A stretch of DNA of 64,000 bases from a bacterium (GTDB lineage: Bacteria > UBA8248). Under the pieces are notes generated by a model. That model was not told the DNA's origin, did not search any database, and saw only the letters and a program-made list of their open reading frames with translations. The position numbers were made by a program, and so were the translations under genes. Every line of letters starts with the position of its first letter. Position 1 is the stretch's first letter. Location: NCBI GenBank assembly GCA_965213625.1, contig CBDBZU010000004.1, positions 736,001 through 800,000 on the forward strand. The letters are read 5' to 3'. Positions 1-64,000 of this stretch are shown piece after piece.

Positions 1-628
1 TGGGAGCGCCGAGCGCGCCCGCGAAAGCCGCGAACCCCGCAGCGCCCCCGAATATGCTCGTGAGCAACCACCGCGTGTTGATGCCGAGCGCCTCGGCCAT
101 CTCGCTGTCATCGGTGATGGCGCGAATCTTGAGACCCACAGGCGTGAACTGGATAAAGACGAAGACCAGCCCCGTCACCAGCAACGAGAGCGCCGACGCA
201 AAGAGCCTGTAGACGGGGAACTGATTGCCGAGGATATCCACCGTGCCCTGGAAGATGACGGGCGGCTTAATCAGGGTCGTCTCGGTGCCCCAGAGATACT
301 CTATCGCGCCCGTAATCATGAAGGAGAGACCAAACGTCACGAGCAGGGTATAGATTTCGTCACGATGCCGGATGGGGGCGATCGTCAGCCATTCCATCGC
401 GATGGCCAGGGGCACCACCACCAGCGGGGCGAACACCATCGCCCCCCAGCCCAGCGAGGGCAGGAGGATGATAAAGAAATATCCCCCCAGGGCGTACAAC
501 ACCCCGTGCGCGAAGTTGACGACTCGGCCCAAGCCGAACACCAGGCTCAGGCCGAGACTCGTCAAAGTCAGGAACGATCCGTAGATGATCCCGTTCAGTG
601 AATTGACGAACAAGAAATTCCAATCCAT
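1..628 (-). CDS. livH: Branched-chain amino acid ABC transporter permease (LivH-like), runs off the window start
   Basis: Read manually from ATG at 628: MDWNFLFVNSLNGIIYGSFLTLTSLGLSLVFGLGRVVNFAHG, the LivH N-terminal signature; directly follows the binding-protein gene. Not in the ORF track. Confidence 0.9.
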   Translation of the reverse strand, partial: MDWNFLFVNSLNGIIYGSFLTLTSLGLSLVFGLGRVVNFAHGVLYALGGYFFIILLPSLGWGAMVFAPLVVVPLAIAMEWLTIAPIRHRDEIYTLLVTFGLSFMITGAIEYLWGTETTLIKPPVIFQGTVDILGNQFPVYRLFASALSLLVTGLVFVFIQFTPVGLKIRAITDDSEMAEALGINTRWLLTSIFGGAAGFAAFAGALGAP

Positions 629-636
629 CCCAATGG

Positions 637-1893
637 CTATTTCTTCAAATTACAGCCGAGCTTCTTCGCCGGCTCGAGTGTCCTGGACGCCGGAAGCGCC
701 GTGACCGACTGCGCATACATGGCGCCGTACTTCGGTTTCTTAAGCTTCTCGATTTTCCCGAGAATGAGCGGCACCTCCGCCATACGCCCGTCCTTCTGAA
801 AGCGCATTCTTCCCGCAGGCGCCTCTACGTCGAGCTTCTCGAGCGCCGCGACGATGGCCTTCCCGTCCGTTGAACCCGCCTTCTCGATGGCGTTGAACAG
901 AAGCTGGGCCGCCGTACCCGCCTGGATGGCCTGCATCCCGGCTACGCGGCCGTGCATCTTGTAGTAGAGCTCGTTGAACTTTTTGGTCGTGGGTATCGTG
1001 TCCTCCAGGCGCCACGCGCTCCACGCGCCCGCCGAGACGATATGAGTCGACAATTCACCCAGCTTGGCGATGAGCCAGTCCGGCAGGCCGATGGGCGCCA
1101 CCAGAGTTGCCTGCTTGGTGAGGCCGAACTCGTTGGCCTGCTGGATGAACTGCACGAGCGGCGTTCCCAGGGTAACGGGAATGACCACCGCCGTCGCGCC
1201 CGACGCGCGGACCTTGGCGATGAACGGCGCCCAGTCCGTGGTGTCCAGCGGCGCGAACGCCTCGCCGACGTAGTTCACGCCCTTGACGATCTTGACCGAG
1301 CGCGCCACCCGGCGGCTCCAGGGATAGTCGTGGCCCATGGTGAACCACTTCCCTTTCTTGAACTTCGGGTTGTCGTTGATGAGCGAGTCCATCGCCACGA
1401 TGGCCATCTGGGGAGTGGGGTTCGTCTGGAACACCCAGTAGTTGCACTTTTCGCCCGTGATGGCGGCCGAGCCGCTGTTCGAGGTGATGATCGGCACGCG
1501 GAGGCGATTCGCCACGGGCAGCAGCGCCAAGGCTTCTAACGTGCTGGTTCCCAGAATCGCCGTGACCTGGTTTTTCTGAACGAGTTTGGTCGCCTTGGTG
1601 ACCGCCACCTGCGCGTTCACCAGGCTGTCCTCCAGAATCAGTTCGACGGGCCGGCCCATGACGTTTCCTTGAATCTTCACGGCCGTCTGGATGCCCGTGG
1701 TAATCTCATCCCCGATGGGCTTGAGCTTTCCGCTCAAAAACGACAGCACCCCGATTTTTAAGGGCGCTTTCTTTGCGGCGAAGGCAGGGGAACTGAAAGC
1801 GGCGATGAAGACGAAAACCGTCACCGTCAACATGACCGCCATGCGGGAAACGCTGAACCAACGCTTACTGGTATACGTCGATCTCGTTGCCAT
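637..1893 (-). CDS. Liv-family ABC transporter substrate-binding protein
   Basis: Signal peptide (AFA-AKK), LKIGVLSFLSG, GRPVELILED motifs; start moved to ATG 1893 because of a GGAGGA RBS at 1901-1906. Confidence 0.9.
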   Translation of the reverse strand: MATRSTYTSKRWFSVSRMAVMLTVTVFVFIAAFSSPAFAAKKAPLKIGVLSFLSGKLKPIGDEITTGIQTAVKIQGNVMGRPVELILEDSLVNAQVAVTKATKLVQKNQVTAILGTSTLEALALLPVANRLRVPIITSNSGSAAITGEKCNYWVFQTNPTPQMAIVAMDSLINDNPKFKKGKWFTMGHDYPWSRRVARSVKIVKGVNYVGEAFAPLDTTDWAPFIAKVRASGATAVVIPVTLGTPLVQFIQQANEFGLTKQATLVAPIGLPDWLIAKLGELSTHIVSAGAWSAWRLEDTIPTTKKFNELYYKMHGRVAGMQAIQAGTAAQLLFNAIEKAGSTDGKAIVAALEKLDVEAPAGRMRFQKDGRMAEVPLILGKIEKLKKPKYGAMYAQSVTALPASRTLEPAKKLGCNLKK

Positions 1894-2267
1894 TACATGA
1901 TCCTCCCTAGCTTCCGATTCCGTGGACTCAGAGTGCGGACGCAGGGATTTGCCCGTTTCCGCACGTACAAGAGAAGAAAGATTGAACCTTTCCCCCGGAT
2001 TTATTCCGGTGCGGTTCACGCAAGCAACATATGGCAAGATATATAGTTTCAATATACAGGAAGCCCTATATCGGCACAACAAGCAAAAACACGGCCCGAG
2101 ACCGTACAAGCGCGGCGCGAGAAAGCTCGATCCAGTCAATGCGCGGGCTGATGAGGTATGAATCAAGCGACGTTTCGGCGTACTCTTCACCCACGACGAA
2201 ACGCAGTCGCCGAAAGCAGGTATGATGCCTCATACGGGTTCGGGCGTTTTTTCAGGAGAGATTCGGT

Positions 2268-3116
2268 TTGCTTCCAAAGTTCATCGTGCTCGCGCTTTTC
2301 GCATCGTTTCTGATCGGCGTGGCGGACTACGTATATGGACGCGCGGTCAGGAACCGCATACTGCCGGGCACGATTACGGCTTCGCAGTCGAGCATCGTCG
2401 TCCCCATCACGTGGATCTGGGCGTATTACGAAGGCAGCTACTCCTGGACGCCCCCCGCCTTCCTGGGAATCGGCGCCGCTTTTTTCACATTCATCGGCTT
2501 TTGGTGCTTCATGAGAAGCGTGGAACTCGGAGAGGCGAGCGCCAGCACGCCCATCTACCGGATGAGTTTCGTCGTCACCGCCATGCTCGCCGTCTTGATT
2601 CTGGATGAATCGATCACGCTTCCCAAAATCTTAGGACTCGTCCTCACCGGCAGCGCCATTTTCCTGTTCTCGGACTTTCACCGGGGGAGTTTCTCCCCCG
2701 ATAGGCTCGCCTCCATCCTTTGGGCCGTCGTGGCGATGGTGGCCGTCGGCCTCGTGAACTTCATCTACAAGCTCGGCGTCTCGGGTGGCGTGGCGCCGAT
2801 CATGTTCTTGCACAGCCAGGCGGTTTTCTTCATTACCATCGCGTTCATCTACTCGTGGGTGGTGCAGGGCGGGCCGAAATTCTCGAAAAAAGGCTGGGCG
2901 CACGGACTCGCGACCGCCACCTGTTTCATTTTCGGGATCACCTCGCTGCTGGCCGCATTCAGGGAGGGTGAGGCCACCATCGTCTCACCGATCTTACAGC
3001 TGAGCTTCATCGTGACCACAATCCTGGCCACCTGGCGGCTGTCGGAAAAGATGACGGTGAGAAAATTGTTGGGGCTGGCCGCCGCGGTGGGAACTATCGT
3101 CGCCTTCACGCAGTAA
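2268..3116 (+). CDS. EamA/DMT family transporter
   Basis: About 10 hydrophobic helices in two repeats (GEASASTPI / GEATIVSPI; LDESIT / LSEKMT); GGAG RBS before TTG. Confidence 0.88.
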   Translation: MLPKFIVLALFASFLIGVADYVYGRAVRNRILPGTITASQSSIVVPITWIWAYYEGSYSWTPPAFLGIGAAFFTFIGFWCFMRSVELGEASASTPIYRMSFVVTAMLAVLILDESITLPKILGLVLTGSAIFLFSDFHRGSFSPDRLASILWAVVAMVAVGLVNFIYKLGVSGGVAPIMFLHSQAVFFITIAFIYSWVVQGGPKFSKKGWAHGLATATCFIFGITSLLAAFREGEATIVSPILQLSFIVTTILATWRLSEKMTVRKLLGLAAAVGTIVAFTQ

Positions 3117-3164
3117 CGCGAAAAGCCGGCGGCTCGTTTATCCAGATGGAGGATGCGCGGGGAT

Positions 3165-4757
3165 TCAGGGAGAAGCTGTGGACGATACCGCCTCGGCGCT
3201 TCGCTTTACACGCTGCGCATCAAGCGCCGCCTGGCGAAGCGTTTCCACGTCCGCGCTCTTGGCGTCCTTCAAGACGGCCAACGCCAGTTCGAGGACCGTA
3301 TCCAGTTTTTTCTCGTCTGCCTTTTTCTTCTTCTTGTAGAGCGAAGTCTTCATCTCTTTTCTCCGCTCTCTAATCTCTTTTTTGGTAAGCGGCTGAGGCC
3401 CCGCCTCAACATCGGGCTGGATGCCTTTCTCGTGAATCAGGCGTCCGAGCGGGGTGTAGTATTTCGCCGTCGTCAACCGGACCGCCGCCGCACCCCGCGT
3501 GGGAATGATGGCCTGAACCGAGCCTTTGCCGAAGCTGGTCCTGCCGATGATCAGGGCGCGGTCCAGGTCCTGTAAGGCGCCAGCCACGATTTCGGACGCG
3601 CTCGCGCTGCCCTTGTTGATCAGCGCGACCATGGGCTTGCCCACCCATACACCGTTACCGCGAGAGCGGAAATACACCGTCTCGCTGCGTCTTCGCCCCC
3701 GTGTAAAGACAATCATACTTCCATCGGGCAGAAAACGTTCTGAGACCTGGACGGACTGGCGGAGAAAACCACCCGGGTTGTCGCGCAGGTCCAGCACGAT
3801 TCCCCTGACCTTCTTGCGAATCAACTTGTTGAGAGCCACGTCCAGTTCCCGCGTCGTTCGCCCATGAAATGCCGTGACCCGCAGATAGCCGATCTCACCC
3901 TCTTTCACTTCCGACTTCACGCTTTTAATGCTGATGATCGCGCGACGCAGCATCACGTTCCGGGGCTCGGGCCAACTGGCGCGCGAAATCAGCAAATCCA
4001 CCGTCTTGCCTGCAGGCCCTCTCATGCGGCGCACAACCTCGGACAGCAGCATGTCCTTAGTAGACGCGCCGTCGATTTCCAGAATCACGTCCTCGGACTT
4101 GAGACCCGCTCGGTGCGCGGGTGTGTCGTCGATGGGCGATATGACGGTTAGTTTCTTGTCCCGCACCGTGATGATGACGCCCACCCCGCCATAGCGGCCC
4201 GTATGCTCCACCCGCATCTGCTTGTAGGACTCGGGGGAGACGAACGTGCTGAAAGGATCCAGGGAACGCAGCATGGAAGTGAGCGCGGCGTACATGACGC
4301 GCAGCCCGCCCTTTTTTTTCTTCTTGGAATCCTCGGCGTTCGCCATCGCGAACCGATAGGCGCGCTCGAACCCGCCCAGCCCGCCATCGGTGTCTCCCCG
4401 GAGGCGAACCTGCAACTCCTTCTCCCCCGCCTTGAGGAGAACCTCGTCTCCCGCTTTTTCCTCGAAGTCGAAGCGCCCCTCACCCGCGCTTTTCTTGAGG
4501 CCTTCCAAACCCGCGACGTACATTTTCCTGAAATCGGGGGTGCGCGCATAACTATCGTCCACCTTCTGCATGACTTCATACAGGAGGGCGATGGCCTCTT
4601 CCTGATCGCTTGAGAGCGAAGAGACGAGGCTCGCGGAGAGCACCGCAGCCAAAAGAGTGAGACATATCGTAATATGCTTCGCGCGCCGGACGCCGCCAGC
4701 GCGTGAACGGAAAAGATGGGATAAGCGAATGCGCCTTATCGACATGGGCCGTTCCAA
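3165..4757 (-). CDS. ctpA: S41 family carboxyl-terminal processing protease
   Basis: PDZ domain, LDLRDNPGG, SASASEIVAGALQD, FGKGSVQ, TTAKYYTP motifs. Confidence 0.95.
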   Translation of the reverse strand: MERPMSIRRIRLSHLFRSRAGGVRRAKHITICLTLLAAVLSASLVSSLSSDQEEAIALLYEVMQKVDDSYARTPDFRKMYVAGLEGLKKSAGEGRFDFEEKAGDEVLLKAGEKELQVRLRGDTDGGLGGFERAYRFAMANAEDSKKKKKGGLRVMYAALTSMLRSLDPFSTFVSPESYKQMRVEHTGRYGGVGVIITVRDKKLTVISPIDDTPAHRAGLKSEDVILEIDGASTKDMLLSEVVRRMRGPAGKTVDLLISRASWPEPRNVMLRRAIISIKSVKSEVKEGEIGYLRVTAFHGRTTRELDVALNKLIRKKVRGIVLDLRDNPGGFLRQSVQVSERFLPDGSMIVFTRGRRRSETVYFRSRGNGVWVGKPMVALINKGSASASEIVAGALQDLDRALIIGRTSFGKGSVQAIIPTRGAAAVRLTTAKYYTPLGRLIHEKGIQPDVEAGPQPLTKKEIRERRKEMKTSLYKKKKKADEKKLDTVLELALAVLKDAKSADVETLRQAALDAQRVKRSAEAVSSTASP

Positions 4758-4867
4758 TGGTTAGGGTTCATCGGATGGCTTCGCATGGTACATCATACCA
4801 CAGCCCGGCGGTATGCACCGCCCCAGCGCCATTTAGAGAAAAACCGGTTCCATAGAAGGATTGAGCG

Positions 4868-5548
4868 ATGATCTCCATCGTCGTGCCCGTGCTGAACGAA
4901 GCGCCCAGGCTGCCCGCCATGTTCGAGATGCTCGACGCCCAGCCGGGGGAGAAGCAAATTATCATCGCCGACGGGGGGAGTACGGACGATACACGCGACG
5001 TGGCGGAGGGGCGCGCTCTTATCGTCGAATCAGATCCCGGCCGCGCTCGCCAGATGAACGCGGGCGCAGCCCATGCAGCAGGTGAGACGATCCTGTTTCT
5101 ACACTGCGACACGAAGCTGCCCGCAGGGGCGTTACGGGAAATCGAAGACGTCATACGCGCGAGCGACGTGGCGGGCGGGGGCTTTCTCCACAGCTTCGAC
5201 AGAGACGACAGCTTCAGCCGCTTCATCAGCTTCAGCGCGAACACGCGCGCGAAGATGGCGAAACTCTTCTTCGGCGATCAGTGCATCTTCATCCGGCGCG
5301 AGGCCTTCGAGCGCATGGGCGGCTACGCCGACATGCCGCTGTTCGAGGATTGGGACCTGAGCAGGCGGATGCGGGCTTTCGGGCGCACCGCCGTCATCGA
5401 GACGCCCGTCGTCACGAGCGGGCGGCGCATGGACGTATGGGGCAAGCCCAAGTGCCTCGTCATCTGGTGGGGGTTGAGCATCCTCTTCGCGCTGGGCGTA
5501 TCGGCGGAGCGCCTCGCCCGGTATTACGCGCACGTGCGCGACGCGTGA
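4868..5548 (+). CDS. GT2 glycosyltransferase, TIGR04283-like
   Basis: ISIVVPVLNEA, DGGSTD, GRARQMNAGA, FLHCD, FGDQCIF, LFED, TSGRR motifs. Confidence 0.88.
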   Translation: MISIVVPVLNEAPRLPAMFEMLDAQPGEKQIIIADGGSTDDTRDVAEGRALIVESDPGRARQMNAGAAHAAGETILFLHCDTKLPAGALREIEDVIRASDVAGGGFLHSFDRDDSFSRFISFSANTRAKMAKLFFGDQCIFIRREAFERMGGYADMPLFEDWDLSRRMRAFGRTAVIETPVVTSGRRMDVWGKPKCLVIWWGLSILFALGVSAERLARYYAHVRDA

Positions 5549-5696
5549 TGCGCGCGTTTTCACTGATAACCTTGCATCCCACTGCCCAGGGGATGATATA
5601 TTGCGCCTGAAATCATCACCCATTCGCAGGTAGCGATTCAATAACCTCATCCGCGCTGGTCATGGATTTGGCGCGGATGACGGCGGGAGGCGAGGA

Positions 5697-7763
5697 ATGC
5701 GATTCGCGGTCGATACGGGCGGGACCTTCACCGACCTCGTGCTCGAGGACAACCGGGGCCGTCTCCATATGTTCAAGGCCCCCACGACGCCCCAGGACCC
5801 TGTCGAGGGCATTCTCGCGGCGATAGAGGCCGCAGCCGTTGCGCTCTCGACGAGCATCGGCGAACTCCTCGCCCAGGGCGAACTCTTCATCCACGGCACC
5901 ACCCACGCCACCAACGCCATCGTGACGGGCAACACGGCCAGGACCGCCTTCCTCACCACGAAGGGACACCCCGACATTCTCGTGCTGCGCGAGGGCGGGC
6001 GCATGGAGCCGTTCAACTTCTTAGTACCCTTCCCCAAGCCTTACGTCCCACGCGCACTCACCTTCGAGGTGCCCGAGCGCATCGGCGCTGACGGCAGCGT
6101 GTACGAACCGCTCGATGAGGCGGGCGTCATCGCCATTATCGAAGAGCTCAAAGAAAAAAAGGTGGAGGCGGTGGCCGTCTCTCTCTTGTGGTCCACGGTG
6201 AACGCAGCACACGAAATCGGCGTGGGCAAACTGCTGAAAAAACATTTGAAGGGTGTGCCCTTCACCTTATCCCACGTTCTGAACCCGATTCTGCGCGAAT
6301 ACCGCAGGGCTTCTTCCACCTGCATCGACGCTTCCTTGAAGCCCCTGATGTCGCGTTACATCGGCGGGCTGCAAGAGCGCCTCAAGGCGGCGGGCTTCGG
6401 CGGACGGCTCCTGATGCTGACGTCGAAGGGCGGCGTGATGGACGCAGACGAACTCGCCGAAGCGCCCATCCATTCGGTGGGTTCGGGACCCTCGATGGCG
6501 CCCATCGCGGGCAGGCACTTCTCCCGCGCAGACGCCAAGGCCGCTACGGCGATTGTGGCCGACACAGGCGGCACCACCTATGACGTGAGCCTCGTGCGAC
6601 GGGGCGAAATACCCATGTCGCCCGAAACCTGGCTCGGCCAGCGCTACCGGGGCCACATTCTGGGATTCCCCTCGGTGGACGTGAAGAGCATCGGCGCGGG
6701 GGGCGGGAGCATCGCCTGGGTGGATGAGGGCGGACTCTTACACGTCGGGCCGCAGAGCGCGGGCGCGGAACCGGGCCCCGCCTGCTACGGCCGGGGCGGC
6801 GCGCGGCCCACGCTCACGGACGCATCTTTGGTGCTCGGCCACATCGACCCGGATTATTTTTTGGGCGGGGCGATGACGCTCAGCCTCTCGGAAGCCGAGA
6901 AAGCCATATCGAGAGACGTGGCCGAACCGCTGGGGCTATCCCTCCAGGAGGCGGCCTCGGCCATTTTGAGACTTGCGACGGAAAACATGGTGGGCGCGAT
7001 CGAGGAGATCACCATCCACCAGGGCATCGACCCGAGGGGCGCGGTTCTTATCGGCGGCGGCGGGGCGGCGGGCCTGAACTCGGTCGCCATCGCCAAGCGG
7101 CTCGGCTGTCAGGGACTCGTGATTCCGGAAGTGGGCGCGGCGCTCTCCGCAGCGGGCGCGATGATGAGCGACTTACACGCCGATTACCGCTCGATGTTCT
7201 TCACCATCACGGACAGGTTCGACTTCAAGGGCGCCAACGCGATTTTGAAAACACTCGGCGACAGGTGCCGCGCCTTCATCAAAGGCCCCGGCAAGGGGGC
7301 GGTGGAGAGCGCGACGGAGTTTTACGTCGAAGCGCGCTACAAGCACCAGATATGGGAGATCGATCTGGGGCTGCCCATCAACCGCTTCCACTCGAAAAAA
7401 GACGTTGAGCGCACACGAGCGGCCTTCGACAAAGTGCACGAGGAGGTGTTCGCCTTCCGCGACCCGTCTTCGGAGGTAGAGTTCGTCGGCTGGCGCGCCG
7501 TGGCGCGGTGCAAACTGAGAAAGGGCCGCCTCGGCAGGCTCGTGCGCGAGACGATTCACGAAACGACACTGCCCAAGAGGCGGGAGGCCTACTTCGCGGG
7601 CAAGGGACTCGTGAACGCGCGCGTGGCGGCGTTCGATGCCATGAAGGCGGGTGCGGCGATGCGCGGGCCGGCCATCATCGAATCACCGTTCACGACGGTG
7701 GTCATCGACCCCGGCGCCAAGGCCGAGCGCACGAGAAGCGGCAGTCTGTTCATCACGCTCTAG
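5697..7763 (+). CDS. Hydantoinase A / 5-oxoprolinase family subunit
   Basis: DTGGTFTD, HGTTHATNA, DTGGTT, SIGAGGGSIA, GPQSAGAEPGPACY. Confidence 0.95.
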   Translation: MRFAVDTGGTFTDLVLEDNRGRLHMFKAPTTPQDPVEGILAAIEAAAVALSTSIGELLAQGELFIHGTTHATNAIVTGNTARTAFLTTKGHPDILVLREGGRMEPFNFLVPFPKPYVPRALTFEVPERIGADGSVYEPLDEAGVIAIIEELKEKKVEAVAVSLLWSTVNAAHEIGVGKLLKKHLKGVPFTLSHVLNPILREYRRASSTCIDASLKPLMSRYIGGLQERLKAAGFGGRLLMLTSKGGVMDADELAEAPIHSVGSGPSMAPIAGRHFSRADAKAATAIVADTGGTTYDVSLVRRGEIPMSPETWLGQRYRGHILGFPSVDVKSIGAGGGSIAWVDEGGLLHVGPQSAGAEPGPACYGRGGARPTLTDASLVLGHIDPDYFLGGAMTLSLSEAEKAISRDVAEPLGLSLQEAASAILRLATENMVGAIEEITIHQGIDPRGAVLIGGGGAAGLNSVAIAKRLGCQGLVIPEVGAALSAAGAMMSDLHADYRSMFFTITDRFDFKGANAILKTLGDRCRAFIKGPGKGAVESATEFYVEARYKHQIWEIDLGLPINRFHSKKDVERTRAAFDKVHEEVFAFRDPSSEVEFVGWRAVARCKLRKGRLGRLVRETIHETTLPKRREAYFAGKGLVNARVAAFDAMKAGAAMRGPAIIESPFTTVVIDPGAKAERTRSGSLFITL

Positions 7764-7772
7764 GAGCAGGAT

Positions 7773-9575
7773 ATGGCGAGAGCAACAACGAGACGCGCGA
7801 AGCAAAAGACGAAACTAGACCCCATCACCCTGGCGGTGCTGCACAAGCGCTTCGACGCCGTGACCACCAAGATGGCGAACACGCTCCTACGCACGGGTCG
7901 CTCGGGCGTGCTGAACCTCGCGCGCGATTTCTCGACCTCCGTCGTGACGCGCGAGTGCGAACTGCTGACGGGCGCGGAATCGCTGCCAATCCACCACTTA
8001 AGCGGGGCGGACCTGATGGCCCGCTCGATGATGGACCTACACCCGAACCTGAAGCGCGGCGACGCCTATCTCCACAACTCGCCCTACCACGGCTGCTCGC
8101 ACCCGGCGGACCACACCATCCTCGTGCCCGTCATCGACAAGCGGGGCGAGCACCAGTTCACCGTGTGGGTGAAGGCACACCAGGCGGATTGCGGGTGCAG
8201 CCAGCCCACCACCTACATGGGCCACGCGCGCGACGTGTACGAGGAGGGCGCGCTCATCTTCCCGCCCACCAAGGTGCAGACGAACTACGAAGACAACGAG
8301 GATTTCATCAACTTCTGCCGGATGCGCATCCGCGTGCCCGAGCAGTGGTACGGCGATTACCTCGCCATGATAGGCGCGGCCCGAATCGGCGAGCGCGAGG
8401 TGCTCGCCATGGGCGATGAATACGGCTGGGAGACGCTGCACGACTTCTCGAAAGAGTGGTTCGACTACAGCGAGAAGCTCATGATCTCCGCCATCAAGAA
8501 ACTCCCCACGGGCGAGGCCACCACCCACAGCACGCACGACCCCGTACCCGGCACGCCCGATGAGGGCATTCCCATCACCGCGCACGTGCGGATCGACAAC
8601 AAGAAGGCCACCATCGAGGTGGATTTAACGGACAACCCGGACGCCATGCCCTGCGGCCTGAACCTGAGCGAGGCATGCGCGCGCACCGGCGCGATGATAG
8701 GCGTGTTCAACAGCATCGACGACATCGTGCCCACGAACGCGGGCAGCTTCCGCCGCGTGAACGTGCTGATTCGAGACGGCTCCGTCGCGGGCGGGGGCAA
8801 GCACCCCACTTCGATGTCCGTCGCCACCACCAACCTCGCCGACCGGGTGACGAACCCCGTGCAGCGCGCGTTCTCGAAGATTCAGGACGGCATCGGCCTA
8901 GCCGAGTGCGGGCCGATTTTCCCGGCTTCGATGGGCGTCATCTCGGGTTTCGACCCCAGGAACGACAACGAACCCTTCGTGAACCACCTGTTCCTCATGG
9001 TCACGGGCGGCGCGGGCGCGGGGAAAACCGACGCCTGGCTCACCATTCTCCACGCGGGCAACGCAGGCATGTGCTTCGTGGACAGCATCGAGCTGGACGA
9101 GCTCCACTTTCCCATCTACATCAAGACGCGCAGGCTCATGCCCGACACCGAGGGTGCGGGGCGGACGATTGGCGCGCCTTCGGGCTATTGCGAATACGGC
9201 CCCGTGGGCGGGGGGGACCTGGAAGTCGTCTACGTCTCGGACGGCGCGGTAAACGCTTCCAAGGGAACGCTCGGCGGGCTGAACGGTGCGGTCTGCCAGA
9301 ACTACCTCATGCGCGAGGACGGCTCTCTGGAAGACCTGCCCGGCTGTGCGGACATTATTCTCAAACCCGGCGAGAACGTGGCGTCCTACTGCACGGGCGG
9401 GGGCGGCTACGGCCCCCCGCACGAGCGGCCCGTCGAGAAGGTGCGCGAAGACGTGGAAGAGAAGTGGATCACCAAGGAGCGCGCCTGGAAGGTCTACGGC
9501 GTCGCTATCGACGAGCAAGGCGAGGTGGATACGGCCAAGACCAGACGGAGAAGGAAGCGGTTGGGTAAGAAGTAG
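7773..9575 (+). CDS. Hydantoinase B / oxoprolinase family subunit
   Basis: NSPYHGCSHPAD, AHQAD, GGGGYGPP motifs; adjacent to the A subunit. Confidence 0.95.
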   Translation: MARATTRRAKQKTKLDPITLAVLHKRFDAVTTKMANTLLRTGRSGVLNLARDFSTSVVTRECELLTGAESLPIHHLSGADLMARSMMDLHPNLKRGDAYLHNSPYHGCSHPADHTILVPVIDKRGEHQFTVWVKAHQADCGCSQPTTYMGHARDVYEEGALIFPPTKVQTNYEDNEDFINFCRMRIRVPEQWYGDYLAMIGAARIGEREVLAMGDEYGWETLHDFSKEWFDYSEKLMISAIKKLPTGEATTHSTHDPVPGTPDEGIPITAHVRIDNKKATIEVDLTDNPDAMPCGLNLSEACARTGAMIGVFNSIDDIVPTNAGSFRRVNVLIRDGSVAGGGKHPTSMSVATTNLADRVTNPVQRAFSKIQDGIGLAECGPIFPASMGVISGFDPRNDNEPFVNHLFLMVTGGAGAGKTDAWLTILHAGNAGMCFVDSIELDELHFPIYIKTRRLMPDTEGAGRTIGAPSGYCEYGPVGGGDLEVVYVSDGAVNASKGTLGGLNGAVCQNYLMREDGSLEDLPGCADIILKPGENVASYCTGGGGYGPPHERPVEKVREDVEEKWITKERAWKVYGVAIDEQGEVDTAKTRRRRKRLGKK

Positions 9576-9709
9576 AGACCGAACGTCTACCGCCCTATCG
9601 GGTGGATTATCCAGAACAGGTTATTTGAAGTGTAGGTGACGCATACATGCGTCCCGTAGCCTTTAATCGTCTTTCTTCCAAGATGATTTTATACTGAATA
9701 TTGAAACTC

Positions 9710-10786
9710 TTAAACTTGGTAAATTTCTTTTATCTGTTGTTGCGACAATAGCCTTTCGTAAGTTTCCAACACGCGATAAATCTTATAAGTCTCAACAGAA
9801 TCCAACTTTCCAAAGGTCACGGGTTGTGTGTCGGACACGTGGTTTCCGGCCATGCGATTCAGCTGTGCTCGCCATGATTGCCCGACCTGTTCACGATGCA
9901 GCGTCGAAAACCGAAAGCGGAGCAGAGCAACGCCCAAGTAGCCGAGCCAGTCCTCTCGACCACCAGCTACTTTTTCATCGCATGATCGTTCAAACCAACG
10001 GAGTACCGCGTCCTTTCTAATTTCCAGCAGGTTGGCTTTAGCGAGAACTTCTGCGAGACGATCGGATTCAGCTTTGCGGAGAGGGATCAACCCTCTTGAT
10101 ACCCTCCGGGTGGGTGCTATCAATTCGTTCGGCCACTCCTCCGCCGTATAGTCCCATGTGGAAAGTGGAATGTTGCGCGCTATGAGCAAAAGGCCTACGC
10201 GTAAATGAAGATTATTGGATAAATTTATTCTCCAGCGCCAATGATTCAAGGCTGAAAGGTGGCAAATCTTCTCGAATCCATTACCGATGTTTCGCTCAAG
10301 AAAGCCCGGATGCTTTTCTTTGATGTTTTTCATAAGCCTTCTATTTTCTAATAATCTTTTTCGTCGTTTTTCCTCATCCTTTTGACTGTCTTGGTCATAC
10401 CATTTACTCCATGCTTTATTGACCTTATCTCGATCCGATTCGGACAAACCAGAACGGCGCAACGTGAGAGCCAAAAATTCCCGTAGAGACGGTAGCCATC
10501 CCAGACGATATTCCTTTTCTATAGCCACTAGGTCGGCGTTGCCGAGCACTTCGGCGAGACGCTCAGATTTGGCGGCTCCGAGCCTCCATCGCGTCCATGA
10601 AGCCAACTCCGTCGGCCATCTCGTCGTCGTATGGTCCCACGCGGCGAGCGGAACGCCGTGCGCAATAAGGGCTAAGCCCACGCTCAGATGATGGTTCCGG
10701 CAGGTCGTGCAGGCAGGATCCAGGCACCAGCGGTCCAAGGAAGCAAGACTGCAAAGCTCCTCGAACGGGTTCGCATCAATGCTCAT
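9710..10786 (-). CDS. Hypothetical protein with an internally duplicated domain and a WCxxxxCTTC motif
   Basis: 358-aa ORF coupled by ATGA overlap to the upstream gene; two similar units FEELCSLASLDRW..HLSVGLALIA..WD..WPTEL..RLAEVL and FEKICHLSALNHW..HLRVGLLLIA..WD..WPNEL..RLAEVL. Confidence 0.75.
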   Translation of the reverse strand: MSIDANPFEELCSLASLDRWCLDPACTTCRNHHLSVGLALIAHGVPLAAWDHTTTRWPTELASWTRWRLGAAKSERLAEVLGNADLVAIEKEYRLGWLPSLREFLALTLRRSGLSESDRDKVNKAWSKWYDQDSQKDEEKRRKRLLENRRLMKNIKEKHPGFLERNIGNGFEKICHLSALNHWRWRINLSNNLHLRVGLLLIARNIPLSTWDYTAEEWPNELIAPTRRVSRGLIPLRKAESDRLAEVLAKANLLEIRKDAVLRWFERSCDEKVAGGREDWLGYLGVALLRFRFSTLHREQVGQSWRAQLNRMAGNHVSDTQPVTFGKLDSVETYKIYRVLETYERLLSQQQIKEIYQV

Positions 10787-11178
10787 ATGTGGTTCCTCTT
10801 CTCAAAGCATCCGGCCTCTCTTCCCCTGCGAAAGGTTCGTCGCTGGTCCGCACGGCTCGATGGATAACAGGTGAGAATCACACAATCCACCATCACGATC
10901 TTGAGTTGCTTTCCGCTCAGGCGATCAATCTGTCGAATCTCACCTTCAAGAACGGCAATCTGGCGATCTATAGCCCCCGCCCGTGGAAATCTGTGTTTCA
11001 GCCGCTGGACAATGCGCTTACGCGCAGTGATTTCACGATTCGCATCTTTCCGCCTTATGAGCCACTCGGCGGGGCCAATCTGCGTCCCCCATGTCAACAC
11101 CATTTCGACATCCTCATCCCGAACCGCGCGCTGGCTCATGCGTGTCATGGCGTGGTCGGTTATTTTGTAATTAGGCAT
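10783..11178 (-). CDS. DUF4258-like small basic protein (RelE-like fold candidate)
   Basis: ITDHAMTRMSQRAV is the DUF4258-type N-terminus; AAGGAG RBS; ATG at 11178 overlaps the XRE stop. Confidence 0.75.
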   Translation of the reverse strand: MPNYKITDHAMTRMSQRAVRDEDVEMVLTWGTQIGPAEWLIRRKDANREITARKRIVQRLKHRFPRAGAIDRQIAVLEGEIRQIDRLSGKQLKIVMVDCVILTCYPSSRADQRRTFRRGREAGCFEKRNHI

Positions 11179-12124
11179 TTTCGTCTCCTTTCTTGGAGAA
11201 TTCATCGGTATCACCAGAAATATCAAGAGAACCAATCCAGTTTTCATATTCAGACCAGTCCTCATCGGGCACTTTCGATTCCAGCCATTTGACGCGCTTG
11301 GTAGTAACATCCTCATCTACCCCCCGAAGCTCTTTGGGTATTTTGCTTATACGAGTATATCCATGCGAAAGGGCGTGAGCGGCCCGAGCGGAGTCGCCCG
11401 TGAGGCTTTTTCGGTATGACTCGAAAAGACTGAAACTCGGCAAATCGTCGAAATTGCCGAGATTATGGATTTCCTCAGGCTCGATTGCGTCGTTGTCGGG
11501 GAGGCTTTTGGCCTGTTCGATCAGGAAGTCGTTGAAGGGGTTTCGGACATCTTCATTATAGTAACTTTCGTTTAAATCGTGCTTATCTATATGGCGCGTG
11601 AAGATATCGCGCTGGCCAATAGATGCTTTCTCTTCGTCGAGTGCCGGCCAGTTGCGCTCAATGAGGTGATTAGGGAAATCTTCTAAAGCTGCTTCCAGTT
11701 CCTCAAGACGGCGACGGCGTTCGGCTAGACTCATCTCGGCAAAAAGGGTGAAGAGCAACGGCGCCGTTTTTATGATCTGCCTCGTTTCAACGCCGTACTG
11801 CTCCGCCACTAAGCCGTACGTGAGGATCGTTTCGCCATCGAGTACCAGTTTGATTGGCCGCAAGCCGTATTTTTGAAGTTCCTGCTCTCGCACCGCTTCG
11901 GACTCAGGCTCCTGAGCCAGTATCTCAGGCTTGACCCGTAAGGCTTTAGCAAGTTCCTGCACGGTAGAGCCACGTGTCCCACCTCCTTTTCCGCTTTCGA
12001 TACGGGCAATCGTTTTTTTCGAGACGCCCGTTTCAGTTGCATCCGCTAACGTCTGCTGACTGAAACCGTTTTTATTCCGTAACTTCTTGAGGGTTTCTGG
12101 ATTAATTTGCATTGCAATCTCCAT
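11171..12124 (-). CDS. XRE-family HTH protein with a large uncharacterised C-terminal domain
   Basis: LKKLRNKNGFSQQTLAD..VSKKTIARIESG HTH; acidic C-terminal region. Confidence 0.85.
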   Translation of the reverse strand: MEIAMQINPETLKKLRNKNGFSQQTLADATETGVSKKTIARIESGKGGGTRGSTVQELAKALRVKPEILAQEPESEAVREQELQKYGLRPIKLVLDGETILTYGLVAEQYGVETRQIIKTAPLLFTLFAEMSLAERRRRLEELEAALEDFPNHLIERNWPALDEEKASIGQRDIFTRHIDKHDLNESYYNEDVRNPFNDFLIEQAKSLPDNDAIEPEEIHNLGNFDDLPSFSLFESYRKSLTGDSARAAHALSHGYTRISKIPKELRGVDEDVTTKRVKWLESKVPDEDWSEYENWIGSLDISGDTDEFSKKGDENA

Positions 12125-12385
12125 GTTGAGAAATCCTAGTTCCTTCCTTCTGGGAAATAATATACGTCCTCATATACCATAGTCGCAATACCAAATATGA
12201 AGTTAATTACATCAATATTTAATGTTTTTAATTGAGGATATACCGATATATGTCCGCATAATGAGAAATTATAGGAGTCATTATATCGACGGCCCTGGAA
12301 GATACACATTCTCTAGACACTTTGGGGACAATCCCACCGCTCAAAGCGGATCGCCAATTCTACGTAATCATCCACTCTTGTCGCT

Positions 12386-12520
12386 CTGGATTCCGGCATG
12401 CGCCGGAATGACGGTGATATCGAGGTTTTGAGTCTGTAGGGACAGGTCGCGACCTGTCCCTACGGTTGCTCTACAAAGATTTCCCGCAACATACGGGCGG
12501 ACACGTAGGTCCGCCCCTAC
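12386..12520. repeat. Cluster of REP-like palindromes
   Basis: ATTCCGGCATGCGCCGGAAT hairpin; perfect palindrome GTAGGGACAGGTCGCGACCTGTCCCTAC (12436-12463); GGGCGGACACGTAGGTCCGCCCCTAC. Confidence 0.85.
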
Positions 12521-12737
12521 CAGAACCATCACGCTCAAAAATCGCAAAACCTTCTCTCCTCGGTCGGCAATTCCTCGCTTCTCGCTCTGCAATCGCTCCC
12601 GCATGGGTCGCGATTGACCCACCCCTTCCCCATCACACCAAAGGGCGGTATCATGCCCGCAAAAATCGAGACGCAATCTTTATCAGGGACATCTCGCTTC
12701 CGGGGCGATCCGGAAGCGTCGCAGGGAGGAAATACCC

Positions 12738-13481
12738 ATGAAGCTAAAGGACAAGGTCGCCATCGTCACGGGCGGCTCGCAGGGAATCGGCGAGGCCGTC
12801 TGCCGCCGTTTCGCGGAAGAAGGCGCCAAGGTCGCGGTCGTGAACAGAACGGCGGAAAAAGGAGAGGCGCTGGCGGCGGAAATAGGCGATGCGGCCAGGG
12901 CGTTCCCGTGCGACGTGTCGGTAAAGTCGGCGGTGGACGCCATGGTGGCCGACGTGGTGGAGGCGTTCGGCACGGTGGACATCCTCGTCGGCAACCACGG
13001 CATCATGATCAACAAGGAACTCGAAGCCTACAGCGAGCAGGAATGGGACGACACCATCGACATTAATCTCAAGGGCAACTTCCTGCTCTCCCAGGCCGTC
13101 GTGCCCATCATGAAGGAGAAGAAGTACGGGAAGATCGTCTTCATGGCCTCCATCGCCGCCACCCACGCCTTTCCCAACGCGGTGCCCTACTGCGCGAGCA
13201 AGGGCGGGGTGTACATGATCACGCGCGCGCTGGCCGCGGAGATATCCAAATGCGGCATCAACGTGAACTGCATCTCGCCGGGCAACACGGCCACGCCGCT
13301 GAACCAGCACCTACAGGACGACCCCGAGTTCGTGAAGCTCATGGCGAGCTACACCCCAACGGGCCGGGCCTACATCACCACGGCGGAGATGGCGGGCGCC
13401 GCGGTGTTCCTGGCCTCGGACGACGCGAGCGCGGTGCACGGCCTGGACCTCATCGTGGACGACGGCTGGTGCGCGATTTAG
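12738..13481 (+). CDS. SDR family oxidoreductase
   Basis: TGGSQGIG, YCASK, VNCISPG. Confidence 0.95.
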   Translation: MKLKDKVAIVTGGSQGIGEAVCRRFAEEGAKVAVVNRTAEKGEALAAEIGDAARAFPCDVSVKSAVDAMVADVVEAFGTVDILVGNHGIMINKELEAYSEQEWDDTIDINLKGNFLLSQAVVPIMKEKKYGKIVFMASIAATHAFPNAVPYCASKGGVYMITRALAAEISKCGINVNCISPGNTATPLNQHLQDDPEFVKLMASYTPTGRAYITTAEMAGAAVFLASDDASAVHGLDLIVDDGWCAI

Positions 13482-13501
13482 AGCGGGACTGACAAACCGA
13501 T

Positions 13502-14398
13502 ATGCCAGGCGCGCCCAAACCCGTCACGACGCCCGCGCTCGAAATCGGCTATCTGGAGGCGGGCGACGAGACGGCCCCGCCCGTCATCCTCGTGCACGGC
13601 TTCCCGGACGACGCGAGGACGTGGGACCGCGTCACTCCCATCCTGAACGACGCGGGCCTGAGGACACTCTGCCCCTACGTGCGCGGCTACGGACCGACGC
13701 GGTTCCTAGACACCGCCACTCCCAGAAGCGCCCAGTACACCGCTATCGCTTCGGACATCACGGCTTTCGCCGACGCGCTGGAACTCGAGCGCTTCACCCT
13801 CGTGGGGCACGACTGGGGGGCGCGCGCTTCTTACTGTATAGCGGCCATGCGGCCCAAACGGCTGAACGCGCTCATCGTGAGCCCCGCAGGCTACGGCACG
13901 GGCCGCCCCCAGCAGCAGATGTCGGTCGATCAGGTGCGCGCTTACTGGTACCAGTGGTTTTTCTGCACGAGCCGCGGCCGCGATGCGCTGGGGGAAGATG
14001 CCGCCGGTTTCTGCAGCGAACTCTGGCGGACGTGGTCGCCGGGGTGGGATTTCACGGACGCTGAATTCGAGGCCACTGCGCGGTCTTTCGGGAACCCCGA
14101 TTTCGTTGATATCGTCATGCACTCCTACCGCTACCGCTGGGGGTATGAGCAGCCGGACCCACGCTATGAGGACGCGGAGAGCTTCATGGCGGGCCTGCCG
14201 GACATCTCCGTGCCGACGGTTCTCATTCAAGGCGCCGAGGACGGGGCGTCGCGGCCCGAGAGTTCGGAGGGCAAGGAGGGGCATTTCACGGGCGGCTACC
14301 GAAGGATTCTCGTGGAAGGCGCGGGACACTTCGCACAGCGCGAGAAACCGGAGGTCTTCGCCGCCGCGATTCTCGAAATCGCTAAAAGGGACGTTTAA
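13502..14398 (+). CDS. Alpha/beta hydrolase (epoxide hydrolase-like)
   Basis: HGFP, GHDWGA, GHF motifs. Confidence 0.92.
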   Translation: MPGAPKPVTTPALEIGYLEAGDETAPPVILVHGFPDDARTWDRVTPILNDAGLRTLCPYVRGYGPTRFLDTATPRSAQYTAIASDITAFADALELERFTLVGHDWGARASYCIAAMRPKRLNALIVSPAGYGTGRPQQQMSVDQVRAYWYQWFFCTSRGRDALGEDAAGFCSELWRTWSPGWDFTDAEFEATARSFGNPDFVDIVMHSYRYRWGYEQPDPRYEDAESFMAGLPDISVPTVLIQGAEDGASRPESSEGKEGHFTGGYRRILVEGAGHFAQREKPEVFAAAILEIAKRDV

Positions 14399-14402
14399 TT
14401 CT

Positions 14403-15283
14403 GTGTCTTATATCTGTTATGTGAACGGCGAATATACGCCGGCCTCAGAAGCCAGGGTCTCCGCCTTCGACCACGGGTTTTTGTACGGGGACGGGCTTTT
14501 CGAGTCGATGACGGTCGTGAACCGGCGCATCTTCCGGTTTGAGGATCACCTGGACCGCATGGAACGATCGGCGCGCGCCTTAAAGCTCGAACTCCCCGAG
14601 ACGCGCGAGCGGATCGCCGAAATCGTCAAGGAATGCGTCCGACGCTCCGGCATTGACGACGTATACCTGCGCGTTGTCGTCTCGCGCGGTGCGGGCTATC
14701 CCCTGCTGGACCCGAGGGTAACGGATAAGGCGACGCTCGCCGTGCTCCTCCACGACCCCGCGCCTCCGCCCGAGACGGGTTCGAGCTACAAGGCGAAGGG
14801 CGCAGGCTTACGGCTCAAGACGGCGGGCGTGCGCAAGGTGCCCTCGGAATCCTTCGAGGCGCGGGTGAAATCACTCAATTACCTCAACAACGTGATGGCG
14901 AGAATCGAGGCCGTGGAAGCGGGATTCGATGAGGCGATTCTACTGGATATGCGCGGCTTCGTGGCGGAAGCGCCGGGGAGAACGTCTTCGTTGTCAAAGA
15001 CGACGCGCTGAGAACACCCAACGCTCATAACGTGCTCGACGGCATTACCCGAAAAGTCGTACTCGAAATCGCAACGCGACAGGGGATTCCGGCGGAAGAG
15101 GCCGACCTCACGCTCTATGACCTCTACACGGCGGATGAGTGTTTTCTCACTTCATCCTTCAGCCGGGTGCACGCGGTGGCCGAGGTGGACGGGCGGCCCA
15201 TCCCCGCACCCGGCCCGATCACGCAAAGGCTGCGCGCCGAGGTGCTCGAGATGGAAAAAACGCAAGGCGAACCGATAGACTGA
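14403..15283 (+). pseudogene. ilvE: Class IV PLP aminotransferase (IlvE-like), frameshifted near 14975
   Basis: FDHGFLYGDGLFE, KSLNYLNN, then GCGCCGGGGAGAAC; adding one G restores EAPGENVF and joins to LDGITR...ECFLTSS. May be a homopolymer sequencing error. Confidence 0.82.
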
Positions 15284-15369
15284 AGCGCGCGTCCCCATTC
15301 CGTCGAGGCGGGAAACCGCCCCGGGATTCCGGCGCGCCGAACGCGCATGGCCCATGAAACAGGAGAAGC

Positions 15370-15711
15370 ATGAAAATGGCGACGATGGAGGATTTTGAGG
15401 AACTGGACATCCGCCTCGGCCGCGTGGTCGAGGCGGCGGATTTTCCCGAAGCGCGGAAACCGGCTTATCGGCTCCGTATCGATTTCGGCGAAGAACTGGG
15501 GATCAAGAAATCATCCGCCCAGCTCGTCGCGCTATATTCCAAAGAAGAACTCGTGGGAAAGCTCGTGCTCGCCGTGGTGAATTTTCCGCCGAGGCAGATA
15601 GGGCCCTTCATGTCCGAAGTCCTCACACTCGGTGTACCGGACGCGCAAGGCGAGGTGGTGCTCATCGCGCCGGATGACAAGGGGGCGGTTCTAGGCGGGC
15701 GGTTGTTCTAG
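15370..15711 (+). CDS. csaA: CsaA tRNA-binding/export chaperone
   Basis: FPEARKPAY, KKSSAQ, VVNFPPRQIGPFMSEVLTLG. Confidence 0.93.
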   Translation: MKMATMEDFEELDIRLGRVVEAADFPEARKPAYRLRIDFGEELGIKKSSAQLVALYSKEELVGKLVLAVVNFPPRQIGPFMSEVLTLGVPDAQGEVVLIAPDDKGAVLGGRLF

Positions 15712-15823
15712 GTCGAAGCCGACTGTGGAGGGGTTGTTGAAAAAGCCTGATTTCGCGTTTCCGCGTATGCAACTTACCGGAGAGGAAGGAGACAACACTT
15801 TCCCCATGTAGAGTACTCAACAA

Positions 15824-15997
15824 TCACTCCCCCCTTGAGGGGGTCGGGCTTTCCCCTTGGGAAGCCCGACAGAAGCCGAGCGTTTTTACGAAGGTTGATG
15901 CGGTGGGGGGTGAATTGCGTTTTATCGCCACTCCGAATCATACCCCCCACCGAATCGCTTTCGGGCTTACGCCCTCAGCTCTTCGACTCCCCCTCAA
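15824..15997. repeat. Composite REP/MITE-like element interrupted by the IS (right arm completes at 17518-17533)
   Basis: Begins TCACTCCCCCCTTGAGGGGG and, with the IS removed, ends CCCCCTCAAGGGGGGAGTGA; internal hairpins TCGGGCTT..AAGCCCGA and CGGTGGGGGGT..ACCCCCCACCG. Confidence 0.75.
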
Positions 15998-17517
15998 GGG
16001 TCTGTTGAAAAACCCCTTTTTTGAAGCGGGTGTTCTGGCGGTTCACGCGGCGGCGGGGAGGGATCCCAATCAGCGCGCGAGGGCGCGATGAACGCGCAGA
16101 CGGCGTCTCCGGGCGGCGTAGGCCCTCCAGAGGGCGAATATACGCGCCGCAAAAGCGGCGGCCAGCCGCTTGAGGTTCACCGCAGTCGCCGTCAGGTAGG
16201 ACTGAATCTTCATGTTCGCAAGGCCCCGACGCACCGCCCGCCCCAGTCCGTGCCAACTCTTCGCTTCCCCGTGATAACCCTCCGAGCGCCCCATGTGCCG
16301 GCGCCACAGCCGGCGCTCCTCCTCCCCCCAACGCGCATGCCGCCGGCGCGCGCGCAACAGCGCCAGATACGCGTTGGGAATCAAAACCTCCTTGCTCGAC
16401 CGCGCCTGCGGCAGACAATCCGCCCGGAGCGCGCAGCCCGCGCAATCACGCGTCCTCGAACCATAGTAGCGCCCCCGCTCCTCGCTCCGCCGGGGGCGAA
16501 GCTTCTTGCCGCGCGGACACTTCACCAAGTCGTGGCGCGCGTCGTAGCGGAACAGCCGCAACGGAACACGGCTCTGCGTGGGTTCTTTCTTCGCCGGTAT
16601 CACCCCCGCCACGCCCAGAGGCTCCAACGCCGCGTAGACCTTCGAGTACGCATACCCCGAATCCGCCGTCACCACCGAGGGCGCGCGGCCCGACAACTCG
16701 CTTACCGCCTCTATATGGGACGCCATCATCTCACGCTCGTTCAACGTCCCCTCCGTCACCGTCACGTCGAGAACCACGCCCCGCTCATCGTCCACCGCCG
16801 CGTGGTGCTTGTAGCTCGGCTCGAACCTCGCCCGCGCGCTCTTGCGCGCGAGCCGCGCGTCGGGGTCTGTCCGGCTCACCGGTCCCCCGCCGCCGCGGCC
16901 TCCGCCCTTCTTCCCGCTCTTCTCCTCCACGGGGTTCTCCCGAATCACCTTCTCCGCATGATGCGCCGCCAGACTATCCCAGCTCACGTCCGCGCGTATC
17001 AACGAGGCGTCCACGTGAACCACCTCCCCCTTCGCCACATTCGCCTCCAGGCACGCCTGCACCGTCCGGCGGAATATCGCCCGGAACCGAGCCTCCCCCC
17101 AACGCTGACGAATCCGCGTCAGGCTCGAATGGTCCGGCAACTCCTCGTGCAGCCCGTATCCGATGAACCACCGGATCGCCAGATGCGCCTTCGCTTCACG
17201 AAGCAGGCGACGGTCGTGAACGTAGCCCAGCAGAAGACCCGCCAGCATCAGGCGAACCGCCACCTCCGGGTCGATACCCGGACGACCGTTGTCCGCGCAA
17301 TAGCAATCCGCCACCTCCTCCCGAAGCCAACTCAAATCCAGCACCTCATGCACGCGGTACAGAACGTGATCCTCGGGGATCAGCCGATCCAGCGAACCGG
17401 CCACGAACAAATCCATCTGCTCGCGCCTCTTCCTGCCTATCATCGAGGGAACTCCCATCTCGGGCGAGATAGTGTCCTTACACCCAATCATAATACCGGG
17501 GGTTTTTCAACAGGCCC
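15998..17517 (-). mobile_element. IS1182-family insertion sequence
   Basis: Terminal IRs GGGTCTGTTGAAAAACCCC / GGGGTTTTTCAACAGGCCC; flanking direct repeat CTCAA (15993-15997, 17518-17522). Confidence 0.92.
16070..17443 (-). CDS. IS1182-family DDE transposase
   Basis: GRPGIDPEV, LPDHSSLTRIRQR, HVDAS, TDPDA, ADSGY, Cys cluster CPRG..CAGCALRADC, EAKSWHGL. Confidence 0.92.
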   Translation of the reverse strand: MIGRKRREQMDLFVAGSLDRLIPEDHVLYRVHEVLDLSWLREEVADCYCADNGRPGIDPEVAVRLMLAGLLLGYVHDRRLLREAKAHLAIRWFIGYGLHEELPDHSSLTRIRQRWGEARFRAIFRRTVQACLEANVAKGEVVHVDASLIRADVSWDSLAAHHAEKVIRENPVEEKSGKKGGGRGGGGPVSRTDPDARLARKSARARFEPSYKHHAAVDDERGVVLDVTVTEGTLNEREMMASHIEAVSELSGRAPSVVTADSGYAYSKVYAALEPLGVAGVIPAKKEPTQSRVPLRLFRYDARHDLVKCPRGKKLRPRRSEERGRYYGSRTRDCAGCALRADCLPQARSSKEVLIPNAYLALLRARRRHARWGEEERRLWRRHMGRSEGYHGEAKSWHGLGRAVRRGLANMKIQSYLTATAVNLKRLAAAFAARIFALWRAYAARRRRLRVHRALAR

Positions 17518-17592
17518 CTCAAGGGGGGAGTGAAACAATAGATTCTTGAAAGTTGTTCTAGGTTAAATCCGACCCAACGCCCCGGAGCGGCT

Positions 17593-18144
17593 TCAGGGGT
17601 TGCATTTGATAGGTTCCATGCGCGTGCCCTCACACTTGGAAAGCATGCGCTCCAGGACCTCCTTCTCGCGCCGGTCGATCGTCAATCCGTAAGACCGCCG
17701 CACCTCTACCACCCGGTTCGCAAACCAGCATTGGTTTTGAGGAGGAAGCCACTCGGCGGCGTCCTTGCCGCTCTTTTGATATCGGTTGACACTCGGCGAG
17801 GCAAGCGTCAAGTTGCGCAGGTCGCTAGCAAATCGGAGGCGCTCCACCCGGCTGCGTGAACACAGACCCGAGTCGTGCGCCTCGCTGGTAGCAACAATGT
17901 GCTCGATGTCCGTCTCACGTCTGGAAGTAAAGCACTTTTTCGTGTAGGGACCGTACACCGCTCCCAGACGCTTCACGATCTTCCGCTCCAGAGCCTGCGA
18001 ATAACGATAATCCTTCTTCCTGTTGTATGGAGAACAACGAATTTCAGGAGTCACCACAAGGCCGCGCCATGTCTCCGCCATGGAAACGCCAGCCGTCAAC
18101 ACGCACGTCAGCGCGGCGCTGGCGCAGATGCTCCAAATATTCAT
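17593..18144 (-). CDS. Secreted HNH / DUF1524-like nuclease
   Basis: Signal peptide; DIEHIV, NLTLASPSVNRYQKSGKDAAEWLP. Confidence 0.8.
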   Translation of the reverse strand: MNIWSICASAALTCVLTAGVSMAETWRGLVVTPEIRCSPYNRKKDYRYSQALERKIVKRLGAVYGPYTKKCFTSRRETDIEHIVATSEAHDSGLCSRSRVERLRFASDLRNLTLASPSVNRYQKSGKDAAEWLPPQNQCWFANRVVEVRRSYGLTIDRREKEVLERMLSKCEGTRMEPIKCNP

Positions 18145-18251
18145 CGTTGGGTCCTCAGTAGAGGGCTTAATGGCCCTCCGTCGATACGTGTTTACGCTCC
18201 TCTGTCAGCTATAGAACAAACCTCGTGATTATTATTTATACGACGTGACGC

Positions 18252-19145
18252 TTACGTCAAATCGGGACGCTCCTCGTCCTGGTAATGCTCCAAGCCCTTG
18301 GGCGCGGTGCCGTTGTTGCGTAGCACGTGCATGGGCGCGGGCGTGAGGGGATGCCACTGCGTTTCCTCAGGCGGCTCTGGCCACTCATGAGAGAGGTGGC
18401 GGTAGGCGTTCGGGCTATCCGCGGCTTCCAGATGCGCGCACATATCGTCGCAAACCGCGCGCTGACCGACCCTGTCACCCACGTCTCCCAGCATGCGCCC
18501 GAAGGGATACTGGATGAAGACCGCCCTCGGCACGCATACCTTCTCCGATACTTCGGGCTGGTTGCATATCGAGACGGTGGCGATTCCCAACTCTTCCAAT
18601 CTTCTCTGCAGCAGGCTCACGGACCGCATGCAGAGCGGTCAGACGGGGATGAGAAAGGCCGCGTCCACGCCCTCGGAGTGCATCTTCTCCGCCATCAGGG
18701 GGGCCGTCTTCTTCATCAGGGGATGGAAGTTGGGCGTATAGCCCATCGTGGAATAAAGGGTGTCGGCGAGCGCGCCGATTTTCCCCTCGCGCTCGTAGTC
18801 CAGGAAGATATCCACCGGAAACGCGGTGTTCCTGTCTTTTTGCAGATACTCGGTGTTGATGTGCAGGTGCGAGTATTCACAGTCGTCCTGGGCGGCCGTT
18901 TTCGGAATCTCCCGGTGCGTGGGGTCCCCCCAGTGCGGCTCGCGCCACTCGCGCTCATAGTCGAATGAGACGTCTCCCTTCATGAATATGCCGGCAGTTG
19001 AGACGAGGGTGACCTTGCATTCAGAGAGCGGTTTTCCCAGCGGCGTCCACGGTGTCTTGGCCGGGTCGGCGGGCCGCATGGCGCCGATGCGCTTCTTGCT
19101 GCCGGGGTAATAGACGTATCCATCGACTTCCGTGATCGGTGACAT
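18252..19145 (-). CDS. GrdB/PrdB-like (glycine/sarcosine/betaine/proline reductase component B family) selenoprotein with UxxC motif
   Basis: ORFs 18639-19145 and 18252-18629 share one frame, separated only by TGA (18639-18641): FLIPV-U-PLCMRSVSLLQRRLEELGIATV; N-terminal VTLVSTAG and DRNTAFPVD. Confidence 0.88.
18604..18635 (-). promoter_or_regulatory. Putative bacterial SECIS hairpin
   Basis: CTCTGCA-TGCGGTCCGTGAGCCTGC-TGCAGAG stem-loop starting 3 nt after the UGA. Confidence 0.65.
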
Positions 19146-19165
19146 GGGGTCTTACTCCTTTCGAA

Positions 19166-19996
19166 TCAATAATTCGTATACAGGACGCACAAAAGCTCAT
19201 TCGCCAGTTCCGCATTTCCTTCGACCTCGAGGCGGCCCGCGGCCTCCATGGCGCTGCGCTTCGCGCGTCCATACAACAAGAGCAGGTGCGCCTCGCCGTC
19301 CGCCGTGATGATGGCGTCGTGCGCGCCTGAAGTATCAGCGGAATTTTCCGCCTTCTCGCCGGTGACGGTGATAGTCCATTCGCGATCGGGCGTCTTCGAG
19401 CGGAACAGGAATCGGCCGTCGAAGGGCGGGTTCTCACGGACGCCGAAAAGACGGCTCTGGCTCTCGGGCAGGAAGGTCATGGCCCCCTCCACGCCGTCTG
19501 CGGAAACGCAGGCTTCCGCGTCTTCTCCGTAGCGGATATCCCAGTCGTGCGCCACGAGTTCGACGAGCCTGAGTCCGATCCAGGCGTCCAGCCGCGTCAG
19601 GCCCCGGGGGTGAAAGCCGAGCTTGCCCAGGTCGTCCGCGGTGATGTCCGCAAGCGCGTCGTTCACCCCAGAGGCTGTGGCGTCGAACGCATCCATCATC
19701 CCGTCGCGGGGCATGGCCATGAGTTCATCGCCCTTCGCGGCGCGGATGGCGAAAAACTCCTTCACATTTTTTCCGTAAGGGGGTTCTGGCGGAAGGCCAT
19801 CGAGCGCCCGGCAAATCGAGTTCGTGTAAAAATCACCCCCCGTCGCCAGATGGGAGACGGCGTGCTGCGCCTGCCAGCCGGGGCAGAACGTGTCCACCTC
19901 CCAGCGCGCTTCGGTAAAGCCGCGCCAGTACGCCGAGAGGCGTTCGGTTTCCGATTTCACCAGGGCGACTCGAGAAAGTTGTTCTTCGGGACTCAC
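19166..19996 (-). CDS. Maleylpyruvate isomerase-like (MDMPI/DinB superfamily) protein with C-terminal SCP2-like domain
   Basis: TFCPGWQAQHAVSHL and ELVAHDWDIR metal-binding motifs; GGAGG RBS before GTG 19996. Confidence 0.85.
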   Translation of the reverse strand: MSPEEQLSRVALVKSETERLSAYWRGFTEARWEVDTFCPGWQAQHAVSHLATGGDFYTNSICRALDGLPPEPPYGKNVKEFFAIRAAKGDELMAMPRDGMMDAFDATASGVNDALADITADDLGKLGFHPRGLTRLDAWIGLRLVELVAHDWDIRYGEDAEACVSADGVEGAMTFLPESQSRLFGVRENPPFDGRFLFRSKTPDREWTITVTGEKAENSADTSGAHDAIITADGEAHLLLLYGRAKRSAMEAAGRLEVEGNAELANELLCVLYTNY

Positions 19997-20218
19997 GTGG
20001 GCGCACCTCCGTATCACGAAATCGCGATTGTCTTTGAAAAAGAAATCCCCATCTCTTGAATGGGGAGAGGGCTTAAGTATTGCGAAAGCCGGGGCCGCTG
20101 GCAAGGCCCGCAAGCTGGCGGGTGAGGGGGGAGTTCTGCTAGGTTAGGGCCTTGGGTCAAGGAGCGCGGCGAGGCGGAATCTCCCGGCAGCCGCTCTCTT
20201 TTCAGGAGACGAAAATCC

Positions 20219-21544
20219 ATGTCCCCGCTGATGGTGGTCGCAGACGCCGAGGGCAACCTGTTCGAACACCCCGAGCTCGAGATGGTGGGCGCGCAGGGGG
20301 CCGAACCCGTGGCGCCCGAGCCCGAGGAACTCTCGCCCCTGCCGGATGGGAGCAAGTTCTTCACCATCCCCGACAGCACGCCCGTGGGCGGCGACGCGGG
20401 AGAGGACACGCTCGTGAGCGTGGAAGAAGCGGACTGGGGCGACGGACCCGCCACCCTGCAAGCCGCCTGCACGTTCCCCTCGCCGGGGTGGATGCGCACC
20501 CTGCTCCCCTTCGCCGAGAGAGACACCGGCGCGGCGGTCCTCCCCCTTTGGGCCTACACCGCGCTCGGTTTCGATGAGGCGAGCGGGGAATTCGTATGCG
20601 CCGCCGTGCGCGTGGACGACTGCCCGCGCTGGGAGCCCGAGGAATACGACGACACGGGGCTGTCCGGGCGAATCGAACGCATGCTCAATGCCCACCCCAA
20701 GAACCGGATGGTTCCCCACCTCGCGCGCTGCGCGCGTGAGTTCCACTGTTTCGCGGCGAAAAACTTCTTCGCGCGCCGCTGGGAGATGGGCCTGCCGATC
20801 GCCCCGCTCTGCAACGCGGATTGCCGGGGGTGCATATCGCTCCAGACGGACGACCTCTTCCCGGCGAGCCACCAGCGCATCGAGATCGTCCCCACACCGG
20901 ATGAGCTCACGGAAATCGCCGTCCCCCATCTCGAGGGCGCCGAGATGGCCGTCGCGAGCTTTGGCCAGGGATGCGAGGGGGAGCCGCTGCTCCAGGCGGG
21001 CGTCATCGAGCGAGCCTGCCGCCTCATCCGCGAGCGCACTCTGCAAGGCACCCTGCACCTGAACACGAACGGCAGCCGCCCCGAGTGGATGGCGCGACTC
21101 GCTGCGGCGGGTTTGGAGAGCATCCGCATCAGCACGAACAGCGTGACACCCGAGTGGCACCACGCGTATTACCGGCCGGAGACGTATGACTTCTCCCACG
21201 TGGAGGATTGCGTGAAGGCGGCCGTGGACGCAGGGCTTTATACGCAGATCAACTATCTGGTCTTCCCCGGCGTCACGGACCTGGAAGCCGAGGTCGAGGC
21301 CACTCTCGATTTCGCCGGAAGAACGGGCCTGCACGTGATCCAGATGAAGAACCTCTGCATCGACCCCGCGCTCTATCTCGACACCCTGCCCGACATCGGG
21401 GACATGGGCGAGGCGATGGGGATGGTGCGCGCTCTGGACGTCTACCGCGCAGAACTGCCCGACGTGGCGATCCGCTACTTCAACCGGCCAAAAGAGGAAT
21501 GGCACATCGATCCCAAGGGCTCGAAAGCGGGGGCCGTGCGATGA
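20219..21544 (+). CDS. Uncharacterised radical SAM protein
   Basis: CNADCRGC motif, SFGQGCEGEPL, LNTNGS. Confidence 0.9.
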   Translation: MSPLMVVADAEGNLFEHPELEMVGAQGAEPVAPEPEELSPLPDGSKFFTIPDSTPVGGDAGEDTLVSVEEADWGDGPATLQAACTFPSPGWMRTLLPFAERDTGAAVLPLWAYTALGFDEASGEFVCAAVRVDDCPRWEPEEYDDTGLSGRIERMLNAHPKNRMVPHLARCAREFHCFAAKNFFARRWEMGLPIAPLCNADCRGCISLQTDDLFPASHQRIEIVPTPDELTEIAVPHLEGAEMAVASFGQGCEGEPLLQAGVIERACRLIRERTLQGTLHLNTNGSRPEWMARLAAAGLESIRISTNSVTPEWHHAYYRPETYDFSHVEDCVKAAVDAGLYTQINYLVFPGVTDLEAEVEATLDFAGRTGLHVIQMKNLCIDPALYLDTLPDIGDMGEAMGMVRALDVYRAELPDVAIRYFNRPKEEWHIDPKGSKAGAVR

Positions 21545-22971
21545 ACGAGAACCTCCTGCATATCAAGCCCATCTCCGAGATGCCGCTCGTGCGGCGCGAT
21601 GCGCCCGTCCCGATGGGGCCGGAAGCGCCAGGCGCTGCGCTCATCTCGCTCGGCTGCGCCAAGAACACGGTGGATTCCGAGATCATGCTCGCCGCACTCG
21701 CGGGCGCGGGATACCGGCTCGTGAGCGAGGCCGAGGACGCGCAGGTCGCCATCGTCAACACGTGCGGCTTCATCGAGGAAGCGAAGCGCGAATCCATTGA
21801 CACCATCCTCGAAGTCGCCCAGTTAAAGGAAGCGGGCGGTCTCGAAACCCTGGTGGTGGCGGGCTGTCTGGCCGAGCGCTACCGGGGGGAACTCGCACAG
21901 GGGCTGCCCGAGGTGGACCTGTTCATCGGCACGCGCGAGTACGACCAGTTGCCCGCGCTATTGATGGGAGAGCGCGGCGGCGCGCGCGAGGCGTTCTCGG
22001 ACACCCTGATGGACTACGGCAGGCGGCTGCCGCGCATCCTCGCCGAGCCGGGGCCGAGCGCGTACCTGAAAGTCGCCGAGGGCTGCTCACGGCCCTGCAC
22101 CTTCTGCGTGATCCCGAGGTTCCGCGGCAGGTTCCGCTCGCGTCCGCTCGACCTGGTGGTGGAAGAGGCGGGCGCGCTTGCCGAGGCGGGAGTTCGGGAG
22201 GTGAACCTGCTGGCGCAGGAGATCACGAGCTACGGGGTCGACTTAGGCCTCGGCTTCTCGCTCGCACGGCTGCTCGAAGAATTGAATGAGGTGGAAGGCT
22301 TGGACTGGATCCGCGTGCTCTACAACTACCCGCGCGGGGTGACGGACGAGCTGCTCGACGCCTACAGCGACCTCCCCAAGGTGTGCGAGTACATCGACAT
22401 GCCGCTCCAGCACGTCGCCACGCCCGTGCTCGCCGCCATGCGGCGGGGCATCGATGAGGCGGGTACGCGCGAACTCGTAGCGCGCATCAAGGAACGCGTG
22501 CCCGGCTGCGCGCTCCGGACCACCATGCTGGTCGGCTTTCCGGGAGAGACGGACGCGGACTTCGAACTCCTGCTCGACTTCGTAGAGGAGACGCGATTCG
22601 CCCGGCTGGGCGGGTTCGTCTTCTCGCCCGAGGAGCGCTCCATCGCAGCGCGGCTGCCCGATCAGGTACCCGTGGAACTCGCGCGCGAACGCATGGCGCG
22701 GCTGCTCGCGCTCCAAGAGCACATCATGGCCGAGGACAACGAGGCGCTCACAGGCCAGGAGACGCAGGTGCTCGTCGAGGGACTGACGGGAGAGGGGCTT
22801 CTGCGCGGACGAACGCGGCTCCAGGCCCCGGAGGTGGACGGCGAAGTGTTCCTGCACGAGACGGAAGCCGAGCCCGGGGAGATCATCGCGTGTGAGATCA
22901 TCGGCACAGACGGCGTGGACCTTATCGCGCGCGGCGCCACGGCGGACGAAAGCGCAGCGCCCGGGAGATGA
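21541..22971 (+). CDS. rimO: Ribosomal protein S12 methylthiotransferase
   Basis: SLGCAKNTVDSE, NTCGFIEEAKRESI, AEGCSRPCTFC, QAPEVDG. Confidence 0.95.
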   Translation: MNENLLHIKPISEMPLVRRDAPVPMGPEAPGAALISLGCAKNTVDSEIMLAALAGAGYRLVSEAEDAQVAIVNTCGFIEEAKRESIDTILEVAQLKEAGGLETLVVAGCLAERYRGELAQGLPEVDLFIGTREYDQLPALLMGERGGAREAFSDTLMDYGRRLPRILAEPGPSAYLKVAEGCSRPCTFCVIPRFRGRFRSRPLDLVVEEAGALAEAGVREVNLLAQEITSYGVDLGLGFSLARLLEELNEVEGLDWIRVLYNYPRGVTDELLDAYSDLPKVCEYIDMPLQHVATPVLAAMRRGIDEAGTRELVARIKERVPGCALRTTMLVGFPGETDADFELLLDFVEETRFARLGGFVFSPEERSIAARLPDQVPVELARERMARLLALQEHIMAEDNEALTGQETQVLVEGLTGEGLLRGRTRLQAPEVDGEVFLHETEAEPGEIIACEIIGTDGVDLIARGATADESAAPGR

Positions 22972-22974
22972 GAC

Positions 22975-23799
22975 ATGAATGAGACATCCGGGTACGACCC
23001 CGAAGCCTTCAGGGAATTCGAGCGCACGGGCTGGAACGGCGCGGCGGGGGAATACAACGACCTGTTCGGCGTCATCACCTCGCAGGCGGTCCCTTCGCTA
23101 CTCGATGCGGTGGACGCGCAATTCGGAACGCGCCTGCTCGACCTAGCCTGCGGGACGGGCGTCGTCTCTGCGGGGGCGCTGATGCGCGGCTGCACGGTGG
23201 TGGGGGCCGATTTCGCCCCGGACATGCTGGCCGAGGCAACGCGCCGTTGGCCGGGGGCGGAGTTCAGGCTCTGCGACGCGGAGGACATGCCCTTCGAGGA
23301 CGCGCGATTCGACGCCGTGGCGAGCAATTTCGGCTTCCTCCACTTCCCGCATCCGGAAGTCGCGCTGGCCGAGACGACGCGCGTGCTCAAGCCCGGCGGA
23401 AAACTCGCCTTCACCGCCTGGACGCACGACGCGGGCCACCGGGCGCTGATGGCGCGGGCCATCAAGGAGCACGGCGACCCGGACGTCCCCCTTGTGGCCG
23501 GCCCGCCGGAACCCTTCCTGGAGGACGATGAGAAATGCGCGCGCGTGATGGAGGCGGCGGGCTTCAGCACGCCTGATATTACGGGATTCACCCTCTACAT
23601 GAGAGCGGAAGAACCCGAACATCTCATCGACGTTTTCGAGAAATCCACCGTGCGCACGGCGTCGCGCCTCGCCTCCCAGACGGCGGAAGCCAGAGCGAAG
23701 ATACGAGAGGTGCTGGTCGGGATGCTGCGCGAATACGAGAGCGAGGGAACCATCCAGGTGCCCATGCAGGCGAGGCTTATCTCCGCGCAGAAGAGGTAG
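22975..23799 (+). CDS. Class I SAM-dependent methyltransferase
   Basis: LDLACGTG, DAEDMPFEDARFD, RVLKPGG. Confidence 0.92.
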   Translation: MNETSGYDPEAFREFERTGWNGAAGEYNDLFGVITSQAVPSLLDAVDAQFGTRLLDLACGTGVVSAGALMRGCTVVGADFAPDMLAEATRRWPGAEFRLCDAEDMPFEDARFDAVASNFGFLHFPHPEVALAETTRVLKPGGKLAFTAWTHDAGHRALMARAIKEHGDPDVPLVAGPPEPFLEDDEKCARVMEAAGFSTPDITGFTLYMRAEEPEHLIDVFEKSTVRTASRLASQTAEARAKIREVLVGMLREYESEGTIQVPMQARLISAQKR

Positions 23800-23935
23800 G
23801 GCGGTCGGTTACGGACGCAGGCAGGCTGTAGGGGCGGTTCGCGAACCGCCCTACGCAGACGAAACCGGGCGGACACGCAGGTCCGCCTCTACGGAAACCC
23901 CTTTGACGGACAGGCACAGGGGCCTGTCCCTACGG
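23796..23935. repeat. GTAG-type REP cluster (BIME-like) between convergent genes
   Basis: GTAGGGGCGGTTCGCGAACCGCCCTAC (23828-23854), GGCGGACACGCAGGTCCGCCTCTAC, GGACAGGCACAGGGGCCTGTCCCTAC. Confidence 0.85.
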
Positions 23936-23964
23936 ACCCCAGCAATATAATGAGAAAAGTCCGG

Positions 23965-24819
23965 CTACGGACTTACGTGCGCGGGCGGCGTCTTGCCGTT
24001 CATCCAGTCGACGATGGCGGCCACCGTCTCGCGTTCGGCCCCGATGAAACCGTGCGCGCTCATCGCCCGGCAAGGGTGAGTGAGCGACATATCCCCTCCG
24101 CTGATGGTGATGAAGTTCTTGCGCGGGCTTTTCACGATAGAACGGTATGAGGCCACCGCAGACGTGTAGGTCGTGACACGGCATTCATCATCCGAGTGAT
24201 GGACCATCAGGACGGGACGTTCGATTTTATCCGTATCGAAGACAATCGAATCCACGCTCGCCGTGAGAACGTAGCCCTTCACATTCGCGTGCGTCATCAC
24301 GGATGCCAGGTAGGCGGCGGACACCGTGCCCCGGCTCGTTCCGACGAGGAACACCTCACGCGCGCCTTCGCTGACCAGAAAATCCACCACTGCCTTTAAG
24401 TCCGCATGATGCGCCTTCGATGAGCGGAAGTGATCGTCCATGCCGCCGCTCCTGTCCGAGGGCGCATCGACAACCGCCGTGACGAACCCCGCCCTGGCGA
24501 AAAGCGGCGCGCTCCTCACCAGAAAATTTCTGTTGAGCCCGAGACGCCCGCCCTTCTTCACCGTAATCGGCGTGCCGACGCCTCCCTTGAAGAGGATGAC
24601 GGCCTTATGCCCCGCATCCGCCGCCCTGGCGATCAAAAGGCGCTGGCGAACGCCCTCCCTTGTGGGAAGATGCACGTCCTCCCATGCTAGCGACGCGCCC
24701 TTTGCGAAATCGCCGTAGGTGAGGACGTCGACTTTTTTCCGTTCGATTTGCGCGGCATGAAGCCCGCCGTCGACCAAAAGGGCGCAGGCGAGCATCGCTG
24801 CCAGTATCCATCGCGTCAT
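23965..24819 (-). CDS. Exported alpha/beta hydrolase
   Basis: Signal peptide; NFLVRS, GTSRG nucleophile elbow, DDEC, AHGF. Confidence 0.85.
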   Translation of the reverse strand: MTRWILAAMLACALLVDGGLHAAQIERKKVDVLTYGDFAKGASLAWEDVHLPTREGVRQRLLIARAADAGHKAVILFKGGVGTPITVKKGGRLGLNRNFLVRSAPLFARAGFVTAVVDAPSDRSGGMDDHFRSSKAHHADLKAVVDFLVSEGAREVFLVGTSRGTVSAAYLASVMTHANVKGYVLTASVDSIVFDTDKIERPVLMVHHSDDECRVTTYTSAVASYRSIVKSPRKNFITISGGDMSLTHPCRAMSAHGFIGAERETVAAIVDWMNGKTPPAHVSP

Positions 24820-24844
24820 ACGTGTTGTTCTCCCCTGCTCTTTG

Positions 24845-27193
24845 CTACCAGCGCAGCGAGCCGCGCAAGGCGAGGCCGTGGTCGACGTCGTCGTAGCTCT
24901 CGCGGCGCTCTCCCTCCAGGCTCATGCTCAAACGCTCGCCAACCCTGAAGCGGCCGCCCACGCGGTAGGTCTCCACCGCTTCTGAGAGCGACATGCCGCC
25001 GTAAGGGGTCAGCAAGCCGCCCATCCCGTCCAGACCGTAGCCCACCTCCGCGTCGAGACGCGCGCCGGGGTCGAATTCCCCGTTTCCGATGAGGCCCGCC
25101 GCGCTGCGCTGCACCCAGAGCCCGTCCGCTCCGCCCGCCGGGGCGCCCCAGGACGAACCCATACGCATGGACAACCCGCGTCCCCCTTCGCCCGGTGCGA
25201 GAAGCACCGAGCCGCTCACGCCCCATTCCTCATAATCGCCGTCTGCATGCGCCAGCAGGCCCCGGGTGTTCACCTGCACTGCGAAGCCCGAACCCGCGTA
25301 GCGCAGCCCCCCGCCGACCTCGACGCCGCCTCCCGTCTCGGCGTCGCCGCCGTCGTAGCGCAGGCCCACTTCGAGCGAGGGCGTGAGGCGCGCACCCGAA
25401 GCGAGCCCGATTTCACGCGAGGCTTCGAGCGCGAGCCGCAGACGGCTCGTCTCCACTTCGGCCTCGGCGAGATTTTGAGTCTCATCGGAACTCGTCCACG
25501 TCATCAGTGCGTCCGAGCGAAGCGCGAGTTCGATACCGCCCTCCTTCGAGGCGGGCAGCAGCACGCTGCGCCCCCCGACAGCCGCCATGTTCATCTCGAT
25601 GTCGGTCTCGACTGAGCTTCTTCCCGCCGTGGCGAGGGTCAACTCGCCGCGTCCGTGGCCGAGTATTCCCCAGGCCGATAGGCGCTCGCCCAGGCGATAA
25701 CGCGCGTAGGGATACACGCCGGTGAGGGTGCTCTCGAGTTCGCCGCCGCAACCGGTACTGCAGGCCCCGCCGTACTGGAACTCCCCGTCTCCCGCGCTGC
25801 GCGACAGCGCGACGCCTGCCAGCCACCGCTCACGTTCGAAGTCGAAGCCCAGCGTCCCGGTCGTGACGTCGCCATCGAGCGCGAGCGCGCCCTCTTTCGC
25901 GTCGAAGCCCGAACGCGCCGCGCCTCCCCAGAACGACCAGCCCCCGCCGGAATCACCCCCCTCCGCAGAAGCCAGGTGAAAGGAACTCGCCAGCAGCAAC
26001 TCGCTCATCGACATCTCGCGTCCCGTGAGAGCGTCCCCACCACGCTCATCGAGCAGACCCTCCGCGAGGCGCATGCCGGAATCCGCGTCCGCCAGAGGGA
26101 GGGGGGAGGCGCCTGCGAGGACATCCTGACCGCCCAGCGTCAGACGAGCTCTCGGCGTTCCGCGCATCCGATCATTGATGGCCTCGGTGACATGCTCCGC
26201 CGCCGTGCGCCCGAAGCGCGCGAGCCACGCCCTGTGCGGGGAGGGAGAGTTCTCGTCCGTGAGCAGGTTCGTGTTCGTTACCGTTCCCGTGTTCAGCCAC
26301 TCGACGATGCCCGCCACCGTCTCGCGCTCCTTGCCCAGGAACCCGTGCGCGGCCAATGCCCGGCAAGGATTATCGTCTATCGGCGGACTCCCTCCGCTCA
26401 CCGAGATGAAATCCTTGCGCGTGCTTGCCGGGATGGTCTCGAATATAGCCAGCGCGTCGGCGTACCTTGTTACCCGGCACACATCGCCCGTGTGATGCGC
26501 CATCAAGACGGGGGCTGTAATTCGACGCGCATAAGACCTGACGGCCGACGGGCTCTCGGCCAGACTCGCCGTGAGGACATAGCCCGCGACGTTCGCGTGC
26601 GTCATCACGGTCGCCAGATACGCGACGGACAGCGTGCCCCTGCTCGTACCGATCAAGTAAATTTCGCGCGCCCCCTCGCTCACCAGAAAATCCACGGCAG
26701 CACGTATGTCCGTGAGGTGCATCGACGATTGCCTGAAAGCGTCGGTCATGCCGCCGTCTCTGCCGCCTCCCGGCCCTTCGGGCCTGTCCGAGGGTGACTC
26801 GACGACCGCCGTAATGAAGCCCTCATTGGCGAAAAGCGGAGAACTCCTCACCAGAAAATTATCGACAAACCTGAGGCTTGCACCTTCATCATACGAAATC
26901 GGCGTTCCGTTGCCGCCCGGAAAAAGAATCACCGCCTTGGTTCCCGCGTTCGACGCCCTGGCAAGCAGAAGACGCTGGCGCACGCCCGGCCGCGTGGGGA
27001 GGTACACGTTTTCCCAGGCGAGCGACGCGACGTTCCCGGCGCCGTTGGGGTGGGATTGGAGATCGACTGCACTCCGCTCAAAGTGCGTGGGTTGCGGCAT
27101 TACGGCGGGCGGGGTGCCGCCTCCACCGCCGCCGCATCCCGCCGGTCCGAGCGTCAATAGCGCCGCCAGTGCGAAAGCACTCAGCTTGTTCAT
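24845..27193 (-). CDS. Lipoprotein with alpha/beta hydrolase passenger and autotransporter beta-barrel
   Basis: Lipobox-like PAG-C then a Gly run; GTSRG domain; WLARFGRT linker; amphipathic beta strands ending GSLRW. Confidence 0.85.
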   Translation of the reverse strand: MNKLSAFALAALLTLGPAGCGGGGGGTPPAVMPQPTHFERSAVDLQSHPNGAGNVASLAWENVYLPTRPGVRQRLLLARASNAGTKAVILFPGGNGTPISYDEGASLRFVDNFLVRSSPLFANEGFITAVVESPSDRPEGPGGGRDGGMTDAFRQSSMHLTDIRAAVDFLVSEGAREIYLIGTSRGTLSVAYLATVMTHANVAGYVLTASLAESPSAVRSYARRITAPVLMAHHTGDVCRVTRYADALAIFETIPASTRKDFISVSGGSPPIDDNPCRALAAHGFLGKERETVAGIVEWLNTGTVTNTNLLTDENSPSPHRAWLARFGRTAAEHVTEAINDRMRGTPRARLTLGGQDVLAGASPLPLADADSGMRLAEGLLDERGGDALTGREMSMSELLLASSFHLASAEGGDSGGGWSFWGGAARSGFDAKEGALALDGDVTTGTLGFDFERERWLAGVALSRSAGDGEFQYGGACSTGCGGELESTLTGVYPYARYRLGERLSAWGILGHGRGELTLATAGRSSVETDIEMNMAAVGGRSVLLPASKEGGIELALRSDALMTWTSSDETQNLAEAEVETSRLRLALEASREIGLASGARLTPSLEVGLRYDGGDAETGGGVEVGGGLRYAGSGFAVQVNTRGLLAHADGDYEEWGVSGSVLLAPGEGGRGLSMRMGSSWGAPAGGADGLWVQRSAAGLIGNGEFDPGARLDAEVGYGLDGMGGLLTPYGGMSLSEAVETYRVGGRFRVGERLSMSLEGERRESYDDVDHGLALRGSLRW

Positions 27194-27357
27194 GGACGTG
27201 TTTTACGGAATGCCATTTCGCAAACCCTCCTCGTGGTCGATGCGCCCAATATCAAATGGGGCTTTCCCAATCGAAGAAGGGCTCCGGAAATATGCCGTGT
27301 ATTCTGCTTGTCTCATCCGTTCAGGTATGAGTCAACCGGAAACCCACGCGCTCTTCT

Positions 27358-27954
27358 TCACTTGAACGGCATGATGGAGCCGGTGCGCTTCATGGGTTTC
27401 TCCATCCGCCAGAGCTGCCTTTCGAGCGCCTCTTCCGAGCACGTCCCGAGGGCCAGGGAGCGCGCCATGTGGCGGCTCGGGAGCCTGCGTCCGCCCCGCG
27501 TGAGGCGGGAGGGTTCTGCGCCGATGGTGAGGCACTTGTCGGGATGCGCCTTCAAGCTCAGGCGGTAGTTCTCGAATCGCCAGTTCTGAAGCGCCGTGCC
27601 GTCGCATTTTTTGAGGGTGAGCTTGGCACCGTCCGTAGCGGAAGCCGCCGTGACGCACAGGCCGTATTCGGGCATCCGTAGCATGCCATTCTTTACGGCG
27701 GCGGGGTCGAAATGCTCGTCCAGGTTCCAGATGCCCTCTTTGCAGGTGTGCACGCTGAGGGCGGCTGTGGTTCTCACACGATCGCGGTGCCCGGGAATGT
27801 CGATGCAGTGAAACCTCGGCTCATCGAGGGGATAAAACGCCTTGATGAAGACGACTTCCTTTTCCATGGCATGCGCCTGATGCGGTGTGAACACGAGCGC
27901 CGGAAGAACCGCCAGACACGCCACTACCACACACCGACCGATACGCCGAATCAT
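27358..27954 (-). CDS. Secreted ricin-B (beta-trefoil)-like protein
   Basis: Signal peptide (AHA-M); repeated CID/CVT/CLT with C..QNW and C..QLW motifs; AAGGAG RBS. Confidence 0.78.
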   Translation of the reverse strand: MIRRIGRCVVVACLAVLPALVFTPHQAHAMEKEVVFIKAFYPLDEPRFHCIDIPGHRDRVRTTAALSVHTCKEGIWNLDEHFDPAAVKNGMLRMPEYGLCVTAASATDGAKLTLKKCDGTALQNWRFENYRLSLKAHPDKCLTIGAEPSRLTRGGRRLPSRHMARSLALGTCSEEALERQLWRMEKPMKRTGSIMPFK

Positions 27955-28237
27955 TTTACGCTCCTTATCGAAAAGGCGGGAGGCGGCAAGTACGCCCGCT
28001 GGGTTGATAATGTTTTCCGCGATGCTTTCATGCAGGGTGGGTGGTGTCAATGAGGGGGTCGATATCGGCCTCCCGGCGTCATTCGGGAGCCTTCCCGGTT
28101 CGGATAGATCGGCCAGCGACACAAGTTGAATACCGATTCAGCCGAATGCGACGGCCCGGCGACCGTCAATGGTTTGTTGAGGCAACCGGTTATCAATGAT
28201 AGCATCACGAATCTCATCATCTTGGAAGGGGTCTTTC

Positions 28238-28792
28238 ATGGAGAAGACTCTGGTGATTCTCGATCCCTCGGGAATACCACCGTTGATCGAAAAGGTGCGG
28301 CCCGCCGCCCGCCCCGCCTCCCACGAGGGCATTCGCTTAGGCCTTCTCGACAACACGAAACCAAACTCCGACAAGCTGCTCTTCCGGCTGGAAGAGCGCT
28401 TAAGCGGAAAATTTCCCATCGCGTCGTTCACGCACTACCGCAAGGGTGGCAGCGCGCTCCCCCTGGAGGAGGACCTGATCGAGCGGATGGCGAAGGAGTG
28501 CGACTTCGTGGTGAACGCGGTGCCCGACTGAGGGTCCTGCACGCCGTGGAGTATCCACGACGCGATCGAGCTCGAACAGCGCGGGCTGCCCACGCTCACC
28601 ATCATCACGGACATGTTCGAGGCCTTCGGCCGCAAGAAGGCGCGGGCCCTGGGCTTTGCGGGCCTGCCGCTCGTCTCGATCCCCCATCCCATCACCGGAA
28701 TACCGCTCGATACGGTGCATACCCACGCGGACGGGATTTTTGAAAGCGTGGCGGAGTCCCTGACGCAGACGCCTACGGAAGACGAAGAATGA
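28238..28792 (+). CDS. UGSC-family selenoprotein
   Basis: LLDNTKPNSD...NAVPD-TGA(28529-28531)-GSCTPWSIHDAIELEQRGLPT continues in frame to TGA 28790-28792, which overlaps the next ATG. Confidence 0.9.
28542..28562 (+). promoter_or_regulatory. Putative bacterial SECIS hairpin
   Basis: CGTGGA-GTA-TCCACG stem-loop with G in the loop, starting 14 nt after the UGA. Confidence 0.7.
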
Positions 28793-29844
28793 AGCTGGCC
28801 TCGGTGCGCCACGAGGTGGCGGAATCCCCCTTGGAACTCCTCGAGTACGTGATGGAGCAGGGCTGGGGGGACGGGCTGCCCGTCATCCCGCCCACCGAAG
28901 AGCGGGTGGCGGCCATGGTGGAGGCATCGGGGCGACCGCCGGAAGAGTCCCGCGGACGCATCCCCCATCTGTTCGGCGACGCCACGATCGAGAAGATCGC
29001 CGTCAACGCCGCCATGGCGGGTTGCAGGCCCGAGTACATGCCCGTCCTCATCACCGCCGTCGACGCCATTTTCGACCCCATTTACAACCTGCCCGGAGTT
29101 CAGGGGACGACGAACTGCATCGCACAGCTCATCGTCGTCCACGGCCCCGCCCGCCATGCGCTGGGGATCAACTGCAAGGAAAACCTCTTCGGCCAGGGCT
29201 GGCGGGCGAACGCCACCATCGGCAGGGCCTTCCGGTTCATCCTGCAGAACATCGGGGGCGCCAAACCGGGCGATACCGATAGAAGCACCTTCGGCCACCA
29301 GGGCAAGTTCTCGAGCTGCATCGGCGAGAACGAAGAGGCGAGCCCGTGGCCGCCGCTCCACGTCGAGCGCGGCCTGGAGCGCTCGGACAGCGCCGTAACG
29401 GTCATCGCCGTCGACCCGCACATCATGGTCAACGACGCGGCCAGCACGGATGGCGAGGGCGTGCTGCAGTCCATCGCTTCCTCGATGATGCAGGCGGGGA
29501 GCAACAACGCGCTTTTTGGCGGCGAGATGATTGTCGTACTCGGCCCCGAACACGTCGACATGCTCGTGCGCGACGGCTGGGACCCGCCACGAATCCGGGC
29601 CTTCCTATACGAGAGGGGCAGGGTGCCGACGTCCTTCTTTGCACCTGCGAACCTGGAGCGCGCGCGGGGGCGCCGGGGTGAACTCTTCGCCCGGGAAGAC
29701 CTGGAGAGCGTTCCCGTCGTCGACGATGAGGAGAGCATCTGCCTGTTCGTGGCGGGTGGCCTCGGGAAGCACAGCCTCGTCATCCCGACGTTCGGAAACA
29801 CGCATAGCGTCACGCGCAAGATTGAACATTCTTTCACCGACTGA
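28789..29844 (+). CDS. Uncharacterised partner of UGSC selenoproteins
   Basis: GWGDGLPVIPPTEERV, EKIAVNAAMAGC, RANATIGRA, ENEEASPWPPLHVERG. Confidence 0.82.
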   Translation: MKLASVRHEVAESPLELLEYVMEQGWGDGLPVIPPTEERVAAMVEASGRPPEESRGRIPHLFGDATIEKIAVNAAMAGCRPEYMPVLITAVDAIFDPIYNLPGVQGTTNCIAQLIVVHGPARHALGINCKENLFGQGWRANATIGRAFRFILQNIGGAKPGDTDRSTFGHQGKFSSCIGENEEASPWPPLHVERGLERSDSAVTVIAVDPHIMVNDAASTDGEGVLQSIASSMMQAGSNNALFGGEMIVVLGPEHVDMLVRDGWDPPRIRAFLYERGRVPTSFFAPANLERARGRRGELFAREDLESVPVVDDEESICLFVAGGLGKHSLVIPTFGNTHSVTRKIEHSFTD

Positions 29845-29879
29845 AACATTACTTCGGTTTTCCGAGACGGGAGGTAGAG

Positions 29880-31013
29880 ATGAACGAAAGACAGGCGGCG
29901 GTTGCGCCGGATTTTACAGCTCTGCGCGATGAATTCCCCGTCACCCGAAACTGGACCTACCTGGACCTCGCCAACAAGGCGCCCCTTCCCCGATGCGCTC
30001 AGGACGCCATTCCTGACTTCCTGCGGGAGATGAACGAACACGGCGGCCGGGAGGCCTTCTCCAAGCTCCGCGTAGAAGAGATTCGCGCCTCGCTGGCTTC
30101 GCTCCTGGGCGTCGCGCCGGGGACGCTCGCGTTCATCAAGAATACCTCAGAGGGCATGAACATCGCCGTACAGGCGCTGGATATCAAGGCGGGAGACAAC
30201 GTAATCCAGACCGAAATGGACCACCCGAACCAGGTGTACGCCTGGAAGCGCCTGGAAGAAAGAGGCGTCGAATTGAGGTGGGTGCGAAACAGGGACGGCC
30301 GCTTTCCGCCCGAAGCGTTCATCGAGCAGATGGACGGGAGAACGCGCGCCGTGGCGGTCTCCTACGTGATTTTCGGGACGGGCTTCCGGGTGGACCTGCC
30401 TGCCCTGGGCGCTGCCTGCCGCGAGCGCGGAATTATCTTGATGACGGATGCGATTCAGGGAGTCGGAATCCTCTCGGCATCGTTGCCGGCCCTCGGGGCG
30501 GACATCGTGGTGTGCGGCGGGCACAAGGGACTGCTCGGCCTGCCGGGCACGGGATTTCTCTTTTGCCGCGAAGACCTGATTCCCGGGATGAAGCCTCCTT
30601 TCTTCGCCCGCGCCAGCATGGTCCGCGAAGTGCTCGACCGGATGGAGGTGGGTCTGGCCCCGGACGCGCACCGCTTCGAGATCGGAAATCAAAATTACTT
30701 AGGATTATGGGTGCTCGGCCGCTCGATCGAGCTCCTGGCGGGGGTGGGGCTTGCGCAGGTCGAGGAGCGCGTCCGGGGATTGACGACATATTTGATGGAA
30801 CTGCTCGATAGGCGGGGCGAGAAGATTCTGACGCCTCGTCCCTGGGAGGAGCGCGCCGCCATCGTAAGCATCGAGTCGTCCGATCCCCCGAAGGCGGCGG
30901 CGCAACTGCGCGAGAAGAAAATCATCGCCAGCGCCCGCAACAACGCCCTTCGCTTTGCGCCGCATTTCTATAATACCGAAGAAGAACTCGAGCGGACTGT
31001 CAGCCTGCTCTAG
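29880..31013 (+). CDS. Class V PLP-dependent enzyme (cysteine desulfurase/Sec lyase/isopenicillin epimerase-like fold)
   Basis: NTSEG, DAIQ, GHKGLLG PLP lysine, RFEIG, PHFYNT. Confidence 0.9.
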   Translation: MNERQAAVAPDFTALRDEFPVTRNWTYLDLANKAPLPRCAQDAIPDFLREMNEHGGREAFSKLRVEEIRASLASLLGVAPGTLAFIKNTSEGMNIAVQALDIKAGDNVIQTEMDHPNQVYAWKRLEERGVELRWVRNRDGRFPPEAFIEQMDGRTRAVAVSYVIFGTGFRVDLPALGAACRERGIILMTDAIQGVGILSASLPALGADIVVCGGHKGLLGLPGTGFLFCREDLIPGMKPPFFARASMVREVLDRMEVGLAPDAHRFEIGNQNYLGLWVLGRSIELLAGVGLAQVEERVRGLTTYLMELLDRRGEKILTPRPWEERAAIVSIESSDPPKAAAQLREKKIIASARNNALRFAPHFYNTEEELERTVSLL

Positions 31014-31293
31014 GGAATTAGAACTGTAGCGCCTGGCCCTCCAGAATCGGTTCCTTTCCCGCATCCGGCAAGTTTATCTTCAACCGAGATTTCTCCAATA
31101 CGCTGAACTCCCGGAAACATCCAGGAAACAATCCCGAAATCCCGAATTAACGATCGCGAAACCCGCAAGACACGTATGGCTCATATCCTGATGAATGTAG
31201 CAATGGGGCGGCAGCGTTCTTTCGGCTCGAATCTTCACCTACATGGAACATTTTCCCCGCAACCCGCGTCGCCGGGCGCAACGAAGGAGATGA

Positions 31294-32958
31294 GTGATGA
31301 ACCAGAACGCACCGGATAACAAGCAGGTCAAACGCCGTGATTTTCTGAAAATAGGAGCGGGCGCCGCCGCCGGGGCGGGGCTGTTGCCGCTCCTGAAATA
31401 CCTGCCCGCCGAAGCAGCAGCGGGCCGCGACACGCTCGTGGTCGTGATCGGAAACGGCCCCAACAGCATGGACATCCACAGGAAGGGAACCAACCGTCCG
31501 AGCTACCAGGTCGCCGTGAACATCTACGATCGACTCGTCACCTATGGGCGCAAGAAGCTGCCCGACGGCAACGTGATGTACGACTACCAGAAGATAGAAC
31601 CGGAACTGGCGGAATCCTGGAGCTTTGCGCCCGACGGCATGTCCGTCACCTTCAAGATTCGCAAAGACGCCAGGTTCCACGACGGAAAACCCGTCACCGC
31701 CCATGACGTGAAATGGTCTTTCGACCGCGCGGTCTCGCTCGGTGGCTTCCCTGCCGTGCAGATGAAGGCGGGTTCGCTCATCAAGCCCGAGCAGTTCGTC
31801 GCCGTGGATAAGCACACCTTCAAAATCAACTTTATCCGCAAGAGCAAGCTCACGCTGCCCGACCTGGGCGTTCCCGTGCCCCTCATCATCAATTCGGCCG
31901 CCGCCAAGGCCAAAGCCACGAAGAGCGATCCGTGGGCAACCGGGTATTTGCACAAAAATCCGCAAGGTGGCGGGGCCTTCAAACTGGGGCGTTGGAAACC
32001 CGGCCAGCAGACAGTCTACATTCGCAACGATGAGTGGAAGTCGGGTCCCCTGCCCGGCGTAAGGCGGGTGATCGTCCGCGAGGTGGCATCCGCCTCCACG
32101 CGCCGCGCCCTTCTGCTGCGGGGAGACGCCGATGTCTCACTCGATCTCCCGCCAAAGGACACCAAGGAGCTCACGAGCAACAAGAAACTCAAAATCGCAG
32201 GAGTCCCCATCGAGAACTGCATCCACGCCGTCGGGCTGAACCTGAACTTCAAGCCCTTCGCCGACGTGCGGGTCCGCCAGGCGATGGCCTACGCCATGCC
32301 GTATGAGAAGATATTCAAGGCGGCGGCCTATGAGCGCGGCCTGCCTCTGTGGGGAGCGAAATCGCCCGATCCCGACGGCACGCTGTGGCCCCAGCCGTTC
32401 CCCTACGACACCGACCCGGCCAAGGCGAAAACCCTGCTCAAGGAGGCCGGCTACGCGAACGGGTTCAAGGTCACGCTGTCGTTCAACCTGGGACTCGCCT
32501 ACTGGACGGAGCCGACGGCGCTTCTCATCCAGGAAGGGCTCGGGAAGGTGGGGATTGAAGCGAAGCTCGACAAGATCCCCGGTTCGGGCTGGCGGACGAA
32601 GGCGCTCGTCGAGAAGAAGCTGGCGATGCACCTCAAGAACTTCGGCGGCTGGCTGAATTACCCAGAGTATTATTTCTTCTGGGCCTACCAGCCCAAGCGC
32701 CTGTTCAACTCGATGAACTACGACAACCCGAAGCTGAACAAGCTGGTGGACGAGACCCTGCACATGCCTGTGGGCAGCCCCGGCTACGCGGAGCGGGTCA
32801 AGTCGTTCATCAAAATCGCATTTGAGGACGTTCCTCTCATCCCGCTCTGGCAGCCCTATCTGGACGTCGCCATGCAAAAGCATGTCGAAGGTTACGAATA
32901 CTGGTTCCACCGTCAGCTCGACGTGAGGCCGTTCAAGAAATTGCCGAAAAAGGCCTGA
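31294..32958 (+). CDS. Family 5 (Dpp/Opp) ABC substrate-binding protein, Tat-exported
   Basis: KRRDFLK Tat motif; PELAESW, FHDGKPVTAHDVKWSFDR. Confidence 0.93.
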   Translation: MMNQNAPDNKQVKRRDFLKIGAGAAAGAGLLPLLKYLPAEAAAGRDTLVVVIGNGPNSMDIHRKGTNRPSYQVAVNIYDRLVTYGRKKLPDGNVMYDYQKIEPELAESWSFAPDGMSVTFKIRKDARFHDGKPVTAHDVKWSFDRAVSLGGFPAVQMKAGSLIKPEQFVAVDKHTFKINFIRKSKLTLPDLGVPVPLIINSAAAKAKATKSDPWATGYLHKNPQGGGAFKLGRWKPGQQTVYIRNDEWKSGPLPGVRRVIVREVASASTRRALLLRGDADVSLDLPPKDTKELTSNKKLKIAGVPIENCIHAVGLNLNFKPFADVRVRQAMAYAMPYEKIFKAAAYERGLPLWGAKSPDPDGTLWPQPFPYDTDPAKAKTLLKEAGYANGFKVTLSFNLGLAYWTEPTALLIQEGLGKVGIEAKLDKIPGSGWRTKALVEKKLAMHLKNFGGWLNYPEYYFFWAYQPKRLFNSMNYDNPKLNKLVDETLHMPVGSPGYAERVKSFIKIAFEDVPLIPLWQPYLDVAMQKHVEGYEYWFHRQLDVRPFKKLPKKA

Positions 32959-33003
32959 GCCGGATCGCAACTCAGTTGGGCGTCCTTTGAAGGGGGGGAC
33001 GAT

Positions 33004-34032
33004 GTGATGAAAGGCGATTCCCTACTCCTGATCGGCCGGCGTCTCCTCCAGGCGGCGCCGGTCGTGATGGGGATCATCGTGGTGACGTTTATCCTGACGC
33101 GGGCCTTGCCGGGCGATCCGGCGGTATTCTTCGCCGGGCCTGCCGCGGATGAAAAATCCATCGCCGAGATACGCGCCTCTCTGGGACTCGACAAGAGCTG
33201 GCCCGAACAATTCTGGGTCTACCTCCAGAATCTCGCGCGTGGGGATCTGGGCAAATCCATCAGCACGGGCCAGCCCGTCCTCGAAGAACTCGCCACACGG
33301 CTACCGGCTTCGCTCGAGCTCACGCTCATGGGCTTGTTTCTTGCCGTCGCCATCGCCATCCCCCTGGGAATACTGGCGGCCACGCGGCCCAACTCGTTCA
33401 TCGATCACCTCTGCCGTCTCGTTGTGACCATCGGGGTATCCCTGCCCACCTTCTTCACCGGGTTGTTCCTCGTCTATATCTTCTATTTTCTGCTGGGCCT
33501 CTCGCCCGCTCCCCTCGGACGATTGAGCATCATCCACATCGCTCCCGATCACGTCACGGGCTTCTACCTGATCGACAGCCTTATCGCTGGTGATCTCGAG
33601 GTCTTTCGTGCTGCGCTTTCCCAGATGATTCTCCCCGCTGCGACACTGGGGATTTTCGCCCTGGCCCCGCTCGCGCGGATGACGAGAGCCGCGATGCTGG
33701 GAGTTCTCACGAGCGACTTCGTTCGCACGGCGCGTGCGAGCGGCCTGTCACGCAAGACAATACTCTGGGTCTATGCTTTTCAAAACGCCATCCTCCCCGT
33801 CCTGACCACGCTCGGGATGGTGTTCTCATTCCTTTTGGGGGCGAATGTCCTGGTCGAGAAAGTATTCGCCTGGCCGGGCATCGGCTCGTTCGCCATCGAG
33901 GCTCTCATCGCCTCGGATTACGCCGCCGTGCAGGGCTTTGTTCTGGCCATGGCGTTGATGTACGTGCTCCTGAACCTGACAATCGACATCCTCTATACGG
34001 TGGTTGATCCGCGTATCGGGCTGGAAGGCTGA
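33004..34032 (+). CDS. Dpp/Opp ABC permease (B)
   Basis: LPGDPA, RLPASLEL, FVRTARASGL, FAWPGIG. Confidence 0.93.
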   Translation: MMKGDSLLLIGRRLLQAAPVVMGIIVVTFILTRALPGDPAVFFAGPAADEKSIAEIRASLGLDKSWPEQFWVYLQNLARGDLGKSISTGQPVLEELATRLPASLELTLMGLFLAVAIAIPLGILAATRPNSFIDHLCRLVVTIGVSLPTFFTGLFLVYIFYFLLGLSPAPLGRLSIIHIAPDHVTGFYLIDSLIAGDLEVFRAALSQMILPAATLGIFALAPLARMTRAAMLGVLTSDFVRTARASGLSRKTILWVYAFQNAILPVLTTLGMVFSFLLGANVLVEKVFAWPGIGSFAIEALIASDYAAVQGFVLAMALMYVLLNLTIDILYTVVDPRIGLEG

Positions 34033-34034
34033 TC

Positions 34035-34880
34035 GTGAACGCACATTTCCGGCACCTGCGATACGTGATGGGGGAGAACCCCGTCACGTTTTTCTCGTTC
34101 ATCCTTTTCTTCCTGCTGATGGCTCTCGGTTTGTTCGGTCCCTGGATCGCACCCTACGACCCCCTCGCCAGCGACACGGCGAACGCTCTCAAGCCGCCCA
34201 CGTGGGCGCATCCGTTCGGCACCGACAATCTGGGGCGGGACGTTTTCAGCCGCGTGATTACGGCCACGCGGCTCGACCTGGCGATATCGGTGGCGGCCGT
34301 TTCGCTCTCCTTCGTCGCGGGAAGCGTCGCCGGGGTCTGTGCGGGCTACTTCGGGGGAATGACGGACAAACTCATCAGCCGCCTCACCGACACCATCATG
34401 GCGTTTCCCCTTTTCGTGCTGGCCATGGGCATCGTATCGGCTCTGGGAAATACGATTGAGAACATCGTCTATACCACGGCCGTCATCAACTTCCCCTTCT
34501 ACGCGCGCGTGGCGCGGGCGGAGGCGAATTCACGCCGCGAGGCGGGTTTCGTGGAGGCGGCGCGCCTTTCAGGAAACGGGCACGGGCGGATTCTGCTCTT
34601 CCACATGGGGCCCAACATCATGCCGCCGATGATGGTTCAGATATCACTCAACATGGGCTACGCCATACTGAACGCGGCGGGACTCTCCTTCATCGGACTC
34701 GGCGTCCGGCCCCCGACCCCCGAGTGGGGCATCATGGTGGCCGAGGGAGCCAAGTTCATCGTCTCGGGTGAGTGGTGGCTGGCTATTTTCCCCGGAGCCG
34801 CCCTGATGCTCGCCGTGCTTTGCTTCAACTTGCTGGGCGACGGCCTCCGCGATCTGATCGACCCGAGAATGAGGACGTGA
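34035..34880 (+). CDS. Dpp/Opp ABC permease (C)
   Basis: HPFGTDNLGRD, FVEAARLSG, PPTPEWG, GDGLRD. Confidence 0.93.
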   Translation: MNAHFRHLRYVMGENPVTFFSFILFFLLMALGLFGPWIAPYDPLASDTANALKPPTWAHPFGTDNLGRDVFSRVITATRLDLAISVAAVSLSFVAGSVAGVCAGYFGGMTDKLISRLTDTIMAFPLFVLAMGIVSALGNTIENIVYTTAVINFPFYARVARAEANSRREAGFVEAARLSGNGHGRILLFHMGPNIMPPMMVQISLNMGYAILNAAGLSFIGLGVRPPTPEWGIMVAEGAKFIVSGEWWLAIFPGAALMLAVLCFNLLGDGLRDLIDPRMRT

Positions 34881-35851
34881 TGGAATCCCGGAATCCTCTC
34901 CTGGTCGTCGAAAATCTCTCTCTCGAATTCCGAACCCGCACCGGCGTCGTCAAGGCGCTCGAAAACGTCAGCTTCGAGATCGAAAAGGGACAGACGGTCG
35001 GCGTCGTCGGCGAGAGCGGTTCGGGAAAGTCCGTGATGTCATACGCCATCATGGGAATCTCGGATCCGGCGGCGAGAGTCACTTCGGGCCGGATTGTTTT
35101 CGGGGGCATTTCTCTGTTCGAGAAGTCCCGGCAAGAGCTGCAGGAAATGCGCGGACGTGAGCTCTCCATGATCTTCCAGAGCCCGAGAACGGCGCTGAAC
35201 CCCATCCGGACCATCGGCAGACAACTCGAGGACGTCATCTATCGACACAGCAGTTTCCGCGGCCGGCAGATTCGCGAGCGCGCGCTCGATCTGCTCAACA
35301 AGGTTCGCATCCCGGACCCTGAGAAGCGCTACCGCGCCTACCCGTTCGAACTCTCCGGCGGCATGTGCCAGCGCGTGATGATAGCGATCGCCATCTCCTC
35401 CAACCCCTGGCTCCTGATAGCGGACGAACCCGTGACGGGTCTGGACGTCACGACACAGGCGGTGATCATGGACCTCATCCAGGACGCGTCGCGAGAGAGA
35501 AACATGGGAACGATCCTCATCACGCACGACCTCGGCCTCGCCGCGGAATACTGTGACAAGATAATCGTCATGCACTCGGGGCACGTCGTCGAAGTGGCCG
35601 ATACCGAACGCTTGTTCATGGGTCCGCGGCATCCCTACACGGCGAAACTCATCGGAGCCACGCCGAATGCGAGCAGAGACCTCGCCGATCTTTCTTCGAT
35701 TCCCGGCAACCTGCCGGACCTGCGTGCGGAACTCCCGGCTTGCCGTTACAGCGAGCGGTGCGAACGCTTCGCACAGGATTGCCTGGAGTCCCCGCTTCCA
35801 CGTATGGAGACGGGAGCCGGCCATCTCGTCGCCTGCCGGTATCCTCTCTGA
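34880..35851 (+). CDS. Dpp/Opp ABC ATPase (D)
   Basis: GESGSGKS, LSGGMCQR, ADEP, HPYT, Cys-rich tail; TGATG coupling. Confidence 0.93.
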   Translation: MESRNPLLVVENLSLEFRTRTGVVKALENVSFEIEKGQTVGVVGESGSGKSVMSYAIMGISDPAARVTSGRIVFGGISLFEKSRQELQEMRGRELSMIFQSPRTALNPIRTIGRQLEDVIYRHSSFRGRQIRERALDLLNKVRIPDPEKRYRAYPFELSGGMCQRVMIAIAISSNPWLLIADEPVTGLDVTTQAVIMDLIQDASRERNMGTILITHDLGLAAEYCDKIIVMHSGHVVEVADTERLFMGPRHPYTAKLIGATPNASRDLADLSSIPGNLPDLRAELPACRYSERCERFAQDCLESPLPRMETGAGHLVACRYPL

Positions 35852-36909
35852 TGGCTCTGCTCCAAATCGTCGACCTCATGAAGAAGTTCCCGATCCGTCG
35901 GAGCGGAGCGATGGGAAGGGTCTGGAATTCGCTGCGGGGCAGGGGGGGCGAAGAACGAGACGAAGCGGGCTATCTCCACGCCGTGGACGGCGTGAGCTTC
36001 TCGATAGAAGCGGGGGAGAGCATCGGCCTCGTCGGCGAGTCCGGCTGCGGGAAGTCCACCCTTGCCCGCTTGATCGCCCGTTTGCAGGACCCGACATCGG
36101 GCGCTATCGCCTTTGAGGGCAGGAACATCGGGGGGATTCCGGCGAACCGATTCATACAGGGCGAGATGCGCCGGAAAATCCAGATGGTGTTCCAGGACCC
36201 CACGGAAAGCCTGAATCCGGGGTTCACTACTTTTCGGGTGATTGCCGACCCGCTCTTGCGACTGGGCGGGATGCGGAGCGACCCCGGGTTGAGAAAGCGC
36301 GTGGAGGAACTCTGCGAGCTGGTGGGTCTCGCGCCGGAGTTCCTGGACCGGTATCCGCATCAACTCTCCGGCGGCCAGAAGGCGCGGGTCGGAATCGCGC
36401 GCGCGATAGCGCTTGAACCATCACTACTCATTCTGGACGAGCCCACCTCCGCCCTGGACGTTTCGGTTCAGGCGGTCATCCTGCATCTCCTGGAAGATCT
36501 GAAAAACCGCCTCGGGATGAGCTATCTGTTCGTCTCCCATGACCTGAACGTCGTCCGGCTGCTCTGCCAGCGGGTTCTGGTTATGTACCTCGGCAAAATT
36601 GTGGAGACGGGGCCCACCGGGGAAATATTGCGGCAACCGCGCCATCCCTACACGCAGGCGCTCCTCTCCGCCATACCCGCCATCAACACGACCGAGCGCA
36701 CCGACCGGGTGCGATTGACCGGCGAGCCGATGAGCCCCATCGATCCCTCCCCCCACCTCTGCCGGTTTTACAGCCGCTGTCCTCATAGAGAGGCCAGGTG
36801 CCAGGAAGAAATGCCGATGCTGACGCCTCACCCCGGCGGAATCGAAACCGCCTGCCACTTTCCATTGGAGGAGAGAGAAAACAACGAGACGCGAATGGCG
36901 GTTTCCTGA
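35851..36909 (+). CDS. Dpp/Opp ABC ATPase (F)
   Basis: GESGCGKS, LSGGQKAR, DEPTSALD, ACH tail; TGATG coupling. Confidence 0.93.
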   Translation: MALLQIVDLMKKFPIRRSGAMGRVWNSLRGRGGEERDEAGYLHAVDGVSFSIEAGESIGLVGESGCGKSTLARLIARLQDPTSGAIAFEGRNIGGIPANRFIQGEMRRKIQMVFQDPTESLNPGFTTFRVIADPLLRLGGMRSDPGLRKRVEELCELVGLAPEFLDRYPHQLSGGQKARVGIARAIALEPSLLILDEPTSALDVSVQAVILHLLEDLKNRLGMSYLFVSHDLNVVRLLCQRVLVMYLGKIVETGPTGEILRQPRHPYTQALLSAIPAINTTERTDRVRLTGEPMSPIDPSPHLCRFYSRCPHREARCQEEMPMLTPHPGGIETACHFPLEERENNETRMAVS

Positions 36910-37061
36910 GCGGAGCACAAAGCCGCGATTGACATACAGAGATTCTCCTCCGGTGTTTATTCCTCCCGCGTTGGTCGGCAAGCCGCAATCGCCCCGCGGC
37001 CGCTACCAGCGCTTTCTCCCCGGTCGCCATTCATTCACAAGGAGTAGCGACGCCGGATTGC

Positions 37062-37455
37062 GCATTTCCCCGCATTTGCCGTTATCGGGATTTCTTCTGG
37101 ATGGGGGAGAATTTCGCGCGGGCGAAGGAGTGTTCCCGGCGAGGAGAGGAGGGGAGAAAATGGACAAGGCGATATGGGTTGGGGAACAAACTGCAATCCC
37201 TCCTTCCTCAGTCGCGATTGACCTCGCTCGGAAAAGCGCAAACGCTCCCTCATTTCTCGCGTTAAGGGCGCAGTCTTTCCCTCCTCAGGGTGGGGTGGCC
37301 CCGGTAAGGGGTCGCCACCTGACCTCTTCGGGCGAAATCGACCCTCGATCCTCGTTCGCGGCAAACGCTCGCTCGGGGCAGCCCGGAATTACCGAAAAAT
37401 TAGATAAATTTAGATAAATTCACGGGGTTTTTCGATAAATTCCCGAAAATTTAAT
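37062..37455. repeat. Intergenic repeat blocks shared with 47489-47860
   Basis: GCATTTCCCCGCATTTGCCGT (direct); GGCAAACGCTCGCTC and a ~70-bp AT-rich block (inverted). Confidence 0.75.
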
Positions 37456-37582
37456 ATGAGCGTAAAGTGTTGATAATGTATAGGATATATCGGATGTTCC
37501 CCTTCGATTGACACCCCGGATCCCCCTATTTAGTATGAGGCATTCTTGGGAAGAGGCGTCCGGCCATCAACGAGGAGTGGAT

Positions 37583-38056
37583 ATGCGAATCGGTAAATGG
37601 GTGTGCGCGCTGGGTTGTGTGGTCTTGATGACGGTGGTGGTTCCCTCTTTCTCCGCAGACCAGGATGAGCAGACGCTGCGCGGCGTGCAAAGGGTGCGCG
37701 TACGTACGATGAAGAGCATCAGCCGCGCGATGCGCCGCATCAAGGTGTATACGAAGAAGGCGAACTACAAGCGCGTCGCAAGCGCGGCGGAGGAAATTGC
37801 GCTGCTCTCGGCGGCGATTCCATTCCTGAGCCCCAAGGGCAGCGCTTTCGGCAAGACGCGAATCAAGGCCGAGGTGTGGAGCCACTTTGATGATTACGAG
37901 AAAATCGCAAAAGATTCGGCGCAAATCGCCAGAGACGTCGCGAAAGCGGCGAGGGCCAATAATAAGGATGCCGTGCTGAAAGCGTTCAGCGCCCTGTCTG
38001 ACAGCTGTACGCAGTGCCACAAGCCTTACCGCAAGAAAAAGATAAGAAGAAGATAA
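37583..38056 (+). CDS. Cytochrome c' / c556 (class II)
   Basis: Signal peptide, KAEVW, C-terminal CTQCH; GAGGAG RBS. Confidence 0.9.
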   Translation: MRIGKWVCALGCVVLMTVVVPSFSADQDEQTLRGVQRVRVRTMKSISRAMRRIKVYTKKANYKRVASAAEEIALLSAAIPFLSPKGSAFGKTRIKAEVWSHFDDYEKIAKDSAQIARDVAKAARANNKDAVLKAFSALSDSCTQCHKPYRKKKIRRR

Positions 38057-38090
38057 ATCACAGTCGTCCATACACATTCGAGGGCGCGCA

Positions 38091-38975
38091 TTGACGACCC
38101 GGCCCACCATTTCCGGGCCTGACCCGGATACGAAACCGCCGAAATTCAGAGCTCCGGCAGGAGCGGCGGATTGTCATTTCCATATTTTCGGCCCAGAGGC
38201 GGATTACCCCTACGCCGAACCCAGGCGCTACACGCCCGTTCAGGTGCTGGAGAGCGACTACCGGAAGATGGCCGACGTTTTGGGCCTCGAGCGGGGCGTC
38301 GTGGTGCAGGCGAGCCCTTACGGCGCGGACAACGCGAGAGTGCTCGAGGCGATTCGCGTCCTGGGGCCGGGCTATGTCGGCGTGGGCGTGGTGGATGCGG
38401 GTGTGTCGGAGGAGCGGCTCGATGAGTTGACCCGGCTCGACATCCGGGGAACCCGAATCAACATGGCTTCGGGAGGCAGAAGCGGTATCGAGCGGATGGA
38501 GGAGTTGGCTACAAAGATAAAGGATTTTGGCTGGCACATGCAGTTTCATGTTCATGCCGACCAGTTGTCCGTTTATGAAGAGAAGATACGGAAATTACCG
38601 GTCGACGCGGTGTTCGATCATATGGGTCTTATCCCCGCGGACTTGCCTCTGGCGCACCCTGATTTCCAGATGCTGTTGCGTTTGCTCGAAAGCGGAAACG
38701 TATGGGTGAAACTGAGCGGCGCCGAACGCATTGCCAAGCGCGGCTCTCCTTACCACGACGCCATCCCCGTGGCGCGCGCCTTGATCGACGCCGCACCAGA
38801 GCGAGTTGTATGGGGTACCGATTGGCCGCACACGAACGTGAAGCCCACGATTCCCAACGATGGTGAATTGATGGATCTTCTCGCAGAATTCGCACCTGAA
38901 GTCAGCGTGCGACGAAAAATACTGGTGGAAAATCCTTGCGCCCTGTACGGGTTCGAAGAGAAGAAATTTCGTTGA
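38091..38975 (+). CDS. Amidohydrolase family lactonase (LigI-like)
   Basis: DCHFHIFGP, VQASPYGADN, FDHMG, WVKLSG, WGTDWPH. Confidence 0.9.
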   Translation: MTTRPTISGPDPDTKPPKFRAPAGAADCHFHIFGPEADYPYAEPRRYTPVQVLESDYRKMADVLGLERGVVVQASPYGADNARVLEAIRVLGPGYVGVGVVDAGVSEERLDELTRLDIRGTRINMASGGRSGIERMEELATKIKDFGWHMQFHVHADQLSVYEEKIRKLPVDAVFDHMGLIPADLPLAHPDFQMLLRLLESGNVWVKLSGAERIAKRGSPYHDAIPVARALIDAAPERVVWGTDWPHTNVKPTIPNDGELMDLLAEFAPEVSVRRKILVENPCALYGFEEKKFR

Positions 38976-38994
38976 ATCGAAATGACCTTGAGGG

Positions 38995-40455
38995 TCAGCC
39001 CCCTAATTTTTCTCTGAGTATTGCCTGTAAAGCCTTTGGATTGGCCTTCCCCTCCGTCGCCTTCATCACCTGGCCGACGAAAAAGCCCATGAGCTTGGTT
39101 CTTCCGCCTAGGTAGGCTTCGACTTCGTCTGGATTTGATGTGAGCACTTCTTCCACAACGCTCTCGATCGCGCTCGTGTCCGTGATTTGTTTCAAGCCCT
39201 TTTCTTCCACGATTATCCCGGGGTCTTTGCCGCTCTCCGCCATCGAATCGAACACTGTCTTTGCGATTTTCCCGCTGATAGTGCCATCGTTGATAAGCAA
39301 GACCATTTTGGCCAGCCGCTCAGGAGAGATTGGACATTCCTTGATGTTGATCTTTCGCTCGTTCAACAAGCGCAATATGTCGCCCATGACCCAGTTGCTT
39401 GCCGCTTTGGCTTGATTCTTGCCAGTAGCCGCGACTACTTGGTCGAAATAGGCTGCCAATTCTTTTTCCGCCGTGAGAACTTCCGCATCGTATCGGGGGA
39501 GGCCGTACTCGTCTTGAAAGCGTTTGCTTTTTGCATCGGGAAGCTCCGGTAGTTGCGCACGGACTTCATCGAGCCATTTCGTATCTAGGGTGAGCGGCAC
39601 CAAATCGGGATCAGGGAAATAGCGATAATCATGAGCGTATTCCTTCGATCGCATTCCCCGAGTTACGCCGGCGTTTTCATCCCAAAGTCTGGTCTCCTGA
39701 TGTATGACGCCGCTGGAATCCAGGACTTCTCTCTGGCGCTTTTCTTCGTACTCGAGTGCTCGTCTTAAATTTCGAAAAGAATTCATGTTCTTGATTTCAA
39801 CCTTCTCGCCGAGTTTCTCCGAGCCTTGCGGCCTGAGGGAAATATTGGCGTCGCACCGCAGGCTGCCTTCCTGCATGTTACCGTCGGATATACCTAGATA
39901 ACGCACCAAGGTACGGAGCTTTCTCATATAGGATTCGGCGTCATCTGGATTTCTGAGTTCTGGCTCTGAGACGATTTCGAGCAACGGCACGCCGGCACGG
40001 TTAAGATCCGAGTATGAATGATTCGGGTCTCCCAGTTCGTCTCCATGAATCAACTTGCCGGCATCTTCTTCCATATGGATTCTCGTGAGGTTTATGTTCA
40101 CATCCCGTCCGTCCTTGGTTACGAAATGAACATGTCCCCCAGTCCAAATTGGCTCTTCGTATTGACTGATTTGATATCCTTTCGGGAGATCTGGATAGAA
40201 ATAATGTTTTCGGGCGAAGCGGCAGGTCGGTGCAATCTCCGCCCCTACGGCCAATCCAAGCCTCAGGGTGTATTCTATGACTTGTCGGTTCAAAACCGGC
40301 AGCACGCCGGGCAGCCCAAGGTCTACCGTGCAAGTGTGTTCATTCGGGTCACCACCAAATGCTGCGCTTGAGCCACAAAATATTTTACTTTTTGTATTTA
40401 ACTGGGCATGTACTTCAAGGCCGATTACCGTTTCGTATGCCATCATCTCCCTCAA
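38995..40455 (-). CDS. gatB: Asp/Glu-tRNA amidotransferase subunit B
   Basis: IGLEVHAQL, YFYPDLPKGYQISQ, HMEEDAGK, DYRYFPDPDL; true start probably 40443-40446. Confidence 0.98.
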   Translation of the reverse strand: MREMMAYETVIGLEVHAQLNTKSKIFCGSSAAFGGDPNEHTCTVDLGLPGVLPVLNRQVIEYTLRLGLAVGAEIAPTCRFARKHYFYPDLPKGYQISQYEEPIWTGGHVHFVTKDGRDVNINLTRIHMEEDAGKLIHGDELGDPNHSYSDLNRAGVPLLEIVSEPELRNPDDAESYMRKLRTLVRYLGISDGNMQEGSLRCDANISLRPQGSEKLGEKVEIKNMNSFRNLRRALEYEEKRQREVLDSSGVIHQETRLWDENAGVTRGMRSKEYAHDYRYFPDPDLVPLTLDTKWLDEVRAQLPELPDAKSKRFQDEYGLPRYDAEVLTAEKELAAYFDQVVAATGKNQAKAASNWVMGDILRLLNERKINIKECPISPERLAKMVLLINDGTISGKIAKTVFDSMAESGKDPGIIVEEKGLKQITDTSAIESVVEEVLTSNPDEVEAYLGGRTKLMGFFVGQVMKATEGKANPKALQAILREKLGG

Positions 40456-40467
40456 TCAAAATACGGA

Positions 40468-41940
40468 TCACAATGGTGGGAGTGCTTTGTGATGCGAAGT
40501 TGCTCTTTCGAATGCCGTTGCTGCTTGAAGAATGGTTTTTTCAGCAAATGGTTTTCCTACCAATTGAAGCCCTATGGGCAGCCCTCTTGAAGTGAATCCG
40601 CATGGTTGGCTGATTCCGGGAAGACCGGCCAAATTGCAAGGTATGGTTAAAATATCAGAGAGATACATGCTTATGGGATCATCGAGGCGTTCACCAATCT
40701 CAAAAGCGGGCGTCGGAGCCGTGGCCGATAAGACCACATCGATCTTATCAAATGCGGTCTTAAAATCCTGGCAAATCAGCGTACGGACCCTTTGCGCTTT
40801 TGTATAGAAGGCGTCGTAATATCCGGAAGACAATGCATAAGTACCCAGCATAATTCGGCGTTTCACTTCATCGCCAAAACCGTTTTCTCTGCTGGTTGCG
40901 TACATGCCGGATAAAGCACCGAATTCGGAATCCCCTTCTTTACGCACGCCGAAGCGGACGCCGTCGTAGCGAGCAAGATTGCTGCTCGCCTCAGCGGGGG
41001 CGAGGATATAATAGACAGGCAAGGCATATTCGGTATGTGGGAGAGAAATTTCGATAATTTCCGCTCCTTGTTCCTCGAAGACTACAATCGCTTCTTGAAT
41101 CGCCGCCTCGACCTCAGAGTCCATCCCCTCGATGAAGTATTCTTTCGGAATACCAACCTTCAGACCGTGAACTCCGGCTTCGAGTCCTTCAGAGTAATCA
41201 GGAACCGGTTCATTGGCCGAAGTTGAGTCATGAGGGTCGTGACCGCTAACGGCACTCAATAATATGGCTGCATCTCTAATATTATTTGCAAATGGACCTA
41301 CTTGGTCCAGAGAACTGGCGAAGGCGATGAGTCCATAACGAGAAATGCGCCCGTAAGTGGGCTTCATGCCTACGACACCGCAGCATGCCGCTGGCTGGCG
41401 TATGGAGCCTCCGGTATCAGATCCGAGGGAAACGACGCAGGAGCGTGCTGCGACAGCGGCGGCGGACCCACCGCTGCTGCCTCCAGGGATGGTTTTCAGG
41501 TCCCATGGATTGTGGGTCGGCCCGAACGCACTTTGCTCGCACGATGAGCCCATGGCGAATTCGTCCATGTTCAACTTGCCGAGTATGACCGCGCCTGCAT
41601 CCTTCAGCCGAGCGACGGCGGAGGCGTCATACGGGGCTTTAAAATTTCCCAGAAACCGAGAAGCGCAAGTGGTCTTAGTCCCTTTCATGCATAAAAGGTC
41701 TTTTATTGCTACGGGGACTCCAAGAAGAAGAGAATCATGCTCTCCTGTTCTTATTTTTTGGTCGGCGACGCGGGCGGCGCTAATGGCGTCATTTCCAAGA
41801 ACACTCAAATAGGCATGCACGCTATCTTCGGTTTCGTCGATGCGTTCAAGATATGCCTTGGTCAGTTCCTCGGCGCTGAATTCTTTGGCTCTTAAGTTTT
41901 CTGCGATTTCAGTGACGCTGAGAGAAAGCAGTTCGTTCAT
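40468..41940 (-). CDS. gatA: Asp/Glu-tRNA amidotransferase subunit A
   Basis: [37 protein letters not shown]; AGGAG RBS. Confidence 0.98.
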
Positions 41941-42128
41941 TAGCACTCCTTATCGATGTGCCCATCAGTCCGTGTTGATTGAGAGAAAACACCAACAGCG
42001 GACGGCTCGTCAAACGCGAATCACCAGAAATTTCAACGGTGCATCGAAATACTGCCGTCCTTGATGAAGAAAGCCCGATGTTCGATATGACTCATTGTCC
42101 ATTGAGGCCTATGATTTTCATTTTTTCT

Positions 42129-42881
42129 TCATGGGCGCCGAAGTAAAAAAGTGGCGTAACCGAGAAGCTGTTTTCCGCCGCCGTTGTGGTAGATTTCGAG
42201 ATCCTGTTGCCATCTATCAAGCGTATTCTGGGCTTCACGTGAGTCTGCATATTCAAGCCGATTCTCCAGGATGGAACGTGCTTGCGGGGCAAGAAAGGAT
42301 TCCCAGGCGTTTTCCGTTTCATGTTCAACAAATTCGACGCCATATCCCTTCTCCGTGAGGTGAGCCCAAAATTCTTCTACGTCAATAGGCTCACAGGGAA
42401 GGTAGGCATCTAGCCAATTTATCAATCCCTCGGAGAGGATATTTTCATCTTCTGATTTCCAGACCAGGTCAGAATAAACTATCCACCCCCCGGGTTTCAC
42501 TATCCGAGTTAATCTTTTTATTTTGCTTGTTGATCTCGAGGGATGAGCCGGTCCGCACAAAAGCGCCAGATCGAAATAATCATCATCAAATGGAAAGTCA
42601 TCGTTCGCGTGCGTCAGCAAATCTATGAGATGGGACAAATCTTCGAATAAAATTCGCCGCCTTCCATCTTCCACGAACTCGGGCCGATCATCTAGACCGA
42701 TTGCCGAACATCCAAACATTTGTGCGAGCGAAATGACACATCCTCCCTTCCCGCACGATGCGTCGAAAACCAGATAATCTGCCGACAATCCGGTATGCTC
42801 ACCAATCTTTTTAAGAGTGTCCACCGAGATGGGAACGAGGAATTGATTGTGTTTGAAACGCTCAAACAAGTCAGGTTGCAT
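42129..42881 (-). CDS. Class I SAM-dependent methyltransferase
   Basis: DASCGKG, FPFDDDYFD, VKPGGW. Confidence 0.8.
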   Translation of the reverse strand: MQPDLFERFKHNQFLVPISVDTLKKIGEHTGLSADYLVFDASCGKGGCVISLAQMFGCSAIGLDDRPEFVEDGRRRILFEDLSHLIDLLTHANDDFPFDDDYFDLALLCGPAHPSRSTSKIKRLTRIVKPGGWIVYSDLVWKSEDENILSEGLINWLDAYLPCEPIDVEEFWAHLTEKGYGVEFVEHETENAWESFLAPQARSILENRLEYADSREAQNTLDRWQQDLEIYHNGGGKQLLGYATFLLRRP

Positions 42882-42902
42882 GAATCGGGCTTGAAAGAAG
42901 TC

Positions 42903-43010
42903 TTAAAAAATCGATAGGCCGATTAAATCAAGCATCAAAATTATCGTGCTCAAGCCCAAAATTCCACCAATGACGAGGGCAAACAATCCGAAAAGTTTTC
43001 CGTACACCAT
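42903..43010 (-). CDS. 35-aa single-pass membrane protein
   Basis: MVYGKLFGLFALVIGGILGLSTIILMLDLIGLSIF*; GGGAG RBS; fills the gap between co-oriented genes. Confidence 0.65.
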   Translation of the reverse strand: MVYGKLFGLFALVIGGILGLSTIILMLDLIGLSIF

Positions 43011-43041
43011 GACTGCTTTCTCCCAACTAGTAGAACGATGG

Positions 43042-43971
43042 CTATTTCTTTTTGGTTTTTCCCTTTGTCGATGTTTTGGCAGGCTGAGACTTGCTAATCT
43101 GCATGAACACCTTGCCGTCTTTCAGTACAGTAACACTTCCCGTGGACTCGCTGATAGCGAATGAAATGGCTGTGCTGACTTCCGTTATACCCGCTCCGGC
43201 CATATGACGCGAACCCAACCCAGGGGGCAAATCATTTTCAGGCGCCGCGTTTAGGTGACGACCGGCGGCTTCGATGATCCCGTCTCCACGAATGACGAAT
43301 GCGCCGTCAATGGCGCTGAATTCCTTAATGGTTTCGCGCAGGGCCGGGTCCATAATATTTCTTTGCTCTTCCGGGTATCCATGGAAGGGATTAATGACGA
43401 GCTAGCGTGAATACTGCAGCACCAGATCATGGTCTCCCAGAACAAAAAGCGCACCGCGGGGTTTTCCTTCCCTTCCTTCGGCGCCAAGTTCCAGAGCGAG
43501 CGATAAGACCGTTTCAAACACTTTGGGGTCTACGCCCTCGACAGCGCTTTGCGTTTCCGATGTCTGGAGCATTTCTTTTTCGCGATCCAAATGAAAGACC
43601 ATGAGGGTGTCAATTTCTTCGTTCTCAGGTAAGCCTGAAAGGCATACCACGGTGTCATTTTGCGTGATGGAGCCTTCGCTCAATGCGATGACAACGCCCA
43701 TCTTGATGATGTCGATTCGGTTCAGGGATAGGGCAGGTAATTGCATGACCTTGCAATCCCGTTTTTCCAATTCTTCGTAGAGATCGGGGGAGCAGGTGGT
43801 AGCAAAGTGTTCCACACCAATAGGGAGGTCCATCAAGGCGTCGAGGTCCTTCATCGCGTCAGCATGAATGAAAATCGCTTTGGCATCCAGTTCATTGCAG
43901 ATTTGTGAAGCCGCGGCAATGATGCTTTCGCTGAGGCCGGCTTGTTTTTCGGCCGTTTCTCTCACCTTCAT
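43042..43971 (-). pseudogene. Diadenylate cyclase (DacZ-like, DisA_N domain) with in-frame TAG at 43402-43404
   Basis: EGREGKPRGALFV..QYSR*LVINPFHGY..IDGAFVI..GLGSRHMA; both halves are in one frame. Confidence 0.85.
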
Positions 43972-45512
43972 CCCTTTCCTTCCAGTGCTACGTAGAATGT
44001 CGTGCCTCGCCGTTCGATTACAAGCAGATTTCCTTTATTTTCTCCTTTTTTCAGCGCTTCTCGCAACTGTTCCGTATCGGCAATTGCTTTGCGATTGGCT
44101 TCTACAATCAAGTCGCCTCGTCGCAAACCGGCCAAAGCCGCGGGACTATCTGGCAATACGTTGGAGATGACAACGCCCTTCTTCGATTTTGCGCCGATTT
44201 GCTTTCTGAGCTCAGGTGTCAGGTCTTGGCCTTCGATTCCCAGTTTTTTCTGAAGCGCGGGTTTCGAAGCCTTCGCCGGCTCCTCCGAGGTACCGGGCAA
44301 TTTGCCGACTTGAATCTTGAAGTCGCGCTTTTTACCGTCTCGAATGATGCCGACTTTAGCCATAGAACCCGGCTTCAAATCAGCCGCGGCAAGTGAGAGT
44401 TGGCGGGGGTTTTTAATTTTTTTCTCATCGATGCTTACGATCACATCGCCTCTTTTGATGCCGGCTTTTTTCGCTGGCGCCTTTTCAATCACGTTAGAGA
44501 CCAGGGCGCCATGGGTTTCTTTCAGGCCCAATTCCTTTGCCAGACTTTCATTGACGGGTTGAATGGATACGCCCAGAAATCCACGGGTAACGACTCCCTT
44601 GCGTAGTTGAGGGAGCAGTTTCTTCGCTATATTAATCGGTATCGCGAATCCAATACCGATATTTCCGCCGCCCCTGCTGAAAATGGCGGTATTGATGCCC
44701 ACGACGTTTCCATTCAAATCGAAGAGTGGCCCACCACTGTTTCCCGGATTGATGGAGGCGTCGGTTTGGATAAAGTTGTCAAATCGACTTGAGCCGATAA
44801 CCCGCCCCTTGGCGCTCACGATTCCGGCCGTCACCGTATGGGATAGGCCAAATGGATTTCCGATGGCCATCACCCAGTCGCCTACGCGAAGTTTTTCGCT
44901 GTCCCCGAGATTCACCGCGGTGAACGTATCTCCGGGTTTCGTTTCCACCTGGAGAAGCGCGATATCGGTTTGGGGGTCGCGGCCCACGACCTTCGCTTTT
45001 CTTTTCCTTTTGTCTTTGAAGCGAACCGTTATTTTCGATGCATTCTTGACGACATGATTGTTCGTCACGACAAGGCCGTTATCGGTCACGATGAAGCCCG
45101 AACCCAGGTTCTGCTGTCTGGGCTGTGGGCGTAAGCCGCCACGTGGTCCGCGGCGGAAGGGCCCTTCGTGAAAACGCCTGAAGAATTCGTTCCACAAATC
45201 ACCCGGAAATCCTGGAAATTCGCCCCTTGAACTCGTTTCGACTTTGGTTTCCGTGCTGATATTCACCACGGCGGGGCTTAGCTTTTCCGCCAACCCGGCC
45301 AGGGACGGCAGCTTTCCCGCACTGACTGCGGATTGGGCGTTCACCGGCGCGATGAGCAAGCCCAGGCCGAACAATAGCGTGACGTAGAGGGAGGTCGCTC
45401 CCACCGACTTGTATTTGGGCAGATAAAGAGATTTCCGCATTTTTTTCCCTTCTCTATGCATCAAATGTTCTGGCGGCGACAAACACCACATCACTGGTTT
45501 TAGATATACCAA
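43968..45512 (-). CDS. degP: DegP/HtrA (Do family) serine endoprotease
   Basis: TNNHVV, DIALL, TDASINPGNSGGPL, two PDZ domains; true start is probably downstream of 45512. Confidence 0.95.
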   Translation of the reverse strand: MVYLKPVMWCLSPPEHLMHREGKKMRKSLYLPKYKSVGATSLYVTLLFGLGLLIAPVNAQSAVSAGKLPSLAGLAEKLSPAVVNISTETKVETSSRGEFPGFPGDLWNEFFRRFHEGPFRRGPRGGLRPQPRQQNLGSGFIVTDNGLVVTNNHVVKNASKITVRFKDKRKRKAKVVGRDPQTDIALLQVETKPGDTFTAVNLGDSEKLRVGDWVMAIGNPFGLSHTVTAGIVSAKGRVIGSSRFDNFIQTDASINPGNSGGPLFDLNGNVVGINTAIFSRGGGNIGIGFAIPINIAKKLLPQLRKGVVTRGFLGVSIQPVNESLAKELGLKETHGALVSNVIEKAPAKKAGIKRGDVIVSIDEKKIKNPRQLSLAAADLKPGSMAKVGIIRDGKKRDFKIQVGKLPGTSEEPAKASKPALQKKLGIEGQDLTPELRKQIGAKSKKGVVISNVLPDSPAALAGLRRGDLIVEANRKAIADTEQLREALKKGENKGNLLVIERRGTTFYVALEGKG

Positions 45513-45708
45513 AGTTCCATCTGTGTGAAAATCGGCAAATAGCTGAAAAAAGATTGATTATCACATTCACACGGGCTCATGCGGCTGAAAAGGGGGTTTT
45601 CCAGGTCATCCGCATCGACGCGGGACGAGCGGAGGGATATCCTCTCCACCGTCCGGGCAGGTCCGGCCGCGATGTCATCCGGGAGAGTTTCTTGAAAAAG
45701 ATGAGCGC

Positions 45709-46584
45709 ATGAGTCTCGAATCCCAAACCATCCTGCTGGCCATTTCGGCGGCTTTCGTAAGTGCTGCGACGAACATCACCTTCGCGCCCGCCTTGCGGCA
45801 GATGGGTTCGTTCGCCCTGGCGCAGTTCAACAACCTGGGCAACACCTTGATGCTCGGGGCCATCGGATACTGGCTGTACGAGCCGGGGAGTTACCGCTGG
45901 GAGGCGTTCGCCTGGTTCGGCGTTCTGGGCGTGATGAACTACAGCATCAACCGCTGGGTCTTCTACACCGGCATGAACATCGTCGGCCCCGCGCGCCACA
46001 TCACCATCACGAGCATGGTTCCGCTTCCCAGCCTGTTTCTGGCGGTCATTTTTCTGGGCGAAGAACCCGGCCTCTGGGTATTGTTCGGAACGCTGCTCGT
46101 CGTCTGCGGCATAGTCGCCGTGAGCTATGAGCCCTCGGGCGGCAGGTGGTTCCGCGTGGGTATCGGCTGGTCGCTCATGAGCATGCTCATGCTGGTGGGC
46201 AGCGCGTTCATGCGCAAGCAGGGCATGTCCTACATGGCGGCGCCCGCCCTGCTCACCGCGTGGTCGGCCATGGTCGCCATCCCCACCTCGGAGGGCTTGC
46301 GGCATTTTCTGCCGAAGCGTTATTTCGAATGGGGTTCGAAGCGCTATCTTCCCCTGCTGGTGTTCGGGACGATCACGAACGGGCTGATGCAAATCCTCAT
46401 CAACCTCTCGCTCAAGGGTAAACTCTCGCTGGCGGTGCCCATCCTGAGCAGCACGCCGATTTTCGCCTTGTGCCTTTCCGCGTTGTTTTTACGGGACATA
46501 GAGCGACTGAACGCGCGCGTGGTGGTGGGCATATGCATCGCCGTGCTGGGAATCGTGGCCGTGAGCATCGGCAGGCACGGCTAA
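45709..46584 (+). CDS. EamA/DMT transporter
   Basis: Hydrophobic two-repeat protein, AVIFLGE. Confidence 0.88.
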   Translation: MSLESQTILLAISAAFVSAATNITFAPALRQMGSFALAQFNNLGNTLMLGAIGYWLYEPGSYRWEAFAWFGVLGVMNYSINRWVFYTGMNIVGPARHITITSMVPLPSLFLAVIFLGEEPGLWVLFGTLLVVCGIVAVSYEPSGGRWFRVGIGWSLMSMLMLVGSAFMRKQGMSYMAAPALLTAWSAMVAIPTSEGLRHFLPKRYFEWGSKRYLPLLVFGTITNGLMQILINLSLKGKLSLAVPILSSTPIFALCLSALFLRDIERLNARVVVGICIAVLGIVAVSIGRHG

Positions 46585-46591
46585 CCCGGCC

Positions 46592-47461
46592 ATGGACAAC
46601 ACGATGGGAATCGTCTGGGCGCTGGCCGCGGCCGTCATGGCGGCGTTCACGGGGGTTCTCGCCGCGCGGCCCTTGCGCCACATGGGCCTGATGTCCGCCA
46701 CCCTGCTCACGAACGTGTTCAACATGCTCGTCCTGGGCCTGTTCGGCTGGTGGGAATTCGACCCCGCCGACGTCTCGCTCGAAGGCATGCTCTGGTTCGC
46801 CCTGCTGGGCGTCACGGCCTACAGCTACGGGCGCCTGGTGTACTACAAGGCCATCGACGCCATCGGCCCGCCCCGGCTCATGACCCTCATGAGCACATCC
46901 CCTCTGCTGAGCCTCTCCCTGGCCGTCCTGTTCCTGGGCGAGCAGCCCGGCCCCGCCGTTCTGGGGGGCACCGGCCTCGTGGTGGCGGGCGTCATCCTGG
47001 TGAGCTACGAACCCGCCCGGGGGCGCTGGTTCCAGCCGGCGATACTCTGGGGGTTCGCGAGCGCTATCTCGCTGGGCGTGAGCGTCTTCATCCGCAAGAA
47101 GGGCCTGGACGCCATGCCGAGCATCGCCCTCACGGTCGCGTGGTCGAACATGGTGAGCATCCCCATCATCTATGGCCTGAGATACCTCTCACCCCCCAGG
47201 ATGTTCGACTGGGGGCCGCGCTGGGCGGTTGTGACCATCATCGTGGTCGGCGTGCTGAACTCGGGCAACCAGCTCCTCTACAACCTCGCCATCATCAATT
47301 CAGACATCAGCGTCGTCGGCCCCATCATCGCTTCAATGCCAATCTTTTCAGTGATTTTCACCGTCCTCATGCTGCGCGATATGACCCGCGTACGCCCCCG
47401 CCTCGTCTGTGGCGTATTGGTCACGGTGGCGGGCATGGCCGCCGTCGCGCTGGGCCGCTGA
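46592..47461 (+). CDS. EamA/DMT transporter (tandem paralogue)
   Basis: Shares AVLFLGE.PG and VSYEP..GRWF with the upstream gene. Confidence 0.88.
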   Translation: MDNTMGIVWALAAAVMAAFTGVLAARPLRHMGLMSATLLTNVFNMLVLGLFGWWEFDPADVSLEGMLWFALLGVTAYSYGRLVYYKAIDAIGPPRLMTLMSTSPLLSLSLAVLFLGEQPGPAVLGGTGLVVAGVILVSYEPARGRWFQPAILWGFASAISLGVSVFIRKKGLDAMPSIALTVAWSNMVSIPIIYGLRYLSPPRMFDWGPRWAVVTIIVVGVLNSGNQLLYNLAIINSDISVVGPIIASMPIFSVIFTVLMLRDMTRVRPRLVCGVLVTVAGMAAVALGR

Positions 47462-47488
47462 GGTGCTCGGTCCTCGATTTTCACCCCG

Positions 47489-48074
47489 GCATTTCCCCGC
47501 ATTTGCCGTCATCGCGGGGGGCGCAAGCCATGGCAGTATTCCCCTGCGCCCGGATTCCGCGGCGTCAAATCCCAGGCATTTAATTTACAGATATTTACCG
47601 AAATACCCCGTGAATTTATCTATATTTATCGAAATTTTCAGGAATTATTATTTGCATTTTACGCCTTCCGCGTCTCGCCCGAGCGCCCCCCCGGTTCCTT
47701 CGAGCGGCGCCCCTTCCGCCGCCTGAAAAACGAAGACCGACGGACGCCCTCTCCAGCATACCCCATCGACACGAAAGTCCCCGACGGCAACTGCGGGCAA
47801 TTGCGGATCGAAAGCGGCCGGGGAAGTCGCTTCCGACCGAGGAGGGAGCGAGCGTTTGCCGGGTGAGGAGAGGTCCGTTTTATCCGGACGCGCCAGGGCG
47901 CTTCTCCATCCTACGTGAAATCTCATCGTGCCCCACGGCGGCAATTGCGGGGAATTACGTGTCGGTTTCGAGTGAAGAGGAAGAAATCGACACGGCCATG
48001 CCGGGGTTGTTGGAAAAACCCCTCGCCTGGGGTGTCGCTTTTACCCCCCTGTTAAGAGGCTGTTGAAAAAGTCC
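47489..48074. repeat. Intergenic repeat mosaic plus two orphan IS-end-like motifs
   Basis: Blocks shared with 37062-37455; GGGTTGTTGGAAAAACCCC at ~48004 and GAGGCTGTTGAAAAAGTCC at 48056. Confidence 0.7.
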
Positions 48075-48121
48075 TTTTCGGTCGGGTGTGATCCCTCAAA
48101 GGTCTTGCAGTTCACTCCCCG

Positions 48122-49129
48122 CTATGACGCCCCGTCGTCTCCGGCGAAGAACGCGGCTATCTTGCCGAGCGAGGCGGGGATGTCCACGTCCCACTGGCGG
48201 TTCGAGCCGCCGCCGGTGTGGGGCAGCAGCACGGCGTTCGGCATCCCGATGAGCGGGCTGTCCGCAGGCAGGGGTTCGTAGCGATAGACGTCGAGCCCGG
48301 CCATGGCGATCTCGCCCGTCCGGAGCGCACCCGCCAGCGCCGCTTCATCCACGAGCGCACCCCGGCCTACGTTGATGAGGGTGGCCGTATTCTTCATGCG
48401 CGCGAGCTCGCCGGCGCCAATCATCCCCTCGCTTTCTTCGGTGTGCGGCAGGACGAGCACGAGATAATCGACGCTCTCGAGAAGTTCGTTAAATTCCAGA
48501 TACGCGGCCTGGTGCTGCGCCTCCACATCCGGCGTGTGGCGCGTGCGCTGGTGGTAGAAGATTTTCATGTCGAAGGCCGCGCAGCGTCTGGCGATGTCCA
48601 TGCCGATGTCGCCCAGGCCGATGATGCCCACGCTCCGGCCGAACAGCTCGGCGACGCCCTCTATCTCCGGCCAGTTGGGCCGGATGTTCCACTGGCTGGT
48701 GGCGACGGGTTCCAGCCCCATCTCGCGGTAGACGCCCGCCTCGACCGCCTTCTGGCCGAGAATCGTCTTGCGCTCGCAGCAGAGCATGAGGACGAGGGCC
48801 TGCTCGGCCACCGTGGCGTTCCGCATGAGCGACTGCGTGCCGACGGGGATGCCGCGCTCGCGCGCCGCGTCCAGGGCGATGTTCTTGCTGTTCAGCCCGT
48901 GCTTCTGGATGTAGCGGAGACGCCCGGCCGCGCGGATGACGGAAGCGGGGAGCGCCGCCTTGTAGGTGAGGACCGCCTCGGCTTCGGGCGCCAGCGCCAG
49001 GAGGGCGCCCTCGTCCGCGGTCTCGGGCGCCGTAATCTCGAAAGGCGCGGCGGCGGGGTTCGCCTTCACCCGCTTGAGAAAATTGCCCGACGCCCCGTCC
49101 GTGACGAGCAGGCGTATCTTGTCGCTCAT
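48122..49129 (-). CDS. D-isomer specific 2-hydroxyacid dehydrogenase
   Basis: GIIGLGDIG, INVGRG, LDVYRYEP, LPHTGG. Confidence 0.93.
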   Translation of the reverse strand: MSDKIRLLVTDGASGNFLKRVKANPAAAPFEITAPETADEGALLALAPEAEAVLTYKAALPASVIRAAGRLRYIQKHGLNSKNIALDAARERGIPVGTQSLMRNATVAEQALVLMLCCERKTILGQKAVEAGVYREMGLEPVATSQWNIRPNWPEIEGVAELFGRSVGIIGLGDIGMDIARRCAAFDMKIFYHQRTRHTPDVEAQHQAAYLEFNELLESVDYLVLVLPHTEESEGMIGAGELARMKNTATLINVGRGALVDEAALAGALRTGEIAMAGLDVYRYEPLPADSPLIGMPNAVLLPHTGGGSNRQWDVDIPASLGKIAAFFAGDDGAS

Positions 49130-49299
49130 GTGCTCTCCAAGTGCTGTATGTGTGATGAAGGCGGTGAAGCGGTTTTTTTAGCATAGATGGGGGGTGGGGT
49201 GCTATTGGTGGGTGCCGAGTGATGAGGGGCTGCTTGAACGGGGGTGGGGGGTGATTTAAGCTGTGGCTCCCGCCCGGAGGGAGCTGAGAGCAAGGTAGA

Positions 49300-50618
49300 A
49301 TGATGCAGATTCCGAACTGGTTGAAAAACCCGCTCATAGTATTGTTGGTTTCTTTTCTAACCATAATGCTGACGGCTTTTGTAAGCGTGATGGTTTCAAA
49401 GTGCGCTCATGATTGGATCGGCGGACTCCTTGGCTTATTCGGCGAAGATAACAAAAATGAAATTCTAAAATTCCTGGGTATTGGAATGGGCGGTATTCTG
49501 CTTGCCATTCAAGCGGTGCTGTCTTACATCCGAGCCAAGGCGATGGAGGACGCAGCGAAAGCACAAGCTGATGCTACGAAACAACAGGCCAAGGCCAACC
49601 AGAACGCTGAGAAGGGCTTGCGGCAGGAGCGCCTGAAAAATGCCTCGAACACCTGGGCCACGAATCGGATTCCGTGCGCCTGGGCGGAGCCTACGAACTC
49701 TTCCATCTGGCGGAGGATACCGAAAATCTACGGCAAACCGTGCTTGACATTCTCTGCGCCCACATACGCAGGACGACAGGCGAGGCCGAATATCGGGAAA
49801 AACACAGGTCGAAGCCCTCGGAGGAAATCCAGAGTCTACTAACTCTACTGTTTGTACAAGAGCACAAGGTATTCAAGGGTCTTCAAATCAACTTGCAGGG
49901 AAGCTGGCTGAACAAGGCCAATCTCCGGGAAGCGCACTTGGAAGCGGCGAATCTGGTTGGTGCGTGTCTAAAAGGAACTGAACTTCAAGATGCACATCTA
50001 CAAGGGGCTAATCTTGAGGTTTCACAGTTGCAAAGGGCTAATCTTGAAGACGCACAGTTACAAGGAGCTGATCTTAGAGAGGCGCAATTGCAAGAGGCTG
50101 TTTTTGGTTTTGCACATTTGGAAGGGGCTTGTCTTTGGAGGGCACTACTGCAAGGCAGTGTTCTTGGTTGTGCATATTTGCAAGGGGCAATGCTCAGAAG
50201 GGCGGATTTGCAAGGAGCTGAACTTGGAGGAGCGTATTTGCAAGGGGCTGATCTTAGTGTAGCGCGTATGCAAGGGGCTGCTCTTCGGGGTGCGATTTTG
50301 AAAGGAGTGATAACAAGTGCTGGGCTGTGGCCTTTCGGGAGGTTTATAGAACACATCAGGGGGGCAATCGGTCAGCAGAGCGACCTATCCGGGGTGATTT
50401 TTTCAGGTGGTTTAAGTCAGGGAAGAGTAGACTTCCTCGTCAAAGGGTTGTCCGACGAAGGAGCAAAAAAGTTGCGAAAGATATTGGAGCCTCACATCGG
50501 TAAGCCTACAAGCCATGAACTGCCGGAAAACAGCGGCGCCATTACAGGAGCCTACACCGAAGCAGAAGCCGAAGAATGGATTGCCGAGTACGATAAGGCG
50601 ATGTCGCAGACCGACTAA
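49300..50618 (+). pseudogene. Membrane-anchored pentapeptide-repeat protein, frameshifted near 49645
   Basis: AATGCC(A)TCGAACAC restores RLKNAIEHLGHESDSVRLGGAY and joins the two ORFs; many A(D/N)L..A.LQG pentapeptides. Confidence 0.82.
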
Positions 50619-51223
50619 AGAGCTATCAAAAAATCACGCACCTCATCGAACGCTTCATGATCAAAATCCCAAACACCTTGTTGCGCCGCCACGCCTACGG
50701 AATGGTGCGGGTTGGGTTTCGTCGTCAAAAAGGCGAAGGCGCGTGTCTTGTCCCGGTTTGTAATGGACACGTTCGGCGAAGCCTCTACGCATGAGAAAAA
50801 ATCGTCGATGCAGTGATCCACTTCCGAACCTAGAAATGTCCGGCAAAGAAGCGTTTCGAGCATGCCCGGAGAACTCTCATTGGGCAGGATGAGCACGCTT
50901 ACATCCGGGTTCCCGTTTTGCCGTTCTCCCGCTTTGGAGGGGACTGGTAGGTTTACCTTACCGAGCGATCCCTGAATACTCTGGAATGAGTTTTGCGCAG
51001 AATCCTCTGCGTCGCGCACGATGCCAAGACTTGAGATGGAATTAAAATCCGGCGCCTTTACGAATGCAGGTAGAAAGACTCTCAACTCGTTTCCGCCTCC
51101 GTAATTTTGTATCTGAATATCTGGAAGCGAACGAGTTCTGATGAGCGCCTCGAAAAAGTTTCGTTGGTCGTTGCCCTCGACGAGAAGCTGCTTCGGCCTT
51201 TCAATCCGCTCATGTTGCGCCAT
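50615..51223 (-). CDS. DUF3226-like (TOPRIM-like) protein
   Basis: LLVEGNDQ, GIVRDAED, PGMLETL; starts 2 nt after the ATPase stop. Confidence 0.8.
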   Translation of the reverse strand: MAQHERIERPKQLLVEGNDQRNFFEALIRTRSLPDIQIQNYGGGNELRVFLPAFVKAPDFNSISSLGIVRDAEDSAQNSFQSIQGSLGKVNLPVPSKAGERQNGNPDVSVLILPNESSPGMLETLLCRTFLGSEVDHCIDDFFSCVEASPNVSITNRDKTRAFAFLTTKPNPHHSVGVAAQQGVWDFDHEAFDEVRDFLIAL

Positions 51224-51225
51224 GA

Positions 51226-52278
51226 TCAGCGCATCTCGAGATTGTGTTTGAACGTCGCCTCTATTTCGTCGGGTCCTAGAGTGACGCAGCGTATTGCTCC
51301 GTCGATGTTTTCGAGCCGGTGTACGAGAAAGTCCTCGGCATCGAGAGATTGATGCGCCGCTTCCATACACTCGAAACTATGTGTCGATGCAACAACTTGC
51401 GTGTCGAATTGTTTGGCCGCTTCACCGATTGCCCTCCAAACCTTACTCAATACGGAGTGATGGAGGCCGTTTTCTACCTCATCTAGTAGAACAACTCCGC
51501 CCGGTGCGTGAGAAATCGCCAGGATTACACGTGCTACTCGCGTAAGACCCACGCCCATCATCGGTAACGGAGCGAGTTCAGGTAGGCCGATATCGCCCCA
51601 AATCATGGGAACACCGGACGCGGAATTATCCTGGACGCTCTGTAATCTCGGCTCGACGATCCGCAGAGCGTCTACTACGAACTCGCCCTGCTTTCGTTGC
51701 CGAAGCTGCCCGAGGCGTATAGCGTCCTCTTGTAGATTTCCTATACGTGACGAAAGGAACGTAGCTGTAAATGGTGGGTTTGAAGCAGGCGGCTCTATTT
51801 GAATTCCACCGCTTGTCAAGCGGATGCGACCCTCTGCCACTTTTTTAGAGCCCATTTCGAACGAAAATTTGAGGGCAGTTTCATTCAAAAATTCCGTTTT
51901 CAAAGTACGGCTTGAGATATCAAAAGGAAGCTGGATAGTATCTGGCTGATCAAGCGCGATGTTCAATGCTAGAGGACCATGCGCAGTGAAATGACCTTGA
52001 ATTTCCACGACTTTCTTCATGTCGAAATCGGTGAATATCGGTTTCCAAAGTGTCTGAGCCGCAGTCGTCGCCGATCCAATAGCTGAGTCGATTCCACGTA
52101 TCGCGTTGATGCGCATCGCTATCTCAGAGTTCCCAGCACCGCACAATAGGAAAAGCGCTTCGAGCAGGCTCGTCTTGCCGGAGTTGTTTTTCCCTGTAAC
52201 GAGGTTGATCTGCCCCAGGCGAGGAATCTCTAAATCATCGAAAGCGCGAAAATTGTGTATCCGCAAGTTCTTAAACAT
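51226..52278 (-). CDS. AAA_15/AAA_21-type ABC-like ATPase
   Basis: NFRAF, GKNNSGKTSLLEA, LLDEVENGLH, STHS. Confidence 0.9.
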   Translation of the reverse strand: MFKNLRIHNFRAFDDLEIPRLGQINLVTGKNNSGKTSLLEALFLLCGAGNSEIAMRINAIRGIDSAIGSATTAAQTLWKPIFTDFDMKKVVEIQGHFTAHGPLALNIALDQPDTIQLPFDISSRTLKTEFLNETALKFSFEMGSKKVAEGRIRLTSGGIQIEPPASNPPFTATFLSSRIGNLQEDAIRLGQLRQRKQGEFVVDALRIVEPRLQSVQDNSASGVPMIWGDIGLPELAPLPMMGVGLTRVARVILAISHAPGGVVLLDEVENGLHHSVLSKVWRAIGEAAKQFDTQVVASTHSFECMEAAHQSLDAEDFLVHRLENIDGAIRCVTLGPDEIEATFKHNLEMR

Positions 52279-52801
52279 GGTATCGGCTCCAAGAGTGACG
52301 CTTATTAAGCGGAAACCGCATCGTTTTTAACTCAATGCCGAAATGGACATCGTTTCTCAAGGCTAGCACAACTCACCCAGCATTCTAAAGAGACTCGACT
52401 TTGGCTCGGTTCATCTGAATAAGACAAACTGGCGGCTTGTTGAAAGTCGTGGAGATGATACTGGCCGGTAAGGATATTCACGAGCAATTGATGGAGAAGA
52501 TCGGCACCTCGGGAGGGTAATTTTCATTCCTTGGTTGGCAATGACCCTCAAGGGGGAGTGGTTTTCTTTCCTTGATTTCTCATCTTTTTACTCACTTGCA
52601 AAACCTCTGGATTCTGGATGAAACCATTCCGGCATCTCGGCGGAACCATGCCCACGGCATATTGCTCTTTATTAGGTCACAGCAATCACTCGCTCCTCAC
52701 TCGCGATTAACCCTCTTGTGGGAAATGGAATCTAAAGCACGCATTACGAAAACCTGCGCCGCGCGGTTCACAATTGCCGCGTCGCCTTTTTTCTTCTCTG
52801 C

Positions 52802-53212
52802 AAAGCAGGGCGGTTCCCGAACCGCCCCTACAGGTTACCGGATTCAACCATTCCGGCATGAGGGCGAAGTCATGAGCAGGGGCGATTGCTCCTCGGGCGA
52901 GCGCGTTTCACTCCCCCTTGAGGGAGGTATTGAAAAAGCCTTTCTCCAGAGAGCAACCCCCCCTACCCCCCCTTGTCAGGGGGGTAAAGGCGAAGCCCCC
53001 CTGGCGAGGGGCTGTTGAAAAAGCCTCGTCTGCGACCCTCGCAAACCGCTAACACCTCTATCCTCACCCTGAGTAGCGGCGAAGCCGCGTATCGAAGGTC
53101 AATTCCGACTAATGAAGGAGGAATTGCATTCTCGCCCCGGCGCGAGGCGTTTGACTCCCCTCGCCCCTCGATACGGCGCGCAAGCGCGCCTACTCGGGAT
53201 GAGGGGGGAGTG
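52802..53212. repeat. Stacked REP/MITE-like palindromes and IS-end-like motifs
   Basis: GGGCGGTTCCCGAACCGCCCCTAC; TCACTCCCCCTTGAGGGAG; CCCCCCTTGTCAGGGGGG; CCTCACCCTGAGTAG...CTACTCGGGATGAGG (53062-53204); two TTGAAAAAGCC ends. Confidence 0.8.
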
Positions 53213-53252
53213 ATTCCCGAACTGCGTCTCACGGGATACAAAATGCAATTCC

Positions 53253-54302
53253 TCATTTCTTCGCTCCAAATGCGCCCTTCACTTGCTTGCCGGAAGAGCT
53301 GAAGGTGAACGTCGCGCCAATAGCCTGATGCGAATCTCCGTAAAATGAACCGCTCATCGTCCCATAATCCGCATTTCGAGTGTGACCCAGGTTCCTGAGG
53401 GACGCGGGAAGACTAATGCAAGGAGACTGGCCGCAGGTCGTGTTGCCCGGATCGCCTGCGTCCGGCTTGACGTCTGAAAAGCTGAACGTGCCATCGGAAT
53501 TAACAATGCCATACCCGGCGTAGCGATGGTTCGGGTCGGTCACGACTTTTTTATACTTCACTTCGCCGTTTTCCAGTACGGCGAATGCCCCTGCTTCGTT
53601 TTCTGTTGCAGTCTCCAGTATGCCGTAACCCGGCATCACCCAACCGACGTTACTGATGCCTTCCGCTTTTCCATCATGCGTCCGGTGCTGCATGCTCCAG
53701 AATCGAATCCTCAGCTGATCGACAGAGCTCCGCGTCCAGAATTTCGCGGGTGAAAACACAGCGCTCACGTTGCCCGTAACCGCCGCGCCTATGTTTCGGC
53801 TATCACTGTCGTTCACCAAGGTTCCCGACAGCTTCCCGCTATAGAAATAATTTGCGATCTCGGTCGCTACGCTTCCGGTTCTCGAACCGCTCACGCTCCA
53901 CGTCGTACTCGCGCCCGATCCGCTTGAACCAATGCTGACGTATCCACCGGAATAATGGCTCCAAGAGCCGTGAGACTGATAATTCGTGTTGCCCGCCTGT
54001 TGCTGTTCTACCTGCGGCTGTAAGTTTTGCGGTTCCGTGTCCTGTTCTGAAAGTTGCGGTATCGCGTTTACAACCGAAACAGAATCATATGATTTGAATA
54101 GCGCCTCCGCATGGCTTGGCGTATCATCGGAAGATGTCGGCGAGGTCAGCGGCAACACGGCCGGCGGGGGGCTTGTCACCAGGCTCCCTCCACCCCCGCC
54201 GCATCCGCTCATCATGAATATCGTGAGATTCAGCGCCGTCCACAACAGGGTCGTTAGAAGTGCTTTTGTTCCTGCTTTTGCAACTTCGCCGCTATTGTAC
54301 AT
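53253..54302 (-). CDS. Surface lipoprotein with TbpB-like C-terminal beta-barrel
   Basis: MSG-C-GGGGGS lipobox; C-terminal MSGSFYGDSHQAIGATF...VKGAFGAKK. Confidence 0.78.
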   Translation of the reverse strand: MYNSGEVAKAGTKALLTTLLWTALNLTIFMMSGCGGGGGSLVTSPPPAVLPLTSPTSSDDTPSHAEALFKSYDSVSVVNAIPQLSEQDTEPQNLQPQVEQQQAGNTNYQSHGSWSHYSGGYVSIGSSGSGASTTWSVSGSRTGSVATEIANYFYSGKLSGTLVNDSDSRNIGAAVTGNVSAVFSPAKFWTRSSVDQLRIRFWSMQHRTHDGKAEGISNVGWVMPGYGILETATENEAGAFAVLENGEVKYKKVVTDPNHRYAGYGIVNSDGTFSFSDVKPDAGDPGNTTCGQSPCISLPASLRNLGHTRNADYGTMSGSFYGDSHQAIGATFTFSSSGKQVKGAFGAKK

Positions 54303-54581
54303 TTTGATTCCCCTTTGCCGTTACGTGGGCGCTCCATCGAGGTTTGCGTTTTTCGCGCCCCCGAGGTATGCGCCCGCAAGGTATGAGCCAATGAGGAATG
54401 CGCATTTTGCCTGTTCGATACCTGTACGCCGCAAATCATAACCAGACAGTGAGTACCTGAATGTATTCTGCGATTCCTCTCTCCCCGGTCGGAAACCGCA
54501 ATCCACAACGCTTTCCGATCTGTCGTATCGTTGTTGCCCCCGCTTAATCGGCGCGTCGAGAAGTTGAATTTCCTCATCCGG

Positions 54582-54690
54582 AAAGCAGGGCGGTTCGCGA
54601 ACCGCCCCTCTCGACGGGAAAAGCTGCAAACACCCGCTCTTCGGGCCTGTTGAAAAAGCCCCCCTGACAAGGGGGGTCGGGGGGTTGCTT
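54582..54690. repeat. REP-like palindromes and IS-end-like motif
   Basis: AAAGCAGGGCGGTTCGCGAACCGCCCC; GGGCCTGTTGAAAAAGCC (54643-54660); CCCCCTGACAAGGGGGG. Confidence 0.78.
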
Positions 54691-54922
54691 AGCCAACCGA
54701 GAGGGGCGACCTCACTACCCCCTAAAAAGAAAACACTTCCAACAACCCACCTTGTTTCAAGCCTGTTGCCGCGTACCCCGAAAGCGGCTACCATTCAGGA
54801 GTCGAAACGCGCAACCTGGAAGATGATGACGCTGTAATGGGGATGGTTTCCCGTCACAGGGGAGCGGGCGCGGCTCACGCCTGCAACCGCTCTTCAGGGG
54901 CGCATCGCAAAAAGGAGAAGGA

Positions 54923-55022
54923 GGGGGTTACTCATTTTTCCCACTCCCGGCCTGAGGACCCAACTCCTACCGGGATTGGTACTGACTACTCCACGAGGTC
55001 AAGCAGCAAATGAGTAACCCCC
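54923..55022. ncRNA. Candidate structured RNA, copy 1 (family unknown)
   Basis: 15-bp closing stem GGGGGTTACTCATTT/AAATGAGTAACCCCC; inner TCCCGG..CCGGGA hairpin; ACTCCACGAGGTCAAGC motif. Confidence 0.5.
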
Positions 55023-55114
55023 AATTCTTCATTCTCATCATTCCGGCCGCAGGTTCGCGATGCGCGCTAGAAACGCATTCCCGCTATTCATCTTCGATAT
55101 GCCGATAAAATAAA

Positions 55115-55210
55115 GGGGGTTACTCATTTGCCTTCCATTCCCTGTCGGTGGGTACAACCGACAGGAAGCGGGTGCGACTCCACGAGGTTAAGCTGCGAAT
55201 GAGTAACCCC
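55115..55210. ncRNA. Candidate structured RNA, copy 2 (family unknown)
   Basis: Same closing stem; inner CCTGTCGGT..ACCGACAGG hairpin; ACTCCACGAGGTTAAGC motif. Confidence 0.5.
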
Positions 55211-56033
55211 CATTTTTCCTCTTTATCTACGTCCGCGCGTTCCGGATACGCCCTTGAAACCCACCCCCTCGGCGCCGCTTCCGCCGTAAAAGCCCGGTAG
55301 CGTCATCGCCCGCAACGTGCGGCATGCGGGAATATCGAGCCTCTCGTTTGAACCCCCGTGAAACGGCATGCGCCACGCTTCCTTTCTCCGCTCCGGTACC
55401 GAAGATTCTCGCGCCTGGATTCATGGCGATGCGCTTCGGGTCGATTCGGCGGCGTCATTGCTTCTTTGTTGAGATTCGCTTCTTCCCCAATTGGCGGAAC
55501 GGTTGCCGTTCCAATTTGACCAATCGTTCATTTTCTTTTATATTGCACCTATCGCATCAGTTTGCCGCTCAAAATGCCGCTTTTTCATGCTTAGGTTGAT
55601 TCAATCATCATGAAGCCGCATGACCCATACAATCCTCCCAATTCCACACGCGGATTGATTCACTCAGGTCCACGGACGAAGTCCGGGCTGGTTGGCATAC
55701 AATCCACGATTTGGAAGAAAAGTGGGTTCCCGCCTATTTCAACTCTCGGGAAGAGTCGTCTTGTATTCAGCGGGCAGCCCGTGAAATCGACCACACATGG
55801 ATTGTATGCCGGGTAAAATAGTGGGGGATTGAACCTGACTTGTCAAGAGGAAAAATGAAATTCTTGAACAGACATTACAATTTCTTTAAGAAACCCCCGT
55901 ATCGTCCGGGAACAAGAGAATCCGAAACCCCCTTCTCCCCCGATTGGCGGTAATCCCGCACCCCGCACACGACTCAAATACACCTGGTGGCGAATCCCGG
56001 CGCGCGGCGCGGGCTTTTTGAACCCTGCTCCGG

Positions 56034-56471
56034 TTACTTCTGCGCCCAGTCGGGAATCTCCTCGCCCTCGGGGACGTACTGCACCAGCTCAATCGCGAGG
56101 CCGCCCGTGGTGGCCGCGTTCGTGAAGGTGATGACCCCGCCGCGCGAGCCGTAGGTGGGCGCGAGGACGAACTCGACGCCCTTCTCCTCCCATTCGGCCA
56201 TCGTGGCCCTCAAGTCGTCAACGACGAAGCATATATGGTGCAGCCCCTCGCCGCGCGCGGCGATGAACCGGTTGAGCGGCGCGTCGGGGTCGCTCATCTC
56301 CACGAGCTCCATCACGGCGCCTTCGGCCTCATAGAAATCGAGCCGGGCGGTGTTGCCGGGCCGCTCATACACCTTTCTTTCGAGAAACTTAAAGCCCAGC
56401 AAATCCGCCATCACGTTCTTCTTTTCATCCAGATTGCTCACGGCGTAGCCCAGGTGATCCACTTTCGGCAT
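56034..56471 (-). CDS. VOC family protein (methylmalonyl-CoA epimerase-like)
   Basis: DHLGYAV, MELVE, GEGLHHICFVVDD, IELVQ. Confidence 0.88.
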   Translation of the reverse strand: MPKVDHLGYAVSNLDEKKNVMADLLGFKFLERKVYERPGNTARLDFYEAEGAVMELVEMSDPDAPLNRFIAARGEGLHHICFVVDDLRATMAEWEEKGVEFVLAPTYGSRGGVITFTNAATTGGLAIELVQYVPEGEEIPDWAQK

Positions 56472-56770
56472 TTTTCAAAACCCCTCTCAGAATCGAGAAA
56501 ACAAAAGACGATAGATGCGACAGACCGCCCGCAGGCTACCGCGTCCCCGCGCCCGCGCGCAAATTCCGGCAGGCCAGGCGAACGCTTTTCGCTCACGGGC
56601 AACAGGCGCCCGCACGAAAATACGCTCATAAAGAAAAAACGGCTCGCTCCAGGCGCCCGTCCGGCGGAGCAGCCACCCCATCGGGGCAGCACACATCGGG
56701 GTGGCCTCACGAAGGAGCGGTATGTATACTCAGCCTCTTTTCCGAAACGAAGAGGATTCTCGACTAACGC

Positions 56771-57655
56771 ATGTCCACCATAATGCCGCTTTTGAACATC
56801 GTCTTCCCGGTCATGGCGGTGATCGGCATCGGCTACTTCTACGGCAGATGGAAAAAGTTCGACCCCAGGGTGCTGGCCGAACTCGTACTGTTCCTGCTCG
56901 CCCCCGCCGTGATGTTCGACGCCCTCGCGCGCCAGAACATCGTGTCGGACGAACTGATCAAGGCGGGCGTCTTCTCCACGCTCATCCAGGTCATCCCGGG
57001 CGGGGTCGCCTGGGTCATCAAGCGCGCGACGGGCATGACGCAGCGCTCCTTCGTGCCCAGCGTGATGCTCATGAACTCCGTCTCGCTGCCCTATCCCCTG
57101 GCGCTTCTGGCCCTCGGCGAGGCGGGCCTGGCCCAGACGGTGCTGCTCTCCATACCGAACGTGTTCATCTCCTTCACGCTGGGGATCATGGCCTACGGCG
57201 GGAGCGCCGACGTCAGGGAGCCGCTCAAGATGCCCGCCCTGTATGCGGCGACGGCGGGCATCATCATCGCGCTGGCGGCGATCCCCGTGCCCAAGTTCAT
57301 CCTGCGCTTCTCGCACCTGACCGGGCGCGGCATGTTCCCGGTGGAGCTCTTCACGCTGGGCTACCGGCTCCGCTCCATCCGGGCGTCGGATTTCAAAATC
57401 AGCCTCATCGTGGCGGGACTTCGGTTCGGACTCGGCTTCGCGCTGGCCTGGGTTCTGTGCGAGGCCTTCGCGCTCACGGGCGCGTTCCGCGCGTCGCTCT
57501 TTTTGATGTCGTGCATGCCGCCCGCCGTGCTAAACTACATTTTCGCCGAGCGCTATAGCGACGAAGGCTCGCTGGCCGCATCCATCGTGTTCACGGGCAC
57601 GGCGCTGAGCCTCGTCACCACGCCCCTGCTCCTGCTCTACCTGGGCGTTTCATAA
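56771..57655 (+). CDS. AEC (auxin efflux carrier) family transporter
   Basis: IVFPV, PAVMF, MNSVSLPYP, MPPAVLNYIFAERY. Confidence 0.9.
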   Translation: MSTIMPLLNIVFPVMAVIGIGYFYGRWKKFDPRVLAELVLFLLAPAVMFDALARQNIVSDELIKAGVFSTLIQVIPGGVAWVIKRATGMTQRSFVPSVMLMNSVSLPYPLALLALGEAGLAQTVLLSIPNVFISFTLGIMAYGGSADVREPLKMPALYAATAGIIIALAAIPVPKFILRFSHLTGRGMFPVELFTLGYRLRSIRASDFKISLIVAGLRFGLGFALAWVLCEAFALTGAFRASLFLMSCMPPAVLNYIFAERYSDEGSLAASIVFTGTALSLVTTPLLLLYLGVS

Positions 57656-57861
57656 GGGCAGGGATTGTCGACGAACCGCAGCAACGGGAGTTGACCAATT
57701 TCTGATTCCATGATTTCGCGAATGAAACCTACCGGGGAGGGAGGTCCGTAGGGACAGGCCTCCGTGCCTGTCCGAGGTCGCGACCTTGGACCGTTCTTGT
57801 GAATGGCCCACTACAAGATTTCGCTGCTCCTCAATCATCAATCGCGTCAATCACTCCTTCA

Positions 57862-58575
57862 TCAATCGTGCTCGACCCCGCGGCCGGCCTTGTCCTTCAG
57901 CCAGAGCCTTAAAGGCTCCTGAAAGTAGACCGCCGCCGCCCCGCAAATCACCATGACCACCAGCAGGGCGACCACCATCCCGTATTGCTCCTTGTACATC
58001 CCGGCCCCCTGGATGCCCAGCATGATGGTGCCGGGGATTCTCCCCAGAAACGCGATGAGCACGAACGTCAGGGTCTTGAGGGGGCTCAGGCCCAGCAGGT
58101 AGCACATGTAGTCCTTGGGAAAGCCGGGAATCGAGAACAGGATGAACGCGATAAATGCGCCCCTGTTCGAGATGAGAAAATCGAATTTATCGAGAATCAC
58201 GGGCGGTATGAGTTTTTCCACGAATGGACGCCCCAGCCTCCGCCCGATGTAGAACGCGAGGAAGCTGCCTATCGTCAGGCCGACGGTGCTCAGGATCGTC
58301 GCTGTGAGCGCGCCGTACACGAACCCGCCGAGAAAGCCCGTCAGTTCGCCGGGTATGGGGGAGAAGACCACCTGGAGCACCTGCACGCCGATGAACACGA
58401 CCGGCCCCCAGTGGCCGAAGGAGTGAATCCAGTCCCTGAACCTCTCTTTCTTGTCCTGGAGCTTTATGAGGTACGCCCAGGCGTCGTCTATCTGCCCCCA
58501 CAAGAGGTAGGCGAGCACCACCGCCGCCAGCAGGCAGAGCCCCGCCATCCACAGAATTTTCGTCTTGCCGTTCAA
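57862..58575 (-). CDS. TVP38/TMEM64 (DedA/VTT) membrane protein
   Basis: QVVFSPIPGE, IPGFPKDYMCYLLGL, GRIPG. Confidence 0.9.
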   Translation of the reverse strand: MNGKTKILWMAGLCLLAAVVLAYLLWGQIDDAWAYLIKLQDKKERFRDWIHSFGHWGPVVFIGVQVLQVVFSPIPGELTGFLGGFVYGALTATILSTVGLTIGSFLAFYIGRRLGRPFVEKLIPPVILDKFDFLISNRGAFIAFILFSIPGFPKDYMCYLLGLSPLKTLTFVLIAFLGRIPGTIMLGIQGAGMYKEQYGMVVALLVVMVICGAAAVYFQEPLRLWLKDKAGRGVEHD

Positions 58576-58753
58576 CTTGGGTTTTCCTCGTGCGGGCTAT
58601 GAAGTGCTTGGCGCCAAAACAAATCATTACATACCACCAAATCCCTTGCATGGGTAACTGAAAAATCATATCCGCGCAATTGTTGACAAGAGAACCGCTC
58701 GCGCCCCAAGATCGTTGGTTCACGAGACTTATCCTGTTTCGCCTGGAGAAGAG

Positions 58754-59995
58754 ATGGTCGACGCCCGCCCGAACGCGCACCCCGATAACTTAAACGCAAA
58801 CGCCGCGCAATCAGGCGAGAGTTGTTTGAGCGCGGGCGAGCTCACGAGCAAGGTCAAGGAATGCGCCTTCGCGCACGGCTTCGACCTGGCCGCCGTAGCG
58901 CCACCCGGCCTGGGCGAGGCGCACGGGCGATACGTCGAGTGGATAGAACGCGGCTACGCGGGCGAGATGAGCTATCTCTCGAGAAACCCCTACGTGCGCG
59001 GCGATTTGCGCCGCCTCTGGCCGGAGACGCGCGCCGCCCTCGTGGTCGCCATGCAGTACAAGCCCGAGCGCGAGACGCCCTACGCAAAGGGCCAAGGCAA
59101 AATCGCGCGCTACGCCCACGGCGGGGATTACCACAAGTTCATGAAGAAACGTCTCATCCGCGTTCTGCGCGACCTGAAAGAATTCGACCCCGGCGTCGAG
59201 GGAAGAAGCTACGTGGATACGGGCCCCCTGCTCGAGCGCGACCTGGCCGTCCTGGCGGGCCTCGGCTGGAAAGGAAAGAACTCGCTCCTCCTCTCGCGCA
59301 AGCTTGGGAGCTATTTCTTTTTGGGCTGTCTTCTCCTGAACCGCCCACTTGAGGCGGACGCGCCCTTTTACGAGGAGCACTGCGGCACGTGCACGCGGTG
59401 CATCGACGATTGCCCGACCGACGCCATCATCGCGCCCGGCGTGGTGGACGCGCGGCGCTGCATCTCATACCTCACCATCGAGCTCAGAGGCCCGATGCCC
59501 AGGGAACTCCGCGCTCCGGTGGGCGCGCATATCTTCGGCTGCGACATCTGCCAGGAGGTCTGCCCCTGGAACGACGACGTCCCCCATGCGCGCGAGCCGA
59601 GGTTCGACCCCCGCCCGGCGGCGCTGGCTCCCGACCTGCACGCGTTCGCCGCGATGGACGAGCAGCAGTTCCAAAAGGCGTTTCGCGGCACGCCCGTCAT
59701 GCGCGCGCGCTACGGCGGGTTTCTCCGAAACGTCATCGTCGCCATCGGCAACACGGGGGGTGCGGAGAGCTTGGCAATCCTCACCCGCGCGCTGGAGCAC
59801 CGCGAACCCCTCGCCCGAGGCCACGCCGCATGGGCGCTCGCCCGGGTCGGTAAGCGAATCCGCGATGAGCGCGCGCGCCTCGCTCTGGAGGCCAGGCTCG
59901 AAGTCGAAAGAGACGCCTGGGTGCGCGAGGAGATAGAACTCGCCCTCGGCGAATTCTCCCTGATGTCGCTGCCTGTGGTTGGTCGGGGGGAGTGA
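58754..59995 (+). CDS. queG: tRNA epoxyqueuosine reductase
   Basis: IARYA.GGDYH, VDTGPLLER, CGTCTRCIDDCPT, CISYLTIE, GCDICQEVCPWN; start position uncertain. Confidence 0.95.
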   Translation: MVDARPNAHPDNLNANAAQSGESCLSAGELTSKVKECAFAHGFDLAAVAPPGLGEAHGRYVEWIERGYAGEMSYLSRNPYVRGDLRRLWPETRAALVVAMQYKPERETPYAKGQGKIARYAHGGDYHKFMKKRLIRVLRDLKEFDPGVEGRSYVDTGPLLERDLAVLAGLGWKGKNSLLLSRKLGSYFFLGCLLLNRPLEADAPFYEEHCGTCTRCIDDCPTDAIIAPGVVDARRCISYLTIELRGPMPRELRAPVGAHIFGCDICQEVCPWNDDVPHAREPRFDPRPAALAPDLHAFAAMDEQQFQKAFRGTPVMRARYGGFLRNVIVAIGNTGGAESLAILTRALEHREPLARGHAAWALARVGKRIRDERARLALEARLEVERDAWVREEIELALGEFSLMSLPVVGRGE

Positions 59996-60211
59996 GAGGC
60001 CGCGCGAGAACATTTTCTAATCATTCCGAAACGAAAAAGACGGTTGCGCTCTTGCATTTTCCACGCCAAATTTTGACTCGTCTGATTAGATAAGATTATA
60101 CTTGCGAAACAAACGCCGGGTTTTGGAGGAAATGTGATGTTTTCATATGCGCAAACAGAGATGGTTTGCGACAATGCCACAACTCTTCCACCTTCCAGGC
60201 GATCCGAATAA

Positions 60212-61367
60212 ATGCCGAATCGCGTTGCGATCAAACCGGAACTTCTCAAGTGGGCGCGTGTACGCGCTGGCATCGAAGTCGACCAACTCGCCCGGAACCG
60301 GAAATTTTCGAGATACCGCGAGTGGGAAAGTGGCGAAGTGCATCCGACACTGAAGCAACTCGAAGATTTCGCAAAAAAAAACCCATGCGCCCATAGGATA
60401 TTTTTTTCTCCCTGAACCACCCGAAGAATCGATCCCGATCTATGATTTCCGAACCATCGGTAGTTCGCCCCTAAGAGGTGAGGCAAGTCCCGATTTGCTC
60501 GACACTCTCGATCTTTGCCAAGAACGGCAGGAATGGTATCGAGACCATCTGCTGGCGGAAGGTGGGAGTCGGCTATCATTCGTCGGTTCCGCAACCTTGG
60601 ATGATGACATCGAAGCAGTCGCAGAGCGTATACGAAGCGCGCTCAAGTTCGACATAGAGGAACGCGCCGCGCTCGGAAACTGGACTGGCGCCTTGCGTCG
60701 TTTTATCGCTCAGGCCAATGAGGTTGGGGTGCTGGTGATGATGAACGGCGTCGTCGGCAACAATCCGCATCGCAAGCTCAATCCCGATGAGTTCCGGGGC
60801 TTCACGCTGGTGGATGATATCGCCCCACTCGTTTTCATCAACGGGGCGGACACGAAAGCTGCGCAGATGTTTACTCTGGCGCATGAACTGGCACACGTTT
60901 GGTTGGGCCAAACCGCGCTTTCCGACAGCCGCCCGAATTCGATGCCATCGAACAGAACCGAATTCTGGTGCAATAAAGTAGCGGCTGAACTCCTGGTTCC
61001 GCTCGCTGTCCTGCGTGAAGAATACCGCAGAGGAGGGGAGTTGTCCGGAGAGCTTGCTCGCTTGGCGCGTCGGTTCAAAGTGAGCAAATTGGTCGTCCTG
61101 CGCCGAATATACGACGCCAGGAGACTGAACCGGAAGCAATTCCAGGAAGCCTACAGAGCCGAATTAATGAAGTTGCAAAATTTTTCCACGAGCGGTGGTG
61201 GTAATTTCTATGCAACGGAAATAACCCGTGTCGGCGAACGCTTCGCACGCGCCGTAATCGCCAGCACGCTGGAAGGCGGAACGCTGTACCGTGACGCCTT
61301 TCATCTGCTGGGTTTCTCAAGACTGGATACTTTCAGGAATCTTGCAGACAGGCTGAACCTGAACTAA
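60212..61367 (+). pseudogene. HTH-ImmA/IrrE metallopeptidase, +1 frameshift in an A9 run at 60373-60381
   Basis: IKPELLKWAR..PTLKQLEDFAKK; removing one A gives THAPIGYFFLPEPP..DFRT, in frame with FTLAHELAH. Confidence 0.85.
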
Positions 61368-61855
61368 TGGTGTATCTGCTCGACGCCAATGTGTTCATAG
61401 AGGCGAAAAACAGGCATTACCCGCTCGATTTTTTTCCTGCATTCTGGGATTGGCTGATCCTGGCGAACGCCGAGAAAAAAGTATTCAGCAACTAAAAGAT
61501 TAAAGACGAACTACACGCCATCCAGGACGAACTATCCGAATGGACCGGTAAGCGTGGCGATGAATTTTTCCTCAAACTTCCCGATATGTCCTCCGCGCTC
61601 GCAGGGGTAGCCGAGTGGGTAACCAATCAAGATTACGAGCAATCCGCTGTCAGGAGATTTTTTCAAGATGCGGATTATTTCCTGGTTGCGCACGCTCTTT
61701 TCGGCGGCTACGAGATCGTAACGCACGAAATCAAATCTGGTTCGCAAAAGAAGATCAAGATTCCCGATGTATGCGAGGGTTTGGATATCGGCTATTTAAC
61801 GCCGTTTGAAATGTTGCGTCGAGAAAACGCACGGTTCGTTCTCGATAGAATTTAA
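61367..61855 (+). pseudogene. DUF4411 (PIN-like) protein with in-frame TAA at 61493-61495
   Basis: YLLDANVFIEAKNRHY..PAFWDWL..VFSN*KIKDEL..ADYFLVAHA..KIKIPDVC. Confidence 0.85.
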
Positions 61856-61931
61856 CCCTACCTGAATCGAGCACCCCCATTTCCCAAAAATAATAACTTG
61901 CAGAATAAAAACCTGCTTTGAGTCAGTTCCA

Positions 61932-63023
61932 TTATCTCGCTTTCTCAGTCGACGACGCTCCGTCTTGGGTGGTTCGGGGCCGCGCGTCTCTCCTGAGGGC
62001 GGCGTCGACGGTCTCGGGCGCGATGGGGGCGAGAGAACCTGCGAACTGCCGCGCCGACTCAGCCCAGGTGTATTTGCGCGCGCGGGCGATAGCGGCGGCG
62101 GGGTCGAGCGAGAGGGCGTTCTCTATGCTTAAGCTCAAATCCTGGTCTAGCCAGCCGCTCACGCCGTGTTCGACGACGTCGATGGGGCCGGGCACCGGAT
62201 AGGCCGCGACGGGCAGGCCGCACGCCATGGCCTCTATCATAACGAGGCCGAAAGTATCCGAACGGCTCGGGAAGACGAAGACGTCGCAGCCCGATATCTC
62301 GCGTACGAGATCATCGCCGAAGAGGTAGCCGGTGAAATGTGCCTCTGGGTATCTGGCTTCGAGCGATTTACGGGACGGGCCGTCGCCGATGACGACCTTG
62401 GTTCCGGGCGTCTCGGCACCCAGAAACGCCTCGATATTCTTCTCCACCGAGAGGCGTCCCACGTAGACGAGCCTCGGGCCGGGGAGGTTTGCCGTCGCGC
62501 CGCCCGGAAGGGGGCGGAAGCGCGCATGATCCACCCCGCGCGTCCAGGTCCTGACTTCGTTGAAGCCCCGTTCCCCCAGTTCGCGCGCCATGCTCGGCGT
62601 GGGGACCATGACGCACAGGCCCGGCCCGTGGAACCGGCGCAGGACGGCGTAGGCAATACGCTCCATGCCGGGAAGTGGAAAGCGCGCGGCGAGAAACTCA
62701 GGGAAGCGCGTATGATAGCCCGTCGTGAAGGGGAGTCCGCGCCTCATGCACCAGCGCCTCACGGCGAATCCGATGGGGCCTTCGGTCGAGACGTGGACGT
62801 GGTCGGGCCGGAAATCGGCAACCGTATTCGTGATTTCTTTTTGCGAGAGCCGCGCGAGCCTGATTTCGGGATAATAAGGCAGCGCGGCCGTGCGGCGTCC
62901 CTCGGGCGTCAGCATGCGGACGCCGTGACCGGCCGTCTCCAGTTGCGCCGCGACGTTCTCTATCGTGCGGACGACCCCGTTAACCTGCGGCCGCCAGGCA
63001 TCCGTCGCTATGAGAACGCGCAT
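61932..63023 (-). CDS. GT4 glycosyltransferase
   Basis: TDAWRPQVNGVV, STEGPIG, YVGRLSVEKN, DTFGLVMIEAMACG. Confidence 0.93.
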   Translation of the reverse strand: MRVLIATDAWRPQVNGVVRTIENVAAQLETAGHGVRMLTPEGRRTAALPYYPEIRLARLSQKEITNTVADFRPDHVHVSTEGPIGFAVRRWCMRRGLPFTTGYHTRFPEFLAARFPLPGMERIAYAVLRRFHGPGLCVMVPTPSMARELGERGFNEVRTWTRGVDHARFRPLPGGATANLPGPRLVYVGRLSVEKNIEAFLGAETPGTKVVIGDGPSRKSLEARYPEAHFTGYLFGDDLVREISGCDVFVFPSRSDTFGLVMIEAMACGLPVAAYPVPGPIDVVEHGVSGWLDQDLSLSIENALSLDPAAAIARARKYTWAESARQFAGSLAPIAPETVDAALRRDARPRTTQDGASSTEKAR

Positions 63024-63798
63024 GTTCCTCCTCCAGGGTTTTCTTGTATTCGTTCCAGTGGATGAGTTCAAGGCGTCCGTCCATGTGCTCGACCAGGGCC
63101 GTACAGCTCTCCACCCAATCGCCGTCGTTGCAGTAGTGGATTCCCTCGATCATGCGCATGTCGGGCGTGTGGATGTGCCCGCAGATGACGCCGTCGGCAC
63201 CTGCGTCACGCGCCGCTCGCACTACCGCCTGCTCGAGATTGGAGATGAACTCCACGGCGCGCTTCACGTTGCGCTTGAGATAGGCCGAGAGCGACCAGTA
63301 GGGAAGGCCCACCACGCGCCTGAGCTTATTGAACCGCTGGTTGACCCAGATGGCCGTCTTGTAGGCGCGGTCTCCGAAGTGCGCCAGCCACTTGGCGTAG
63401 AGGACGACGCCGTCGAACTGATCGCCGTGGAGCACCAGGTATTTCTTGCCGTCCGCCGTGCGGTGCACGTAATCGTGCCGCACCCGCACGCGGCCGAAGT
63501 GCTGCCCGCAGAAGTCGCGGAACATCTCGTCGTGATTGCCGGGAATGTAGAAGACCTTGGTGCCCTTGCGCGCCTTCCGGAGGAGTTTCTGGATAACGTC
63601 GTTGTGAGTCTGGTGCCAGTACCAGTTGCGCTTGAGCGCCCAGTTATCGATGACGTCGCCGACGAGGTAGAGCCTGTCGCTCTCGACCACTTTGAGGAAT
63701 TCGAGCAGTGCTGCGGGCTGGGAGGTTTTGGTACCCAGGTGGATGTCGGATATGAAGACGCTTCGGAAGTGAACGAGGCCGGGCGACGCGGGGCTCAT
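62980..63798 (-). CDS. UDP-2,3-diacylglucosamine diphosphatase-like metallophosphoesterase
   Basis: SDIHLG, GDVID, GNHD, HGD, GHIH, NDGDWVES. Confidence 0.92.
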   Translation of the reverse strand: MSPASPGLVHFRSVFISDIHLGTKTSQPAALLEFLKVVESDRLYLVGDVIDNWALKRNWYWHQTHNDVIQKLLRKARKGTKVFYIPGNHDEMFRDFCGQHFGRVRVRHDYVHRTADGKKYLVLHGDQFDGVVLYAKWLAHFGDRAYKTAIWVNQRFNKLRRVVGLPYWSLSAYLKRNVKRAVEFISNLEQAVVRAARDAGADGVICGHIHTPDMRMIEGIHYCNDGDWVESCTALVEHMDGRLELIHWNEYKKTLEEEHARSHSDGCLAAAG

Positions 63799-64000
63799 CG
63801 GATGAGAAACCTCAGAAAGTGTCCATCCCGAAAAGCTTTGTGATCCCGCCGGTTGGCGGCTCGTCTAGCCACAGACTGAGCGCATGACCGTGACGGAGCG
63901 AAATCACGAGCCCCAAATACCATGAAGAGGGGTGCAATGCAAGCCTGAAATTTTTTCGAGAGCGCGGCCCTGTAATCTTAAAAAGAGCAGGTGGAAATCC

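Follow-up and report, generated by a model that had tools for sequence, protein, structure and literature searches.

A Probable Three-Way-Junction RNA Family Linked to TbpB-Like Lipoprotein Genes in an Uncultured Nitrospinota Genus

Results

Two Tandem Folding Units Lie Downstream of a Glyoxalase-Like Gene

The window analyzed here is a 64,000-nt stretch of contig CBDBZU010000004.1 (assembly GCA_965213625.1, positions 736,001 to 800,000). On its minus strand, a glyoxalase-like gene (56034-56471) and a conserved noncoding block are followed by two units that have no gene of their own: copy B (97 nt, 55115-55211) and, downstream of it on the same strand, copy A (100 nt, 54923-55022). Exactly complementary arms of 14-15 nt, GGGGGTTACTCATT and AATGAGTAACCCCC, are found at 54923-54937, 55008-55022, 55115-55129, and 55197-55211. 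A first-pass annotation of this DNA had described four alternating arm copies closing two units, each with the same order of internal parts and with inner hairpins that differ in sequence and nevertheless pair, and this description was accurate. The units share the block ACTCCACGAGGTYAAGC, their folding on either strand was better than that of shuffled sequences (z −5.1 to −6.9; 0/200 shuffles), and the closing-stem folds are very stable (−47 to −55 kcal/mol). A partial third copy proposed at 54856-54880 did not match the family model described below when 53000-57000 was searched with filters off at E≤1; only the two units scored there. The proposed comparison with known families gave no Rfam 15 match at the gathering score in the whole window, and lowering the threshold to E≤10 over 54300-55900 produced chance-level matches only.

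The noncoding block between the glyoxalase-like gene and copy B (55590-55850, minus strand) shows 80-87% identity in 16 related loci. A 13-bp stem closes it (55798-55810 with 55694-55706), TTGACA lies at 55842-55847, and an alternative pairing is possible with a second GGATTGTATG at 55626-55635; the block folds with a z of −3.2 and has no Rfam match. On the other side, ~250 nt past copy A on the RNA strand, comes the closest terminator-like hairpin with a T run (54659-54676). This hairpin, CCCCCCTTGTCAGGGGGG plus the T run, belongs to a short repeated element (54603-54686) over which the read depth in a DNA run was 162, compared with 44 in the surroundings. A scan of the minus strand next to A and B found no sigma-70-like promoter, and a GGAAC..GAAGAAT arrangement noticed by eye was dropped as a signal on account of its variable spacing. 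In one sponge-labeled RNA run, in which a small share of sequence words matched, contigs covered 55591-55831 and the interval 56034-56489, which contains the glyoxalase-like gene, with 4 to 39 differences. No contig from that run covered 54923-55211, but contigs of this kind cannot show absence, strand, or ends.

The Units Form a Three-Way Junction on the Minus Strand

The fold is a three-way junction in which a 14-bp closing stem, P1, pairs the 5′ end with the 3′ end. In copy A, the 5′ strand of P1 (GGGGGUUACUCAUU, 55009-55022) and its partner (54923-54936) form an exact inverted repeat. P2 is a 7-bp arm with a loop of 9-11 nt that carries ..CCUCGUG.. or, in one of the types described below (type C), ..CAUCGUCG... 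The loop reads GACCUCGUG in copy A (54992-55000), where it is the complement of CACGAGG and the first of two proposed pairing sites, and AACCUCGUG in copy B (55181-55189); its UCGU core is invariant in 78 distinct sequences. P3 is a long arm with a base flanked by conserved GUA and GAA, supplied in copy A by the junctions J2/3 (CAGUA, 54980-54984) and J3/1 (GAAAA, 54937-54941), and with a tip hairpin of the form GAG-UU(U)GRGUC-CUC. The version in copy A, GAG-UUGGGUC-CUC (54954-54966), belongs to a nearly invariant GAGU..UG.GUCCUC consensus and is the second proposed pairing site, with a putative anti-RBS role. The upper P3 hairpin of copy B, CUGUCGGU-UGUACCC-ACCGACAG (55142-55164), is unlike that of copy A and lacks the GUCCUC motif. 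The unpaired GUA and GAA at the P3 base are conserved in types A, C, and D and in a distant homologue. In the sarcin-ricin or loop-E module, AGUA lies opposite GAA in a bulged-G turn, and the GUA/GAA pair flanking P3 may resemble it. Kissing between the P2 and P3 loops was considered and rejected; by eye, a 4-5 nt match is present in type A only and is not conserved.

The structure is supported by covariation in two alignments. In the first, comprising 34 distinct sequences, 93.2% of cells were paired, compared with at most 53.4% when partners were slid by 1-3 columns; 11 pairs had changed on both sides, and the covariation score was reached by 0/500 shuffles. Because the pattern used to collect the sequences held the arms fixed, construction accounts in part for the invariance of P1 in this alignment. 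A covariance model derived from the alignment was used to find further copies, and the resulting alignment of 84 sequences (78 distinct) had 93.4% of cells paired, with slid partners reaching no more than 59%. Because it was fitted to the model, this larger alignment is biased in the model's favor, but the slid-partner control still separates clearly; that control also corrects for relatedness, which the shuffle control leaves uncorrected. Aligning the copies, as the first-pass annotation suggested, revealed compensatory change in 19 of 36 pairs, of which 5 belong to P1. Types A, B, and C all share one P1 sequence, and the changes at 5 of the 14 P1 pairs appeared once type D copies were added, whose closing stem (GGGGGUUGCCCGUU / AACGGGCARCCCC) differs from the A/B/C stem by compensated changes.

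Wobble pairs identify the strand. Cells with G-U outnumbered those with A-C by 134 to 13 in the first alignment and by 316 to 35 in the larger one, and because of this excess the RNA is placed on the minus strand. The covariance model R2 likewise favored the minus strand, scoring copy A at 98.1 bits there and 28.1 on the plus strand, and copy B at 67.5 and 28.2, respectively. The earlier proposal of a new structured RNA motif therefore holds as to covariation and the lack of an Rfam family, but the strand has to be reversed. Since the RNA lies on the minus strand, the plus-strand GAGGT and ATG that had been read as a translation start are the complement of its P2 loop and closing stem. The features generally expected of a structured noncoding RNA, namely conserved structure, compensatory changes, and a bias to one strand, are all present.

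The Family Is Confined Largely to One Genus

The exact-arm pattern occurs 1-4 times each in 16 of the 22 other genomes of the genus and in 0/18 genomes outside it. Across 185,579 species genomes (one per species), it returned 25 loci, all in genomes of the genus that had already matched. The covariance model matches 17 of 23 genomes of this uncultured Nitrospinota genus, and a second model, run over 51 genomes of the phylum, recovered the same 17 plus one from another family (1/28 outside the genus; 44.5 bits). There is a further copy of the element elsewhere in the genome that contains the window. Types A, B, and C occupy orthologous places across species, with type C at a separate locus. Type A has orthologues in 15 other genomes of the genus. 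Type B copies, present in 8 genomes, always precede A on the RNA strand, at a distance of ~85-90 nt. Type D was found with the covariance model and reaches ~15 copies per genome, and units without a gene form tandem runs. Rfam 15 had nothing at E≤0.1 for types C and D or the distant homologue. Scanning metagenomes for the apical motif yielded 15 loci and no new lineage. Fourteen are close relatives of types C/D; the remaining one, on metagenome contig L133, matched the apical-motif pattern and not the covariance model, and represents either a divergent form or a coincidental match. Record titles of relatives and the label of one RNA run indicate an association with sponges. In the genome containing the window, the region C4:1,919,000-1,962,000 has lipoprotein paralogues interspersed with five copies of the RNA, which span ~35 kb and occur on both strands; ORFs in this region look plasmid- or ICE-like by eye, and it has the appearance of a duplication-rich island.

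Type C and D Copies Follow Lipoprotein Genes

Among the fetched copies, 49/54 of type D and 12/12 of type C lie downstream of a large TbpB-like lipoprotein gene on the same strand; among the five type D exceptions is one locus where an insertion separates the two. The distance from stop codon to RNA is 10-206 nt, mostly about 60-125 nt. The preceding ORFs encode 286-975 aa; a GxFGx C-terminal motif is found in all of them and a lipobox (..LAGCGGGGG) in most. A paralogue in the window (53253-54302, minus strand) has Pfam TbpB_B_D at its C terminus (29.2 bits against a cut-off of 26; E 1.5e-6); Pfam gave no match for four other members of the lipoprotein family. The distant homologue also lies 284 nt after a lipoprotein-type gene, one ending in ...GAFGARKMEE. 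At the one locus read in detail (L058), the stop codon precedes the RNA and a terminator hairpin with a U-rich tail follows it. Of the 23 genomes of the genus, 17 have the RNA and 17 have the lipoprotein family (16 with both, 5 with neither, 1 with the RNA only, and 1 with the gene only); because the genomes are kin, this co-occurrence does not amount to a statistical test. Some genes of the lipoprotein family have no RNA behind them.

Several type D loci carry additional features. In L062-L068, a second conserved structured block of ~135 nt follows the type D RNA by ~15-150 nt; it is closed by GCCGRCACCCC ... GGGGTGTCGGC, then CCTTTC, and is 92% identical between dispersed loci, which exceeds the identity of the genes themselves. 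In genome G011, a tyrosine recombinase gene (L063:1143-2207, minus strand; Pfam Phage_integrase, 1.8e-18) is located ~850 nt upstream of, and divergent from, a two-gene lipoprotein operon, and L062 and L067 (G011 and G012) contain stretches with 78-80% DNA identity to this upstream region. No recombinase of this type was found beside the RNA copies of the genome containing the window, where tblastn gave one partial match, far away.

Orphan Copies Carry a Probable Remnant of a Lost Gene

Copies A and B stand apart from the gene-linked types, and the genes downstream of the pair differ between species. In the six best-matching loci, the last 27 nt of the lipoprotein coding sequence align within the 95 nt upstream of an orphan copy, mainly of type B. 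The best remnant, upstream of type B at locus L022, is 22/27 identical with 0/200 shuffles as good, and 8/29 orphan copies have a remnant that no shuffle (0/200) equaled. In relatives, such a last-codon remnant occupies the spacer between B and A, which in the window spans 55023-55114 and gives a local alignment to ..TTCATCGGCGCGTTCGGGGCGCACAGG; the signal in the window is weak, with 56/200 shuffles as good before A and 7/200 before B. Judging from these alignments, copies A and B are descendants of a gene-linked copy that subsequently lost its gene. The structure and loops of the orphan copies have been kept in at least 15 species, and their retention after loss of the gene argues for a function of the RNA itself. 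An independent action of the orphan RNA, in trans, is very probable.

Conserved Loops Are Complementary to Lipoprotein Ribosome-Binding Regions

Start regions of the lipoprotein genes have an unusual sequence in common, cagGAGGACUCAcuaaAUG, and the operon that ends in type C has AUAUCACGAGACUAGGAGGACUCAAAAGUGAUG. Both conserved loops of the RNA are complementary to such regions. The apical hairpin of types C/D, UUUGAGUCCUC, is complementary over 9 and 11 nt to cagGAGGACUCAcuaaAUG and to the type C-operon site (GGAGGACUCAAAAGUGAUG). The type A apical sequence UGGGUCCUC is the exact complement of GAGGACCCA at the family gene C4:1922046, and, if one wobble is allowed, the same hairpin is also complementary to GAGGACUCA in the start regions of lipoprotein genes. 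The P2 loop CCUCGUG of types A, B, and D (with an added AU in D) is complementary to (AU)CACGAGG, over 9 nt in D and 7 nt in A/B. In lipoprotein leaders, AUCACGAGG, to which CCUCGUGAU is complementary, is located 3-5 nt before GAGGACUC. The type C P2 loop, CAUCGUCG, is complementary to CGACGAUG, found at the same place in the family gene C4:1463714. The RNA therefore has what is looked for in a base-pairing sRNA, conserved unpaired regions complementary to target start regions.

The placement of these matches was assessed across the genome containing the window. Candidate start regions were defined by an SD-like motif, a start codon, and a frame of at least 120 codons, and the resulting 7448 were ranked by the summed length of perfect complement to both loops. 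With the type D loops, the lipoprotein family took ranks 1-2 (one gene, 9+11) and 3 (7+10), and with the type C loops it took rank 1 (8+10). Ten windows had at least 9 nt of complement to the apical motif, and seven of these were assigned to the lipoprotein family. The 5′ regions of the lipoprotein genes are paralogous, so the matches amount to few independent ones, perhaps 3-5 classes. Ranking by RNAduplex energy, in which GC-rich spurious frames dominate, put the best lipoprotein start region at 11/7448 (type C). The motif GAGGACTCA occurs 30 times in the genome, about the calculated chance number, so that what is unusual is its placement alone. In the genus as a whole there are 61 occurrences of the two-part site in 14/23 genomes, compared with 2 control matches, and none in the 6 genomes without the RNA; the extended RBS is likewise concentrated in the RNA-bearing genomes. 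The lipoprotein gene in the window (53253-54302) has no matching start region and was rejected as a cis target. The distant homologue shows only a generic CCUCCC/GGGAGG match to the RBS of its own gene.

The leaders have structure of their own. D-linked leaders carry an upstream AUGAGUCCUC that folds onto the SD, and the leader of the type C operon contains 3-5 tandem hairpin units with the same two-part motif; these SD folds and tandem units indicate a system richer than simple one-to-one pairing. At C4:3373400-3374150 (minus strand; the same in 10 other genomes), leader units AUCACGAGGCUAGAGGACUCAAC ... CCCUCUNCAGUCUCGUGAAU hide an SD-like GAGG, and each is followed by a short AUG frame, with a final half unit supplying the real start region. 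A recurrent ..GAGGACCCACTAACGTGGGGGAAAACC.. motif is found near the type D loci L065, L066, L071, L074, L077, L079, L095, and L096, and within it GAGGACCCA is complementary to the type A apical hairpin. Possible extra targets are the site AUCACGACGAUAGAGAGGACUCGACC before a 1697-codon frame at C4:3426601 (minus strand) and the site GGAGGACUCAAGAAUG before a frame starting with a lipobox-like MKWLTGLAAC at C4:2085201 (minus strand). The start of a 183-codon frame at position 18144 of the window (minus strand; C4:754144) has an 11-nt perfect complement, GAGGACCCAAC, to the type A apical hairpin, a single match that is within chance by estimate.

Discussion

The covarying fold, its strand, and its position behind one gene family lead us to conclude with high confidence that the minus strand of the window encodes members of an undescribed structured RNA family linked to the lipoprotein family. 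The fold is new and well supported, and the surface lipoproteins with which it is associated form a large, fast-diverging TbpB-like family. A surface-level full-text literature search found nothing on the present RNA and no regulatory RNA described from the phylum, and the same was true of Rfam.

What the RNA does is less certain. In the reading that we favor, and whose chances of being right in full, mechanism included, we consider evenly balanced, the tandem units represent an undescribed structured RNA of ~100 nt that acts as an anti-RBS regulator of lipoprotein genes. Units A and B would be free-standing tandem genes, or processed parts of one transcript, their transcription and RNA ends being presumed; types C and D would be carried inside the 3′ UTRs of the lipoprotein multigene family. 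The P3 apical hairpin and the P2 loop are predicted to pair in the cell with a two-part site, AUCACGAG(G) / CGACGAUG and then GAGGACUCA(A), which would cover the lipoprotein Shine-Dalgarno sequence. Pairing would then block or tune translation, and the lipoprotein family would cross-regulate itself through RNA. If so, a multigene surface family is coordinated posttranscriptionally from its own 3′ UTRs. The pairing can be tested with natural variants, in which CCUCGUG/CACGAGG, CAUCGUCG/CGACGAUG, UGAGUCCUC/GAGGACUCA, and UGGGUCCUC/GAGGACCCA are the matched combinations. A bolder version, which we regard as improbable, has the 3′ UTR RNAs docking by two loops on the RBS of sibling genes, with the orphans adding to the pool, so that the family polices itself, for example by allowing one or a few surface variants at a time. 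Were it true, this uncultured Nitrospinota lineage would possess, at the RNA level, an equivalent of antigenic-variation switches.

The closest known parallels to the anti-RBS model are the enterobacterial base-pairing sRNAs CpxQ, SroC, and DapZ, which are 3′ UTR-derived or free-standing sRNAs that occlude ribosome-binding sites. The present RNA resembles 3′ UTR-derived sRNAs in the position of its copies between stop codon and terminator and in conserved loops complementary to Shine-Dalgarno regions. It differs from them in being a many-copy family behind paralogous genes with additional orphan tandem copies, in using two separate loops for a two-part site, and in having no Rfam match; and where those sRNAs have a linear seed followed by a terminator, this one is a closed three-way junction with paired ends.

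The main rival is a protein-binding role, in which the RNA would be the site for a dedicated RNA-binding protein that acts through the 3′ UTRs on stability, localization, or translation, with A and B as titrating decoys. We judge this a minority prospect as the sole explanation, and it may hold alongside the anti-RBS model. It would suit the conservation of the unpaired GUA/GAA and the loops in all types and the distant homologue, the invariant P1 sequence among types A, B, and C, the location of the RNA between stop codon and terminator, and the upkeep of gene-less tandem copies. No candidate protein gene is linked to the loci, there is no TROVE/Ro gene, the tyrosine recombinase lies near some loci of one genome only, and the complementarity of both loops to start regions would be left unexplained. 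Decoys such as CsrB/RsmZ offer a parallel, in that free-standing copies of an mRNA motif could titrate a common partner, but the present RNA has no GGA-loop pattern and no partner protein has been identified. Y RNAs (YrlA) are similar in length (~100 nt), in ending in one long conserved stem, and in having several paralogues per genome. Membership in that class was rejected, as no Ro/TROVE gene (PF05731) was found in the 96.6% complete genome, in a search that matched control genomes, and there was no Rfam Y RNA match.

A simpler role, which we consider quite improbable as a full account, is that of an mRNA 3′-end stabilizer or processing element, an exonuclease stop of the REP/BIME kind with no action in trans. 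The position in the 3′ UTR before a terminator and the stability of the closing stem are what such an element would have, and REP/BIME sequences are likewise repeated, strongly folding elements just after genes. The conservation of loops and junction is far above the needs of a barrier hairpin, gene-less copies are conserved in at least 15 species, and the loops match start regions. The element further differs from REP/BIME in its length of ~100 nt, its three helices, conserved loops, and covariation, and its restriction to one gene family, and it is also unlike the terminator-like repeat at 54659-54676.

It is very improbable that the element acts as DNA, either as a folded recombination site of the attC type or as a homology block for gene conversion or shuffling among lipoprotein paralogues. 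The idea draws on the presence of the element at the 3′ end of each variable gene, on the conserved 5′ ends that these genes also share, on gene-less units in tandem runs, and on the tyrosine recombinase upstream of the L063 operon in one genome, with its flanking stretch recurring in two further loci. Integron attC sites are, like the present element, imperfect palindromes of ~100 nt at gene 3′ ends with strand-biased mismatches, and G-T mismatches are tolerated in folded DNA too. The core sites of attC are RYYYAAC / GTTRRRY, and by eye the arms do not fit them. The copies are also of mixed orientation with no adjoining integron integrase, five clustered ones lying on both strands within 35 kb with no co-oriented array, and the L063-type recombinase is absent beside any copy in the genome containing the window. 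Orthologous positions are stable across species, and the conserved loops and junction favor an RNA fold. Separately, a diversity-generating retroelement or retron was considered and rejected; the genome has a single reverse transcriptase (Pfam RVT_1, C4:3546848), ~177 kb from the nearest copy.

Two RNA classes were set aside on other grounds. The hammerhead core places CUGAUGA ... GAAA ... UH around a three-way junction. The junctions here read N / ..GUA / GAAY, and there was no Rfam ribozyme match. A riboswitch or cis-acting leader, which the first-pass annotation had suggested, is at odds with the position of family members 3′ of genes and with the variation between species of the genes downstream of A/B.

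The two remaining readings, both from the first-pass annotation, are barely credible. As a miniature inverted-repeat transposable element, or small mobile repeat, the unit would have fitting 14-bp terminal inverted repeats, a length of ~100 bp, and several copies, but no target-site duplication is visible by eye in the flanks, types A, B, and C are at the same places in many species, 61/66 gene-linked copies have a fixed orientation behind one gene family, and the compensatory and wobble changes are strand specific. A plus-strand leader or type I toxin-antitoxin-like element that hides small-ORF starts (MSNPQ...) was suggested by GAGG ~10 nt before an ATG in both units, and fares no better against the bit scores (28 on the plus strand versus 98 and 67 on the minus strand) and the A-C mismatches that pile up on the plus strand. 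The two small ORFs are present in the window but are not conserved: in 16 related loci, frames opened by the same ATG run from 10 to 62 aa, have nothing in common past ~8 residues, and owe the 5-8 initial residues that they do share to the conserved stem, which encodes them.
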